Shown here: one piece after another, positions 1-64,000 of the stretch
How the letters are laid out: each line of letters starts with the position of its first letter
Numbering within the stretch: the first letter of the stretch is position 1
Assembly: GCA_042408215.1 (NCBI GenBank)
Contig: JAYFMW010000008.1
Span: 256,001-320,000 of the forward strand
Reading direction: 5' to 3'
DNA length: 64,000 nucleotides
Origin: Microcoleus sp.
GTDB taxonomy: Bacteria > Cyanobacteriota > Cyanobacteriia > Cyanobacteriales > Microcoleaceae
The notes under the pieces: generated by a model
Database searches by the model: none
What the model saw: the letters and a program-made list of their open reading frames with translations, nothing else
What the model was told of the DNA's origin: nothing
Translations under genes and position numbers: made by a program

Positions 1-20
1 ATAGTTTTTTACCAAAATAT

Positions 21-401
21 TCATAACAAATCCTTAATTAAACCTACATAAATAAACATTGAATTAGCCAGGTAGCTTTCCGGTTCCTTTGGAGGAAAAG
101 CCGTTTCTAAAACTCCATCCAAGCCCATCATTACCAGCCATATGGTGTTATTTACACTGCTGGTAACTGTCGGATAAAACGTTTTTCCGTAGACGTACAT
201 ATAAACTTTAGCGTCAGCATCCCTAACAATAAAACTGATAACTCCATTATATTCTTCAAGGGTCGCGTCCGGCTCTAAATGGCCTAAATTAATCCTTTTG
301 AGTAAATGAGACATTGCTTTTCCAGGTTTCCAGAGAATTCCGTCTCTCACCCGCTCAATTGCCTGCACAACCTCTAATTGCCTACCTTCATCAAAAATCA
401 A
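21..401 (-). CDS. hypothetical protein
   Basis: 126-aa ORF with normal composition; TTG start uncertain. Confidence 0.6.
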   Translation of the reverse strand: MIFDEGRQLEVVQAIERVRDGILWKPGKAMSHLLKRINLGHLEPDATLEEYNGVISFIVRDADAKVYMYVYGKTFYPTVTSSVNNTIWLVMMGLDGVLETAFPPKEPESYLANSMFIYVGLIKDLL

Positions 402-410
402 CTTTAACCT

Positions 411-558
411 TATACCAATTTAATGGGTCGTTGCATATATCTCGATCCCCCTAAATCCCCCTTAAGAAGGGGGACTTTGAGAAGAATCTTGTCCCCCCCT
501 TATTAAGGGGGGCTAGGGGGGATCGGATTCTATGCAGCCTCATAAAAAATTGGTATTA
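411..558. repeat. MITE-like element containing a CCCCCCT...AGGGGGG palindromic repeat
   Basis: Terminal inverted repeats TATACCAATT / AATTGGTATTA enclosing nested C/G-tract hairpins (about 445-523). Confidence 0.55.
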
Positions 559-599
559 CCTGAGAAAAACTGAACTGCAAACAAACATATCATAACCTA

Positions 600-854
600 T
601 TGGGCATTCCCAAACAAATTACAAAACCTAAGTTCGATCGCCTATCGGAACTAGAAAAACAAGTAATCTCCTTGTTGGCGAAAGAAAGCCAGCCAGTCGA
701 TCGCACAAAATTACTTGAAAATGACATAATTCCGGTGTCAGATTTGGCAAATGCGCTGCAATCTCTATCGCGGCGTTGCTTGATCGAAAAACAAGGAAGT
801 AGTTACACTGTGCCGCCTGTGTTGAAGCAATATGCGATCGCCCATGCAGTGTAG
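600..854 (+). pseudogene. C-terminal winged-helix fragment of an NB-ARC/STAND-type ATPase
   Basis: FDRLSELEKQVISLLA...ALQSLSRRCLIEK...PVLKQY resembles the post-NB-ARC region; no upstream ATPase domain. Confidence 0.5.
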
Positions 855-975
855 ATACAACAATTGCTTGCATTCTCGCGCTTCACCCAAATTACTAGGA
901 GTGGCAATGGGCGATCGGGTAAATGGGGCGATCGGTTCGATAGAATGATCGGTAGTCGCAATTCCATTGTTTGCC

Positions 976-1317
976 ATGACGCTAAAAGAATTAGAGCCTC
1001 AACTGCTGGCACTCTCTGACGACGAAAAAGCTCAAGTCGTTCAACTCCTATCCCAAGGTAAAATCACTGCTTGGCGCGGGATTGAAAAAACCCCTGGTGT
1101 TTGTGGCGGCTCGGCCTGCATTGCTGGAACTCGCATCACCGTTTGGGGACTTGTAGAAGCTCGTCGCATTGGCTATAGCGAAGCCGATTTACTCACAAGC
1201 TATCTATCCCTCTCTGCTACTGATATTGCCCACGCTTGGGCATACGCCGAAGCATTCTCCGATGAAATTGAAACAGAAATTAGGGAAAATGATCAAGTGA
1301 TGGACGAGGATTTGTAA
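976..1317 (+). CDS. DUF433 antitoxin
   Basis: IEKTPGVCGGSACIAGTRITVW motif; immediately upstream of a PIN-like gene. Confidence 0.85.
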   Translation: MTLKELEPQLLALSDDEKAQVVQLLSQGKITAWRGIEKTPGVCGGSACIAGTRITVWGLVEARRIGYSEADLLTSYLSLSATDIAHAWAYAEAFSDEIETEIRENDQVMDEDL

Positions 1318-1320
1318 CGC

Positions 1321-1668
1321 ATGGCACGTCTCTATGCCGATGAGCAATACCCCTATCCTGTTGTAGAATTACTGCGAGCTTTAGGACAGGATGTTTTGAC
1401 TGTCCAAGAAGCAGGCAGAGCGAATCAGAAAATTCCTGACCCGGATGTTTTAGCTTTTGCTAGTAGCGAAAAACGTGCCGTCATTACCGAAAACCGTAAA
1501 GATTTCTTTCGGCTGCACCGCATACAGCCCCTTCATGCTGGCATTATCGCTTGTACGAACGATCGCAATTGGGAAGCGCTGGCTAACCGAATTCACACTG
1601 CGATCGCAGCTGCAGAACCTTTAGAAGGTAAACTGATTCGTGTTGTGCGCCCGGGTGTGTCACCGTAG
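1321..1668 (+). CDS. DUF5615 family PIN-like toxin
   Basis: RLYADEQ...DVLTVQEAG...DPDVLAFA...AVITENRKDF...HAGII motifs; paired with DUF433. Confidence 0.85.
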   Translation: MARLYADEQYPYPVVELLRALGQDVLTVQEAGRANQKIPDPDVLAFASSEKRAVITENRKDFFRLHRIQPLHAGIIACTNDRNWEALANRIHTAIAAAEPLEGKLIRVVRPGVSP

Positions 1669-1808
1669 TACGATCGAGCTTCTACATCAAACTCCTAGAT
1701 ACATAAACTCGCACAAACAAAAACCGGGCAACTCAAAAGCTACCCGGAAATCCCAACTTTAGACTTCAGGACAAGGCAATGCCCTGTCCCTACCTCTGCT
1801 TAAAATTC

Positions 1809-2886
1809 TTAAACAGCTACAGCCTTCTTAGGAGCGCTCAATTCGCCCTTAGCATACTTAGCTGCAAAATCATCCAAAGACATTTGCTTGATTTTTGTAC
1901 CGTGGCCAGCAGCAGCCAAAAGATTGATAGCGATCGCTACAAACTTTTTGCATATACTTGATCGATGGCTTCAAGAAGTGACGAGGATCAAACTCGTCAG
2001 GCTTCGCAAACAAAGCTTGACGTACCGCAGCGGTAATCGCCAAACGGTTGTCAGTATCGATATTGATTTTGCGAACGCCACACTTAATGCCCTTTTGGAT
2101 TTCTTCCACAGGTACGCCGTAGGTTTCGCGGATTTTGCCACCGTTGCTGTTGATGATTTCCAGCAACTCTTGGGGCACAGAAGAAGAACCGTGCATTACC
2201 AAGTGAGTATTCGGCAAGCGGCGGTGAATTTCTTCAATGCGGCTGATTGCCAAAATTTCGCCAGTCGGCTTGCGAGTGAACTTGTAAGCGCCGTGAGAAG
2301 TGCCGATCGCCACTGCTAGAGCATCTACGCCAGTTTGCTCAACAAAATCAACAGCTTGTTCAGGATCTGTCAACAATTGATCGTGAGACAAAGCACCTTC
2401 AAAGCCGTGGCCATCTTCTGCTTCGCCCATTCCTGTTTCCAGAGAACCCAAGCAACCCAATTCGCCTTCGACGCTAACGCCGATCGAATGAGCAACATTC
2501 ACCACATCGCGAGTAACTTGGACATTGTACTCGTAGCTAGCAGGAGTTTTAGCATCTCCTTCCAGAGAACCGTCCATCATGACGCTGGTGAAACCTTGGC
2601 GCATGGCGGAATAGCAAGTACCAGGGGCATTACCGTGGTCTTGGTGCATGGAAATGGGGATGTGAGGATAGGTTTCAACTGCCGCCAAAATCAAGTGGCG
2701 CAGGAAATTTTCCCCAGCGTAGGTGCGAGCGCCGCGAGAAGCTTGCAAGATCACGGGGCTGTTGGTTTCATCAGCAGCGCGCATGATCGCTTGGATTTGC
2801 TCCATGTTATTGACGTTGTAAGCCGGTAGGCCGTAACCATTTTCAGCCGCGTGGTCGAGCAGCAGTCTCATAGGTACAAGCGCCAT
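1809..2886 (-). CDS. fbaA: class II fructose-bisphosphate aldolase (+1 frameshift near 1913-1917, probably an artefact)
   Basis: [34 protein letters not shown] motifs; removing one base restores the C-terminus [25 protein letters not shown], ending at TAA 1809-1811. Confidence 0.93.
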
Positions 2887-3094
2887 AGATATTCCTCCTA
2901 ATTATTTGTGGTTTCTGGGCAGTGAATTTTGGACAAGTTCAATTCTTACGACAATATTAAGACAATTTGCCACCGATCGCGCACTATCTTTCCAGATTTG
3001 TAATTTTGAAACCCAAAATTTTGAGCTTTGAACTCGGAGCCTTCGACTCAAAATTCAGGGCAGGCACGGGGGCACTGCCCCTACAAATTTTTTA

Positions 3095-3166
3095 TGGGTC
3101 GCCCGGGATTTGAACCCGAGACCAATCGGTTAAAAGCCGAATGCTCTACCGCTGAGCTAGCGACCC
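3095..3166 (-). tRNA. tRNA-Lys (anticodon TTT)
   Basis: Minus strand GGGTCGCTAGCTCAGCGGTAGAGCATTCGGCTTTTAACCGATTGGTCTCGGGTTCAAATCCCGGGCGACCCA folds as a cloverleaf. Confidence 0.96.
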
Positions 3167-3234
3167 GCTCAAACTTTCGTTCTCGCACACTGTTTTTAAC
3201 ATTAGCACCCATCTCTAAAAATAGCAAGTCTTTT

Positions 3235-4134
3235 TCAAAAAAAAGTTGCCGTCATGCGAACCAGCATCTCGCAACTCGCGCCTGGGGGTAAATAAATCAG
3301 GTGTGCGCCTGTGTTTAGGGCATTCCGAGGGGCAGTCCAAGGTTCCAGACAGTAAAAATCCTTGCCCTTTAGCGTCCAGAAAACCAACCTCGCATAGCTG
3401 GAGTTGTAACTGAGGGTGAGGCGCAAGTCCCGCGCCGAGTCAGTGACAGTAGCAGCCAGACCGGTCAGCTCATCAAAAGAAACATCAATTTCATCCAGCG
3501 TCGGGTCAAAAACCCCTGTGAAGTAATCCTTGGAGTGAGTGTTGTGATCTCTGTACTGCATCCCAGGAATCTCAAAGCGCAGCTTGGTCTTGTCGGGAGC
3601 TAGAAAGTAAGGGTGTAAGCCGCTAGAAAAGGGCATAGGCTCCGCAGAAAGATTCGTGTATCGCTGAATAATTTCCAAAGAATTGCCTTTAATCTGATAA
3701 GTAAAGGCTAATTGGAAATCAAAGGGGTAAACAGCCAGGGTTCGATCGCTGCTTTCGAGAACCAAGGTAAGAGCCGCGCAACCATCCGTCACTTGTGAAG
3801 CAGCCACCCAAGGCTCGTCACGAGCAAAGCCGTGTTGTTTGAGCGTCCGCTGCACTCCTTTGTGAGTGTAAGTGTTGTCGGGAAGATTACCGCAGATCGG
3901 AAACTGAATTGGCATCCCGCCGCGTACAGTCAAATCTGGATTAGCGAACCGTTCCGCGTCCAAGTAGAAGATTTCTTTGCCTTCAACCAGCCAGCTAGTA
4001 GCTATACCGCCCCGTTCCGGCACCACTTCTAGACTGGAGTTAGCGGTTGCGTCCGAGAGGATATAGGTTTTGTACTGCTTTTGCTGGAGCGCGATCGCAA
4101 ACACATTTGTCATCGGTAGTAGGTCATCGATCAT
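3235..4134 (-). CDS. aldose 1-epimerase family protein
   Basis: RGGMPIQFPICG, QHGFARD, GLHPYF, FYCLEPW motifs. Confidence 0.88.
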   Translation of the reverse strand: MIDDLLPMTNVFAIALQQKQYKTYILSDATANSSLEVVPERGGIATSWLVEGKEIFYLDAERFANPDLTVRGGMPIQFPICGNLPDNTYTHKGVQRTLKQHGFARDEPWVAASQVTDGCAALTLVLESSDRTLAVYPFDFQLAFTYQIKGNSLEIIQRYTNLSAEPMPFSSGLHPYFLAPDKTKLRFEIPGMQYRDHNTHSKDYFTGVFDPTLDEIDVSFDELTGLAATVTDSARDLRLTLSYNSSYARLVFWTLKGKDFYCLEPWTAPRNALNTGAHLIYLPPGASCEMLVRMTATFF

Positions 4135-4208
4135 TGGTTGTCAATAAATTGGTGATTAATAGTAAGTCGCCGATCGTAATGCTATTCACCGATGACCGCC
4201 CAGCACCT

Positions 4209-6314
4209 TCAAAGTGCGCCGTCACTCCGGCTACCCCGTGGCGAACCAATCCCGGAGGCGAAAGGAGGTAGGGCGATCTCCTGTTCGCGATCGCGAATTG
4301 TGCTGCGAGCGGTCAGTACCTGGGAAAGAGCCTGCTCTTTGACAGAGACTTTGAAAGATAGAGCCGGAGTCGGGGGAACATAGCCTTGGGGGCTGAGTAC
4401 GGCTCCAGAATTGGGGGATGGCGGCGAAATGAACGGTTCTTTGATGAATGGCTCTTTGGTAAATGGCTCTGCTTCTCCGCTGGGCTTTTCTGGTTGACCT
4501 CGGTAGATGCGCGGTGGCAAATCTTGACTCTCTGGCGGGCTTGACTCAGGAGCAGGTGTACTTCCGTTCTGCAAAACTGACGAGTTTTCCTGCTGTTTGG
4601 GCGTCGTCGGCAAAGTCGGCAAAATCGGAGTAGGTTTGGGTTGTGCTGGCTGGGGCAGATTAGTGTCATCTTTCGGGACTGGGGAATTCAGTCCGGGCTG
4701 GTCATTACCACTTTTTGTCGCTCCTGGCAATGGAGAATTCGGAGTATTTGGTGCTGGTGTTGCCGAAACTGGGGCATCGAGAACTACTGGCGATCGCATG
4801 GGCTTGTCAAAAATACTAGAAATCTGCTCAACGTGTTTGAGGATGCGCTCTGCGGCCGAGCCATTGACCACCTTCGGCTGAAACTGTTTCACCTCCACAG
4901 GGAGAAACTCTACCTTCATATTCCTGTCTTTGAGCGATACTTTCAGCACTGCTGTATCGTAATCGCTGCGAACATTCCCACCGAAGATAAAATTACCCAG
5001 GGAGTAAACAATCGGTCGGCCCTTGTAAATTTCTGCACCTTGCAGGACGTTGGGGTGATGTCCCACCACCAAATCTGCTCCTTGGTCGATCGTGAACCGA
5101 GCCAAATCTATCTGCCAATCCCCCGGATAATCTGCCAATTCCACACCCCAGTGATAATTAACAATAATCCAGTCTACCTGACCCCTGAGAGCTCGAATAT
5201 CCTCCGCCACCCGGTCGTTGCGACGGGAGTTAGTCCCTGCTTTCCCACTGTCGGCGGCGTGTAGGTCAGAATCGTAGTAACCAAGGTAAGCGATCCGCTG
5301 ACCTTTAACCTCAATAATATCTGGACGCCTGGCTTCTTTAAGATCTCTACCGGCTCCCAGGTGCTGAATGCCAGCATTATTTAGAGTATTTATAGTTTCC
5401 ACCAGCCCTGGTTCCTCGTAATCCATAGCGTGGTTATTTGCCAGATTGACAAGATCCACTCCTCCTGCTGTTAATACTTTCACCGATTCTGGATCTGCTT
5501 TAAAATTTAATTGTTTTTTGCTCTGGCCCAGGGTAGAACGAGTCAGGGGGTTTTCCAGGTTAACCATCGCTACATCTGCTTGCCGATATTCATCCATATT
5601 GGCGAAGGCCGAATGGTAATCATTGCCGGCGGCGGCATCCAATAGATTCACATTCCCGCCGAACATCAGCGTTACAGTGGGGTCGTAGGGATTGATCACT
5701 TGTTTTTGCTGCACCACTGGTACTATTTCTAAGGCTGCTTGCACCGCATCAGGACGTTTCGCAGGTGGGCCCGACATTACCAGTGCCTGCTGCTGTTGGG
5801 AGGCGGGCGACACTAACCGCATAGCAAAAGCCTCGTGGTAGCTAACCCAACATCCTAAAATAAATGAGGCAACTGCTGACCCAACTAGGAGCAGAGAACG
5901 ATAGGTTTTAAACTTCACCCAATCGACAGGCCTGGTAGATCTTAGCGCCCGTCGCCGAGAAGCCGGAGTGACAATTCGTACTGACTGTTTCCAGAGAATA
6001 TCGGGTTCCCCAGCCAAGCGCGCCTGAATTCGCACCCCTTGCACTGCTGGCGAGTTTAGTCTCCAGAGTTGATGGCAAATAAATTTAACTAAGCCTTCGC
6101 GCAGAGTGCTACCCAATAATGTAGTATCTGACGCAAATTCGCGTTGGAATTCGACTAATATTTGCAAGCAGCCAGCCTGAGCTTCTTCAACGCGGGCATA
6201 GATCCCTTCTGGTCGGAGCAAGCTGTCAATCCAGTCATTCAGGGCTTGAAAGTTGCCCGATCGCGCTAGCTCAAACATAGAGGGCTGCGACCAATTTTCC
6301 GCGTATACCATCAA
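4209..6314 (-). CDS. CapA (PGA_cap) family metallophosphoesterase with Pro-rich tail
   Basis: NLENP, NLANNHAMDY, HWGVE, GHHPNVLQG, YSLGNFIF motifs; one TM segment. Confidence 0.88.
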   Translation of the reverse strand: MMVYAENWSQPSMFELARSGNFQALNDWIDSLLRPEGIYARVEEAQAGCLQILVEFQREFASDTTLLGSTLREGLVKFICHQLWRLNSPAVQGVRIQARLAGEPDILWKQSVRIVTPASRRRALRSTRPVDWVKFKTYRSLLLVGSAVASFILGCWVSYHEAFAMRLVSPASQQQQALVMSGPPAKRPDAVQAALEIVPVVQQKQVINPYDPTVTLMFGGNVNLLDAAAGNDYHSAFANMDEYRQADVAMVNLENPLTRSTLGQSKKQLNFKADPESVKVLTAGGVDLVNLANNHAMDYEEPGLVETINTLNNAGIQHLGAGRDLKEARRPDIIEVKGQRIAYLGYYDSDLHAADSGKAGTNSRRNDRVAEDIRALRGQVDWIIVNYHWGVELADYPGDWQIDLARFTIDQGADLVVGHHPNVLQGAEIYKGRPIVYSLGNFIFGGNVRSDYDTAVLKVSLKDRNMKVEFLPVEVKQFQPKVVNGSAAERILKHVEQISSIFDKPMRSPVVLDAPVSATPAPNTPNSPLPGATKSGNDQPGLNSPVPKDDTNLPQPAQPKPTPILPTLPTTPKQQENSSVLQNGSTPAPESSPPESQDLPPRIYRGQPEKPSGEAEPFTKEPFIKEPFISPPSPNSGAVLSPQGYVPPTPALSFKVSVKEQALSQVLTARSTIRDREQEIALPPFASGIGSPRGSRSDGAL

Positions 6315-7193
6315 TTAGCCTCCTTAACACCGCTTCTAAAAACCTACAGAAATCTGTAAATCAAACTTAGCGGTCTATGTTTAGCCTAGACTAAGTGCTA
6401 TAAGCTTCCTGATTGCTCAGGTTTGCCTAATCTTCCCAGTTAGAGACTGCCTTGATTAGCAGAGGCATTGAAAGATTTGGTTTTTTGATGATTAGTTGGA
6501 GCAAGAGTGTGTTTCTGTGGTTTTCACAGTCAGCTTGAGCAACCCGCACTAATCAAGCGCGTTTCGACCGTTTATAACGATTCTTGCTTGCTTTCGCCAA
6601 AGTCTGACAAATCTAGACTTGTCTAGATTTTTAGGCTACTGTTTTAAACCCTCGATCGCTGACTCCATTTTTTGTGAACGGAACCGCAATTCTTTTAGCT
6701 TAACCGCTACAGGTTCCTCTGCTCGCTTTGAAGCTAGTTGAGCGACCGCCATCATTTTATACAGTTCGCGACCGCCTGCTGTCAGTGACTTCCATCACAC
6801 TTGTGGGAGTAATTCTCAAATCTCAAATCTCAAATCGGCTGACAGGGTTTTCAGGAAAAATGACTATTGTCTTTGTTTTGTCTTGGTTTGAGTGTCGCCT
6901 GGGGGCGATCGCGAAGTCAAGTCGTTCCATGCTCCGAATCTATGAGAGCCGAAGGCTCACGGGAGTGATGCAAGCGGCTGCATAACCTGGGACCGAAGTA
7001 TGTTTTCAAAGAGAGGCGTACTAGATAGATTTAGTGGTAACATGAAATTTGGTAGCCCCCATCGGTGTCAAAGTTTCGGAGAACGTGAAACTGGCTAGTC
7101 TGTAAGGCTGTGCCTTCCGATGTAAAACTCAAAGTACGTTACTGTAAACAGGTCATATTTTAAGCAAGTTACACTGCGCAGGAGAACTGACAA

Positions 7194-7505
7194 ATGCTAC
7201 AGCGCAAAATCTATCAACTCTGTTGTGATGGTCGTGAGGTTTCTATTTTTCTTCGAGATCAGCAACGTTGGATAGAGCGCGCTCGTATCCTAGATATTGA
7301 AGGGGATCTAGTCACGCTGCGCTACGAAACCGACGAAGAAGACGAAATTAGCTCCTGGGAAGAAATGGTGCGTCTAGAAAGTATTGGAGCTGTGTCCCAG
7401 AAGTTGGCTTCGGTGTCGAGAACTAACTGCGAGCCCCTAGTTTCTGACGACTGTCCAGAGATAGAACAAATTCGCAATCATTACCCAGACTCTAATTTGG
7501 AATAG
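7194..7505 (+). CDS. conserved cyanobacterial protein (DUF6679-like)
   Basis: MLQRKIYQLCCDGREV...WEEMVRLESIGAV; AGGAG RBS upstream. Confidence 0.75.
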   Translation: MLQRKIYQLCCDGREVSIFLRDQQRWIERARILDIEGDLVTLRYETDEEDEISSWEEMVRLESIGAVSQKLASVSRTNCEPLVSDDCPEIEQIRNHYPDSNLE

Positions 7506-7592
7506 TTTTGAGCTTGTGTCTGGGGAAGCAGATGATATCAAAGAGATTGGGGGTTCAGGAAGCAACTTTCCCCCCTTTTTTTGTTTTCTCGA

Positions 7593-9242
7593 TCAGTCTG
7601 TTTCCAAGTCGGGATCAAGTTCAGATTCCGGTATCGCTTCAAACACGGGACAGTAACCGTCGGGGGTAACTTTAAAGGCAAACAAAGCACTGGACTGGTT
7701 CCAACAGCGTTGGCCGCGGTAGTGCTGACAGTTGCCACAGCATTCAATGTTAACAGTGCGGGTGCGATCGCCCCCTTGGTATGCGATCGAAGAGAGCAGT
7801 TCCCGCTGGGAGAGACCGCGCAGTACCAGTTCTTCCCCTTGCCAGCGGGCTTCTACCAAACCCGTATCGGCAAAATTGATCCAGCGAGAATCGTCTGTAA
7901 TCGAGTTCGGCAAGCTAATCGCTACCTCCGTCCCCAACTCGCTGAGTTCTCCCTGATAATTAGTGTCCGGGATAGCCGGTTGCAGAAAAGTTTCCCCAAT
8001 GGGCAATTCGACAAGAGTGCCGGCGGCGGGAGTATGCAACTGGTAGCGGTTACGCAACTCGTCCAAATTAGCGAGGTCAGCCAAATATGCAGGGGAACCG
8101 TGGATCAAAAGTACGTGTTGGGGACGCAAATTGTGAATGAGCTGCGTAGTCCCCGGGCCGTCGCAGTGTTCTGTCAACAAATAAGTTTCGATGCTTCTGA
8201 GTCCAGACTCGTGTAAGGAACCAAGCCATGCCCTGACGGGAGATCCGGGTTTTTGAGCAGCCAGCACAATCCAAGGATTTGTGCCGCTTGCCTGGTACTG
8301 ATCCAAATCAGCAGTTTGATCCGCGATGACAATACAGGGATTTTCGCCCAAACAGGAGCGTTGTTCGGGAGACAGTCGGCGCACGCGGGGCTTCACCCTT
8401 TCGTCCCAAAATAGGGGTTGGTGCTGAGCAAAATTTTGGACTGCTGTGGGAAATTGGGTGAGCAATTCCAGATAGGCGTCGCACCCGTCGGCAACAGTGC
8501 CATCTACCCAAATATCCAAGTCGCGGCCGGTGAAGAAGTGGTGGCTGCGTAGCAACATTAGGAGTTCCTGACCCAAACCGAGTGAAGGCGTGGGCAGCAG
8601 TACGGAATACCCGTCGGCTATGGCACGGTGAATCCGCTCTGCCAACAGATTTTCCAGTTGTCGGCGGTGAGGGTGGCGCGCGGTGCCGTAACTCCCTTCG
8701 AGAATGAGCACGTCAGGCTTGAGTCCTCTGAGTTCTCCCAGGGGCAATCCTTCCACCAAACGAGAATTGGACAGAAAAAAATCGCCGGTGTACAGGAGGG
8801 TGTAGGTGCGGTGGGGGGCGGCGTAGGTCAACAGCACGGCTGCGGCTCCTGGCAAATGGCCAGAAGGGAACAATTGCACGCTTAGTCCTCGGCGTAGTTC
8901 TACTGGCGACTGCCAAGGCAGTGCCTGACAGAACCTCGACTCTGGCTGCTGAGACAGTTGCGGCCAGTTGAGCGGTAGCAGTTGCGTTGTGACTTCGCTG
9001 GCGTAAATTGGCAGTTGTCGGAAGGACTGGTGGAGTGCTAGTAAACCTCTGGCGTGGTCGGAATGGGCGTGAGTACAGAGGACAAAATCGGCTGGCTGGG
9101 GTCGATCGAGTCCTGCTGACAGAGGTGAGATATCCTGGATGCCACAGTCGAGTAAAATGCGGTGCGGCCCCATTCGCACTAACAGACAGACCCCTTCATC
9201 TGCGTGGCCAGTGCCGTAAGGTAAACAATCGAGCTCCATCAT
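7593..9242 (-). CDS. MBL-fold metallo-hydrolase, beta-CASP RNA-processing type
   Basis: LLDCG, THAHSDHARG, GHLPGA, YTGD, EGSYG, LIHG motifs. Confidence 0.88.
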   Translation of the reverse strand: MMELDCLPYGTGHADEGVCLLVRMGPHRILLDCGIQDISPLSAGLDRPQPADFVLCTHAHSDHARGLLALHQSFRQLPIYASEVTTQLLPLNWPQLSQQPESRFCQALPWQSPVELRRGLSVQLFPSGHLPGAAAVLLTYAAPHRTYTLLYTGDFFLSNSRLVEGLPLGELRGLKPDVLILEGSYGTARHPHRRQLENLLAERIHRAIADGYSVLLPTPSLGLGQELLMLLRSHHFFTGRDLDIWVDGTVADGCDAYLELLTQFPTAVQNFAQHQPLFWDERVKPRVRRLSPEQRSCLGENPCIVIADQTADLDQYQASGTNPWIVLAAQKPGSPVRAWLGSLHESGLRSIETYLLTEHCDGPGTTQLIHNLRPQHVLLIHGSPAYLADLANLDELRNRYQLHTPAAGTLVELPIGETFLQPAIPDTNYQGELSELGTEVAISLPNSITDDSRWINFADTGLVEARWQGEELVLRGLSQRELLSSIAYQGGDRTRTVNIECCGNCQHYRGQRCWNQSSALFAFKVTPDGYCPVFEAIPESELDPDLETD

Positions 9243-9388
9243 TGCAGTTAGCCCCCAGCTTTGCGCGCAATTTGCAGTATTATAAAACTTTATTAAGTTT
9301 GTAAGCAGTAGTAAGCAATGGTAGTATCATATAGTTAGAAGGCTCAACAGAGATAATTATTACAATTATTAAAAAATGGAGAGTCTGA

Positions 9389-10702
9389 ATGCAACTAGCA
9401 GAGAGACACAGCATTAAATCCACCGAAAATCGTTTTGTTGAAATTGACGGATTAGCCTTTAAATCAAAAAATCTCTACAACGTCGCTAACTACGTTATTC
9501 GTCAGAGTTTTGTCTATGGATGGGGTTATATCAATTACAACGAAATGAACCGTTTGATGAAGTCTCATCAAGCATACAAGGACTTACCAGCCAAGGTAAG
9601 TCAACAAATCTTGATGATATTGGACAAGAATTGGCAATCTTTTTTTGAAGCCGTTAAAGCTTACAATATTGAGCCAACAAAATTTACTGGTCGCCCGAAG
9701 TTACCGAAGTACAAAGATAAAGTTAAGGGTCGGAATATTCTCGTCTATACGATTCAGGCGATTAGTAGCAAGCAACTAAAGAAAGGAATTATCCATCTGT
9801 CCGGGACTAATATCTTGATTAAGACCCAGGTAAAACCAGAGCAAATTTGTCAAGTCAGACTGGTTCCAAAATGTGATTCTTATGTAATCGAGGTAATTTA
9901 TAATGAGCCGGAGTCCACCGTCGAACCAAATCCGAAAGAAGCAATTGCTAGTATCGACTTAGGGCTAAATAATTTAGTGGCGTTAACTTCAAATCAGCCG
10001 GGATTTGTCCCTTTACTGATTAACGGGCGACCATTAAAATCAATTAATCAGTTTTACAACAAGCGCAAAGCCCATCTACAATCTCAGCTAAAAGGAAGTC
10101 GCAAAACATCATCTCGAATTAGGTGTCTCACTCGTTGTCGCAATCAAAAAGTCGAGAATTACTTACACCATACCAGTCGTTCTATCATCAATCTTCTAAT
10201 AGAACGAAAGCTCGGGACGCTAGTGATTGGAAAAAACCTACAATGGAAAAACGAGATTAACTTAGGGAAGCAGACAAATCAGAACTTCGTAACTATTCCT
10301 CATGCTCGATTAATTGAGATGTTGGAATACAAAGCTGAATTGGTTGGAATAAGAGTGATGGTGCAGGAAGAATCATATACTTCTCAATCCAGTTTCCTAA
10401 ATTTAGATCCAATTCCTGTATACGGGAGTATTGGTGCCCTGGATGTCACATTCAGTGGCCAACGAATTAAGAGAGGATTGTACAAAACGTCGGAGGGTCA
10501 ATTAATTAATGCCGATGTTAATGGGTCTTACAATATATTGAGAAAAGCAATCCCAAATGCCTTGTGCAATGGGATAGAGAGCTGCGTAGTTCAGCCGAGG
10601 CGGGTTAATCCGCTCGAAGTAAAAAAGAAAGGGGAGGGACTTCATGCCTCCCACGGCACTGTCATAAATGACTATACTTTTACCAGCTATCACAATATTT
10701 AA
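9389..10702 (+). CDS. tnpB: IS200/IS605-family RNA-guided endonuclease TnpB (no tnpA)
   Basis: SKNLYN, SIDLGLNNL, LEYKA, QEESYTSQ, INADVNGSYNI motifs. Confidence 0.9.
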   Translation: MQLAERHSIKSTENRFVEIDGLAFKSKNLYNVANYVIRQSFVYGWGYINYNEMNRLMKSHQAYKDLPAKVSQQILMILDKNWQSFFEAVKAYNIEPTKFTGRPKLPKYKDKVKGRNILVYTIQAISSKQLKKGIIHLSGTNILIKTQVKPEQICQVRLVPKCDSYVIEVIYNEPESTVEPNPKEAIASIDLGLNNLVALTSNQPGFVPLLINGRPLKSINQFYNKRKAHLQSQLKGSRKTSSRIRCLTRCRNQKVENYLHHTSRSIINLLIERKLGTLVIGKNLQWKNEINLGKQTNQNFVTIPHARLIEMLEYKAELVGIRVMVQEESYTSQSSFLNLDPIPVYGSIGALDVTFSGQRIKRGLYKTSEGQLINADVNGSYNILRKAIPNALCNGIESCVVQPRRVNPLEVKKKGEGLHASHGTVINDYTFTSYHNI

Positions 10703-11230
10703 ACTCTTGTCACGACTCCATGCATTGATCGAGTGGAAATGTTTGCGATACAGATTCGGCCCTTAAGATTTGATGCTACCAAGGAAAGCGATCTGCCGAT
10801 TGATACACAAGTCGTCGTATTTGTCAACGTGCAAATCCGAGCTGATGGGGACTGTTGGCTGCCGATCGCACGGAGAATTGATCCAAGGCTGAAGGAGCGA
10901 TCGTTTTCAGGAGCATAAATTATGTCGAAAAAAAACTTGACATCAGCGGGTCTGCGAAAGTAAAAATAAGTAAAAGCAACAACAAAAAGAGGATTAATGT
11001 TTGAGTCGCGAGTGGCGATCGGCAAGTATTGCATTGAGGGGTTGCTATTGGCTAAAACCTCCGCTCAAATACGGAGTAGCAATTGCTTCAGAGTGGAGAA
11101 CGGGACAGTAAAAATATGTAAAAGCAAATACGCAGCCACTAATACTTAGAGTAAAATACACAATTGCAACAAGGCAATACTTAGATAAATAAACATTCAA
11201 ACCAAGCATTAAATCCCAGTAAAATAACTC

Positions 11231-12424
11231 ATGGCAACAGCTATTCTCGACTTAGAAATCTCCAAACTGCCACCAGAAATAGCGGTTGAGGAGCGTTACA
11301 GCAAAGCCTTGGTTTTAATTAGACTGCACGGAAACCCGATCGGCCAAGCAACTTTGCCCGTAGTCGGAGGTCGCATTGGCGACAATGAATTGCGGGAAAC
11401 ACTGATGAAGGCTGTGGGGGAGAATCTGTGGAAAAACTGGCTCTGGGATGTTCTAGAATGGGACGAACGCGGGCCGGTGCAGCCAGTGCCGATCGCCACA
11501 GTAGCGGTTTGCACGCGCGATCGCCCGGAAGATTTGCAGCGGTGTCTAGAAGCATTGATGCGGCTGCCAGATGATGGTCAGGAATACTTGGTAATTGACA
11601 ATTGTCCGGCTACCGACGCGACGCAGGAACTGGTCAAAAATTACCCACAATTCCGCTATGTGCGGGAGGATGTACAGGGCTCCAGCGCCGCCCGCAATCG
11701 AGCTTTACGGGAAGCTAAACACGAATTCGTGGCGTTTACAGATGACGATGCAGTGCCCGATGGGAATTGGTTGCGATCGCTCTTGCGAAATTTCAGCGAT
11801 CCCCGCGTGATGTGTGTGACGGGCCTAGTGATGCCCCTAGAACTGGAAACAGAAGCGCAAGAATGGTTTGAGCGCTACAGCCCCCACGGGCGGGGATTTG
11901 GGCGAGTTGTATTTGATGGGGCGCACAGCAATCCGCTGATGGTGAATCTTGTGGGAGTTTCGGCGAGTATGGCTTTGCGTTCAAGGGCGATCGACTTTAT
12001 TGGCTGGTTTGATGAAGTTCTGGGGGCGGGAACGCCCACGGCTAGCGGGGAAGACTGCGAATTTTTTACCCGCATTTTGCGATCGGGTTACTGTATTGTC
12101 TACGAGCCCAGGGCTTTGAGTTGGCATCGCCACCGGCGCACCTGGGAAGAATTGCGGAATACCCTTGAAGGCTACGGAGTTGGAGTTTACGCTTTCTGGA
12201 CGATGATGATGGTGGTAAATAGGGAATTCAGCGTGGTTCTGTTAGGCTTGTCATGGTTGTGGTACAAACAAATTCCTGAACTAATTGCTTCAGTGCGAAA
12301 GCAACCGGATTCTGTTCCTAGTGATTTGCTTTTGGCTCAATTACGGGGCTGTATTAGCGGGCCGATGGCTTATTTTGCTTCTCGCAAGTGGTTGCAAAAG
12401 ATTAAGGAAGAAATTATGAGTTAG
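11231..12424 (+). CDS. glycosyltransferase family 2
   Basis: VAVCTRDRP, VIDN, ARNRAL, FTDDDA, GEDCEF motifs. Confidence 0.9.
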   Translation: MATAILDLEISKLPPEIAVEERYSKALVLIRLHGNPIGQATLPVVGGRIGDNELRETLMKAVGENLWKNWLWDVLEWDERGPVQPVPIATVAVCTRDRPEDLQRCLEALMRLPDDGQEYLVIDNCPATDATQELVKNYPQFRYVREDVQGSSAARNRALREAKHEFVAFTDDDAVPDGNWLRSLLRNFSDPRVMCVTGLVMPLELETEAQEWFERYSPHGRGFGRVVFDGAHSNPLMVNLVGVSASMALRSRAIDFIGWFDEVLGAGTPTASGEDCEFFTRILRSGYCIVYEPRALSWHRHRRTWEELRNTLEGYGVGVYAFWTMMMVVNREFSVVLLGLSWLWYKQIPELIASVRKQPDSVPSDLLLAQLRGCISGPMAYFASRKWLQKIKEEIMS

Positions 12425-12625
12425 TTGTGAGTTGTGAGTTGTGAGTTGTGAGTTGTGAGTTGTGAGTTGTGAGTTGTTAGTTGTTATTGGTTAAAAATGC
12501 CCGATTCCCGATGCCCGATTCCCGATGCCCGATTCCCAATGCCCAATTCCCAATGCCCGATGCCCGATTCCCAATGCCCGATTCCCAATGCCCAATGCCC
12601 AATGCCCAATGCCCAATGCCCAATG
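12424..12625. repeat. heptamer STRR arrays: (GTTGTGA)n followed by (ATGCCCG/ATTCCCG/ATGCCCA)n
   Basis: Directly visible tandem 7-mers. Confidence 0.9.
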
Positions 12626-12630
12626 TCAAT

Positions 12631-13977
12631 ATGGAAAATCTAACAGTTAGTATAGTTCTGATAACTCACAACCGAAGTTATTCGCTGCGGCGGGCTTTGG
12701 ATGCTTTGCAATTACAGACTTATCCCTTAGAACTCATCGAAGTTAGGGTGGTGGTAGATAGCTGCATTGACGATACTTTAGCAATGTTAGAAGAGTACAA
12801 AGCTCTTTTTAAACTGCAAATAATTGAGGCAAACTGCCGGAGTGTGGGTATGTCTCGCAATGTTGGAGCTTTAGAGGCTACTGGACAAATGTTGCTGTTT
12901 CTGGACGATGATATAGAAGCAATGCCGTGTTTAGTGGAAAACCATTTGCGGGTTCATCGAGAGCATCCGGGCTGCGCTGCGATCGGTCCTTATCCGCCAA
13001 AGTTGCAATCCAGGACTAAGTTTTTTGAGGTAGAAGTGCGGACTTGGTGGGAGGAAAAATTTTACCAGATGAGTAAGCCTGCTCACCGCTATAGTTATCA
13101 AGATTTGCTCTGTGGCAATCTTTCTATTGATACAAAACTGTTTGCTAGCACTGGAGGTTTTGATTCTGCTTTCGGTCCTGGTACTGCTTATGAAGATTAC
13201 GAATTCGCCTTGCGTTTGCTCAAGGCAAATGTACCTTTTGTGGCGGCACCGGATGCTGTCGGCTATCATTATGAACATGAAACTAACAATCTCGAACGCT
13301 CTTTTGGTCGTGCTCGTGCGGAAGGGCGTTCTGATGTTTTGATCGGTGAGCGACACCCGGAAATCAAACCGATTCTACGCATAAAGGACTATGAAACTCC
13401 TGATGCGCTGGTAGATAAAATTTTGGTGGCGATCGTGTTTTTATGGCCAGCCGGTTTAGATTTGTTGACTATCGGACTAAGAAAATCCCTTGACTGGCTG
13501 GAATACATGGGGATGCGGGGTAGTTGGCGGTGGCTGCGGAGGAGACTACTGGCTTACTCGTATTTGCGGGGGGTGATGGATCGGTTGAAAAGTCGATCGG
13601 CGCTTGCTAGTTTTATGCAAGCAGGAAGGGCTAGCGCGGATGTGAACCCACGGGAAATTGAAATTGATTTGCGGGAAGGTTGGGAGGCGGCAGAGTTCTT
13701 CATTGACGAAAAACGACCAGATGGGATTCACTTCCGTTATGGTGAAATGGCGGTGGGTTATGTTCCACCTCAACTGGGTATGGAGCCACTGCGGGGCGTT
13801 CACTTGCGATCGATTTTGGCAAATACCATGTCGGATAAATTGCTAGTGGCGATCGCCCTTAACGGTATGCCCAAAAGTGCTGCTGATTCTGAGCCTAGCT
13901 TAGTTGACAACACCCTACTGCAACATCTACAGTTATGTACAGTATTGGACAAAAAAAACCTTGACAATCATTCGTAG
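12631..13977 (+). CDS. glycosyltransferase family 2
   Basis: [32 protein letters not shown] motifs; start moved to ATG 12631, after the STRR array. Confidence 0.88.
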
Positions 13978-14136
13978 AAAACCGCTATAGGCAGAAACCG
14001 GGTTTTTGACGACAAGACTCTATTTAAATCTTTAATACTGGTGAAAACCCGGTTTCTTTGGAGCCCATGCGTAATTCTTAGAATTTTGAAAAACATGAAT
14101 TCGCAGTTAAATAATTAGAACTTGACAAGGGTAATT

Positions 14137-14256
14137 ATGGCATTAAAACTGATTGTAGAATTTTTAGAATCTGCTGACAAAGCGACTCAGGTGCAGATTA
14201 AGTTGTTCGAGGAGTCGCAACCGGAACCTCAGATAGTTGCTGGGGGTGTGCGGTGA
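14137..14256 (+). CDS. small 39-aa ORF translationally coupled to wzm
   Basis: MALKLIVEFLESADKATQVQIKLFEESQPEPQIVAGGVR; its TGA overlaps the wzm GTG start (GTGA); AAGGG upstream. Confidence 0.45.
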   Translation: MALKLIVEFLESADKATQVQIKLFEESQPEPQIVAGGVR

Positions 14257-15044
14257 GAAATACGGGAAATGTGGCGTACATTCGCAAAATCACTCATTTC
14301 TTTGATTTGCTGCGAGTGTTAGTCGATCGAGATATGAAATTACTTTACAAGCGATCGTCTTTAGGCATTGCTTGGACTTTAATCAGTCCGCTGTTACAGT
14401 TGGCTGTGTTTTCCTTTGTGTTTCGATCCGTAATACCGATTAATGTTTCTAAGTTCTCTTCATTTGCGTTCAGCGGTTTGTTAATTTGGACTTGGAGTCA
14501 GACAGCGCTCTTCAAATCGACAGCACTTATTACAAACAACCGAGCTTTAATTAGACAGCCAAATTTTCCTACAGAAATTTTACCATTGGTGACAACAACA
14601 ACGGGATTAATTCACTTTTTGCTGGCGCTACCGGTGCTAATTATCTTTCTGGCTGTTGATGGAGTTCGGCCAAGTTATGTGCTGCTTATTTTACCACTAT
14701 TGATGTTTATTCAGTTTATTTTGACAGTGAGTTTTGCTTATCCACTCGCTGCGTTGAATGTCACGTTTCGCGACACTCAACACACTTTGGGTGTGCTGTT
14801 GCAGATGTTTTTTTATCTGACTCCAATTTTCTACGACCTCAACAGTGTCCCGGAAGCATATCGTGCATTCTATCAGTTAAATCCGATGGTACCTTTGATG
14901 CAAGCTTACCGCGATGTACTGTTGAGAGGTATTCAGCCGGATTGGTTAGCACTGTTAATTCTCAGCGGTGTTGTCGCCGTTCTTTTTCCGATCGGGTTGG
15001 GGATTTTTCGACGCCAAAGCGATCGTTTTGTGGAGGAATTGTAA
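14253..15044 (+). CDS. wzm: ABC-2 polysaccharide export permease (Wzm/RfbA-like)
   Basis: RDMKLLYKRSSLGIAWTLISPL, FRD, YLTPIFY, LNPM motifs; about 6 TM segments. Confidence 0.9.
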   Translation: MRNTGNVAYIRKITHFFDLLRVLVDRDMKLLYKRSSLGIAWTLISPLLQLAVFSFVFRSVIPINVSKFSSFAFSGLLIWTWSQTALFKSTALITNNRALIRQPNFPTEILPLVTTTTGLIHFLLALPVLIIFLAVDGVRPSYVLLILPLLMFIQFILTVSFAYPLAALNVTFRDTQHTLGVLLQMFFYLTPIFYDLNSVPEAYRAFYQLNPMVPLMQAYRDVLLRGIQPDWLALLILSGVVAVLFPIGLGIFRRQSDRFVEEL

Positions 15045-17117
15045 ATGCGTCAAGCTATTGTTGTTAAGGGTTTGGGGAAACGTTTTAACCGCTACAGCGC
15101 CGAGCGACCTTTGACGATTATGGAGGCCGCTTTGTGGGGATGGTGGCGGATGAAACCCCAGGCTCATTTTTGGGCGCTACGAGATGTTAATTTTACGGTT
15201 TCTCCTGGGGAAATGCTGGGAATTATTGGCAAAAACGGGGCCGGAAAATCGACACTATTACAACTTGTTGGCGGTATCGGCCATGCTGAGGAAGGCACTA
15301 TTCAAGTTAATGGCAGAATTGGCGGTTTGTTGGATTTGGGTGCGGGTTTTCACTCGGATTTAACTGGTAGAGAAAATGTGTTTGTGGGGGCGGTGGTGGC
15401 CGGTTTGACTCGCCGGGAAGCGGCGCGTCGGTTTGATGATATTGTTGCTTTTGCAGAGTTGGAAAAGTTTATTGACAGCCCGATGCGGACTTACAGTACG
15501 GGGATGCAAATGCGGTTGGCTTTTTCGGTGGCGGTTCACACTGATCCAGAGGTGCTTTTAGTAGATGAACATTTGTCGGTTGGGGATGTGGCTTTTCAAA
15601 CTAAATGTTTGAATAAGATCAATGATTTTAAGAGTCAAGGTTGTGCGATTGTTTTGATTTCTCACATGGCGGAGCAAATTCAGAAAATGTGCGATCGGGC
15701 TTTGTGGTTGCGATCGGGTACAATCATGGCTTACGGGGAGACTGAAGTCGTAGTCAGTCAGTATTTGTCGGAAATGGGTTCGGAAACTGAAATACTTAAT
15801 CCCCTGACTCTTCATCAAGTAACAAGTACCGTTTCTCCACAGCGAGTTAATCAAAATTGCTTCGGTTCTTTAGGGGTAAAAATTACGGATGTTAAAATAT
15901 TACCTGATGGGGGAATTGACAGTGGTGATTCTGTGACTATTGAGATTCAATATTCGGTATTAAAGTCAATTTCTGATGCGATATTTGGGGTAACAATTAC
16001 CCGGAAAGACGGTCAAGTTTGTTTTGATATTAAGACGAATCAAATCGGTAAGTTGCTACCGCTGGCTCAGGGGGATGGCAAAATTAGGCTACATTTGGAT
16101 AGATTAGATTTGGGGAATGGTCAATATTATGTAAATGCTGGGGTTTATGAGAAAACTTTGGCTTATGCTTACGATTATCGCCACCAAGTTTATCCGTTGT
16201 ATGTGCGATCGCCTGTACGCCAAAACACGATTCTTTGTCCTCCTTACCGCTGGGAGTGGGATGGCGAAATGCAGGTTTCGGAATTGCCGGATCGAGTTGA
16301 CAAAACTCACCCTATGAATAAAAATAATCCGGCTTATGGCAAAATTTTGACTCAGTTGAAAACGAAGAATCATCCTAATTTTTTACTGTTAGGTTCTCAA
16401 CAATGCGGTGTTGAGGCCTTGTATGGATGTCTGGAAAATTACTTGCAAATTATTCAAGCAGGTGCTAGGAAAGTTCACTTTTTTGAATTGAATTACGATC
16501 GCGGTGTAGAGTGGTACAGCAAGCAGTTGAGTCAGGGTGTGGTGGGAGATACAGTGCTGCGATGGGAGATGACTCCTGAGTATATGGATCATCCTTTGGT
16601 GGCGGAGCGGGTTTATCAGTGTTTCCCGGATGTTAAACTGATTATGATGCTCAGAAATCCAGTGCAAAGAGCATGGATGCACTATAATTTAGAAGTGGCG
16701 ATGGGTTTTGAAGAATTCGATGTTACAAAGGCGATCGCTTCTGAGTGCGATCGGCTAGCAGGCGAAATTGAGAAACTTCGCTCTAGTCCAAATTATCACA
16801 GTTTTAATCACCAGCATTATTCCTATTTATCGCGGGGAATTTATGTGGAACAAATCAAGAATTGGCTGGACTATTTCCCAAGAGAACAGTTGTTGATTTT
16901 GAAGACTGAGGATTTTCAGGAAAATCCTGGTAAGGTATTTTCTAAGGTGTTGGATTTCTTGGATATTAGCGCTAGTGCTGTCAAGGAATACGAGATTAAT
17001 AGTGTGGAGGATTATAGTAAAATGCCGGAGGCGATGGAAGACAAATTAATCGGTTATTTTAAGCCTTATAATCGGGAACTTTCTGATTTGTTGAAAGAGG
17101 ATTTTAGTTGGAGTTAG
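15045..17117 (+). CDS. wzt: polysaccharide ABC exporter ATPase (Wzt) with Wzt-C domain and fused sulfotransferase-like domain
   Basis: Walker A GKNGAGKST, signature YSTGMQMRL, Walker B LLVDE; C-terminal KVHFFE, EMTPEY, LRNPVQRAW, YLSRGIY. Confidence 0.88.
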   Translation: MRQAIVVKGLGKRFNRYSAERPLTIMEAALWGWWRMKPQAHFWALRDVNFTVSPGEMLGIIGKNGAGKSTLLQLVGGIGHAEEGTIQVNGRIGGLLDLGAGFHSDLTGRENVFVGAVVAGLTRREAARRFDDIVAFAELEKFIDSPMRTYSTGMQMRLAFSVAVHTDPEVLLVDEHLSVGDVAFQTKCLNKINDFKSQGCAIVLISHMAEQIQKMCDRALWLRSGTIMAYGETEVVVSQYLSEMGSETEILNPLTLHQVTSTVSPQRVNQNCFGSLGVKITDVKILPDGGIDSGDSVTIEIQYSVLKSISDAIFGVTITRKDGQVCFDIKTNQIGKLLPLAQGDGKIRLHLDRLDLGNGQYYVNAGVYEKTLAYAYDYRHQVYPLYVRSPVRQNTILCPPYRWEWDGEMQVSELPDRVDKTHPMNKNNPAYGKILTQLKTKNHPNFLLLGSQQCGVEALYGCLENYLQIIQAGARKVHFFELNYDRGVEWYSKQLSQGVVGDTVLRWEMTPEYMDHPLVAERVYQCFPDVKLIMMLRNPVQRAWMHYNLEVAMGFEEFDVTKAIASECDRLAGEIEKLRSSPNYHSFNHQHYSYLSRGIYVEQIKNWLDYFPREQLLILKTEDFQENPGKVFSKVLDFLDISASAVKEYEINSVEDYSKMPEAMEDKLIGYFKPYNRELSDLLKEDFSWS

Positions 17118-17120
17118 GGA

Positions 17121-18560
17121 AAGAGTTTTTTACCGCAGAGAGCGCAGAGAGCGCAGAGAGTTCTGAAAGGAAGATGAATCATACCTCTTTCTGCTCTTCC
17201 TCGGTGTCCTCTGCGCTCTCTGTGGTTAATTCAAAAAAATCTCATTCACCAACAAGAGTTTTTTACCGCAGAGAGCGCAGAGAGCGCAGAGAGTGCTGAA
17301 AGGAACATGAATCATACCTCTTTCTGCTCTTCCTCAGTGTCCTCTGCGCTCTCTGTGGTTAATTCAAAAAAATCTCATTCACCAACAAGAGTTTTTTACC
17401 GCAGAGAGCGCAGAGAGCGCAGAGAGTTCTGAAAGGAAGATGAATCATACCTCTTTCTTCTCTTCCTCAGTGTCCTCTGCGCTCTCTGTGGTTAATTAAA
17501 AAAAATCTCGTTCACCAACGCTTGATCAAGTATCATAATGAAAAGAGTTTTTTACCGCAGAGAGCGCAGAGAGCGCAGAGAGTTCTGGAAGGAAGATGAA
17601 TCATACCTCTTTCTGCTCTTCCTCAGTGTCCTCTGCGCTCTCTGTGGTTAATTCAAAAAAATCTCATTCACCAACAAGAGTTTTTTACCGCAGAGAGCGC
17701 AGAGAGCGCAGAGAGTTCTGAAAGGAAGATGAATCATACCTCTTTCTTCTCTTCCTCAGTGTCCTCTGCGCTCTCTGTGGTTAATTAAAAAAAATCTCGT
17801 TCACCAACGCTTGATCAAGTATCATAATGAAAAGAGTTTTTTACCGCAGAGAGCGCAGAGAGCGCAGAGAGTTCTGGAAGGAAGATGAATCATACCTCTT
17901 TCTGCTCTTCCTCGGTGTCCTCTGCGCTCTCTGTGGTTAATTAAAAAAAATCTCATTTACCAACAAGAGTTTTTTACCGCAGAGAGCGCAGAGAGCGCAG
18001 AGAGTGCTGAAAGGAACATGAATCATACCTCTTTCTTCTCTTCCTCAGTGTCCTCTGCGCTCTCTGTGGTTAATTAAAAAAAATCTCATTTACCAACACT
18101 TGATCAAGTATCATAATGAAAAGAGTTTTTTACCGCAGAGAGCGCAGAGAGCGCAGAGAGTGCTGAAAGGAACATGAATCATACCTCTTTCTGCTCTTCC
18201 TCGGTGTCCTCTGCGCTCTCTGTGGTTCATTAAAAAAAATCTCATTTACCAACAAGAGTTTTTTACCGCAGAGAGCGCAGAGAGCGCAGAGAGTTCTGGA
18301 AGGAAGATGAATCATACCTCTTTCTGCTCTTCCTCGGTGTCCTCTGCGCTCTCTGTGGTTAATTAAAAAAAATCTCATTTACCAACGCTCGATCAAGTAT
18401 CATAATGAAAAGAGTTTTTTACCGCAGAGAGCGCAGAGAGCGCAGAGAGTTCTGAAAGGAAGATGAATCATACCTCTTTCTGCTCTTCCTCGGTGTCCTC
18501 TGCGCTCTCTGTGGTTAATTAAAAAAAATCTCATTCACAAATAATTTATCAAGTATCATA
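17121..18560. repeat. tandem array of 10 hairpin (REP-like) units, 133/156-bp periods
   Basis: ACCGCAGAGAGCGCAGAG cores at 17132, 17265, 17398, 17554, 17687, 17843, 17976, 18132, 18265, 18421, each followed by the complementary CTCTGCGCTCTCTGTGGT. Confidence 0.95.
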
Positions 18561-21002
18561 ATGAAACGGATATTTCTAGTTGGTCCTCCCAGAAGCGGTA
18601 CAACACTACTTCAAAGTTTGTTAGCCTCTCATCCTGAAGTTATTTCTTTTCCTGAATCTAAGTTTTTTCACTATTTACTGTATAATAAGTTTGTCAAAAA
18701 GTTTCCCGATAGACTGTCAGCTTTTTTTAAGGATGAGATTAATCGTCCTGAGTTTTTGCAGAATTTTGATAATAGCAAATCTACGGAACTTAAAGTGAGT
18801 TGGTTTGTCGGAGTTTTAGATAGTTTGGCTGCGGAAGAGCAGAAAAGCATTTGGTTGGAAAAAACGCCGGAACACATATATTTTATTAAAGATATAGAGC
18901 GTTTTTTACCCGATGCTAAATTTATACATATTTTGCGAAATGGTATGGATACCATCGCTTCTCTCTATGAAGCTACTAGGATTTCTCCAGAATTGTGGGG
19001 GGATGGTTGGGATTTAGACCATTGTATTAAACGTTGGCAAGAAGGGGTGTTAATTAGCCATAGCTATGCTCATAAATCTCATCATAAATTGGTTAAATAT
19101 GAGGATCTTTTAGAGAATAAAACTAAATTTTTGGCTGATATTTGTGATTTTCTTGGCATTGAGTATGATAGTAAAATGCTGGTTAATTATAAAGCTAAAG
19201 CTGCTAATTTGAGTTTGAATTTACCTTGGCATAAGGGAATTGAAAGAGATATTCAAAGCACTAAGGTTCACAAATATCATACTTTTTTTAATAGCCATGA
19301 AATTCAATATATTTTAGATAAAATCAAGTGGATAAATTCTGAAATTGTCTATAAGGTTAAGGTGGAGGTGACTGAACCTATTTCGGATATTTCTATTCCG
19401 CAAATATTCGATCGCCTTTGCTGTACAATCCAACTAGAAGGTGTTAAACTGGGTATTGTTGAATTGCCAGTCTGTGACGGGATGGTGGCTGGTGTGGTTT
19501 TGGCGGATGCGATCGCAGCTAAGTTTGCTTGGCCAATTCTCCAACGCTTTTTTCAACACAGAGCCTGGGAAAGTATACATAAATTATCGGAAAGTTCTCT
19601 GAGTAGATTGCATCGGAAACTTCAGTGGAGGGAATTTTTACAGGAAATATGGGATTGTCCAATTTCATCTTCTGATTATTTCTCTAATCCCAATTTAACT
19701 ATCGATGAAGCATCAATTATTAGTCTGACTGAAGACTTGATTGTGGTGGAGCTTAGCGCCGAATTGCCTAATATTAAAGTTGACCTTTCGGAAATAGATG
19801 TGCTGGTAAAAGTAGGCGGAGTTGCGGTGGGGATTGTAACTGTTGCGGTTGATAATAATTTTGTTTCTGCTCAACAATTGCGATCGACAATTACTCAATA
19901 TACTAACTTTGAATTGTGTGTTGCTGCTGTGCGATCGGCTTTGTTGGGAAAACCGCTAAATGGTAAGATGTCGCTGCGATCGCATTTAGCCACATCTGCT
20001 CAACAAATGGCGAATGCGCCCGAAAGGTTGAATGCAGCGGGTTCTGAGGGCATTTACTCCCAAAATGCGGTGATATTTGGCAGGCACGAGGGGGCGATCG
20101 GAACGAGTGCTAGTCGTCGGGCCGCACTACCAGCGGCGGCGCTGCGGGAATTAGCAGAAGCTGCGGAAATTGCGGGGGAACCGATCATGCAAATTCCCCT
20201 AGATAACGAGTTACCGAAACAAGTAATTTACGCACCGGAAATCATGGCGCGAAAGTCGCCCTATAAAGCAGTTTCTCAATTAACTGAAACTCAAGTTTTT
20301 CACAATCAGACAGTTAATCAAAAGCTCCCAATTTTTGCCTACCGTCGCATTTCTCCTAAGGGTTTAAATGCAATTAATCCGCAGGTTTTTGAACAACAGT
20401 TGCAGCGTCTTAAAAACCAAGGTTACTATAGTGTTAGTTGGTCAAGTTTGTCCAGTGCGAAACTAACTAAAACTGCTTTACCTGGTAAACCTATATTGCT
20501 GACTTTTGACGGCGGCTATCAGGACTTTTGTGAATATGCTTTACCTTTGCTAAAACGCTTTGACTTTACAGCAACTGTTTTTCTAGTAGCAGAGTCGATA
20601 GGAAAGACAAATAGTTGGGAAAAAGCCGACTCTGAAGAATTACAGTTAATGGGATGGCCGGAAATTCTGCAACTGCGGGATGCAGGGATTGAGTTTGGTT
20701 CCATGTCTGCGACTTATCAACCTCTGACTGGTTTGTCGCCGACAGAAATTGTGCGGGAAGGGGCGAAATCTCGTGCTATTTTGCAACGGGGATTGGGGAA
20801 ACCTGTCGAATCTTTTGCTTATCCCTACGGAAATGTTGATGAAATTGTCAAGCATTTAATTGGGGCGATTGGCTATACTTTTGGTGTATGTTACGGGTCA
20901 AAATATAGTAGTTTTGATGATTCTTTATTGTCGCTACCCCGCATTCAAGTAGGGTGCGTCAGAAAGCGAGATTTTCGCCTCAACCAAAAATCTCTCAACT
21001 GA
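18561..21002 (+). CDS. sulfotransferase fused to a degenerate polysaccharide deacetylase (CE4/NodB-like) domain
   Basis: N-terminal GPPRSGTTLL, EKTPEH, KYEDL; C-terminal LTFDGGY, ATVFLVA, FAYPYG, LPRI. Confidence 0.85.
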   Translation: MKRIFLVGPPRSGTTLLQSLLASHPEVISFPESKFFHYLLYNKFVKKFPDRLSAFFKDEINRPEFLQNFDNSKSTELKVSWFVGVLDSLAAEEQKSIWLEKTPEHIYFIKDIERFLPDAKFIHILRNGMDTIASLYEATRISPELWGDGWDLDHCIKRWQEGVLISHSYAHKSHHKLVKYEDLLENKTKFLADICDFLGIEYDSKMLVNYKAKAANLSLNLPWHKGIERDIQSTKVHKYHTFFNSHEIQYILDKIKWINSEIVYKVKVEVTEPISDISIPQIFDRLCCTIQLEGVKLGIVELPVCDGMVAGVVLADAIAAKFAWPILQRFFQHRAWESIHKLSESSLSRLHRKLQWREFLQEIWDCPISSSDYFSNPNLTIDEASIISLTEDLIVVELSAELPNIKVDLSEIDVLVKVGGVAVGIVTVAVDNNFVSAQQLRSTITQYTNFELCVAAVRSALLGKPLNGKMSLRSHLATSAQQMANAPERLNAAGSEGIYSQNAVIFGRHEGAIGTSASRRAALPAAALRELAEAAEIAGEPIMQIPLDNELPKQVIYAPEIMARKSPYKAVSQLTETQVFHNQTVNQKLPIFAYRRISPKGLNAINPQVFEQQLQRLKNQGYYSVSWSSLSSAKLTKTALPGKPILLTFDGGYQDFCEYALPLLKRFDFTATVFLVAESIGKTNSWEKADSEELQLMGWPEILQLRDAGIEFGSMSATYQPLTGLSPTEIVREGAKSRAILQRGLGKPVESFAYPYGNVDEIVKHLIGAIGYTFGVCYGSKYSSFDDSLLSLPRIQVGCVRKRDFRLNQKSLN

Positions 21003-21151
21003 CGCACCTTACTAACTGAGTAGGGTGCGTCAGCCAGGGAAACAGTCACCGCAACTAACAATCTCTCAACTGACGCACCTTACCTTAGTAGGGTGCGTCA
21101 GAAAGCGAGATTTTCGCCTCAACCAAAAATCTCTCAACTGACGCACCTTAC
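20949..21151. repeat. three GTAG-type REP hairpins
   Basis: GTAGGGTGCGTCAG...CTGACGCACCTTAC x3 between convergent genes. Confidence 0.85.
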
Positions 21152-22369
21152 CAATGAAATCCCTTAATCAATCCCTGGATTTTCCGCCACAAATAACCGC
21201 CTAATCCTCTGGATATTTTCTCAAACTTATAATCAAACAAAATATCCATCACATCTTCCGTTTTCATGTACTTTAAATAAGAAATTGTTTGATCGGTAAG
21301 TTCGTCATTCACATCATCGATATACTTTCTCACAGCCAATCTTTCTGAAATATTCCATTTCCGATCAAACTTGCAGTGCATTTCCGTCTCATAATCCCGA
21401 AAATCTGATATTTTACGATCCAAATACATTTGAATATATTTTCCCGCTATTTCCGCACCATCCATCCCGTGTCTAATCCCTTCGCCGCCCAGAAAGTTAA
21501 CCGTAGAAACAGTATCGCCGATCGCAATTATATTATCCTTGCAATAAATATCTTTCAAACCCTGACTATATTTAAGCGTGGAACCGTGTTTGTCAATAAT
21601 TTTATAGTTTTTAGACTTCAGATATTCATCAATCAGTAAATCTATATATTTTTTCAGCGGTGACAAATGCCTAATAGTTTTGGAATCTAAAAAAATGCGG
21701 CCCGCACCAACTTTCAGCCTATTTTGTTCCATTGGAAAAATCCAAGAATAACCTTTTGGCATCCATTTTTCGCCCAAAAAAAAGATTAAATCACCGCTGT
21801 ATTTATTGTAAACTTCTGGTTCTACTTCAATTAAATATTCGATGCCGGTTCCCGACAAAAAATCTGGTTTATCATTTTCTTTATCATACATAATAGCCCT
21901 AGCAAAACCCGTAGCATCAACTAATACTTTAGTGCTAACTTTGATAAGTTGACCGTCGGATAGCTGTTTAAATTCTACTAGAGTTTCGCCGTTTGCTTGT
22001 GAGTGTCGAATGTAGCGATAACCCAGCCAAACTTCACTACCCAGTCGCTGCACTTCACTGGCGAGAAATGCTCTAAATTTAGCAAAGTTTAGAACAACTC
22101 CCAAGCTTTGAGGAGACTCCCAAGTTTGACTGACTTTGCTAGTTTCAATAGTAAGTTTGTGCCAAAAACTGCCGATTACTGATTCGGGTAAATCGAATTG
22201 AGAGAGGGTTTCTAGAGGTGTGGCGGCACTGGAAAAGTCATTTTTATCAAAAGTGTCGTTTTGCTCTGCAAGCAAGACTTTGCGGCCGGATTTTGCTAAT
22301 ATTCTCGCACAGTGGCCAGCCAGCCGGGCCTGCTCCTACTATTACTATATCAAAACTTGTCAAAGTCAT
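21148..22369 (-). CDS. FAD/NAD(P)-dependent oxidoreductase, geranylgeranyl-reductase-like (+1 frameshift near 22318-22321, probably an artefact)
   Basis: N-terminal FDIVIVGAGPAG Rossmann motif lies upstream in another frame; VDATG, GYSWIFP, IGD...GEGI motifs. Confidence 0.82.
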
Positions 22370-22423
22370 TTTGCCTTTTTCACAAACTTTTTTTCTACTG
22401 TTTAAAATTAGTTGGGATTGCTT

Positions 22424-22792
22424 TTAACTCGCTCCCAAAGTCAAAATACCCGCAGACATATCAACTAATAACCGTCGAGTTTTCAGCCACTGGCGGCCGA
22501 TTAAAAATTCCGGTACTCCGTCACCTACATGAACAGGAATGTCAAACTCTTGCTCATCTATGCGTACTTTTCCTGCATAAAGATCGAAATTGAATTCTCC
22601 CTTAGCTGTTTTCATTTTTTCGCGCTGAATATAAATCCAATCAAGTCCTTCTAAATCCTGACTGTCCATTGCTAACCAGCCCGAAAAACCTGTATCTAGC
22701 AGAGCATCAACAGGTAATTCTAAGCCGTTATCAGCAATCAATTCAACTTCAAAAAACAGCTCGTCCTCATCACCAAATCTTCCTTCAATCAT
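22424..22792 (-). CDS. clan AA (retropepsin-like) aspartyl protease
   Basis: ALLDTGFSG and LIGRQWL motifs. Confidence 0.8.
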   Translation of the reverse strand: MIEGRFGDEDELFFEVELIADNGLELPVDALLDTGFSGWLAMDSQDLEGLDWIYIQREKMKTAKGEFNFDLYAGKVRIDEQEFDIPVHVGDGVPEFLIGRQWLKTRRLLVDMSAGILTLGAS

Positions 22793-23106
22793 ATCGTGCC
22801 ACAAACTCCGGTTTCATTGATCCGAAAGACTTGCGGGATAGCATTGGGATGTTTCTGGCGACACATTTTTCCAGCGGCTAACGAATCTTTTTCGATAAAA
22901 TGTTCCCCGCTGTCGGGTTCAACTGCTATGTACCAGTTGTAGTGGGTTTTAATCAATTCTGGTTTGAGGCGATCGAAAATTGGTTTGCAGCGTTGATAAA
23001 ATGCTTCTCTTTCAGCTCGCCACTGAGCTTTTTTTTCTTCTGACCACTGAATTTCGGGGAACAATCTTCCCCGTCGCACGGTGCGATTTGGTTTCACATT
23101 ATTCAT
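22789..23106 (-). CDS. small hypothetical protein coupled to the aspartyl protease
   Basis: WYIAVEPDSGEHF motif; ATGA overlap with the protease start. Confidence 0.7.
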   Translation of the reverse strand: MNNVKPNRTVRRGRLFPEIQWSEEKKAQWRAEREAFYQRCKPIFDRLKPELIKTHYNWYIAVEPDSGEHFIEKDSLAAGKMCRQKHPNAIPQVFRINETGVCGTI

Positions 23107-23137
23107 TGTTGATTCTCCTTGATGGAAGTAGTTAGCT

Positions 23138-23200
23138 GTAAGGTGCGCAGTGCGCACCCTACAATTCTAGCTAGTAAGGTGCCCAGTGCGCACCCTACAA
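23138..23200. repeat. two REP-like hairpins
   Basis: GTAAGGTGC(G/C)CAGTGCGCACCCTAC x2. Confidence 0.75.
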
Positions 23201-23210
23201 TTCTAGCTAA

Positions 23211-25118
23211 TTAGACGCTAACAGGTGACTGTTTGTGGCTGAATGTTGCCAATATGCGATCGCACATTTGTGACGGATTTAACCCTAAACTTGCAAAGGA
23301 TTCCTCTGGCGTTGCATGATCTACCAATGTATCAGGCACGCCCAGCCGCATCACTGGTACAACAACATTATTGTCTAGCAAAGCTTCGGCTACTGCTGAA
23401 CCAAAACCACCCATCAAACAGCCTTCTTCCATTGTGACAACTTTGCCAATTCGCTGTGCCAAAGGTAAGATTAATTCGGTATCTAAGGGCTTGACAAAAC
23501 GCGCATTAATCACAGTTGCTTCTATGCCGTGTTCGCTCAAAATCTCGGCGGTTTGCATTGCCGGATAAACCATTGAACCGTAACCTAAGATTAGCAAGTC
23601 GTCCCCGTTGCGGAGGATTTCGGCTTTGCCGATCGCCAATTCTTCCCAACCTTCTTCCATCAAAGGCACGCCGTAACCGTTACCACGCGGGTAACGCATG
23701 GCGATCGGACCGCTTGTATGGTTAATTCCCGTGACTACCATCCGCTGCAATTCTGCCTCGTCTTTTGGAGCCATAATCACCAGATTTGGCAGACAGCGCA
23801 AGTAAGCAATGTCGTACATTCCTTGGTGAGTTGGGCCGTCAGCACCGACGATTCCGGCTCGATCTAAACAGAAGAAAACCGGCAAGTTTTGGATGCAGAC
23901 ATCGTGAACTATTTGGTCATATCCCCGCTGCAAAAACGTCGAATAAATTGCCACTACCGGGCGCATTCCTTCGCAGGCTAAACCAGCCGATAAAGTAACG
24001 GCGTGCTGTTCGGCAATGCCGACATCAATGTACTGTTTCGGCAGTTTTTCCTGAAGTTTATCTAAGCCAGTTCCGGTTGCCATTGCCGCAGTAATACCGA
24101 CTATTTTCGGATTATCTGCTGCTAGTTTAACTAAACAGTGGGAAAAGACTTTAGAGTAAGCGGGAGGCTTGGGTTTGGTCGAAGGAACGCCTTTACCAGT
24201 GGCTAAATTAAACGGGCTTTGGGCGTGATATCCTACTTGGTCTTTTTCGGCGATCGCATATCCTTTGCCCTTCACCGTCACAACGTGAACTAGCACCGGG
24301 CCTTGGATAGTATGACCTTGTTTGAAAGTAGCAATTAACTCTGCCAAATTGTGTCCGTCTACCGGGCCCATGTAGGTAAAGCCCAATTCTTCAATTACGG
24401 CTCCAACTTTCGACACCGCTAACCGTTTCATTCCTTCTTTGAGGCGTTCCATTTCTGGGGTAAATGTTTCGCCCACAAAGGGAATGTGTTTGAATTGTTC
24501 CTCTAAGTTATCTTTGAGAAATTGCACCGGCTGCGAGAGTCGCATTTTGTTCAAATAGCGGGTAATTGCGCCAACATTGGGCGAGATTGACATCTCGTTG
24601 TCGTTAAGCACTACCATCAAATTGGTTTTCGGCATATGGCCCGCGTGGTTGATCGCTTCGAGTGCCATACCCCCTGTCAGGGCACCGTCGCCGATGACTG
24701 CTACAGTTTTAAAGTTTTCGCCTTTGAGGTCGCGCGCCATTGCCATCCCTAGAGCTGCGGAAATGCTCGTAGAAGCGTGGCCAGCACCAAAATGGTCAAA
24801 TTTGTTCTCGGAGCGCTTGAGGTAGCCTGCAACGCCGTCTTTTTGGCGTAGGGTGTGGAATTGGTTGTAGCGGCCGGTGATCAATTTGTGCGGATAAGCT
24901 TGGTGGCCGACATCCCAGGTTACTTTGTCGCGATCGAGGTCAAGTGTCTGGTACAGTGCTAAAGTCAGTTCGACTACACCCAATCCGGGGCCGAGGTGGC
25001 CGCCACTGGCTGCTACAGTTTCTAAATGCTTTTCTCGAATTTGTCGAGCAATTTGTTCCAGTTGATGAATGGACAAGCCGTGTAATTGGTTTGGGTGAGT
25101 CAGTTCGCTGAGATGCAT
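23211..25118 (-). CDS. dxs: 1-deoxy-D-xylulose-5-phosphate synthase
   Basis: [53 protein letters not shown]. Confidence 0.97.
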
Positions 25119-25411
25119 ATTTTAAAATCTTGCTCCTGTGAATCAGGACGAATCCTTAACAGCTATAGGTTGAGCCTGCGACGCTTGGGACACGCAAACT
25201 TAGAATAGTTTAGCGGTTATTTGGGAAAAACTGTGAGGCGTAACAATTTTATTATTTCTGACCTGGCAATTCTAGTAAATAAATTGTTAAAAATCAATAT
25301 AAATTACGAACCGGTTTGTAGTAAGGACGACCGTCCTGATTCTTTTATACTCGCAGCTCAAATTTCACAAAATGCTATTACAGTCAGAAAATGACTGATT
25401 TTTGAGATAGC

Positions 25412-25463
25412 AAGGACTAAAGTCCTGACTACGAACCGGTTTGTAGTCAGGACTTTAGTCCTT
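25412..25463. repeat. REP-like palindrome
   Basis: AAGGACTAAAGTCCTGACTAC-loop-GTAGTCAGGACTTTAGTCCTT. Confidence 0.75.
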
Positions 25464-25469
25464 ATTATT

Positions 25470-27569
25470 TTATACTCGCGTTTGACTTTGCTCAATTTCT
25501 GCCAACAGCCGCTCTTGACTTTTCGCAGGTTCTTTGCAAGTCAAACACTCGCAAACCAACCCGACAACTCCTTCAGGTAAATCAGCCTCAATCTGAAATA
25601 CAGCAGTCGGATAATACTGCGAAATCAACCCAGAAATTCGATCGGGAGTCGTGCGAATCAAAGTAGAATGCTGATACCAATCGAGAGCAGAAAGCAAACT
25701 CGGACAAGCTTGAGGAGCATCTTTTATAATACTGCTGAAAGCTTGCAAACCTTGTTGGGCGCGATCGAGAAATTCCAAATTCTGCCCCAGCAGCGCTAAA
25801 CGAACCAAAGAGGCGATCGCAATTCCATTAGCCGCCGGAGTTGCATTATCTGTATAGCTGCGTTCCCGCACCAACAAATCACCGCTGCAATCCTTAGCAG
25901 TATTGTAATATCCTCCTAATTCCACGCTCCACAAAAACTCATCAAATTCTGCTTGCACCAGAATTGCTTTCTCCAACCATTTGTCACTTTTACCTACTTC
26001 TTCAACTACCGACAAACTCCCTTGATGCAAATCTAACAATGCTTTCACAAACAAAGCATAATCTTCCGACTGCGCCATCACAGCGGTTTTTCCATCATAA
26101 TTCAATCGGTGAAACCGCCCATCAATCCACTGATTATCTAAAATAAAATTAGCAGCTTTTACCGCCAATTCCAGATATTCCCGATCGCCAAAAACGGCAG
26201 CAGCCCTTGCCAAACCAGAAATCATCAAGCTATTCCAAGCTACAATCATTTTAGTGTCAGTAACTGCCGGAATTCTACCAGGCCAACTATCATTTTTAGC
26301 TTCCTGATTGTTCCGGGCTGGGGGAAAGGTTTTTACAGCATCGGGCTGGCCGCCGTAGCGAACTGTAAACAGTTTCGCCAAAGCCGTTTCTACCGTTTCG
26401 CTCAATAGGCACGAATGACGGCGCTGCAATACATTTCTGCCTTCAAAATTACCATCACGACTAACAGTAAAATGTTTGTGAATTTCTACTAATTCCTCAG
26501 CAGTTAACAGTTGTTCCAGTTCGCTGTAAGTCCAAACATAAAACGCTCCTTCTTCCGGTTCAGACCCCCCCGTTGCCCCCCCTTGGTAAGGGGGGGTTGG
26601 GGGGGTAAAACTGTCAGCATCCTGTGAAGCATAAAAATAGCCCGTTGGCGCGGTCATTTCTCGCTTCAACCATTCTACAGTCCCCGCAACGGCAGTTTCA
26701 AAAGCCGGTTCTTGGATTCCCGCACTCCACAGATTCGCTAAATACTCAACAATTTGACCGTTGTCATAGAGCATTTTCTCAAAGTGTGGTATAGTCCAAG
26801 TTGAGTCAACGGTGTAGCGGTGAAATCCGCCGGCAACGTGGTCGTAAATGCCACCCAATGCTAAGTCTAATCCCCGCTTAGTGCAAACCTCTTGGCAGTC
26901 GTATTTCGATTCAAAATTAAATCGTACTCCCCGCAGTGATAACTCAGCATAAGGCATCATCGGAAAACTTGGGCCTTGATTGCGATCGGCAATAATTCCG
27001 GTGTTAAGTTCTAAGCCTTTTTGGAACACTTCCCGACTTAATTCTGCGGTGACTCCTGACAGCATCGCCGACTGTTGGAGGTTGCCTAAAATCTCTGATT
27101 GGAAGGCTTGCAATTTGCCTTTTTCTAGGTCGTAAAAGCGGCGAATTGATTGCAAAACTTCTAAAAATCCTGGGCGTCCGTAACGCGGTTCTACTGGGAA
27201 ATAAGTGCCACCATAGAACGGAATTCTTTCGTTAGGCGTGAGAAAAACGTTGAGGGGCCAACCACCTTGACCAATCATCATTTGCAAGGCCTGCATATAA
27301 ATGCTGTCGATGTCTGGCCGTTCTTCGCGATCGACTTTTATGGGGATAAAGTGCGAATTCATGTATTGGGCGATCGCACTATTAGAGAATGCTTCCCCTT
27401 CCATCACCGTACACCAGTGGCAGCTAGAATAGCCAATGGACAGAAAAATCGGTTTATTTTGGCTGTGGGCGGTATCTAACGCTTCATCGCACCACGGCCA
27501 CCAGTCGATCGGATTTTCGGCGTGTTTCCGCAGGTAAAGGCTTTGGGATTGGGCAAGACGGTTCACCAT
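25470..27569 (-). CDS. YyaL/SSP411-like thioredoxin-domain protein (DUF255)
   Basis: NRLAQSQSLYLRKHAENPIDW, SCHWCTVME, GGWPL, PHFEKMLYDN. Confidence 0.92.
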   Translation of the reverse strand: MVNRLAQSQSLYLRKHAENPIDWWPWCDEALDTAHSQNKPIFLSIGYSSCHWCTVMEGEAFSNSAIAQYMNSHFIPIKVDREERPDIDSIYMQALQMMIGQGGWPLNVFLTPNERIPFYGGTYFPVEPRYGRPGFLEVLQSIRRFYDLEKGKLQAFQSEILGNLQQSAMLSGVTAELSREVFQKGLELNTGIIADRNQGPSFPMMPYAELSLRGVRFNFESKYDCQEVCTKRGLDLALGGIYDHVAGGFHRYTVDSTWTIPHFEKMLYDNGQIVEYLANLWSAGIQEPAFETAVAGTVEWLKREMTAPTGYFYASQDADSFTPPTPPYQGGATGGSEPEEGAFYVWTYSELEQLLTAEELVEIHKHFTVSRDGNFEGRNVLQRRHSCLLSETVETALAKLFTVRYGGQPDAVKTFPPARNNQEAKNDSWPGRIPAVTDTKMIVAWNSLMISGLARAAAVFGDREYLELAVKAANFILDNQWIDGRFHRLNYDGKTAVMAQSEDYALFVKALLDLHQGSLSVVEEVGKSDKWLEKAILVQAEFDEFLWSVELGGYYNTAKDCSGDLLVRERSYTDNATPAANGIAIASLVRLALLGQNLEFLDRAQQGLQAFSSIIKDAPQACPSLLSALDWYQHSTLIRTTPDRISGLISQYYPTAVFQIEADLPEGVVGLVCECLTCKEPAKSQERLLAEIEQSQTRV

Positions 27570-27654
27570 AATCAAATCCACTTCAACTCGTACTGAGTAA
27601 GCTTATCAGTTCTCTAGCAGTGTAGCGCGAGATGTTTGAGTTTCGCTGTTGCCT

Positions 27655-29102
27655 TTGACACTCCCCGGTCTAAAGACGCGGGGATTCTTAAGGAGAAACT
27701 TTGGGGGATGAATCCGTCCAAAGTTTGATTCTTAAAGGGTTAGTCAGCAACCCCCTACCCACTCGCTGAATTATTGAGTCTGTGGCAAATGATTGATTTG
27801 CGGATGATATTAGCTGCACCATTAACGTCTGCATTAATTAACAACCCAGTGCTAGAACGGTACAAACCTCGCTTGATTCGCTTACCCGATGGCTGCCAAT
27901 TGTCGGGTTTTTCACCGACTTTCACTGGCAACAAATCTTGGTCTAAAAAACTAGCTTTTGATGTGTAAGATTCATCTTGTTCGACAAATCTCCATCCCCT
28001 TAAATCGCATTCTTGTTGAAGCCTATCTTTAACTTTAGCTGTCGGTATTTGGACAAAGTTCTGGTTAGTCTTACCTCCCATATTGACTTCTTGTTTCTGT
28101 CCTTTATTCCAACCAAAGACTAGGACGTTAATTTGGTGATCTTCACAATAATCTATGATGGTTCTAACTGCTTTATTAACAGCATCTCTCATTCTTCTGG
28201 TGCGAGTTTCTGACAACTGTTGCAGTCTATGAGACGAAAAACCTTTAGGCAACTTACATTGATCGTGTACTGATTGCACCCGCGCCTTTTCCTTATTAAA
28301 CCATTGGTTCCAAGACTTTAATTTGTGACCATCAATAATAAATGGTTTGCCATTACTAGAAACACAAGTTAGCCAGTTATTGATGCCGCGATCGATACCT
28401 AAAATTCCCGTTACTTCCCAGCTACAGATAGGGGCTTGTTTGGTTAGACTTTCGTGGACAAATTCGACCCAAACTTTGCCATTTCTAGGGATTAGTCGAA
28501 GTTCTTTAATCTGGCAATTCTTCAGTCTTTCCGGTAAAGTCACCCAGAGAGCATCTGTCCCAAAGTGTTCTTTGCCTTTAGTTCCCAGAGGTAGTCTCAC
28601 CCGATTACCGACTATTTTCAAGGCTTGCCCAGGGTAGGTCACCTGGTACATTGCTCCCTTGGTTCTGTACTTGGGCAATCTCGGTTTTTGATTAAGTTCT
28701 CCTTTCTTGGCTAACCTTTCTAATGCTCGGAAAGAGCTAAAGGATTCAGCAACAGATTTGAGGGATTGTTGAGCCACTTGCGAGTAAAGTAAACCGTAAT
28801 TATCGTTGGGTTTGGCAATTTTGTACAGGTCTGGGTATTTAATTGCGCCTTGGTCTTTGAAGTACCGTTGCCGACTTTCGTAAGTGCCGACATTAAACAG
28901 ATTGTTTGACCATCTTAAGATTTGCTCGACAATGGTTTTGTCAAGTCCCTTTAAATGCCAAACATCTTTTTGCACTGCATACATTAATTTCAACCTCCTT
29001 TGATTAATTGTACTATATTTAGAAATATCTAACTGGGAGATTAAAGTCTCCCTCGCCCTTTCATCCCTGGACTAAAGTCGCAGGGTTTTCAGGGTATTTC
29101 TT
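27655..29102 (-). mobile_element. IS200/IS605-family (IS1341-type) element carrying only tnpB
   Basis: Minus-strand right end GAATCCCCGCGTCTTTAGACCGGGGAGTGTCAA; left-end hairpin CCCTGCGACTTTAGTCCAGGG; preceded by TTAT. Confidence 0.8.
27755..28984 (-). CDS. tnpB: RNA-guided endonuclease TnpB
   Basis: GIDRGINN, QDESYTSKAS, INADVNGAANI; AGGAGG RBS 9 nt before the ATG. Confidence 0.9.
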   Translation of the reverse strand: MYAVQKDVWHLKGLDKTIVEQILRWSNNLFNVGTYESRQRYFKDQGAIKYPDLYKIAKPNDNYGLLYSQVAQQSLKSVAESFSSFRALERLAKKGELNQKPRLPKYRTKGAMYQVTYPGQALKIVGNRVRLPLGTKGKEHFGTDALWVTLPERLKNCQIKELRLIPRNGKVWVEFVHESLTKQAPICSWEVTGILGIDRGINNWLTCVSSNGKPFIIDGHKLKSWNQWFNKEKARVQSVHDQCKLPKGFSSHRLQQLSETRTRRMRDAVNKAVRTIIDYCEDHQINVLVFGWNKGQKQEVNMGGKTNQNFVQIPTAKVKDRLQQECDLRGWRFVEQDESYTSKASFLDQDLLPVKVGEKPDNWQPSGKRIKRGLYRSSTGLLINADVNGAANIIRKSIICHRLNNSASG

Positions 29103-29747
29103 ATAATAACAGCCACCGAAAAATATCCCTCCCTATTGCTCAGACTCCCGTCATAGTTTTTTCCTGAAAGATTACGGTTTGGCGTACCGCTACAACTGAT
29201 TTGCTATGGATGGCCAGTTTTAGTCTCTCTCAATGGCGCTTGTTGCTGAATCGGAAACCGAGAATCGACGCACCGAATATGCTCCCAGATTTTGTCCAGA
29301 GTTATAGCCCACATTCCGCACCCTCAACTCTCACCATCGGTTTTTACTTATTTTTATCAAGCAATCAAGCTCTCAATTAGATTTTTTTAAGTATATTTAC
29401 GGATAAAAAACGTTTTAAAAGCATAACTTCTCAAGTTTTAATATTTTTTTCAGTAATTATACTGTGTAAAACGCCAGGTGCGGAATGTGGGTTATACTAT
29501 CTTGTTGAAAGGGGGCCAAATTCAGGACTAAGGCCCGGTGACAGCAGCCCTATTTTTCGATGTACGCCATAGAAAATAAGTTAGAAGCCATCAATCTAGG
29601 CACTTTGGCTAATTCCAATCAGCGTCTTCCCAATCTTCATCGAATCTTCATAAAAACTACTTGCCTTAACCTGTGTTTCCGTTTATATTGAGGATGTGAA
29701 GGTAAAAAAACCTGATTCCAGTCCACATAAACATAAAGGTGTCAACC

Positions 29748-30425
29748 ATGAAATCCTCATTAAATTTAGTCAAATCGATTTTAGCTGTTGCCAGTGTCGC
29801 TGCTCTTAGTGCAGTATCCGCAGCACCTGCCTCCGCCGTCGGCTTCAGCTTTGGTAATATCTTTGGTGGCGATACGGTTGGAGATGCCTATCAAAACAGC
29901 TTTAATTTTGACGTAACTGAAAATGGTTTAAACTCAGTTCTTTTTAACATCTCCAACTCTGGAAATGCCGCAGCTTCTAGTATGTTTATCGGTAAAGTTC
30001 TCTTTGATGATAATGGCTATCTGTCTAATGCCGTGGCTAACGTTAATAACACTGGTAACGTAGCCTTTACTGGTGGTGCTGGTAGCGATCAGTTGCCTCA
30101 AGGTGGTACTGGCTTCACCACAGACTATGCCTTCACAAGAGACAATGGTGCTGGTAATAAATGGGCTGTCCAAGGTAGCGAAAGTTTGGGAGTGAGCTTT
30201 ACTGGAAATTATGCTAACGTAATTTCCGCTTTGAATAGCGGTAGCTTAAAATTAGGTTTGCACGTTCAAGCCTTACCAGGTGGTGCAAGCGATTCTTACC
30301 TCAGCAGCAGCAGTGGCAACACTCAAGATACTCCTGAACCTTTAACAATGCTGGCTGCGGGAGCTGCTGTTGGGTTTGGTAGTATGTTCAAAAAGCAACG
30401 CGATCAGGCTCAAAAAGCTGAATAG
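29748..30425 (+). CDS. PEP-CTERM surface protein
   Basis: Signal peptide ending AAPASA; C-terminal TPEPLTMLAAGAAVGFGSMFKKQR. Confidence 0.9.
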   Translation: MKSSLNLVKSILAVASVAALSAVSAAPASAVGFSFGNIFGGDTVGDAYQNSFNFDVTENGLNSVLFNISNSGNAAASSMFIGKVLFDDNGYLSNAVANVNNTGNVAFTGGAGSDQLPQGGTGFTTDYAFTRDNGAGNKWAVQGSESLGVSFTGNYANVISALNSGSLKLGLHVQALPGGASDSYLSSSSGNTQDTPEPLTMLAAGAAVGFGSMFKKQRDQAQKAE

Positions 30426-30583
30426 GCTATCATTTTAACTGGTTTTCGCTCATGGCTTGATGCCAAACTGATTATCTTATGATAGAGCTAAAAAACCTGG
30501 TTTCACCAAGAAACCAGGTTTCTTATTGTTTTATTTAAACGACATGGTATAATCTAATCAATCAACTAATAACTAATATCAAA

Positions 30584-31420
30584 ATGTTCAAGAAAGAACT
30601 TTTTGGGCTAATCATTATCGCCACAGGTTTAGTAACCCTGAATATGACACTCCTCTGGAAAATGGGGGATATTGCTCATTTTTATATGAGTGTAGTTTTT
30701 TGGTTCGCTGTGGGTTCCCTACTTTGGGACAAGCAGGATATTCTCAAACAGAGTGAGGTAAAAAGTGACCTATTATCGAGAGTCGCTGGGACAATATTAA
30801 TAGCTTTTATTTTATTTAAAAGTGCTATGGTTTCCAGTAAATTCGATATTTTTTTAAGAATAGCACCTTTTTTGTCTGGTTTAGGTGTGGCCCTAATTGC
30901 GGTAGGTTTTCAGGATTTAAAAAAATATTGGCGTGAATTGGTCATACTATTTTTTCATGGCATCCCCAGTGTACTTACGTCACCTTTAGTAGATATTATT
31001 ACCTCGTTTACAGCTCAGTCGGCTTATTTTTCTTTGTGGTATTTGGGTTTTAATGCAACACGTGAGGGTAATTATGTTGCTTTACCGACAGGAAGGGTGT
31101 TGGTATATGGGGGATGTTCGGGTATCGAGGCCATGAATTACTTATTAGGTTTATCTGTAGTTTGTTTGTTGATGTTTCCTACTAAACAAAATAAAGCTTT
31201 GGTAATAGGTGTCGCTGTCGCTTTGGGTTTTATGATTAATACTTTGAGAGTGGCGGCAATGGCTTTGTTAGTTGCATCTAATCGCCTAGATTTGTTTAAA
31301 TATTGGCATGAGGGTGAAGGTTCTTTGGTGGTGGGGATGATTGCGGTGGTTTTGTTTGGGATATTTTATCAATTTATCTTGAAACAAGATAGCAAAATTA
31401 GTCAAAGTTCGCGAAATTAA
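30584..31420 (+). CDS. crtA: cyanoexosortase A, copy 1
   Basis: Multi-TM; VYGGCSG (Cys), INTLRV (Arg), YWHEGEG (His) triad; follows a PEP-CTERM gene. Confidence 0.85.
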   Translation: MFKKELFGLIIIATGLVTLNMTLLWKMGDIAHFYMSVVFWFAVGSLLWDKQDILKQSEVKSDLLSRVAGTILIAFILFKSAMVSSKFDIFLRIAPFLSGLGVALIAVGFQDLKKYWRELVILFFHGIPSVLTSPLVDIITSFTAQSAYFSLWYLGFNATREGNYVALPTGRVLVYGGCSGIEAMNYLLGLSVVCLLMFPTKQNKALVIGVAVALGFMINTLRVAAMALLVASNRLDLFKYWHEGEGSLVVGMIAVVLFGIFYQFILKQDSKISQSSRN

Positions 31421-31591
31421 TTAGTTTAAAGTTGAGGTAATATATCGGTTGTTCGATTTCCACTCCCATAGTCAGGAGTCTCGTTCACTCATATGTCCGG
31501 GTGTTCAAATCCGCCACCTGTTACTACCTGTAATTGAACTGCGGTTATATATATCATAGAAATAATGTCAGGAAATTATAGGAAACTCGTT

Positions 31592-31812
31592 ATGGCGGCC
31601 AATGAAAGTCAAATAAGTCAAATTTACGGTTCCGAGGATGCTCAAGCTATTCTGCAAATTGCGATCGCCCGATCGCAAAATGCTTCCCCTTCCATCACCC
31701 TAAACCAGTGGCCGCTAGAGTAACGAATTGACAGAAAAATCGGTTTATTTGCCATCCGGGCCCTTTATAGGGCTTCGTCGCACCAGGCCAACCAGTCGAT
31801 CGAATTTTCGGC
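31592..31812. pseudogene. duplication junction: 5' stub of the 2TM gene fused to a decayed yyaL fragment
   Basis: 31592-31670 matches 34952-35030; 31670-31812 matches about 27371-27531. Confidence 0.8.
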
Positions 31813-32771
31813 CTGTTTTCGCTTTTGCTGGCTAAGCTTGTCATATTATGTCCGATCGATTACCCCTAATACGGTAGGGGCTCCCCTCACCAACAATACC
31901 TGCCAATAATTGACAATCTCAAAAACCCGCCCCTTGTATCTTAAAAGAGTGAGACGGTAGGGGCAGGGCAGTTTCATTCTCTTTTAGGGGCTGCCCCCCG
32001 TGGCTGCCCCAATCCCACCAAATGCCTAACAAATCCTGGATGGGTGGGCATTCTTGGCACAACCCGTACAAAAAGCTGGTTTTCCGTAGGGGCAATCCCC
32101 CCGTGGTTGCCCCGAAACAGCCCTGACGGTAGAGGCGTTCCGAAAACTATGTCCCAGAAAGTCGAGTCGTCCCTTTAGTCTGCCAAAGTTCCGGCGTCAC
32201 AGATAATAACGGCCACCGAAACGTATCCCTACCTATTGGTTTGACTCCCGTCGTCATTTTTTCCTGAAACATTACGGTTTGGCGTACACCGCAGCAACTG
32301 ATTTGGTATGGATGGCTAGGTTTAGCCTCTCTAAATGGCGCTTGTTGCTGAATCCGAAACCGAGAATCGACGCACCGAATCTGCTCCAAGATTTTGTCCA
32401 GAGTTATAGCCCACATTCGGCACCCTCAACTGTCACCATCGGTTTTTACTTATTTTTATCAAGCAATAAAGCTCTCAATTAAACTTTTCTACGTATATTA
32501 ACGGATAAAAAACCTTAATAAAAGCTTTCAGGGTTTCTTAATAAGAATGGATATTTGAGGATTATTCGATCAAATGGTTACACCGTATAAGTTTTACTGC
32601 TTTTCACATGACCTGAATCCTTACGAACTAAGAGCCTGAACCTGGATAGTGTGAAGTAGCCGTAAAGCATTTATGAAGATTCTACTAAAACTGACCTCTA
32701 GGGTAACAATCATCCAAAAGTAGTACATAATCAAGATATAGCGAATCGTCACTCACTGAGAAGTAATTGCC

Positions 32772-33644
32772 ATGAATACTAAACTATTCCCCACCTTGGC
32801 TACTCTTGCTGCCACTTTAGGCATGATTGCAGTTCAATCACCAGCTAAAGCCTTTAATTTTACAACTAACTTGACCACTTCCGGCGTTCCCGATGCTAAA
32901 AGCGATATTTGGCTAAAGTCAGTTACATACGGCGGTAAAACAACTAGCGATTTTGCCTTCGTCAACGCTGTAGAGATCATCAACAACACGCCGATCAAAA
33001 GTGGTTTAGACCCAAACACAAAAACGAGCAACCCTGAAGATGAGACAAAAAATAACGACAACAGCGGTGCAGCCAGTACAGATAAAGGCGATAAAGCCAG
33101 CTCCCCAATAGTAAATGGACAAGCAGTAGATGTATCGGGAATTAAGAACCCAACTGGCGGCGAAATGGCTGCTTACCTGGGTAACAACAACCTTAACAAC
33201 ATCATTGACACTGAAGATGCGGGTTCGTTTAAACTTAACTTATCGTTTACTAAAGCAGTAACGAACTTGTTTTTCTGGGAACGGAATATGAATAGCACCA
33301 TCAGAGTTCAAGCTTTGGATGCTATGGGACAAACGATTGGAAACCTCCTGAATCTTAATTCCCGCAGTTGGGGACAGGCTGGATACAGTATTAACACCCA
33401 AGAAATTGACACTGCTCAGAAAGTAGGCGCATGGGGCGTTAGCTTAGCAGATTTGGGAGTGAGCAGCCCGATCGGCGCTATCCAAGTCAGCACCCTCGGC
33501 TCACCGGATAATGGCCCTGACTTTAAAGTAATAGGTGAAACTCAAAATACTCCTGAACCTTTAACAATGCTGGCTGCGGGAGCTGCTGTTGGGTTTGGTG
33601 GTATGTTCAAAAAGCAACGCGCTCAGGCTCAAAAAGCTGAATAG
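32772..33644 (+). CDS. PEP-CTERM surface protein (XDP2-like)
   Basis: Signal peptide; GNNNLNNIIDTED, FFWER, NGPDFKV; C-terminal TPEPLTMLAAGAAVGFGGMFKKQR. Confidence 0.88.
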   Translation: MNTKLFPTLATLAATLGMIAVQSPAKAFNFTTNLTTSGVPDAKSDIWLKSVTYGGKTTSDFAFVNAVEIINNTPIKSGLDPNTKTSNPEDETKNNDNSGAASTDKGDKASSPIVNGQAVDVSGIKNPTGGEMAAYLGNNNLNNIIDTEDAGSFKLNLSFTKAVTNLFFWERNMNSTIRVQALDAMGQTIGNLLNLNSRSWGQAGYSINTQEIDTAQKVGAWGVSLADLGVSSPIGAIQVSTLGSPDNGPDFKVIGETQNTPEPLTMLAAGAAVGFGGMFKKQRAQAQKAE

Positions 33645-33802
33645 GCTATCATTTTAACTGGTTTTCGCTCATGGCTTGATGCCAAACTGATTATTGTATG
33701 ATAGAGCTAAAAAACCTGGTTTCAGCAAGAAACCAGGTTTCTTATTGTTTTATTTAAAGGACATGATATAATCTAATCAATCAACTAATAACTAATATCA
33801 AA

Positions 33803-34639
33803 ATGTTCAAGAAAGAACTTTTTGGGCTAATCATTATCGCCACAGGTTTAGTAACCCTGAATATGACACTCCTCTGGAAAATGGGGGATATTGCTCATTT
33901 TTATATGAGTGTAGTTTTTTGGTTCGCTGTGGGTTCCCTACTTTGGGACAAGCAGGATATTCTCAAACAGAGTGAGGTAAAAAGTGACCTATTATCGAGA
34001 GTCGCTGGGACAATATTAATAGCTTTTATTTTATTTAAAAGTGCTATGGTTTCCAGTAAATTCGATATTTTTTTAAGAATTGCACCTTTTTTGTCTGGTT
34101 TAGGTTTGGCCCTAATTGCGGTAGGTTTTCAGGATTTAAAAAAATATTGGCGTGAATTGGTCATACTATTTTTTCATGGCATCCCCAGTGTACTTACGTT
34201 ACCTTTAGTAGATATTATTACCTCGATTACAGCTCAAGTTGCTTATTTTAGTTTGTGGTATTTGGGTTTTAATGCAACACGTGAGGGTAATTATGTTGCT
34301 TTACCGACAGGAAGGGTGTTGGTATATGGGGGATGTTCGGGTATGGAGGCCATGAATTACTTATTAGGTTTATCTGTAGTTTGTTTGTTGATGTTTCCTA
34401 CTAAACAAAATAAAGCTTTGGTAATAGGTGTCGCTGTCGCTTTGGGTTTTATGATTAATGCTTTTAGAGTGGCGGCAATGGCTTTGTTAGTTGCATCTAA
34501 TCGCCTAGATTTGTTTAAATATTGGCATGAGGGTGAAGGTTCTTTGGTGGTGGGGATGATTGCGGTGGTTTTGTTTGGGATATTTTATCAATTTATTTTG
34601 AAACAAGATAGCAAAATTAGTAAAAGTTCGGGAAAATAA
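33803..34639 (+). CDS. crtA: cyanoexosortase A, copy 2
   Basis: Near-identical to 30584-31420; Cys/Arg/His retained. Confidence 0.85.
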   Translation: MFKKELFGLIIIATGLVTLNMTLLWKMGDIAHFYMSVVFWFAVGSLLWDKQDILKQSEVKSDLLSRVAGTILIAFILFKSAMVSSKFDIFLRIAPFLSGLGLALIAVGFQDLKKYWRELVILFFHGIPSVLTLPLVDIITSITAQVAYFSLWYLGFNATREGNYVALPTGRVLVYGGCSGMEAMNYLLGLSVVCLLMFPTKQNKALVIGVAVALGFMINAFRVAAMALLVASNRLDLFKYWHEGEGSLVVGMIAVVLFGIFYQFILKQDSKISKSSGK

Positions 34640-34661
34640 TTAGTTTAAAGTTGAGGTAATA

Positions 34662-34801
34662 TAGCCTTTCTCAGTAACAGTGCGGTACGCTTCGGGCATA
34701 GGGCTTCGGGCATAGGGCTTCGGGCATAGGGCTTCGGGCATAGGGCTTCGGGCATAGGGCTTCGGGCATAGGGCATACCTCACAACGCTTGAGAACCGCT
34801 A
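34662..34801. mobile_element. MITE with TA duplication, filled with 14-bp (GCTTCGGGCATAGG) repeats
   Basis: TIRs TAGCCTTTCTCA / TGAGAACCGCTA; absent from the paralogous site at 31441. Confidence 0.8.
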
Positions 34802-34951
34802 TATATCGGTTGTTCGATTTCCACTCTAATAGTCAGGAGTCTCGCTGACTCAACTGTCCGGGTGTTGAAATCCGCCACCTGTTACTACCTGTAATTGAAC
34901 TGCGGTTATATATATCATAGAAATAATGTCAGGAATTATAGGAAACTCGTT

Positions 34952-35449
34952 ATGGCGGCCAATGACAGTCAAATAAGCCAAGTTTACGGTTCTGAGGATG
35001 CTCAAGCTATTCTGCAAATTGCGATCGCCCAAAAAGAAGAAAACGGAGAACTTTCGCGAGTGCAGTTGTTCGAGATTGCAGCGGAATTGGGCATTTCCGA
35101 ACAGGATATTGTGGCGGCGGAACAGCAATGGTTAGCAAATAGAGGGGAAGTTCAAGAGAAACTGGCTTTTAATCGTTACCGTCGCGGCAAATTGCAGAAA
35201 AACTTGACAAAGTACGCAATTGTCAATACTTTTTTAGTTTTGCTAAATCTAGCAGCAGCCCACGAGCTTTCTTGGTCGATTTTCATTCTACTAGGTTGGG
35301 GGTTGGGATTGTCGCTGAATGCTTGGAATGTGTATCAAACTGAAGGGGAAGATTACGAACAGGCGTTTCAAGGGTGGCGGTTGAAGAAACAAGTCGGAGA
35401 GTCTATTGGTACTGCGGCGGATAAGTTTCTGAAGTGGTTGCAGTCGTGA
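34952..35449 (+). CDS. 2TM domain-containing protein
   Basis: [25 protein letters not shown], two TM segments with WSIFILLGWGLGL. Confidence 0.8.
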   Translation: MAANDSQISQVYGSEDAQAILQIAIAQKEENGELSRVQLFEIAAELGISEQDIVAAEQQWLANRGEVQEKLAFNRYRRGKLQKNLTKYAIVNTFLVLLNLAAAHELSWSIFILLGWGLGLSLNAWNVYQTEGEDYEQAFQGWRLKKQVGESIGTAADKFLKWLQS

Positions 35450-35467
35450 TTTGCTCTTGGGAAAAAC

Positions 35468-35589
35468 AGGACTTACGCACTCTTAGGCCAAAAACCCCCG
35501 GTGGTTGAGCGGAGTCGAAACCCTACGTCAATATCTCTCGAAGAGATGCAGGATTTTTCTCAGAAACCGGGTTTTTTGCGTAAGTCCTA
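35468..35589. repeat. AGGACTTACGCA...TGCGTAAGTCCT inverted-repeat element
   Basis: Terminal inverted repeats; related ends at about 42643 and 55077. Confidence 0.65.
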
Positions 35590-36189
35590 GAAAAGAGAGA
35601 ATTGATATTTAGCCCTGGCGAATGGAAGTCGCGGCTATACAAACAAAGTCCGAGCTGAGAGGGACTGAATTATTAAGGGCATTGTCCATCTTACCCTGAT
35701 TGTTACCAATTGCATCTCATGTTCGATCGCAAAAATACTCGGTTTTGATATACTGTCTGATTACTGGCGATAGATTGAATAGATGCGTCTAAGTGTTTAA
35801 TCTTCCGTTACGATCGTGCTGACCATAAACCTCAGTTAAATTTACCCAATTTCCCTCACCATAAGCATAAGGATTGTGAACAGAATATTGTGGCTTCTTC
35901 GGCTCCCATGTTAACAGAAGTGTTACAGGAAATTGAGGGGTTATTGCTGTAAATTTCAGTGAACGATCAAAATTACTGACGGCTAGTTTCTCGCGATCGC
36001 GAACAGTAAAATCCCAATCCACGAATCATTAGAAATGTTGAGTCTACGTTGCTTGTGACAACGCAAACTATAATAATCATCGGCAGGGGAAGAAATTGCA
36101 CAGATAATCGCGGCAAGTGGCGGCCATCCACATCAGAAATTAATGCCGTTATGCTATAAAACTTATGCTGGCTATCAGGAGGAAATACC

Positions 36190-37620
36190 ATGAGTCAAAA
36201 TTCTCAGCCCGTTCCCCGCTTAGATTTAGCTCCCAAATTGAGCCGCCCTCTTTCATTATGGAATCCCCTAGATTATCTGCGGTTATTGTATTGGGTGTTC
36301 TTTTTTCCCCAAGCTTTGCCGTGGTATATAGACACCTTTGGCGGTAAGGGTTTTAAGGAGGCAAAAACTGGGCTCCAAAGGTGGGAATGGCTGCGCCAAA
36401 ATCCCATCCAGCCCCAGCTAGTTTTGCAAGTCTTAACGTTAGGTGTGGTTCTTCTGATCATTTTGAATGGAGTTCCTGTGCGGGTAGGTTTTGCTGTCAA
36501 TTGGTGGTGGGTAATGAAGGGCATAGTGTACGGCGTGGCGTTGAGCATGGCGTCGGGCGTGGCGTTGAGCGTGGTGTCGGGCATAGTGTGTGGCGTGGCG
36601 TTCGGTGTGGTGTCGGGCGTGGCGTCGGTCGTGGCGTTGAGCGTGGCGTTTGGCGTGGTGTGGGGCGTGATGCCGGGCGCGGCGATCAGCCTGCCGTACA
36701 TCGTGGCGTTGTTCGTGGTGTTGCTCGTGGTGTTGGGCGGGGCGTTGGGCGTGTCGTTGGGCGAGGTGTGGGGCGTGATACCGGGCGTGGGGTTCGGGGT
36801 GGCGCTCGGCTTGGTGTTCGCACGTCTAGAAGATTGGCTTTTCGCTTTACCGTTTACCTTGCTCCAGCCGAGAAACCAAAATAGGTATTTTCCTCACATT
36901 ACCAGCATTCCCCTTCCGTACCTATCTTCTCAGGTAGCAAATTGGCTGAGGCGAGATTGGGAAACAGGAAAGCACAACATTAATCAACTATTGCGATTTA
37001 CCTTTCAGTTTATCCCCGTTTTTCAAGCTGTTAATAAAGTGCTCGCCGAGACGCCTCCAGAACTACTTATCTATCGCGTCGCTCAATTAGCTGACGAGCT
37101 TTATGATTGGAATTTATTGCGTTTTGCCTCAGCTTCTCTGAGTGGGATTCGCTTAGATACCCCTGCGCGTGCTGCTGCTGCGGGTTTCTGGTATTTGTAT
37201 GTAGAAAAGCCCAAAAAAGCGACAGAAGCTTTTGCCGTCGTGCGCGAGCTCCCCTATGGCGAAGAGATGTTCACCTTGGCGCAAATCCTAGCAGCTTTTC
37301 ACACCACAAAGGAACCCGCTCAAATTGCCGCCCTCAACCTGCCTGATTCACCCAATCAAACGTTTTTACACTTGACTGCTTGGTCAGCAATTGCGGCCTT
37401 GCGACGGGTTATTTCCGATGTGCAAAATATCGAGCAATCAGCCTCTAAATCAGCGAGTGTTCTGGTTTTTAACCGCGCATTCGTAGAACTCCAAGACATT
37501 CTGGATGGAGCCGAAAACATCCCGCAAGCTGAACGAAAGTTAATTATAAATATTGCACAAACTTGGAGGATAAATATTGCACAAACTTGGCAAAAATCTG
37601 GACTGGCAATTACTGGTTAA
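36190..37620 (+). CDS. membrane protein with GVA repeats, probably the truncated N-terminal half of an AAA-ATPase-fused protein
   Basis: PLSLWNPLDYLRLLYWVFFFPQAL, GVAxGV repeats, RLDTPARAAAAGFWYL; ends just after a duplicated INIAQTW. Confidence 0.6.
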   Translation: MSQNSQPVPRLDLAPKLSRPLSLWNPLDYLRLLYWVFFFPQALPWYIDTFGGKGFKEAKTGLQRWEWLRQNPIQPQLVLQVLTLGVVLLIILNGVPVRVGFAVNWWWVMKGIVYGVALSMASGVALSVVSGIVCGVAFGVVSGVASVVALSVAFGVVWGVMPGAAISLPYIVALFVVLLVVLGGALGVSLGEVWGVIPGVGFGVALGLVFARLEDWLFALPFTLLQPRNQNRYFPHITSIPLPYLSSQVANWLRRDWETGKHNINQLLRFTFQFIPVFQAVNKVLAETPPELLIYRVAQLADELYDWNLLRFASASLSGIRLDTPARAAAAGFWYLYVEKPKKATEAFAVVRELPYGEEMFTLAQILAAFHTTKEPAQIAALNLPDSPNQTFLHLTAWSAIAALRRVISDVQNIEQSASKSASVLVFNRAFVELQDILDGAENIPQAERKLIINIAQTWRINIAQTWQKSGLAITG

Positions 37621-37888
37621 ACAAGCAATGAGCCGCGATTTTATAGACAGTCGCCTCAAGGCTCCCTGGTTAAAACCTGTGACAAACCCTGTCAGTTTCA
37701 CTTGTCAGAAATTACCTGACAAGTGCAGCGCCCAATATTCACCTGAGCCCCAAGCTTCCTTTCCTAAAGAGCGATCGCCCTTTTCCTTCCCAAAGCGCGA
37801 TCGCTCTTGATTTCTCATGGATTCCACTAAATGGAGCGTGCTATAATTAGTCATAGCTTCCAGTACGTCAGATATAGGAGTTTCCAGC

Positions 37889-38155
37889 ATGGATGCAAGT
37901 CAGATTGCCACTGTGACAGCAGAACACAAACTGCAATTCCCGCCTGAAATTTTAGCTCAACTACGTCCAGGCGATCGATACCAATTTTCTTTAACCGAAA
38001 CTGAAATTATCTTAACAAAAATTCCCCTGTCGCAAACAGACTTGGATGAATTCCTCGAACATCTAGAAGAACTAGAACCAAATCCCAATCAACCTACTCT
38101 GCAAGAAATTAGTGAAATTGTTAAAGAAGTCCGACAAGAGTTGTGGTCTAACTAA
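37889..38155 (+). CDS. putative AbrB-like antitoxin
   Basis: VTAEHKLQFPPEILAQLRPGD; overlaps the PIN gene start (TAATG). Confidence 0.65.
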   Translation: MDASQIATVTAEHKLQFPPEILAQLRPGDRYQFSLTETEIILTKIPLSQTDLDEFLEHLEELEPNPNQPTLQEISEIVKEVRQELWSN

Positions 38156-38595
38156 TGAGAGTTGTATTGGATGTCAACGTTTGGATTTCAGCTTTACTAT
38201 GGGGCGGAATTCCTGGTCAAATGCTGCGGCTAGCCCGAAATCAACAAATTACTATATTTACTTCCGATCCCTTATTGTTGGAACTGGAAACCACACTCAA
38301 CCGTGCTAAATTTCGGTCACAATTGCAACAGCGAGATTATACGGTTGAATATCTGATGTCTGTAGTCAAAGGATTTTCCACTTCTTCTTCAACAACTCCT
38401 ATTAATGTTCCTGAACTGCGAGATCCTAAAGATGCCAAAATTATAGAAACAGCTTTAGGTGCTGATGCAGAAGCTATTGTAACTGGCGATTTAGATTTAC
38501 TGACTCTCGGCGAAGTTGAACACATAGCGATTCTGACTCCAACAAATTTTATTAATCGTTATTTTCCTAATTTAAGCTTTCGGAATATTGACTAG
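38155..38595 (+). CDS. PIN-domain toxin
   Basis: RVVLDVNVWISALL, RDPKD, IVTGDLDLL. Confidence 0.88.
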   Translation: MRVVLDVNVWISALLWGGIPGQMLRLARNQQITIFTSDPLLLELETTLNRAKFRSQLQQRDYTVEYLMSVVKGFSTSSSTTPINVPELRDPKDAKIIETALGADAEAIVTGDLDLLTLGEVEHIAILTPTNFINRYFPNLSFRNID

Positions 38596-38661
38596 AAAAA
38601 AGCGATAGCCCTTGAGATACCCGACTTACTTTTTTGAGAAGTCGGGACTCTGCTTGTTAAA

Positions 38662-39723
38662 TTACTGGGGCGAATCGATCTTAGCAGCATCTTCAACCAC
38701 AGGATGAATTAAAGCCGATCGCAAACCTTGACGAGTTTCCGCACTCAAATACCGGCGCTGCAAAATCTGCCATTTTCCCCAAGCTGCGTAGCGACTTTCT
38801 GCCAAAATACCAGCCAATATCGGCAACTCTTTTTGCAGATCGCCCTCCACAAAATCCGTCAAAAATTCCCCTAAAACTTCACTGTCTTGAATATCACCCA
38901 AACATTCTTGAATAGCTTTCACATCCTCTACATAAGCTTCATAAGTCTCGCCGTAAAAATCTCCAAACAGATTCATCAAATAGCGAACTCGCTTAGCTTG
39001 CTTCCGCAAATCGTGCAGAATTGTTCCCTCGGCGGCCAACTTGTGTTCGACAGCCTCAGCATTCAAATCATCACAAACTTTAACTTGGCCATCCTCATAT
39101 TCCGTACCCAGCAGCCAAGCCGGATGTAGGAAAAACTCGCTGACTTGAGGTAACAGTAAATCTGGCAAAACCTCAGCAATTGGCAAATGTTCGATCGCCC
39201 GAAACTGCGGTTTTTCCAACCAATCCTCGATCGACCTTTTCAGCAATTGGTAACTTTTGTGTTCCAAAACCGCCCTCACCCCTTTCAAAGCGCGGCGTCG
39301 CTGTTTGAGCAAAGTTAACAAAACTTGATCTAAAACTTCCTGTTCTTCGGCAGGCAAATTCGGGTAATATCGGTTTTGGAGACTGTCGAGCATCACATCC
39401 AAATCTCTGAGAGTTCCCAGAATCCGTCCAACTTTACCAATTTTGTGCTCTTGGGCCTGTTTTGGCAAATCTAAAACCGGAGCGAAACCAGTCACAGCCG
39501 ATCGCAAACGCCGCATTCCGACTCGCATTTGGTGAAGTTCTTCCGCATCTTTGTCTTTGAGAACTTCAGCTTCGTGGGCTAGAGTTTTGCGGAAATATTT
39601 CTCGATCGCGTCAGCAGCCGCGTCTCCGAGAGTCTTAACTTGAGTTTTAACTTTGACTGATGTTTTTAGGTTCATGGCTGGTGTAGATGTCAAATCCCCG
39701 ATCGACTTTAATTTTGATTTCAA
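38662..39723 (-). CDS. CHAD domain protein
   Basis: LHQMRVGMRRLRS, LRDLDV, LHDLRKQAKRVRY, LGDIQD. Confidence 0.88.
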   Translation of the reverse strand: MKSKLKSIGDLTSTPAMNLKTSVKVKTQVKTLGDAAADAIEKYFRKTLAHEAEVLKDKDAEELHQMRVGMRRLRSAVTGFAPVLDLPKQAQEHKIGKVGRILGTLRDLDVMLDSLQNRYYPNLPAEEQEVLDQVLLTLLKQRRRALKGVRAVLEHKSYQLLKRSIEDWLEKPQFRAIEHLPIAEVLPDLLLPQVSEFFLHPAWLLGTEYEDGQVKVCDDLNAEAVEHKLAAEGTILHDLRKQAKRVRYLMNLFGDFYGETYEAYVEDVKAIQECLGDIQDSEVLGEFLTDFVEGDLQKELPILAGILAESRYAAWGKWQILQRRYLSAETRQGLRSALIHPVVEDAAKIDSPQ

Positions 39724-40179
39724 GGCTTTTCTAATAAGGGGTTACATCCTAGCACACACTTTTAATTTATGAACCGCACCCACAATAAATCTTAATGTAA
39801 GGTGCTTGACAATTTATCCAAAATATGCATTGACAGTCCTGGATGCACTCCAATCAAAGAAACCGGGTTTTTTACCGAATTTGCTGGTCTCAACCAAGTA
39901 TTGTCGTAAATCAAAGAAACCGGGTTTTTTACCGAATTTGCTGGTCTCAACCAAGTATTGTCCTAAAAAAACCAGGTTTCTAGGCTCTCATGCAAAATCT
40001 CAAATCTCAAATAAAATGTCCCTCCCTCGCTCTTCGGCCAATAAAAATCCGATTTCTTGCACACTTTCCCAAAAAGGTTAAGATAGCCTCAAACTGACAT
40101 TTATTCGCCAAAGGGTGAGAGAGGGTGCGATCGGGAAAGACAAGTTTGAGATTAAATCAAGTCCACCCAGACAGGCAGT

Positions 40180-40521
40180 TTAGCCCTTCTTCCAGTCTTT
40201 CGCCGATTGTTCGAGTACGTAGGTTGCTACATCCTCAATTTGTGCCGGCTTCAAGCGGCCCTTAAAAGCAGGCATAGCATTTTTGCCATTTGTTACCTGA
40301 GTGGTAATAGCTTCGATGGAATTCATGCCGTATTTCTCAAGAGCAGCCTTTTTCAAGGTTTTCATACCCATAACCACGTTGCCGCCACCGATGTGACAAG
40401 CTGCACAGTTAGCGCTAAAGATTTTAGCTCCATTAGCGGCATCTCCAGCCAAAGCAGGGCGGCCAAAGCCGACGGTAAAAATTGCAAACGCTAACAGAGC
40501 GATCGATAAGAGTCTTTTCAA
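40180..40521 (-). CDS. petJ: cytochrome c6
   Basis: Signal peptide; [17 protein letters not shown]. Confidence 0.95.
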
Positions 40522-40647
40522 CGAAGTTCTCCTCTACTGGATACACAAAGAGTGATTGTTTAGATATTTTACCTGTTTAATCAGGCACGAACACGTAGAC
40601 GCGATCGCGATCTCCCGAGTAATTTACCACTTTTTTGCAGTCGCGAT

Positions 40648-41039
40648 TCAACTCTCAAAATTCTCGACGCCCCATGCGGGAGCCTTCTGAGCCGCCCTGA
40701 GCAAAAAAGCAGCCAAATTTTCGATTTGGGCCTGGGACATCCAGCTTTCCGGCACCTGGCGGCACCAAAAACTTGCCTCGCTACCGTCATAAGTCATCGG
40801 TTGTCTTAGATACGCCACCAAAGCATTGATGTTGCTGCGGGGAGGGGTTGCCCCATTGAGGTCAGCCAAAGACAGAGATCTAGTCGGATCGGGCAAATTA
40901 GCTCCTCCGACGTGACAATTGAGGCAATTTTGCTGGAACAAGCGCTTCCCTGCGGACAAATCCTCAGCCGAAAACAAGCGAGTATCTCCCTGTCCAATTC
41001 CAGTGCCACAGGTTCGCTGGCTTGCAAATAGCGAGTCAC
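40648..41039 (-). pseudogene. psbV2: cytochrome c550-like PsbV2, 5'-truncated by an IS derivative and frameshifted
   Basis: CLNCHVGG, PMTYDGSE, AAQKAPAWG; VTRYLQASEPVALELD lies in another frame; no signal peptide; between psbV and petJ. Confidence 0.8.
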
Positions 41040-41240
41040 TTGACACTCCCCGACCGTCGCGGACGGGGATTCTTGGTTCATCGACAAACCTTAAAATTAC
41101 CTATCCTTACGGCATTACTTAAACCTGATACCCGTTCGATTGAACCTGTGTACCGAGCATAATTTAGGCAATCCCAGAGGGCTATATCTCCTCAAGCTTT
41201 TAGAGAATTACTTCTCACGATTCCGTGTGCCCCACGGTAC
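41040..41240 (-). ncRNA. putative TnpB omega-RNA scaffold
   Basis: TACCGTGGGGCACACGGAA...AAGCTTGAGGAGA...TCGATGAACCAAGAATCCCC...GTCAA, the layout seen at tnpB 3' ends. Confidence 0.55.
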
Positions 41241-41430
41241 GTTTAATATTTAAAAGTTTTACTTTTCTGGTTTTGGGCTAGCGTTAGCTTCCCTGACTAT
41301 GTTTATTCGTGGTATTCGTCACCCACTAGCCATTATTATTTTCCGACCCGTCGTTTGAGCTTGGTGTCTCATGTGTATCGGCGGTTATTCTACCTGTGAC
41401 ATACTCATGATGTACCTCCAAACGAACCCC

Positions 41431-41577
41431 ATGTCAAGAGCAAAATCTATCAAAATCAGACTTTCTGAGTATGAATACCAGCAACTACAGCAGGAAGCCG
41501 AAAGACAAGGCACAGGTATGTCTGATTTACTGAGAAAATGTATCTCTAAGTTTCCTGCCGTAAAAAAGCCGTCCTAA
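41431..41577 (+). CDS. small ribbon-helix-helix (CopG/MobC-like) protein inside the IS derivative
   Basis: MSRAKSIKIRLSEYEYQQLQQEAERQGTGMSDLLRKCI strand-helix-helix pattern. Confidence 0.7.
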   Translation: MSRAKSIKIRLSEYEYQQLQQEAERQGTGMSDLLRKCISKFPAVKKPS

Positions 41578-41714
41578 AAGGACGGGGCTTTAAACCCAAA
41601 TTTCCGGTAAATTTTAGATTTCAGATTTTCGATCGAAAAACGACCAGCTAGCAATGCTTAGGAAACTCCAGCCCTCTCCCAATCCAAAATCCAAAATCTA
41701 AAATCTAAAATTGA

Positions 41715-42203
41715 TTAACGAGCGCCTTTACCGCCAGCCCACTGCTTGCCGATAATTTTCGGTTGCAACAGAATGTGACCGGCAATCGCGTACAAATCAT
41801 CATCCGAGAGATTTCTCATCTCAGCAAAAATATCCGCGCTCTTCATGCTCGGATGCAACTCAGAAATTTCCTCAAAACCGTCATAAGTCGTGGGATTTTT
41901 CATATAGTCCACCAGCGACTCCACATTATTGCGGGGCGGGTTTGCCAAAGCTAGAGTTTCGGGACTCAAATTCACATTCGGGTCAGTTTTTGTCATTCCT
42001 GAATTGTGACATTGAGCGCAAGTCGAACCAAACAAGCGTTTGCCTTGCTGAACCTGTTTGAGACTCAGTACCACGGTCGCCCCCTTGTCATTTAAAGTCA
42101 CGGTGCGAAGTTCAGGACTCAGTTCAACAGCCATCGCACTGCTGACAAATAACTGAAATGTCAAGAATACAGCGGTCAGAGCAATGAAAGATCTTTTAAG
42201 CAT
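41715..42203 (-). CDS. psbV: photosystem II cytochrome c550
   Basis: CAQCH, KTDPNV, YMKNPTTYDG, HPS...ADIF, AGHILLQPK. Confidence 0.95.
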   Translation of the reverse strand: MLKRSFIALTAVFLTFQLFVSSAMAVELSPELRTVTLNDKGATVVLSLKQVQQGKRLFGSTCAQCHNSGMTKTDPNVNLSPETLALANPPRNNVESLVDYMKNPTTYDGFEEISELHPSMKSADIFAEMRNLSDDDLYAIAGHILLQPKIIGKQWAGGKGAR

Positions 42204-42353
42204 GGTTCTCCTTAAAAAAAAATCAGGCGAATTTATTGAATGCTCTTTTGCAGAGCCGGCAAACAGATTGCTATTCAAGATTCCACCGCCGGGAAAAACT
42301 GCTGACAGTTTATGCGGTTGTACCTTTAAAGGTAAGGGAATTTTGCGATCGAT

Positions 42354-42545
42354 CTAATCTGCTAGAAGTTTTGAGTCGCGTCTCTTTTCCAGAGCAGACA
42401 TAATTGCCTTAACATCCTCCAGGGCCAAACGGGTTTGAGGGTGCTTGTAAGCAATTTCTAACTCGTCGCACAAGCGGATAACGTCTTCAACAGGGACGTT
42501 GAAGTCCTCTGCTATTTCTGCGATGGACAGGTCTGCAAAACCCAT
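42354..42545 (-). CDS. small IF2 N-terminal-domain-like protein
   Basis: MGFADLSIAEIAEDFN...TRLALEDVK, typical of the accD-psbV neighbourhood. Confidence 0.7.
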   Translation of the reverse strand: MGFADLSIAEIAEDFNVPVEDVIRLCDELEIAYKHPQTRLALEDVKAIMSALEKRRDSKLLAD

Positions 42546-42946
42546 AATTTTTAGGTCGCTGACAGGTCAAAATTGGGTTAACGGCTATTAACTAAAAGCT
42601 GGACAATTTCACAAAGCGCTGTTAGTTTGTTCTGAGGTTTATAGGACTTACGCCGATCGTTAAATCCAGGATGCGCCGAAGGGCACTTTACCGCTATTTA
42701 CAGCGCCTCAAAGGATTTTTTTTTGCCTGAGTCCTGATTGAGTCTGTCAGAGCCAACTAACCGCTAACTGCCACTAGGCATTTTTGCTCAGCTAAGCTTT
42801 ATAGCCAATCAACTTCCAATCAATATCATCCCACTGCGGTGTCGTTATTACCAAGTGAATTACCCACAGCAACCACTAGGTATGATTGAGGCTGCCAATT
42901 TGTACTCCTTAGCTCAGAGACTGGGAGCGAGACCATCTGCGATCGT

Positions 42947-43897
42947 TCACGGCGAAAGTTTGAAAGCGTGAGTCTGTGCCGACACTGCGTGGCTGTCTGT
43001 TGGTTCTTGAGCCTCAAATTCCGATCGAGCCAATAAAGGCTGGGGCTGGTGAAGGCTAATTAGCTGAGCCAGAGTTTTCTTGAGCTGAGTCCGGGGGACG
43101 ATCGCATCTACAAAACCGTGAGCAAACGAATATTCGGAAGTTTGATAATTTTCCGGCAGTTTTTCCCGCAGAGTTTGTTCGATGACCCGGCCGCCGGTAA
43201 ACGCCACAGTCGCTTTCGGCTCGGCAATTATAATGTCTCCCAGCATGGCAAAACTAGCGGTGACGCCGCCAGTAGTCGGGTGAGTCAAAATCGGGATGTA
43301 AAGCAATCTCGCTTCCCTGTGGCGTTCCAGAGCCCCGGAAACCTTAGCCATTTGCATCAGGCTGAGCATTCCTTCTTGCATTCTCGCACCGCCAGAGGAG
43401 CAGACAACGATCGCTGGTAAGCGTTCTCGCGTCGCGTGTTCGATCAGGCGAGTCAGCTTTTCTCCGACTACTGAGCCCATGCTGCCGCCGATGAACTGAA
43501 ATTCCATGACTCCCAGGGCGACGGGTAAGCCATCGAGTTTGCCGATGCCTGTTTCTACTGCGTCTAAGTGACCTGTTTTTTCTTGAGTTTCTCGGAGCCG
43601 ATCGCTATATTTTTTGCGATCGCGAAATTTCAAGGGATCGGTGGCGTGGAGCCCTTCATTAATGGGCATCCAGCTATGGGCATCGATCAACTGCTCGATG
43701 CGATCGTCACTGTAAACTCTCATGTGATGCCCACACTCCAAGCAAACCATTTGATTTGCTCGCAGGTCTTTGGTATAACTCAGTGCACCGCAAGATTCGC
43801 ATTTATTCCAAAGTCCGTCAGCAATTTCTCGTTCCGGCCGTTCTTGAGAGTTCGGTACTGATTTTCGTCGATTTGCAAACCAATCAAATAAAGACAT
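42947..43897 (-). CDS. accD: acetyl-CoA carboxylase carboxyltransferase beta subunit
   Basis: CxxC...CxxC zinc finger, [35 protein letters not shown]. Confidence 0.97.
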
Positions 43898-43962
43898 TAA
43901 AACTTAGTAATTGTTAGTTGGTAATTGGTAATTGTTAGTTGTTGACTGTTAACTGTTAGCTG

Positions 43963-44184
43963 TTAACTGTTTGATTCGGGTTCCTCTTCAATTGGACCGA
44001 TCGGGAGCGATGCAGTCTGCTGGTGTTCTGGAAGAACTTGCAAAGCTGTAGAACTACCTGCTCCCAAACAAGATGCGATGCCTAAGTCAACAATCCGAGT
44101 TGGGATTTGATGAGCAGCAAGGATTTGCTGCATCAATTCGGCTTCCCAGCGAAAGCTAGTGGTTGTTAGTGTAATCCAAGACAC
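43963..44184 (-). CDS. DUF2007-like small protein
   Basis: WEAELMQQILAAHQIP motif. Confidence 0.65.
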   Translation of the reverse strand: MSWITLTTTSFRWEAELMQQILAAHQIPTRIVDLGIASCLGAGSSTALQVLPEHQQTASLPIGPIEEEPESNS

Positions 44185-44203
44185 GGAACAATTTTACCAA
44201 TTA

Positions 44204-44583
44204 TTGACACTCTCAGGTCTAAAGACACGCTCGATTCTGCTGACAGAGTAAAACTCTCGCTACGGCCGTCAAACGCCGTCTACTTAGTCACCAATCGTCA
44301 AGCGATAGTTACTAGCTACTTTTGTCTCCAATGCTTTCAGAATCCATCACTAAGCCAAGACACGGTACGCTCAACATCCTGCCATTATTAGCTCTTTTTG
44401 TGTTACCTCTCAATAGGTGTACTAAGTTGCTGGGATTTCTCCGATACTAGGATGTTTCAACACGTAGATGTTTTTGTTCTTACTCACAACTCAATTGTAG
44501 CACATTTTCAATACCACGGCGGTTAAAACCGCAGGAGTCGCTTCCCTCTCAGGTCTAAAGACTCTGAGTTTCCCGCATCCCGT
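44204..44583 (-). mobile_element. non-autonomous IS200/IS605 derivative (omega-RNA-like, no ORF)
   Basis: Right end GAATC...TCTTTAGACCTGAGAGTGTCAA; left-end hairpin CTCAGAGTCTTTAGACCTGAG; internal TACCGTG...AAAGCATTGGAGA. Confidence 0.72.
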
Positions 44584-44643
44584 ATTATTTTTATGAGACA
44601 ATATTATGCTCGATCGCGCGGGGAAAAATTAGGGTCAGAAATT

Positions 44644-45465
44644 CTAATTCGGGAAAAACAACTGCCAGTAAGTAGATAAGATCGCTTCGCCCCACAAAGC
44701 TGTAATTGCTGCACCCAGAGCCAGAAATGGGCCGAAGGGCATCGGTTGACGCCGATCGAGCAACCCGATCGCGATCGCCCCGCCACCAGCAAAAGCCCCG
44801 GCCCCGCAAGCGATAAATCCCGCTAACAGCAAGTATTTCCACCCCAGCCAAGCTCCCATCAAAGCGGCCAATTTGCTATCCCCAGCGCCCATAGCATTTT
44901 GCCCAAGGGCTAGAGAACCTGCTAAACCGATGATGTCAAACAGCCACAGCCCGACAACTGCTCCCAGGATACCGTTGAGTACCAGATGGTTAACGGAGTC
45001 GATCGGACTAAATATCGGCCACCAACCTTTCGCCATCTGAAAAACCAGTCCAGCCACCAAACCCGATCGAGTCAAAGAATTAGGCAAAGTCATTGTATCG
45101 CAATCAATCAAAGACAAAGCCAAAAGCCAGCTAAAAAAAGCCCAAAAACCCAGAGTTTGTAATGTCACGCCAAACTGCCAAAAAATCAGCAAAAACAGCA
45201 AACCCGTAGCTGCTTCCACCAGCGGATAGCGTGCAGAAATCGGGCTGCGACAGTGATTGCAGCGTCCCCGCAGCCACAGCCAGCCGAACACTGGTACATT
45301 TTCGTAAAATCTCAGCCGATTTAAACATTTGGGACAGCGAGAAGGAGGCGAAAGTACCGACAAACCGGCTGGTAACCGATAAACTACCACATTCAGAAAG
45401 CTGCCGATCGCCGAGCCTAAAGCAAAGACAATGGCATAAACAAGAGAATTAAAGATTATTTCCAT
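44644..45465 (-). CDS. pilD: type IV prepilin peptidase (A24)
   Basis: GSFLNVVVYRLP, two CxxC, LIDCDTMTLP, MGAGDSKL, PFGPFL; start moved past the STRR-derived extension. Confidence 0.93.
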   Translation of the reverse strand: MEIIFNSLVYAIVFALGSAIGSFLNVVVYRLPAGLSVLSPPSRCPKCLNRLRFYENVPVFGWLWLRGRCNHCRSPISARYPLVEAATGLLFLLIFWQFGVTLQTLGFWAFFSWLLALSLIDCDTMTLPNSLTRSGLVAGLVFQMAKGWWPIFSPIDSVNHLVLNGILGAVVGLWLFDIIGLAGSLALGQNAMGAGDSKLAALMGAWLGWKYLLLAGFIACGAGAFAGGGAIAIGLLDRRQPMPFGPFLALGAAITALWGEAILSTYWQLFFPN

Positions 45466-45471
45466 TAACAG

Positions 45472-45836
45472 GTAATTGGGAATGGGTAATTGGGCATTGG
45501 TAATTGGGCCTTGGTAGCCCGTCACAAATAACAAATAACAAATAACAAATAACAAATAACCAATAACAAATAACCAATAACAAATAACCAATAACAAATA
45601 ACAAATAACTAATGACTAATGACTACTGACTACTGACTACTGACTACTGACTACTGACTACTGACTACTGACTACTGACTACTGACTACTGACTACTGAC
45701 TACTGACTAATGACTAATGACTACTGACTACTGACTAATGACTACTGACTACTGACTACTGACTACTGACTACTGACTACTGACTACTGACTAATGACTA
45801 CTGACTAATGACTACTGACTAATGACTACTGACTAA
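45472..45836. repeat. heptamer STRR arrays: (AATAACA/C)n and about 32 x (CTA[A/C]TGA)
   Basis: Directly visible tandem 7-mers. Confidence 0.92.
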
Positions 45837-46093
45837 TACATTTGCGATTCAATCTCTTCAAAACTAACAAAACGTTCACCGGGCAACAAAATGGGTGGCG
45901 CAGCAAAAATTAGCTGGCCTCGATCGCTTCCTGGACTGACAACTACACCTGCTGGACGCTGTATTCGATCGGAATTAACTTTGAGATATAGACCATAGAC
46001 CGATCGAGCTACTCGGATCAAATCGGGAGCGAGCAACCTGAGACTCTCGGAAGTTTCTATCCTGGGTTTTGGGCTTGACTGGTATTCTGTCAC
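45833..46093 (-). CDS. conserved hypothetical protein
   Basis: PAGVVVS...RGQLIFAAPPILLPGERFV cyanobacterial motif. Confidence 0.6.
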   Translation of the reverse strand: MTEYQSSPKPRIETSESLRLLAPDLIRVARSVYGLYLKVNSDRIQRPAGVVVSPGSDRGQLIFAAPPILLPGERFVSFEEIESQMY

Positions 46094-46180
46094 TGGAAAC
46101 TGATCATAATTGTATAGGTCTAGCTGTTGGTGTCGCCGCTAGATCGATCGAACTTACCTTATTTTTTAACAATAGACTAG

Positions 46181-47761
46181 GTGGAAATTAATAGATTAAC
46201 CTACAATCCTCCCTTGGCTGCGATCGAACTGCGACTGCGCGATCTCCTTCCGGCTGAACTGTACGCTGCTGCGTGGGTAGAGCCATCGCCGGCGACACTG
46301 ATCGGCGTGTTCGAGCATCTGCGAACCCTCCGCTACATCCTCCAGGATTACGTGCCGAGGTTAGTTTCCGAATCACCCCCCCAGCCGGGCGAGGTGCGTT
46401 ACCAGTGGCAAGAAGGCACGCTACTGTTCACGGATTTGGCTGGTTTTACGTCGCTGTTGGAGGCGAACGCGGCCGAGGGGCCCAAGGGAGCTGAAACCCT
46501 GCTGGGGGTCATCAACGACTATTTCGCCTCAATGATTGCAATTGTCAGCAAGTCGGGCGGAGATTTGCTGGAGTTTACAGGAGATGCCATGCTGGTGCAA
46601 TTCCTGGCTGATAAACACCAACAGGATACCGCCCTGGCAGTTAGGGCCGGTTTGCGGATGCAGCGAGCAATGGCAGAATTTGCCAACATTCCAACGGCTA
46701 AAGGGGTTTTGTCTTTGAGAATGCGAGTGGGTATCCACTGCGGCCGCTACATTAGTGCTGACATCGGCACGCCCCTGCGGATGGCTCATGTGTTGCTGGG
46801 GAATGCCGTGCAGCAAGCTAAGCAAGCTGAGGGCTCTGGGACTGTGGGAAGGGTATGTTTGACTGAAACAGCTAGTTCTGGCTTGGGAGAGCAATTTCGC
46901 TTTGAACCTGGGAAACCGGGTTATTTGTTGGTGACGGACGATTTTACTGATGCTCAACTGGGAGAGTATGAGATCACTCTGACTAGGCGGCGGATGCCGA
47001 GTTCGGTATTGCTCGATCGCAGCATTTCGGGCTTAGTCAGGGAGATCGAAGAATCTTTGAAGCGGGTTGAACCCCTTGCGAGTTATATTCCCAAACCGAT
47101 TCTGACGCTGCTGGTAGAAAATGCTAACAAGCGAGGGATTCCGCCGGATTTTCCGCTCCCGACGGTGATGTTTGTCAATTTGATTGGTTTACCGGAGTCG
47201 GTGGACAAAGCAACGCCCGCCGAAGAAGCCAGCCTGGTAATCGGCTGTTCTCGCGTTTTCGCGCTGATTGATGCTGTGGTGTCAGCTAAAGGGGGCGTGT
47301 TGCAGAAAGTAACGGCTCACTTGGACGGTTCGGATCTGCTGATCTACTTTGGCGTACCAGATGTTCACGCCGATGATGCTTGTCGTGCGGCTACTGCTGC
47401 GATTGCGATTCGAGAAATTATTGCAGGTTTGGCCCTGCTGACGATCGGCAGTAAGGAAGTTAAGATATTTTGTCAAATTGGGCTGTCCTTGGGGCCGGTG
47501 TTTGCTGCTGAGGTTGGGGAACCGCGCGGGCGACGGGAGTTTAATGTCTTGGGAGATACGGTGAATACGGCGGCTAGATTGATGAGCAAGGCGGGGGAAA
47601 ACCAAATTTTGATGACTGAAAGGGTGTTTGAGTCGATCGCCCTAGAATTCAATTGCGAGGCTTTGGGAGCGGTTTCTCTCAAGGGCAAATCGGCTCTGAC
47701 TCAGATTTTTGCTCTGCACGGTGCAAAGGTGGAGAAGGGAAAAGGGGGCGATCGATTTTAG
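46181..47761 (+). CDS. class III nucleotidyl cyclase with two tandem cyclase domains
   Basis: FTDLAGFT, FTGDAM, RVGIHCG; second domain GLSLGPVF, VLGDTVNTAARLM. Confidence 0.85.
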   Translation: MEINRLTYNPPLAAIELRLRDLLPAELYAAAWVEPSPATLIGVFEHLRTLRYILQDYVPRLVSESPPQPGEVRYQWQEGTLLFTDLAGFTSLLEANAAEGPKGAETLLGVINDYFASMIAIVSKSGGDLLEFTGDAMLVQFLADKHQQDTALAVRAGLRMQRAMAEFANIPTAKGVLSLRMRVGIHCGRYISADIGTPLRMAHVLLGNAVQQAKQAEGSGTVGRVCLTETASSGLGEQFRFEPGKPGYLLVTDDFTDAQLGEYEITLTRRRMPSSVLLDRSISGLVREIEESLKRVEPLASYIPKPILTLLVENANKRGIPPDFPLPTVMFVNLIGLPESVDKATPAEEASLVIGCSRVFALIDAVVSAKGGVLQKVTAHLDGSDLLIYFGVPDVHADDACRAATAAIAIREIIAGLALLTIGSKEVKIFCQIGLSLGPVFAAEVGEPRGRREFNVLGDTVNTAARLMSKAGENQILMTERVFESIALEFNCEALGAVSLKGKSALTQIFALHGAKVEKGKGGDRF

Positions 47762-47787
47762 ATTTTAGATTTATGATTTTCGATAGA

Positions 47788-48306
47788 TTAGTAATTTTCA
47801 TCTAAAATCATAAATTCCGATCGATACTTCACCGTTCCGCTGCAATCCTGCAAAGCTCCACTTTCTAACTCCAACACCATAAAAGCTTCATCGGGCACAT
47901 CATATTCACATTTCAAGCTCTTTCTACTAGCAGGAATGAACCCAAAACGCGAATAGAAATCTGGATTTCCCAGCACAACCACTGCCTGAAATCCCGATCG
48001 CACGCACTCTTTTAATCCCTCCCGGATCAGCAGCGATCCGATACCTTGGCGTTGATAGTCGGGAAGAACCGCGACTGGTGCCAACCCCAGAATCGACAAA
48101 TTGCTAGAACATTTCCCTGCTACCGCAACCGGACTGAATAAAAGGTGTCCGACAATGCGATCGGATTGCACAGCAACGAAGGAAAATGTAGATGCAATTC
48201 CCCGCAAGCGATCGACTAAGTTAGCCTCATTTTCTCGCCCGAATGCCGCCATATTAACTTGGCGAATTGCCTCTATATCTTCTAGCTTTTCAGTACGAAT
48301 ATCCAT
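47788..48306 (-). CDS. GNAT N-acetyltransferase (YhbS-like)
   Basis: LAPVAVLPDYQRQGIG, VLGNPDFYSRFGF. Confidence 0.9.
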   Translation of the reverse strand: MDIRTEKLEDIEAIRQVNMAAFGRENEANLVDRLRGIASTFSFVAVQSDRIVGHLLFSPVAVAGKCSSNLSILGLAPVAVLPDYQRQGIGSLLIREGLKECVRSGFQAVVVLGNPDFYSRFGFIPASRKSLKCEYDVPDEAFMVLELESGALQDCSGTVKYRSEFMILDENY

Positions 48307-48574
48307 AAACTCGCTCCATCACTCCACCGATTGCAGCCGCAACCTTGTACCCAATCCGAATCCCAAAGAACCGACCGTTCGGATTCTTTTTCCGCAACTG
48401 CCGTGCTGATTCTAAACCCATTTTGTCTACTGCATAATCCCCTGTTTCTATATCAATGATGACCATTTTGCCCAGATTTTATTCTCGCTCTACTTGTTGA
48501 CGGATGTGCTCATCGTAGAGCTTCTCTGCAAGCCTTGCAACTTCTTCGCTGCTCAGCAGAATGGAGCTTTGCAT
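48290..48574 (-). pseudogene. pseudogene of a small protein related to the 22789-23106 family
   Basis: MQSSILLSSEEVARLAEKLYDEHIRQQVERE*NLGKMVIIDIETGDYAVD, then a frameshift before NPNGRFFGIRIG. Confidence 0.65.
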
Positions 48575-48680
48575 ATTCCACCTTTCGATCGCGATATTTA
48601 TCAAATTATAACGTCCCAGAAGCCTTTTTGCTCTTATTGAGCCATGTGTTGTTGGAAACAGTCGAACCGACTAACAGCGA

Positions 48681-49745
48681 TTATTGCGGGACAAGCTGAC
48701 CCGAAGACAATCGCTTAATCCCCTCCATCGCTGTATTTTCTCCCGCTTTGTCACCGCCATCGCGAGCAACTTTCAAAGCTCGCTCGTAGGATTCCAGAGC
48801 TTTGGTAGATTGACCGAGACTTTCGTAAATCGCGCCCATATTGTTGAGCAAGCGTCCGACACTTGTCTTGTCACCTATTGCTTCTAACATAATCATTGCT
48901 TGCTGAAAATAGATCAGGGCTTGAGCATCTTTGCCGAGTTTGCGATAGGTAAGTGCCATATTATTGAGCAGGCGGCCGACACCCGCTCTGTCTGCTATTT
49001 CACGACGAATGGCTAAAGCTTGCTGGTAAAATTCCATCGCTTTGTTGAAATCGCCGATGTTGTAATAGATGCCGCCCATATTATTGAGGGTACGGCCTAA
49101 ATCACGTCGCTCGCCATCTTTGGTGCGAATGGTTCGGGCTTGCTGGTAAAATTCGATCGCCTTGGCATAATTTCCCTGTTCTGCGTACACAGCCCCGATA
49201 TTGTGAAAGGATTCTCCAATTTCAATTTGGTCCTTGGCAGTTTTAGCAAGTTCCAAAGCCTCTTGGTGCAGTTTCATCGCTTCAGGAAAATTGTCTGCAA
49301 CACGGTTGACAAAACCGATGAGATTAAGGGTGCGCGCTGTGCGACTCCCTTCGCCGATTTCTCGGTGGATGGCTAAAGCTTGGCGCAAAACTTCTAAAGC
49401 TTTAGACTGGGAAGCCGTTTCACCATAAACTTCACCGATATTGTTGAGGGTTTCTCCGATACCGGGTTTGTCCCCTAGCTGCTGGCGAATTGCCAAAACT
49501 TGTTCAAAAGTCTGGAGGGCTTCTCGAAACAAACCTTGACGGTGCTGTCCAACACCTTTTTGAAATAGTTGGTCTGCTTGTGTTTTGAGGTCTGTTGTCT
49601 GGGCGCGATCGCTCTCTTGGACACGCCTGGGATGTATAATTGGGGCAGATGCCAGAGCCTCTGAGATTGCCAATACGCTGAGTGTGGGCGATAGGACAAT
49701 AGTTATAGCTGCGACATAGCTGAAGTGGTAAGAGCGGCTGTACAC
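48681..49745 (-). CDS. exported tetratricopeptide repeat protein
   Basis: Repeated TLNNIG/ALxxYQQALAI 40-aa units; N-terminal hydrophobic segment. Confidence 0.85.
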   Translation of the reverse strand: MYSRSYHFSYVAAITIVLSPTLSVLAISEALASAPIIHPRRVQESDRAQTTDLKTQADQLFQKGVGQHRQGLFREALQTFEQVLAIRQQLGDKPGIGETLNNIGEVYGETASQSKALEVLRQALAIHREIGEGSRTARTLNLIGFVNRVADNFPEAMKLHQEALELAKTAKDQIEIGESFHNIGAVYAEQGNYAKAIEFYQQARTIRTKDGERRDLGRTLNNMGGIYYNIGDFNKAMEFYQQALAIRREIADRAGVGRLLNNMALTYRKLGKDAQALIYFQQAMIMLEAIGDKTSVGRLLNNMGAIYESLGQSTKALESYERALKVARDGGDKAGENTAMEGIKRLSSGQLVPQ

Positions 49746-49963
49746 CGAACAAGTCCTCCAAAAGCCAAGTTATATAACTTTTAAGATAGAGCTCTTTGGC
49801 GTTACTCTGCCGCATTTCTTGTCAGTCACTACGTTCTGACTTTGTTCTCATCTCACCAAACTGCTAGAATCAGCGGCACATTGTTGAGTGCGGAAACGAG
49901 AACAGCGTTTTTACTGGATGGAAGCAATGTTTTTTCTGAACTGTGCAAGTTGATGTCCTGTTT

Positions 49964-50265
49964 TTGACACTCCCCACGGCTAAAAGCCGGGGGATTCCTG
50001 CTTCATCCGTCCTCCCTAGAAAATTAAATACAAGTATTTAACTCTCCCCGTTTGGATACGTCCACAGGCTCACACGGACGGCCCGACCGCGTTTGAAAGG
50101 TTTTATTAAACTTTCTTTTGACTCGCAGTTTTTACAAGATTTAGGATTAGCTACCAGGGTGACGGCTCGTGAGTTCTCCCCTTGACCTACTTCGCTTTTT
50201 AATTATGCGCTTTACCGCTCATTTATTGTACTTCATTTTGTCTGTACATCTCGTCTTTCATCAGG
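49964..50265 (-). mobile_element. non-autonomous IS200/IS605 derivative (omega-RNA-like; left end truncated)
   Basis: GCGGTCGGGCCGTCCGTGTGAGCCTGTGGA...GATGAAGCAGGAATCCCCCGGCTTTTAGCCGTGGGGAGTGTCAA. Confidence 0.75.
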
Positions 50266-50268
50266 ATA

Positions 50269-50766
50269 ATGCGATCGGGCAAAGCAGACATTGGTTTTGT
50301 TTCTCTTCCCATCTCAGATGAATTTGAAACTAGGGAAATTTTGCGGGACAAATATCTGGTTTTGCTACCGCCGACTGCCAAATTACCAAATGCTAAGATT
50401 ACTTGGGAAGAATTAGCGAATTATCCGCTGATTTTGCAGCCGCCAGAAACAGCTTGTTCGATCCAGCTTCGCAAGTATTTGACAACTTCGGAATTCCCCT
50501 TAAATGTCGGTTACGAACTCAGCGAAGATTCAACTGTCAGTATGGTGATGCAAGGTTTGGGTGCAGCAATTATACCACGTTTGGCCGCAGAACCGATACC
50601 GGCTGAGGTGAAAGTTTGCAGTTTGCCGGCAGAATTTGAAAGGATAATTGGGGTGGCTGTTTTGAGGGATGCGCTGTTAATTCCGGCCGTGTTTGCGTTT
50701 TTGGATTTAGTTACAAGTCGTGCAGAGGTTGAGAGTGAGGGCGAGTTTCCGATCGACCCTTCATGA
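50269..50766 (+). pseudogene. LysR substrate-binding-domain fragment lacking the HTH
   Basis: ADIGF, LANYPLI, MVMQGLGAAIIPRL, ERIIG; 5' end abuts the IS derivative. Confidence 0.75.
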
Positions 50767-50807
50767 GAAACCTAAGTTATTAATTATTGGTTAGATTGGG
50801 ATTTTTC

Positions 50808-50886
50808 AACCGCAGATATTAGCCGATGAACACAGATGAACGCGGATGGGATTTTATCTGCGTTTATCTGCGTTCATCTGCGGTTG
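50808..50886. repeat. AACCGCAGAT...ATCTGCGGTT REP-like hairpin (second copy at 51638-51716)
   Basis: Inverted repeat present in both Uma2 duplication units. Confidence 0.8.
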
Positions 50887-50921
50887 AAAAAAATTCCCAT
50901 AACCAATGTGGAATAGATTGG

Positions 50922-51573
50922 CTAGTTAGATTTAGTCATCTCTTTTACCCAGTTGCGGAAATTCACCTCTGCTTCTACTTCATCTATCTGCGCTGCGGCC
51001 AAAAATTCGTACAGCTTGGACTTGGGGAGAATCGGAAAAGTGGGGCTGACAGATACTTCCAAATACTCAGAGTTTTCTAGCTGATAAATTCGCCATTCTC
51101 TACCATCGTACCGCCAAAACTCCGGTACTCCCATACTGGCATAGAGAGCAGGCTTGTTAATATCAGTATGGGTGATGTCTATTTCTACGACTAAATCGGG
51201 TGGCGGATCTGTGGCTAGATCTACTGTACGACCGGCTACGAGGGGCTGATTTTGGATATAATAGGCATTATCTGGTTCTGCACCGCGATTCTAGGTCCGA
51301 TCGCTCCAAGGTTGTCGAACCCATTGTTTTAATCTTCAAACCTAGTTCTCTCACCAAAATCCGAATCAAAAACTCGATTAAGCGTGCCGAAAATTCGTGT
51401 TCTTCTAAAGGCATGGTAATTTCTAAAGTCCCTCGATCGAATATCAATGTGGCCGCTCGTTTATCGCCAAAAATCTTGAGCAGTTGTTGATAATCCTGCC
51501 AAGCAATATCTCTAAACACCACCCGCTGTTCGCCTATGAGTAACGGTGGTGCGATCGGCGCAACAGAAATCAT
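50922..51573 (-). pseudogene. Uma2 family endonuclease, copy 1 (+1 frameshift near 51291, possibly an artefact)
   Basis: Near-identical to 51752-52402, with CTAGAAT in place of CTAAAT. Confidence 0.75.
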
Positions 51574-51751
51574 ATGTTTTACTTCCAGCTATGATATTTC
51601 TAGGATAACACTAGGGTCGAGCAATTTTAGATTTTTCAACCGCAGATATTAGCCGATGAACACAGATGAACGCGGATGGGATTTTATCTGCGTTTATCTG
51701 CGTTCATCTGCGGTTAAAAAAAATTCCCATAACCAATGTGGAATAGATGGG

Positions 51752-52402
51752 CTAGTTAGATTTAGTCATCTCTTTTACCCAGTTGCGGAAATTCACCTCC
51801 GCTTCTACTTCATCTATCTGCGCTGCGGCCAAAAATTCAGAGAGCTTGGACTTGGGGAGAATCGGAAAAGTGGGGCTGACAGATACTTCTAAATACTCAG
51901 AGTTTTCTAGCTGATAAATTCGCCATTCTCTACCATCGTACCGCCAAAACTCCGGTACTCCCATACTGGCATAGAGAGCAGGCTTATTAATATCAGTATG
52001 GGTGATGTCTATTTCTACGACTAAATCGGGTGGCGGATCTGTGGCTAGATCTACTGTACGACCGGCTACGAGGGGCTGATTTTGGATATAATAGGCATTA
52101 TCTGGTTCTGCACCGCGATTTAGGTCCGATCGATCTAGGGTTGTCGAACCCATTGTTTTAATCTTCAAACCTAGTTCTACAGCCAAAATAATAATCAGTC
52201 GTTCGATTAAGCGTGCCGAAAATTCGTGTTCTTCTAAAGGCATAGTAATTTCTAAAGTCCCTCGATCGAATATCAATGTGGCCGCTCGTTTATCGCCAAA
52301 AATCTTGAGCAGTTGTTGATAATCCTGCCAAGCAATATCTCTAAACACCACCCGCTGTTCGCCTATGAGTAACGGTGGTGCGATCGGCGCAACAGAAATC
52401 AT
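51752..52402 (-). CDS. Uma2 family endonuclease, copy 2
   Basis: LEITMP, GAEPDNAYY, PPDLVVEID, GVPEFWRYDG. Confidence 0.9.
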   Translation of the reverse strand: MISVAPIAPPLLIGEQRVVFRDIAWQDYQQLLKIFGDKRAATLIFDRGTLEITMPLEEHEFSARLIERLIIILAVELGLKIKTMGSTTLDRSDLNRGAEPDNAYYIQNQPLVAGRTVDLATDPPPDLVVEIDITHTDINKPALYASMGVPEFWRYDGREWRIYQLENSEYLEVSVSPTFPILPKSKLSEFLAAAQIDEVEAEVNFRNWVKEMTKSN

Positions 52403-52532
52403 ATGTTTTACTTCCAGCTATGATATTTATAGGATAACATAAGAAACAGGCTCTCCGGCCTGTTCCACAACTCACAAATTATTGATTGTGGAACGGGCCG
52501 GAGAGCCCGTTCCTAAAAATAATCAACAAATT

Positions 52533-53225
52533 CTATTTGCTCCGATCTGTTCTCTGCCGCAAAATAAATTCAGCTAGTGCTAAATCAACGGGCGTTGTCA
52601 CTTTCAAATTCGTCTCTTCTCCCTCCACAATTCGTACTGGTAAACCGCATTTTTCAAACAAAGCCGCATCGTCTGTAACTTCCCAACCTTTCTCTCGCCC
52701 TTCTTCGTGACACTGCTTTAACAATTTCACTTCAAATCCTTGGGGAGTCTGGGCCGCCCACAAATTGCTTCTTTCCGGTGTGTCTCGCACGATTCGACGC
52801 TCATCCACCACCTTAATCGTATCCTTGACCGGGATGGCGACAATTAAGCCTGGACAGCGCAAAAGTGCCTCTGCGGAGCGATCGAACAATTCAGGAGTTG
52901 CCAAACATCGGGCCCCGTCGTGTATCAAAACTCGATCGCTCTCTGGTGGTAAAGCCTGCAAACCGTTGTAAACTGACTCTTGTCTGGTTGCACCTCCTTG
53001 AATCAGTTCGATCGGCTTTTGCGGAGATAAATCCCTGATAATTGCTTGAAAATCAGGAAAATCCTCTGGCTGGCCCATGATACCAATCCAGCTAATCTGC
53101 TGGGAAGCCTCAGCAGCAGCCAAAGTCCAACTCAGCAAAGGTTTTCCCAGCAAAGTCAGCAGCAGTTTGTTACGCTGACTACCCATCCGTCGCCCCGAAC
53201 CCGCCGCAGGAATTAATAAGTGCAT
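52533..53225 (-). CDS. ispD: 2-C-methyl-D-erythritol 4-phosphate cytidylyltransferase
   Basis: PAAGSGRRMG, GGATRQESV, IHDGAR, AQTPQGF, TDDA, NLKVTT. Confidence 0.95.
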   Translation of the reverse strand: MHLLIPAAGSGRRMGSQRNKLLLTLLGKPLLSWTLAAAEASQQISWIGIMGQPEDFPDFQAIIRDLSPQKPIELIQGGATRQESVYNGLQALPPESDRVLIHDGARCLATPELFDRSAEALLRCPGLIVAIPVKDTIKVVDERRIVRDTPERSNLWAAQTPQGFEVKLLKQCHEEGREKGWEVTDDAALFEKCGLPVRIVEGEETNLKVTTPVDLALAEFILRQRTDRSK

Positions 53226-53394
53226 TTACTAACTGTTTTTAATCCAACTACCTATATATAATAAGAGCGTCCTGTACTCTTCAATCAGTTGTTTAGTTGT
53301 CAGCCAGTAGCTTTTAAAGTCTATAAATACTATAAGCTGATAGCTGAGAGCCGATCGCTGAGAGCTACTTTGTATAGATAATAGCCGATCGTTT

Positions 53395-54360
53395 ATGATG
53401 CGAATACTAGCACTTGTCCCTGGCGGGATTGGCGACCAAATTTTATTTTTCCCCACCCTCGATGACCTCAAGCAGTCTTATCCAGAGGCTCAGATTGATG
53501 TCATCGTGGAACCGAGGGCAAAAAGTGCTTACCGAGTCTGCAAGTCTGTCAAAGAAGTCTTGACCTACAATTTCAAAGACCGCAATTCTATGGCGGATTG
53601 GGGTAATTTACTGGGCATAATTCGCGATCGCGAATACGAAGCAGTAATTTCTCTCGGCCAGCGGTGGAGTGTCGGACTTTTGCTATGGCTGACAGGCATT
53701 CCCCAAAGAGTTGGCTATTCTGGAAACAACAATGGTCTATTTCTCACCAATCCCGTACCGCTGAAAACTGAACAGTACGCAGCTCCAATGTACCACGATT
53801 TGCTGCAAGGATTCAAGATTAAAAATCCTTGTCCGCCACTAGCAATTAATGTACCAAAAATGGACATTCAGTGGGCAGAAGCGGAACAGCAACGGTTGGG
53901 CATTAAAGAAAGCGGTTACATTCTAATTCACGGCGGATCTAGTCAGTTAGCTCTGTCTAAAGGTATTGACAAAATTTACCCGATCGACAGTTGGAAAGAA
54001 ATAATTGAAGATTGTCAGCAGCGGCAGCCAAATTTGCCCGTGGTTGTGGTTAAAGGGCCCGAAGATGCTGATTTTGTGACAGAACTAATTAAGTTGTGTC
54101 CGAAGGTGAAAGTTACATCGCCCGATGATGTTGGCAAGTTAGCTGCGACAATTGCTGCTGCTAATTTGATGATGTGTACTGACAGTGCACCGATGCACTT
54201 AGCTGTAGCAGTTCAAACTTATACAATAGCTTTGTTCGGCCCCACTGAACCGGCGAAATTACTGCCCAAGAGCGATCGCTTTTTGGGCATTAAATCTCCT
54301 ACGGGCAAAATGGCGGACATCTCTCCTCAAGATGTTTTAAAGAAAGTTTGGGGCGGCTAA
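53395..54360 (+). CDS. glycosyltransferase family 9
   Basis: GGIGDQIL, TDSAPMHLAVA, ALFGPT. Confidence 0.88.
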   Translation: MMRILALVPGGIGDQILFFPTLDDLKQSYPEAQIDVIVEPRAKSAYRVCKSVKEVLTYNFKDRNSMADWGNLLGIIRDREYEAVISLGQRWSVGLLLWLTGIPQRVGYSGNNNGLFLTNPVPLKTEQYAAPMYHDLLQGFKIKNPCPPLAINVPKMDIQWAEAEQQRLGIKESGYILIHGGSSQLALSKGIDKIYPIDSWKEIIEDCQQRQPNLPVVVVKGPEDADFVTELIKLCPKVKVTSPDDVGKLAATIAAANLMMCTDSAPMHLAVAVQTYTIALFGPTEPAKLLPKSDRFLGIKSPTGKMADISPQDVLKKVWGG

Positions 54361-54492
54361 AAACTAGCTAGTTCCCAGGCTCTACCTGGTTCGGCCTGGG
54401 AACGAGGACAATTTCTTCAGTCTCGCGTTGCGCGGACTTGGCTGGTGTAGACGCGATTTCAATCGCCGAGTTATATCAAATATAATACAACT

Positions 54493-55074
54493 ATGAAACG
54501 AGCAGTATTTCTTGACAGAGATGGCGTATTAAATATCGAAGCCGGCTACATTCACCAAGTAGAAGATTTGCATTTAATCCCCGGAGTAGCTGAAGCTGTA
54601 CGCAAATTAAATGACCAACAAATATTTTGCTGTCTGGTTTCCAATCAATCGGGGCCGGCGAGGGGTTATTATCCGCTTAGCCACGTAGAAGCTTTGCACA
54701 AACGTCTCTGTCAGTTATTAGAAAATGAAGCAGGAGCAAAATTAGATGCTCTTTATTATTGTCCTTATTTGAGCGAAGCAGAAGGCGGAACTAACCCAGA
54801 ATTTACGCGGTATACAACTTGGCGAAAACCGAATACAGGGATGTTGGTAGCCGCCGCTTGGGAACAGGATTTAGATTTGCGAAATAGTTTTATGGTGGGG
54901 GATAAAGCAACAGATATAGATCTGGCACACAATGCCGGCTGTATTGGTATTTTGGTGCAGACTGGTTACGGTGAAAGTGTGTTGAGTGGGGAATATCAGC
55001 ACCATACTAAACCGGATTTTATTGCAGCAAATTTAGCCGCAGCGGTTGAGTGGATTTTGCCCAATTTTGATTAG
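54493..55074 (+). CDS. gmhB: HAD phosphatase, GmhB/HisB-N-like
   Basis: FLDRDGVLN, SNQSG, RKPNTGM, MVGDKATD. Confidence 0.82.
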   Translation: MKRAVFLDRDGVLNIEAGYIHQVEDLHLIPGVAEAVRKLNDQQIFCCLVSNQSGPARGYYPLSHVEALHKRLCQLLENEAGAKLDALYYCPYLSEAEGGTNPEFTRYTTWRKPNTGMLVAAAWEQDLDLRNSFMVGDKATDIDLAHNAGCIGILVQTGYGESVLSGEYQHHTKPDFIAANLAAAVEWILPNFD

Positions 55075-55192
55075 TTAGGACTTACGCACATACTCTACTT
55101 GTTGATATCTAGTCCGGTTGAATAGTTATAATACTTTTGTCCGACCATGCCCTATGCCCTATGTCCTATGCCCGTACAGGATTTATCAGCAA

Positions 55193-56404
55193 TTAACCGA
55201 ACTTGATATGAGTCTTACAGGAAAGTGCAACGTAAGGAAGCGCGACTGTAAAGGTGGTGCCCATGCCGACTTTGCTTTCGCAGGCGATCGCACCTCCTTG
55301 CAATTCAACGGCTTTTTTGACAATAGTTAATCCTAAACCATTACCTTTAATCTTCCCAGTATTTTTGCACCGATAAAACATTTCAAATATTTTCCCTAAT
55401 TCTGCTTCTGAAATGCCCATACCTTCGTCTCTAACGCGAAAAATTACTGAAGGAGATTTAAGATTTGTCAAGTGAGAATTTGCAAATTGATAGTCAGGTT
55501 CTTTGTCTCCTGACTCTCCCTGACGATACTCCAATTCCAAGGTGATTTTGCCACCATTGGGAGAATATTTCATGGCGTTGACGATTAAGTTGGAGAGAAT
55601 GCTATGCAGTAATTGTTGATCTAAGATCGCACTGGTAACGTTTGATGGGATTAATGTCAGTTGGTGCTGGGCTTCATTTCCTAACTGCAATTGCTCCAGC
55701 AAGTCTTGACAAAATTCAACTAAATTTATTGGTAATGGATGATATTTTAGTTGACCTGCTTCGGCTTTACCCATGAACAGCATATCATCAATTAGCTGGT
55801 TCATTTTCTGGGTAGCTGAGTGGACGAGTCGCAGGGTTCTGGTTTTGGATGAGTCGTCGCTGTGAGTGCGATCGATCTCTAGGAGTTCAGCAGAGAGTAA
55901 AATTGCGTTGAGTGGGTTTCGCAATTCGTGGGCTACCATTGAGATATATTGGTTTTGGCGGCGCGCTTTTTCTTCAGCAGATTCTCTGGCTGCTTCTGAA
56001 ATTTGGAGAGCTTGCCGCATTTTTACTTCGATTTCGCGTCTGTGCAGGGCAATCTCGATCGTCACCCGCAAGTCTTGTTGTTGAAATGGTTTGACTAGGT
56101 AGCCGAACGGATCTGTAAGTTTGGCTCTTTGCAGTGTTTTTTCGTCAGCATAAGCTGTTAAAAATACTGTTGGTACATTTGTATTGATTCTGATTTTTTC
56201 GGCTGCTGTTATGCCGTCCATGTCTCCTTTAAGCACGATGTCCATCAGCACTAAATCTGGCTGGTTTTCGGCTACTTTTGCAATTGCTTCTTCCCCTGAA
56301 GGCACTGTAGCTGTTACTGCATAGCCCATTTTTTTTAATCTACCTGCTATGTCCTCGGCAACAATAATTTCGTCTTCTACAACTAAGATTTTGATCGGAC
56401 TCAT
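55193..56404 (-). CDS. hybrid receiver-histidine kinase
   Basis: ILVVEDE, LMDI receiver; HELRNPL, NAMKYS, DEGMGI, GNGLGL. Confidence 0.9.
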   Translation of the reverse strand: MSPIKILVVEDEIIVAEDIAGRLKKMGYAVTATVPSGEEAIAKVAENQPDLVLMDIVLKGDMDGITAAEKIRINTNVPTVFLTAYADEKTLQRAKLTDPFGYLVKPFQQQDLRVTIEIALHRREIEVKMRQALQISEAARESAEEKARRQNQYISMVAHELRNPLNAILLSAELLEIDRTHSDDSSKTRTLRLVHSATQKMNQLIDDMLFMGKAEAGQLKYHPLPINLVEFCQDLLEQLQLGNEAQHQLTLIPSNVTSAILDQQLLHSILSNLIVNAMKYSPNGGKITLELEYRQGESGDKEPDYQFANSHLTNLKSPSVIFRVRDEGMGISEAELGKIFEMFYRCKNTGKIKGNGLGLTIVKKAVELQGGAIACESKVGMGTTFTVALPYVALSCKTHIKFG

Positions 56405-56409
56405 TTTTT

Positions 56410-59334
56410 TTAAATACGACGGCGGTAATTTAATTCTTTGAGAACAAGATTGTAACAAGTTCCGTACTGACTGTCAATGGTCAGACTTCCATCTAATTGA
56501 CTGGTCAACATCCTGACTAATCGTATTCCTAATGTTTCAGTATTTTCTACATCAAAATCAGCCGGGAATCCCACACCATTATCTTGAATAATTAAGTGAA
56601 ATTGCTGAGAACTTATTTCACAAAACTTAATGTTTATTTCACCGGATATGCTGTATGGAAAGGCATATTTTAAGGAATTGGAAACTAGCTCATTAATAAT
56701 TAAACCGCAAGGAATGGCTGTTTCTATATTTAAAGAAATGGGGTCAATGTTGAGCTGAATTTGGATGGAACTGTTGCAGCAACCGAAAGATTGATACACA
56801 TTAGCAACCAGATTTTCGACGTAGAGCGGAAGGTCAATGCGATCGAGATTTTCGGATTGGTAAAGTTGCTCGTGAATCAGAGCCATTGAATGGATACGAT
56901 TCTGGCTTTCTTCAAATAAAGATAGCGTCGTTTCGTCTTCGATGTATTGGGCTTGGAGTTGCAGCAGGCTGGAAACTACCTGCATATTATTTTTAACTCG
57001 GTGGTGAATTTCTTTGAGCAATATTTCTTTTTCCCGGAGTGCAGCTTGGATGCGGGCTTCTGTAAGTTTGCGATCGCTGATATCTTCGCAAATACCGGCA
57101 ATGCGGTAAACTTTCCCCGACTCGTCATAAATGGGAAAAGCCCGATCGCACACCCAGCGAATTGTACCGTCTGGACGTACAATCCTATATTCAGTGCTAG
57201 TAGATTCACCAACCACGATGCGCTGAAAAGATTCCAGCAAAAGGTGTTTGTCTTCAGGATGTAGCCAATCTATCCAATTGCAGTTATTGGTGTACAATGC
57301 TTCGCGCGATCGCCCCCAGATTTGTTCGTAAGCTGGACTCACATACAAAATATCGGTCAATTCAACAGAAACTAGCCAGAAGGAATCTTGGATATTTTCT
57401 GCTAGCTGACGGAAGCGTTCTTCACTTTCGCGGAGAGCTTTTTCGGCTTGCTTGCGTTCGGTGGTGTCGCGGGAAACCCCGACAGTCATTACCACTTGAC
57501 CTTCGGTGTTAAAAATCGGCGATTTAATTGTGTCGAAATAGTGGACTTCTCCGTCACCACTTTTAATAGGTTCCTCTAATATTTGCCTCACTTGACCTGT
57601 GTTGAACACGCTGGTGTCGTCGAGGATATATTGCTGAGTATAATCGGGTTCTTGAAATTCAGTATCAACGATACCGATCAGTTCCGAATTTTCCATTTGG
57701 TAATAGTCGCGAAAGGCTTTGTTTGCCCAGATCATGCGGGACTGCGGCCCTTTTACCAGGATCATATCTGTAATCGCGTCGAGGATTTGCTGGTACATTT
57801 GCTTGGCATCTTGTAGTTCTTTTTCTACGAGTTTTCGCTCGCTGATGTCTTCTGCAATGCCAACTATACGGTAGACTTCACCAGTTGGATTGGTAATCGG
57901 AAAAGCCCGATCGCGAATCCAGCGATTTTCGCCGTCTGGTTTAACTAATCGATACTCTTCATCGTATTCGCCGCAGATTTGTTTTGGTAAAGCAGCAAGA
58001 ATCCGGTCTCTATCTTCTGAATGAATCGGGTCTAAAAAAGACTTGGGTGCAGCGTACAAGTCAGCGCGGCTTCTACCCCAAATTTTTTCGTAAGCGGGAC
58101 TGATGTAAATCGTTTGATTTTTAGGAGTATCAGTGATCCAAAACACGCTTTCGATATTTTCTGCTAGCTGTCGAAACCGTTCTTCGCTTTCTTTAAGTGC
58201 TGCTTCTGCTTTTTTGCGTCCGCTAATATCGCGCTGCACTCCAAAATGCCCCAGGATTCTGCCGTGAGTATCGTAAATGCAAATATAATCTCCTTCAACC
58301 CACATTTGAGTGCCGTCAAATTTGCGACTTTCACTTTCGATGTGAATTCTACCAGCCTCAAAAAAATTTTTAATTACCTCTCTGCTGTGAGTCATGTTGT
58401 CGCCAAAGAAATAGCTGAGCGAAGGGCAGATAAAATCTTCTCTGGTAGCCCCATATTGAGCTAGCAAAGCATCGTTTACCTTCGTTACCCGCCCGCTAGC
58501 AAATACATAATCTAAGACTTTTTCCTGGTCAACTGTATCGTCCCACTGCACAGGTTTGTCCAGCATCATAAAGAAAAAGCCATCTAAAGATTGTGAAAAA
58601 AACAATTCTAATTGTTGCTGACTCTCCCGCAGGGCTTCTTCGGCGCGCCAGTGTTCGATCATTTCTTCGCGCAATTGTTGGTTGGAGGCATTTAATACGG
58701 CGCTTTGCTTTTTGTATTTGATTTCTAGAGCTGTTTTCAGCCGTTCCATCCCTATTAGTGCCTGCTTTTGTTCTGTAATCTCTTGGGTAACAACCATCCC
58801 GGCCAAGATTTCTGACCGCTCGTTTTTGACGGGAACAACTGTTATTGAATAAATGCGATCGCCATATTTATATTCAAAAGTATGCTCTTTTCCTGCCAAA
58901 GCAGCGCGATATTTGGATTCAAAAAGTTGCAAATCTTCTGGTGGGACTACTTCCTGCAAAGTTTTGCCTTCCAAGTTTTCTGTGGACCAGCCAATTACTG
59001 CCAAACCTTGACCGTCAGCCAGAGTGTAGCGCAAATCTCGATCGAACAAACATACCCAGCCGTTCGGATAGTTTTCGATCACAATTCGGTAAATTTCCTG
59101 ACTTTTTTGGAGAGATGCGATTAACCCAATTCGCTCCTCGGTGAGTTCAAATTCAGTTGCGGAACCCGAAGCACACCCATAATCGACTGCTTTGAGTTGT
59201 GTCCGTAAATTTACGCACAATTCTTTCTGTTGCTGTAACTCCTCTTCGAGTTGCCGGATTTTGACTTTTTGCTCTGCTACTAATGCTTCGCAGGTGTCAA
59301 GAGGTCGATCGCCGCCTGTGGGATTAATACACAT
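56410..59334 (-). CDS. multi-PAS sensor histidine kinase (HisKA_2 type)
   Basis: Several PAS/PAC repeats; EIHHRVKNN, NELVSNSLKYAF, DNGVG. Confidence 0.9.
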   Translation of the reverse strand: MCINPTGGDRPLDTCEALVAEQKVKIRQLEEELQQQKELCVNLRTQLKAVDYGCASGSATEFELTEERIGLIASLQKSQEIYRIVIENYPNGWVCLFDRDLRYTLADGQGLAVIGWSTENLEGKTLQEVVPPEDLQLFESKYRAALAGKEHTFEYKYGDRIYSITVVPVKNERSEILAGMVVTQEITEQKQALIGMERLKTALEIKYKKQSAVLNASNQQLREEMIEHWRAEEALRESQQQLELFFSQSLDGFFFMMLDKPVQWDDTVDQEKVLDYVFASGRVTKVNDALLAQYGATREDFICPSLSYFFGDNMTHSREVIKNFFEAGRIHIESESRKFDGTQMWVEGDYICIYDTHGRILGHFGVQRDISGRKKAEAALKESEERFRQLAENIESVFWITDTPKNQTIYISPAYEKIWGRSRADLYAAPKSFLDPIHSEDRDRILAALPKQICGEYDEEYRLVKPDGENRWIRDRAFPITNPTGEVYRIVGIAEDISERKLVEKELQDAKQMYQQILDAITDMILVKGPQSRMIWANKAFRDYYQMENSELIGIVDTEFQEPDYTQQYILDDTSVFNTGQVRQILEEPIKSGDGEVHYFDTIKSPIFNTEGQVVMTVGVSRDTTERKQAEKALRESEERFRQLAENIQDSFWLVSVELTDILYVSPAYEQIWGRSREALYTNNCNWIDWLHPEDKHLLLESFQRIVVGESTSTEYRIVRPDGTIRWVCDRAFPIYDESGKVYRIAGICEDISDRKLTEARIQAALREKEILLKEIHHRVKNNMQVVSSLLQLQAQYIEDETTLSLFEESQNRIHSMALIHEQLYQSENLDRIDLPLYVENLVANVYQSFGCCNSSIQIQLNIDPISLNIETAIPCGLIINELVSNSLKYAFPYSISGEINIKFCEISSQQFHLIIQDNGVGFPADFDVENTETLGIRLVRMLTSQLDGSLTIDSQYGTCYNLVLKELNYRRRI

Positions 59335-59629
59335 ACTGGGTAATTAATTTGCAGTTCCAGACTTGAGTTTTTTTAAGCCTAACATTAACAGGACTAAAGC
59401 CAAGTGTCACACTTAAATCAACTTGTCGGGTGCGTCATATCAAATCCTCTCTTCATCGGAATAGTAAATTTGAGTTAACTGTTAACTGTCAACCGTCAAC
59501 CGTCAACCGTCAACAATCACCTGACGGTGCCACCGGAATTGATATCAGACTTTGGTTATAGAGCGATTATTGAGGATTTAGCCTAGTAGAGCTACTCTAT
59601 GTGCTGTTTTTAGAGCCTTCAGATCTCTT

Positions 59630-60053
59630 CTACTTAATAATTACCGCTGTCAAGACTTCATGACTGTCAACCGTTACCAAAACATCATCTTCAATTCTAA
59701 TGCCAATACCGCGCCAGTTTTCGGGAACCTCCGGCGGCCGTGGGGCGAGTTTAATCTGAGGAGAAATATAAATTCCCGGTTCCACCGTCAGCACTTGTCC
59801 AGGCTGCAAAACTTGCGGATTTTCACCGTACTGATAGCACAAATTTGTGTTCTTCGTGGTGCGGTGCGATCGCTGCTACTGCTGAAGCTTCGTTAAAACC
59901 TGTTAAGTAGAAAAAATCGCTATCTTGTCGGTATGTGTATGCTACATCGTTGTGCATAACGGCCATTGGCGCGCTGCGAAATATCGCCGTACCAGTGCCG
60001 ATTTTTGCCATTAATTGTTCGCGTCTTTGTCGGTATTCTGTGGGATTGGTCAT
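59630..60053 (-). pseudogene. pepP: Xaa-Pro aminopeptidase remnant with a large internal deletion
   Basis: N-terminal YRQDSDFFYLTGFNE joined out of frame to C-terminal LTVEPGIY...[11 protein letters not shown]. Confidence 0.85.
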
Positions 60054-60465
60054 CCGATTTGAGATTTGAGATTTGAGATTTGAGATCGATCAGTCCTGGA
60101 CGCGAACTGGCACATAAGGTAGGGTGCGTCAGTTGGGAAAAACCTAATTTTTCGTACTCAACTCAAGACGCTCCGCACCATACAGCGTGGTTAAAGTGTG
60201 AGATCAATTCCGGTTGCACCGTCAGGTGATTGTTGACGGTTGACGGTTGACAGTTAACTCGAATTTACTATGCCGATGAAGAGAGGATTTGATCTGACAA
60301 TTGCGTCCAGGAATGTTGATTTTAATATTAACATTCGGCGGTTGAAACCGCTTCTACACAGACAAAACCCGCTATGAGGCGGGTTGAATTTCTTTAGTCC
60401 GCTTGGAGTGGACTTCGTTTGTGTAGAAGCGAATTCTATTCGCCCTGAATATTCGCCCTAACTTT

Positions 60466-62352
60466 TTAAAGTTGAGGAACGTATTGTTCTTTTTCTGGCA
60501 CAAAAGTGTACTCAGCTACAATTTGCCGGAATTCTTCGCCGTCGATGGTTTCTTTTTCAATCAACAAATCCACTAGGCGATCGATCGCGGTGCGATTGTC
60601 GCGAATAATCCGGCGCGCATCTTCGTAGCAGTGATCGACAATTGCTCGAACTTGTCCGTCAATCCGAGAGGCTATTTCTTCGGAATATTCCGATCGCGCT
60701 GTGTAGTCGCGGCCGAGGAAAATTTCGCTTTGCTGAGCTTCCAAGGCGATGGGGCCCAAGGTAGACATCCCGTAGCGAGTCACCATTTGGCGCGCCATAC
60801 CGCTGACTTGCTGCAAGTCGTTGCCGGCACCGGTGGTAACTTCGGCATCGCCGAAAACTACTTCCTCCGCTGCGCGGCCGCCCAAAGCACCGCTAATCCG
60901 TGCCAAAATTTGCGATCGAGAAATCAAACCTTGGTCTTCGCTGGGCATAAACCAAGTTAAACCACGGGCTTGTCCGCGAGGGACTAAAGTTACTTTTTGT
61001 ACGGGATCGTGGGCTTGAATGACGGTACCAACGATCGCGTGACCGATTTCGTGGTAAGCAATTAAGCGCTTGCTCTTGCTATCCACCAAAGGAGTGCCTT
61101 CCATACCTGCGACTACTCGATCGACTGCATCGTCAATTTCGAGCATCGTAATCGCTTCTTTCCGGCGACGGGCGGTTAAAATGGCAGCTTCGTTCAGCAA
61201 GTTGGCCAAATCAGCACCGGTAAAGCCAGGAGTCCGGCGGGCGATCGCGTCCAAAGAAATATCGGGGCCTAGTTTTTTGTTGCGCGCGTGAACATCCAAA
61301 ATCTCCAACCTGCCCTTGATATCCGGCGTATCTACGCTAACTTGGCGGTCAAAACGTCCCGGCCGCAGCAAAGCAGAGTCGAGCACGTCAGGGCGGTTTG
61401 TGGCAGCAATGATGATAATTCCAGTATTGCCCTCAAAACCGTCCATTTCCGTCAGCAACTGGTTGAGGGTTTGTTCGCGCTCGTCGTTGCCGCCACCGAT
61501 GCCACCGCCCCGCTGACGACCCACGGCGTCAATTTCATCAATAAATATGATGCAAGGAGCATTTTCCTTCGCTTTCTTAAACAAGTCGCGGACGCGGGAA
61601 GCGCCGACACCTACGAACATTTCGACAAATTCTGAACCGGAGATGCTGAAGAAAGGCACGCCTGCTTCGCCTGCGATCGCTTTGGCCAGCAGAGTTTTGC
61701 CGGTTCCCGGAGGGCCAACTAGGAGCACGCCTTTGGGAATTTTGGCTCCGATCGCGGTGAAGCGTTCTGGCTTTTTGAGGAATGTCACGACTTCTTGAAG
61801 TTCTTCTTTGGCTTCTTCAACGCCGGCTACATCGTCGAACAGTACGCCGGTCTTAGCTTCCATTTGAAAGCGAGCTTTGGACTTGCCAAAATTCATGGCT
61901 TGGCCTGGGCCGCCTGGTACGTTGCCGCCGCGGCGGAATAGGAAAAACAGCCCTCCCACCAACAGCAGGGGAAAAACGAGATTGCCTAAGAGTCCCCACA
62001 CAGCGCCGTCGTTACGCAGCGGGTGAGTGTCGAAGCTGATTTGGGAGGCTCTGAGTCGAGAAACCAGTTCCGGGGCATTGGAGGGTAAATCCACTCGCCA
62101 CCGCTGTTCGTGATTGTCCAGTTCGGGATCGACTGCTAGGATAATAGCCGTCCGACCTCCGTCGTAAAGGTCAACGCTGGTGACTCGACCGGCGTTTAAG
62201 TAATCTAAGAATCGACCGTAGCTCAGGCGGGTGCTGGCGGTGTTCTTGCTATTTTCGGTGGCGGATGTTGCAAAAGCCCCTTGCCACAGGAAAAAGCCGA
62301 TGACTAAGGCGGGTAAAGTCCAAAGTAGTATAGTTCGCCAAGAAATTTTCAT
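60466..62352 (-). CDS. ftsH: ATP-dependent zinc metalloprotease FtsH (FtsH2-like)
   Basis: [22 protein letters not shown]; two TM segments. Confidence 0.97.
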
Positions 62353-62660
62353 AAATACGGGGGCCTCAAGATGTGGACAAATCGGGTAAGATCGCGGTGT
62401 CGGGGATGTGAGATAAAAGTTAACACTCAGAATCTTAACTAAATGTAACTTAACAATGCACTCTCAGGCAACAGGGCATGGCTGTGGCGATCGAGCATAG
62501 GACTCACCGAAAGCATCCAGGGTACAAAGCCCTCGGTACAGGTCGCTCTTGTCGCCTCTCAAATCTCAAATCTCAAATCTCAAATCTAAAATCCATTAAG
62601 GGCGATCGTCCCGAATATAATATTTGGTGCTGATTCCAATACCGATCTAGGTAAAGTTAG

Positions 62661-62705
62661 AAAAATCGCGGCAAAACCCACTGTATTTAAGCGTGGCAGT
62701 GTCAA
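62661..62705 (+). mobile_element. minimal IS200/IS605 end remnant
   Basis: AAAACCCACTGTATTTAAGCGTGGCAGTGTCAA hairpin plus GTGTCAA terminus. Confidence 0.45.
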
Positions 62706-62752
62706 GGGATAAGGCATGATAATGGTGAGGCTCAGTGAGGTAACACATTTCA

Positions 62753-63835
62753 ATGACAACTAGACAGCTTGTTCCTAATTCGGCTATGCTGACCCAGCAG
62801 ACTAAAATCTCTTCTCACAGATCGATTATTAGTGCTGATTTGGGTCGCACGGCAACTAAAGCTTGCGTGAGTCGCAACCCGAGTGGTGTTGTTTTCATCC
62901 CCGCCAACGTACTTTCTATGCCGGTGGAAAAGGTGCGGGGCGGCAGCTTTGAGTCCAAAGCAACAGACCCTCTGTTGGATATGTGGCTGGAGTACCAGGG
63001 CAAGGGTTACGCTATAGGCCAACTGGCGGCGGATTTTGGCGCTAATCTCGGCGGTGCTGACCAGTCTAAAGTAGTGGATGCTTTGGTTAAGGTTTTTTCC
63101 TGTGCTGGATATTTCCAAATGAAAGGCGAAATAGCAGTTGTGCTGGGTTTGCCGTTTTATTCGCAGGATCAGTTTGAGAAGGAAAAGGAAGAAATTGTCA
63201 GCCAACTGCGCTCTCCGCACGTTATGGTTTACCGGGGCGAGCGCGTGGATCTTAACATCAGCCACGTTTGGGTGATGCCGGAAGGGTTCGGCAGCCTGAT
63301 TTGGTGCGAGGCTCAAGACAACAAGGAGTTTTCGCCGGAGTTGCCAGAACTATCTGTGGCTGTTGTCGATATCGGACATCAAACTACTGATTTGTTGATG
63401 GTCGATCGTTTCCGATTCGCCCGGGCCGCTTCTAAGAGTGATTCCTTTGCTATGAATAAGTTCTACGAACAAGTTGCTGCAAAGATTCCGGGAGCCGATG
63501 CTCAATCTCTGTCTTTACTTGAAGCCGTTAACAAGTCTGAAGGCAACCGTTTCTACCGTCCTAGAGGAGCTACTAAGCCAACTAATTTAGATCCGATTAT
63601 TAAGGATTTGCGGGAGAGTTTCGCTAACGAATTGTCCGAACGTTTGGTGCAGTGGCTACCGGAACGGGTGACGGATGTGGTTCTGACTGGTGGCGGTGGC
63701 GAATTTTTCTGGGAGGTTCTCCAACCCTTGCTCAGAGAAGCCAATCTCAAGGCTCACTTGGCTCAGCCTTCTCGGAAAGCAAATGCTTTAGGACAGTATA
63801 TTTATGCTGAGGCTCAGCTAGCCACCATTAAGTAA
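62753..63835 (+). CDS. ParM/StbA-family actin-like ATPase
   Basis: SADLGRTATK (phosphate-1), VMPEGFG, VVDIGHQTTD (phosphate-2), LTGGGG (adenosine), ANALG. Confidence 0.88.
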   Translation: MTTRQLVPNSAMLTQQTKISSHRSIISADLGRTATKACVSRNPSGVVFIPANVLSMPVEKVRGGSFESKATDPLLDMWLEYQGKGYAIGQLAADFGANLGGADQSKVVDALVKVFSCAGYFQMKGEIAVVLGLPFYSQDQFEKEKEEIVSQLRSPHVMVYRGERVDLNISHVWVMPEGFGSLIWCEAQDNKEFSPELPELSVAVVDIGHQTTDLLMVDRFRFARAASKSDSFAMNKFYEQVAAKIPGADAQSLSLLEAVNKSEGNRFYRPRGATKPTNLDPIIKDLRESFANELSERLVQWLPERVTDVVLTGGGGEFFWEVLQPLLREANLKAHLAQPSRKANALGQYIYAEAQLATIK

Positions 63836-63855
63836 CGCATTAAGGCTTGAACCCT

Positions 63856-64000
63856 ATGGCACTGTGGGCAAAAAATAAGGCGAATTTCTCGGTGGCGTTT
63901 ACGGAAGATGCTGCGGATCAAACTTTGCTGGCCGCTATTGAAAAAGATCTGGCTGTGACTAGGTATCAGACTTTCAGCAATCTCTGCAAGCAAGCTCTGT
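63856..64000 (+). CDS. partial ORF, probable RHH-type ParR-like partner
   Basis: MALWAKNKANFSVAFTEDAADQTLLAAIEKDLAVTRYQTFSNLCKQAL, 20 bp after parM; runs off the window. Confidence 0.65.
   Translation, partial: MALWAKNKANFSVAFTEDAADQTLLAAIEKDLAVTRYQTFSNLCKQAL

Follow-up and report, generated by a model that had tools for sequence, protein, structure and literature searches.

A 64,000-nt stretch of Microcoleus sp. DNA (hereafter the window) contains a 567-bp non-autonomous mini-transposon of the IS605 family that carries neither tnpA nor tnpB and belongs to a large multi-copy family rather than being a one-off. This gene-poor element consists of an Arc-like ribbon-helix-helix (RHH) gene, a predicted promoter and a two-domain RNA of ~360 nt. 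We consider it likely, with a probability of roughly 0.7, that it is maintained with borrowed enzymes, TnpA for movement and TnpB for cutting empty sites. Its unusual parts are the 5′ domain of the RNA and the promoter, rather than the RHH gene.

In the window sequence the element occupies the minus strand from 41606 to 41040, immediately after TTAC. This target tetranucleotide (TAM; 41607-41610, minus strand) is host DNA that abuts the left end (41565-41606), in which a subterminal hairpin spans 41591-41565; the opposite boundary is formed by a right-end hairpin (41069-41047) and a TCAA terminus (41043-41040), all on the same strand. An earlier note on this DNA had reported these coordinates, both end hairpins and the TTAC flank, and they are exact. 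The ends have the features of IS200/IS605 elements: subterminal hairpins on both sides, neither terminal inverted repeats nor a target duplication, and insertion 3′ of a fixed tetranucleotide matched by bases at the foot of the left-end hairpin. The target tetranucleotide covaries with these left-end guide bases. Among the 70 of 113 distinct sites whose left end could be parsed (43 could not), TTAC occurred with AAAG 32 times, TTAT with AAAA 30 times and TTAT with AAAG twice, the remaining six showing other combinations. We take the end tetranucleotides to be those of IS608. On the minus strand a T run lies 3′ of the left-end hairpin, a terminator-like arrangement for read-through from psbV.

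Homology among the copies of the element begins at 41397, runs to 41040 and then stops, which defines a conserved RNA of ~358 nt. The interval between the first omega-RNA stem and the right end measures 200 nt, in agreement with the ~200-nt scaffold proposed earlier, but that proposal overlooked the 5′ ~155 nt. From its 5′ end (minus strand throughout), the RNA begins with a hairpin, P1, and a branched stem, P2 (41343-41397), which are specific to a subfamily and show compensatory changes in type-A copies, where P1 is 100% and P2 94.5% paired. These are followed by what we term the 5′ module (41262-41326), composed of an H-type pseudoknot (41326-41295), a hairpin P4 (41293-41275) and a conserved CCAG(N) strand (41270-41266). 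The pseudoknot helix is 99.2% paired, and two of its three pairs have changed on both sides among 42 copies. The 5′ side of the omega-RNA core (41187-41239) contains stem S1, hairpin S1b and the 5′ strand of the core stem, and the loop of S1 pairs with the right end in 98.8% of cells. An enlarged stem-2 domain of ~105 nt (41083-41188) is multibranched and includes a GNRA hairpin and an (N)CTGG strand (41178-41174); its helices are 82.8-99.2% paired, 13 pairs show double changes, and many unpaired bases in its junction are invariant. The RNA closes with the 3′ strand of the core stem, the right-end hairpin and the TCAA end (41040-41079), as assigned from sequence and covariation. One core-stem pair is broken in the window copy, a pair that covaries across the family; in the type-B subfamily the core stem is weaker (88.7% paired).

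The covariation across copies called for in the earlier note was observed. RNAalifold applied to an alignment of 42 RNA copies (A1) returned 43 pairs, 23 of them with compensatory changes. A hand-drawn structure of 74 pairs was paired in 91.5% of cells of the 42 copies and had double changes at 40 of the 74 pairs, compared with 81.8% and 27 double-changed pairs in shuffles and 28-46% pairing when the structure was slid along the alignment; these controls are lenient, given that the window copy served as the template for drawing and that the copies are related to one another. The folding energy of the window copy alone is unremarkable (z = -1.67). By covariation, the RNA is a 5′ pseudoknot module joined to an omega-RNA core with an enlarged stem. 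The conserved scaffold ends at the right end and places its 3′ hairpin within 10 nt of the guide, as the accessible part of PMC10278001 describes for omega-RNA scaffolds, and its 5′ stem, right-end pseudoknot and core stem are homologous to those in the omega-RNAs of intact tnpB elements. Together with the ends and the 98.8% pairing between loop and right end, the core bears out the view of the element as a tnpB-less IS605 derivative.

The CCAG(N) strand of the 5′ module and the (N)CTGG strand of stem 2 could form a long-range helix. In the 109 of 121 RNAs that could be parsed by anchoring on the two motifs, the variable fifth pair is Watson-Crick in 90, compared with 59.9 in shuffles, and on the tree C-G pairs arose three separate times and U-A once. 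On A1 the same helix is 88.7% paired, which is not above shuffles, and for this reason we regard docking of the 5′ module on the enlarged stem 2 via the five-base strand as probable.

The NIKRTVGHT peptide that had been read as a trace of the tnpB C-terminus is present (41250-41224), but only TVGHT is common to the C-termini of the cognate TnpB proteins. TVGHT is the reading of stem S1, an omega-RNA stem that is double-coded in tnpB genes, and no zinc-finger or RuvC-III residues were found upstream of it within the element. A hidden open reading frame or tnpB remnant in the conserved block was rejected, as indels do not come in triplets and no frame is kept. Searches of Rfam found no family at significance for the RNA (no matches at E up to 10, and one weak match in 12 loci). 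A group I intron was also considered and dropped, there being no Rfam match and the helices around the junction being nested.

A promoter for the RNA is predicted at 41409-41437 on the minus strand, with a -35 hexamer at 41437-41432, a 17-bp spacer and a -10 hexamer at 41414-41409. In the window copy the -35 hexamer is perfect and overlaps the start codon of the RHH gene, and the -10 hexamer is degenerate. Across the family, a TAnnnT box lies 8-16 nt before the conserved RNA start in 84 of 103 distinct promoters, compared with 27% of shuffles; ten further promoters without an anchor were left out of this count. The window copy is among the 19 promoters lacking the box, and a consensus promoter scan of this copy returned no site. 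The stretch is contained, as contigs, in 14 RNA libraries in which DNA may be present, and the contigs of the four libraries examined have no readable strand, ends or level. One contig coincides exactly with 41039-41368 in a run that leaves the psbV2 remnant uncovered, a weak hint of transcription, and in two libraries contigs bridge the RNA into psbV2. In two runs contig depth drops over the RHH gene and rises over the RNA, although contig depth cannot rank the parts of a locus. One RNA-library contig also lacks one copy of a 57-bp tandem duplication located downstream of petJ (window positions 39852-39965).

Divergent from the RNA is the 48-amino-acid RHH gene (41431-41577, plus strand), whose TAA stop codon falls within the left-end hairpin loop. 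The intact reading frame and the position of its stop, both claimed earlier, are confirmed, and the protein scores 34.9 bits against the Pfam NikA-like RHH family PF21983 (cut-off 27). RHH genes in the corresponding place in Nostoc and Scytonema copies encode proteins with 74% and 62% identity to it, respectively. A divergent tnpB was found within 700 nt at 17 of 30 loci with RHH homologs, which is the layout of Arc elements, and the gene in the window, which encodes a small RHH-fold protein inside IS605 ends and divergent from the tnpB position, conforms to that description. Two tnpA genes of the genome stop where the RHH gene stops, in the left-end hairpin loop. Because close homologs hold the same place in Nostoc and Scytonema copies, we propose from these comparisons that the RHH gene is an optional and probably ancestral part of the element. 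The earlier note had treated it as a regulator; it is present, but it corresponds to a known accessory gene (Arc) and is kept at only 6 of 114 family sites. Separately, RHH homologs occur at one shared chromosomal position in several genomes without a nearby tnpB (L265, L269-L272), and these may be domesticated.

The genome contains 21 full-length copies of the RNA with E-values below 1e-54, which argues that the conserved RNA is not a chance occurrence; the 13 closest are 69-84% identical to the window copy. In a DNA search, 41 of 61 related genomes gave matches, which in some were confined to the right end, and a pattern scan of GTDB returned at least 112 stretches, the 80 matches listed with titles all being cyanobacterial. 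Genera among the matches listed include Microcoleus, Nostoc, Scytonema, Coleofasciculus, Symploca, Crocosphaera, Planktothrix and Pseudanabaena. Within the order, matches to a model of the 5′ module were obtained in 23 of 151 genomes, representing 15 of 80 genera, and a search with a further model matched at least 9 of 151 genomes of the phylum, a lower bound. A plasmid search gave one 76-base match. RNA copies were also seen on three viral contigs of 189-200 kb (L203-L205), a possible route between hosts.

The final census of 231 loci collapsed to 131 distinct insertion sites, so that the family comprises at least 131 sites, and this number implies mobility. At the 114 sites with at least 400 nt upstream, none carries tnpA and none carries tnpB between the left end and the RNA on the same strand. 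Sequence resembling tnpB lies within 600 nt at five of the 114, on the opposite strand in two and outside the left end in three, and belongs to other elements. By this census the usual element is ~400-580 bp long and consists of a left end, a short spacer, the promoter, the RNA and the right end, with neither RHH nor transposase genes. An autonomous parent combining this RNA with tnpA or tnpB was not found among the loci listed. At some sites (L129, L140, L162, L110, L169) the long RNA lies behind a left end of a different type than that of the window copy, which suggests that the RNA has been exchanged between end families. In three genomes (L091, L125 and L136), elements of different subfamilies, 14-20% apart, occupy what appears to be the same site, by repeated insertion or replacement. 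One copy (L035; G020:C116:8100-8656) is interrupted by what is presumably the 3′ end of a group II intron.

Other elements of related type were observed alongside this family. A second tnpB-less IS605-type element with different ends is located at 44204-44596 of the window (minus strand); the genome contains eight further long matches to it, and in its 3′ part it is similar to the ends of a small TnpB cluster. At 49964-50200 (minus strand) there is a third right end, accompanied by an omega-RNA-like scaffold, for which we saw no left end and no other long genomic copy. Elsewhere in the genome, another gene-less family of 285-311 bp shares the left end (G000:C17:757021, C20:265192, C28:327524 and C8:86225) and combines a -10-like box with a different structured RNA of ~185 nt, which resembles the 3′ ends of the TnpB genes at C5:672674 and C6:578714.

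Candidate partners for the element are encoded in the same genome. We identified 15 full-length tnpB elements that share both ends, including the left-end hairpin, the TTAC/TTAT targets and the RNA core, which answers the call in the earlier note for a genomic tnpB with the same ends. All 15 TnpB proteins retain the RuvC-I and RuvC-III aspartates, and 13 of the 15 match the pattern for the RuvC-II glutamate. They belong to the largest TnpB family of the genome (38 of 173 TnpB-like ORFs), which is classed as RNA-guided TnpB (NCBIfam NF040570) and occurs in 34 of 36 genomes of the genus; because TnpB is so widespread, co-occurrence with it proves little. In these cognate elements the distance from the first stem to the right end is ~130-150 nt, compared with 200 nt in the window copy, and stem 2 is roughly half the size of that in the window RNA, which adds ~210 nt absent from the cognate omega-RNAs. 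No dedicated orphan TnpB partner was identified among the TnpB-like matches listed. The two tnpA genes that end in the same left-end hairpin are candidate mobilisers, and both lie in elements that have TGAC as target and carry another TnpB family. Candidates for the two roles include a cognate TnpB at G000:C7:304243-305439, a TnpB subfamily at G000:C17:457094 and a TnpA at G000:C20:496116. The proposal that TnpA and TnpB are borrowed in trans therefore finds matching genes of both kinds in the genome, with the reservation that both tnpA genes reside in TGAC elements.

The element is inserted in psbV2, which encodes a cytochrome c550-like protein (Pfam PF14495) and of which a remnant, the single match in the genome, remains at 40648-41039 (minus strand). 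The predicted guide, at the position 3′ of the right end assigned to it earlier, is located at 41039-41020 (minus strand) and consists of host DNA, the psbV2 codons directly after the downstream TTAC. The remnant has lost the start codon and signal peptide and contains a 4-bp frameshift ~50 nt from the junction that is absent in the second carrier (G005). psbV2 was found in all 79 genomes of the genus searched. The element is present in 2 of the best 30 psbV2 loci, and the other 28 are intact and invariably have TTAC or TTAT at the insertion site. The suggestion that the RNA could direct cutting of incoming psbV2 alleles is matched by one intact allele (G008, L043), which has TTAC followed by 20 of 20 guide bases; two others have 2-3 mismatches, but the remaining 25 of 28 have 4-5, so that the guide would fit only alleles very close to this one. 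Relative to the G008 allele, the element replaces 144 bp of psbV2 from one TTAC to the next, including the start codon and signal peptide. A TnpA reaction using two targets, or a later deletion, would explain this replacement. For none of the 21 guides is there another genomic site with TTAY and 12 matching bases, a result that is uninformative since few such matches are expected by chance. The right end also provides a GGAG-like sequence at a distance of 6 nt upstream of a GTG that is in frame with the psbV2 remnant (41039-41052, minus strand); in G005 the frame is open after this GTG and could give a protein without signal peptide.

Between the two carriers, 2 of 567 bp differ in the element, compared with 18 of 881 bp in psbV and psbV2 (Fisher p = 0.005). 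At a further shared site the differences amount to 6-13 of 356 nt in the RNA and 9-54 of ~235-300 in the flank, and there are shared sites where the RNA has diverged as much as the flank or more. Selection on the RNA and a recent spread by homing or by plain recombination would all produce this pattern, which therefore does not tell them apart.

We propose the following sequence of events. The internal promoter would make the ~360-nt RNA, reading through the right end into the host DNA that serves as guide. The RNA would then load a TnpB of the largest TnpB family of the genome, whose omega-RNAs share its core, and may be trimmed at its 5′ end before loading; according to the accessible portion of Nety et al. 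(PMC10278001), TnpB trims its own mRNA. The complex would cut empty sites next to TTAC, such as the donor joint left by excision, another chromosome copy or a near-identical incoming psbV2 allele, and repair would copy the element back. That cutting of an empty site and repair restore the element has been shown for TnpB elements, as far as the text available for 10.1101/2023.03.14.532601 goes. Excision would eliminate copies whose RNA is broken, which would account for the structure being kept at many sites. The 5′ module probably takes the place of the tnpB mRNA, the usual source of omega-RNAs, and of the protection and co-translational loading that this mRNA affords, either by making the free RNA more stable or by assisting its loading in trans. 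The RHH protein would damp the divergent promoter, as Arc does in clostridial elements, and most copies would have lost the gene; clostridial homologs of Arc bind and repress the divergent promoter in the part of Moon et al. (10.64898/2026.09.24.754181) accessible to us.

The family might work in this way while the window copy is a fading passenger, poorly transcribed and fixed in a single lineage by drift or by a costless loss of psbV2. The degenerate -10 box, the broken core pair, the further frameshift in the psbV2 remnant and the presence of the insertion in only 2 of the best 30 psbV2 loci are what such a passenger would show. We nonetheless find this unlikely, as the -35 box is perfect, the RHH frame is intact, the 5′ pseudoknot underwent a compensatory change on the lineage of the window copy and the element differs less between carriers than the flanking genes do; the RNA-library contig that leaves the psbV2 remnant uncovered points weakly the same way. 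A different role is that of a decoy or sponge, an RNA that binds TnpB and lowers the activity of tnpB elements, its extra domains blocking cutting. A core for TnpB binding that is kept while ~210 nt are added beyond the cognate omega-RNAs would suit this role, as would a host with at least 150 TnpB zinc-finger matches, and part of the tnpB mRNA inhibits cleavage according to the accessible text of PMC10278001. A decoy brings no obvious gain to each mobile copy, however, yet the structure is kept at no fewer than 131 sites, and the pseudoknot beside the guide is kept almost perfectly; we judge this reading quite improbable.

An activity independent of TnpB, for instance a 5′ pseudoknot that senses a ligand or a docked two-domain fold that acts as a catalyst, appears very improbable to us. 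The H-type pseudoknot with an A-rich third loop is the fold class of several small riboswitch aptamers. The many invariant unpaired bases of the stem-2 junction and the probable long-range docking could be read in the same direction, as could the weak Rfam match of the 5′ module to the DUF805 motif (E = 0.66, in 1 of 12 loci). No Rfam family matches at significance, however, ordinary omega-RNAs can also bear the 5′ module, and the RNA has retained its omega-RNA core in a genome that offers TnpB in trans. Finally, the conserved block might act as DNA, a MITE feature whose single-strand folding aids TnpA. IS605 elements move as single-stranded DNA (10.1101/2023.03.14.532601, in its accessible part) and their end hairpins work as DNA, but G-U pairs throughout, the retention of two pseudoknots and a GNRA loop, and a -10 box at a fixed distance before the conserved block speak for an RNA, and we give a purely DNA-level role almost no weight.

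The model of the 5′ module picks out exactly the 21 long-RNA copies of the genome, with no other hit at E up to 1, and the module was found at none of the tnpB elements of the genome in the same search. Three genomes carry the module before a normal-sized omega-RNA, without the CCAG(N) strand and without tnpB, and the module is therefore portable. These loci (L214/L291 in G057, L294 in G268 and L295 in G262) are natural intermediates, and one of their omega-RNAs is 71% identical over 35 codons to a TnpB 3′ end. The missing CCAG(N) strand beside a normal-sized omega-RNA fits the docking idea. It is a speculative extension, which we think probably does not hold, that the module is a portable device which guide-only transposons have grafted onto different omega-RNAs, and that in the long form its docking on the nuclease-binding domain gates TnpB loading or cutting, possibly in response to a small ligand. 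If it did hold, the gated module would be a natural switchable guide RNA.

Several components of this system are already known, namely guide-only IS605 elements, standalone omega-RNAs, the Arc repressor and scaffolds of up to 466 nt. In the accessible parts of Meers et al. (10.1101/2023.03.14.532601) and Altae-Tran et al. (PMC10691335), PATEs have omega-RNAs that are acted on in trans and standalone omega-RNAs work in trans. The element shares with both the ends without tnpA or tnpB, the omega-RNA at the right end, the guide from the flank and the need for enzymes in trans. As with PATEs, none of the 114 sites carries tnpA or tnpB between the ends; the absence of any protein-coding gene holds at 108 of the 114 but not at the window copy and five others. 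PATEs as described in those papers are minimal leftovers, whereas the elements here have their own predicted promoter, a 5′ pseudoknot domain of ~155 nt, an enlarged stem 2, an RHH gene at 6 of 114 sites and structural selection on the RNA across many cyanobacterial genera.

The small RHH gene is arranged as in Arc IS605 elements (10.64898/2026.09.24.754181; Zedaveinyte et al., 10.1101/2023.11.20.567912; both in part): it lies on the tnpA side, points away from the tnpB position and shares a promoter region with it. The Arc elements tested in the portions available combine arc and tnpB, with or without tnpA, whereas here only a non-coding RNA is left to repress. Ends, TTAC/TTAT targets and core resemble those of the IS1341-type tnpB-only elements of the genome (e.g. 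G000:C7:304243-305439) and of IS608/ISDra2-type OMEGA systems, but IS1341-type elements encode TnpB and have omega-RNAs of 130-150 nt that overlap the gene and lack the 5′ module. Processed TnpB scaffolds range from 79 to 466 nt in the accessible part of PMC10278001, so that 360 nt is within range; the long ones described there are cut from tnpB mRNA by TnpB, whereas the window RNA has no tnpB frame and is a predicted primary transcript. A large structured RNA inside IS200/IS605 ends is also found in HEARO/IscB omega-RNA and IStrons. This RNA has no Rfam match to HEARO or group I introns and has a TnpB-type guide side and core, and unlike IStrons the element has an internal predicted promoter and no splice sites at its ends. 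In the literature covered (subscription papers and bioRxiv supplements were outside its scope) we did not find this cyanobacterial RNA, the 5′ pseudoknot module or Arc with an RNA alone; the locus tables of the Arc preprint (10.64898/2026.09.24.754181) may include elements with Arc and RNA only.

The family bears on the question of how guide elements without proteins make a stable RNA and win TnpB from the elements that carry tnpB; reviews describe the role of standalone omega-RNAs as unknown. It makes this question testable: more than 100 natural variants are available, the structure is backed by covariation, candidate TnpB and TnpA partners are named from the genome that holds the element, and natural elements that have or lack the 5′ module, the enlarged stem or the repressor provide controls. 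Compact TnpB editors would benefit from the 5′ module should it prove to stabilise guide RNAs or to load them. The locus also documents the loss of the start of a conserved cytochrome gene to such an element in a wild lineage.
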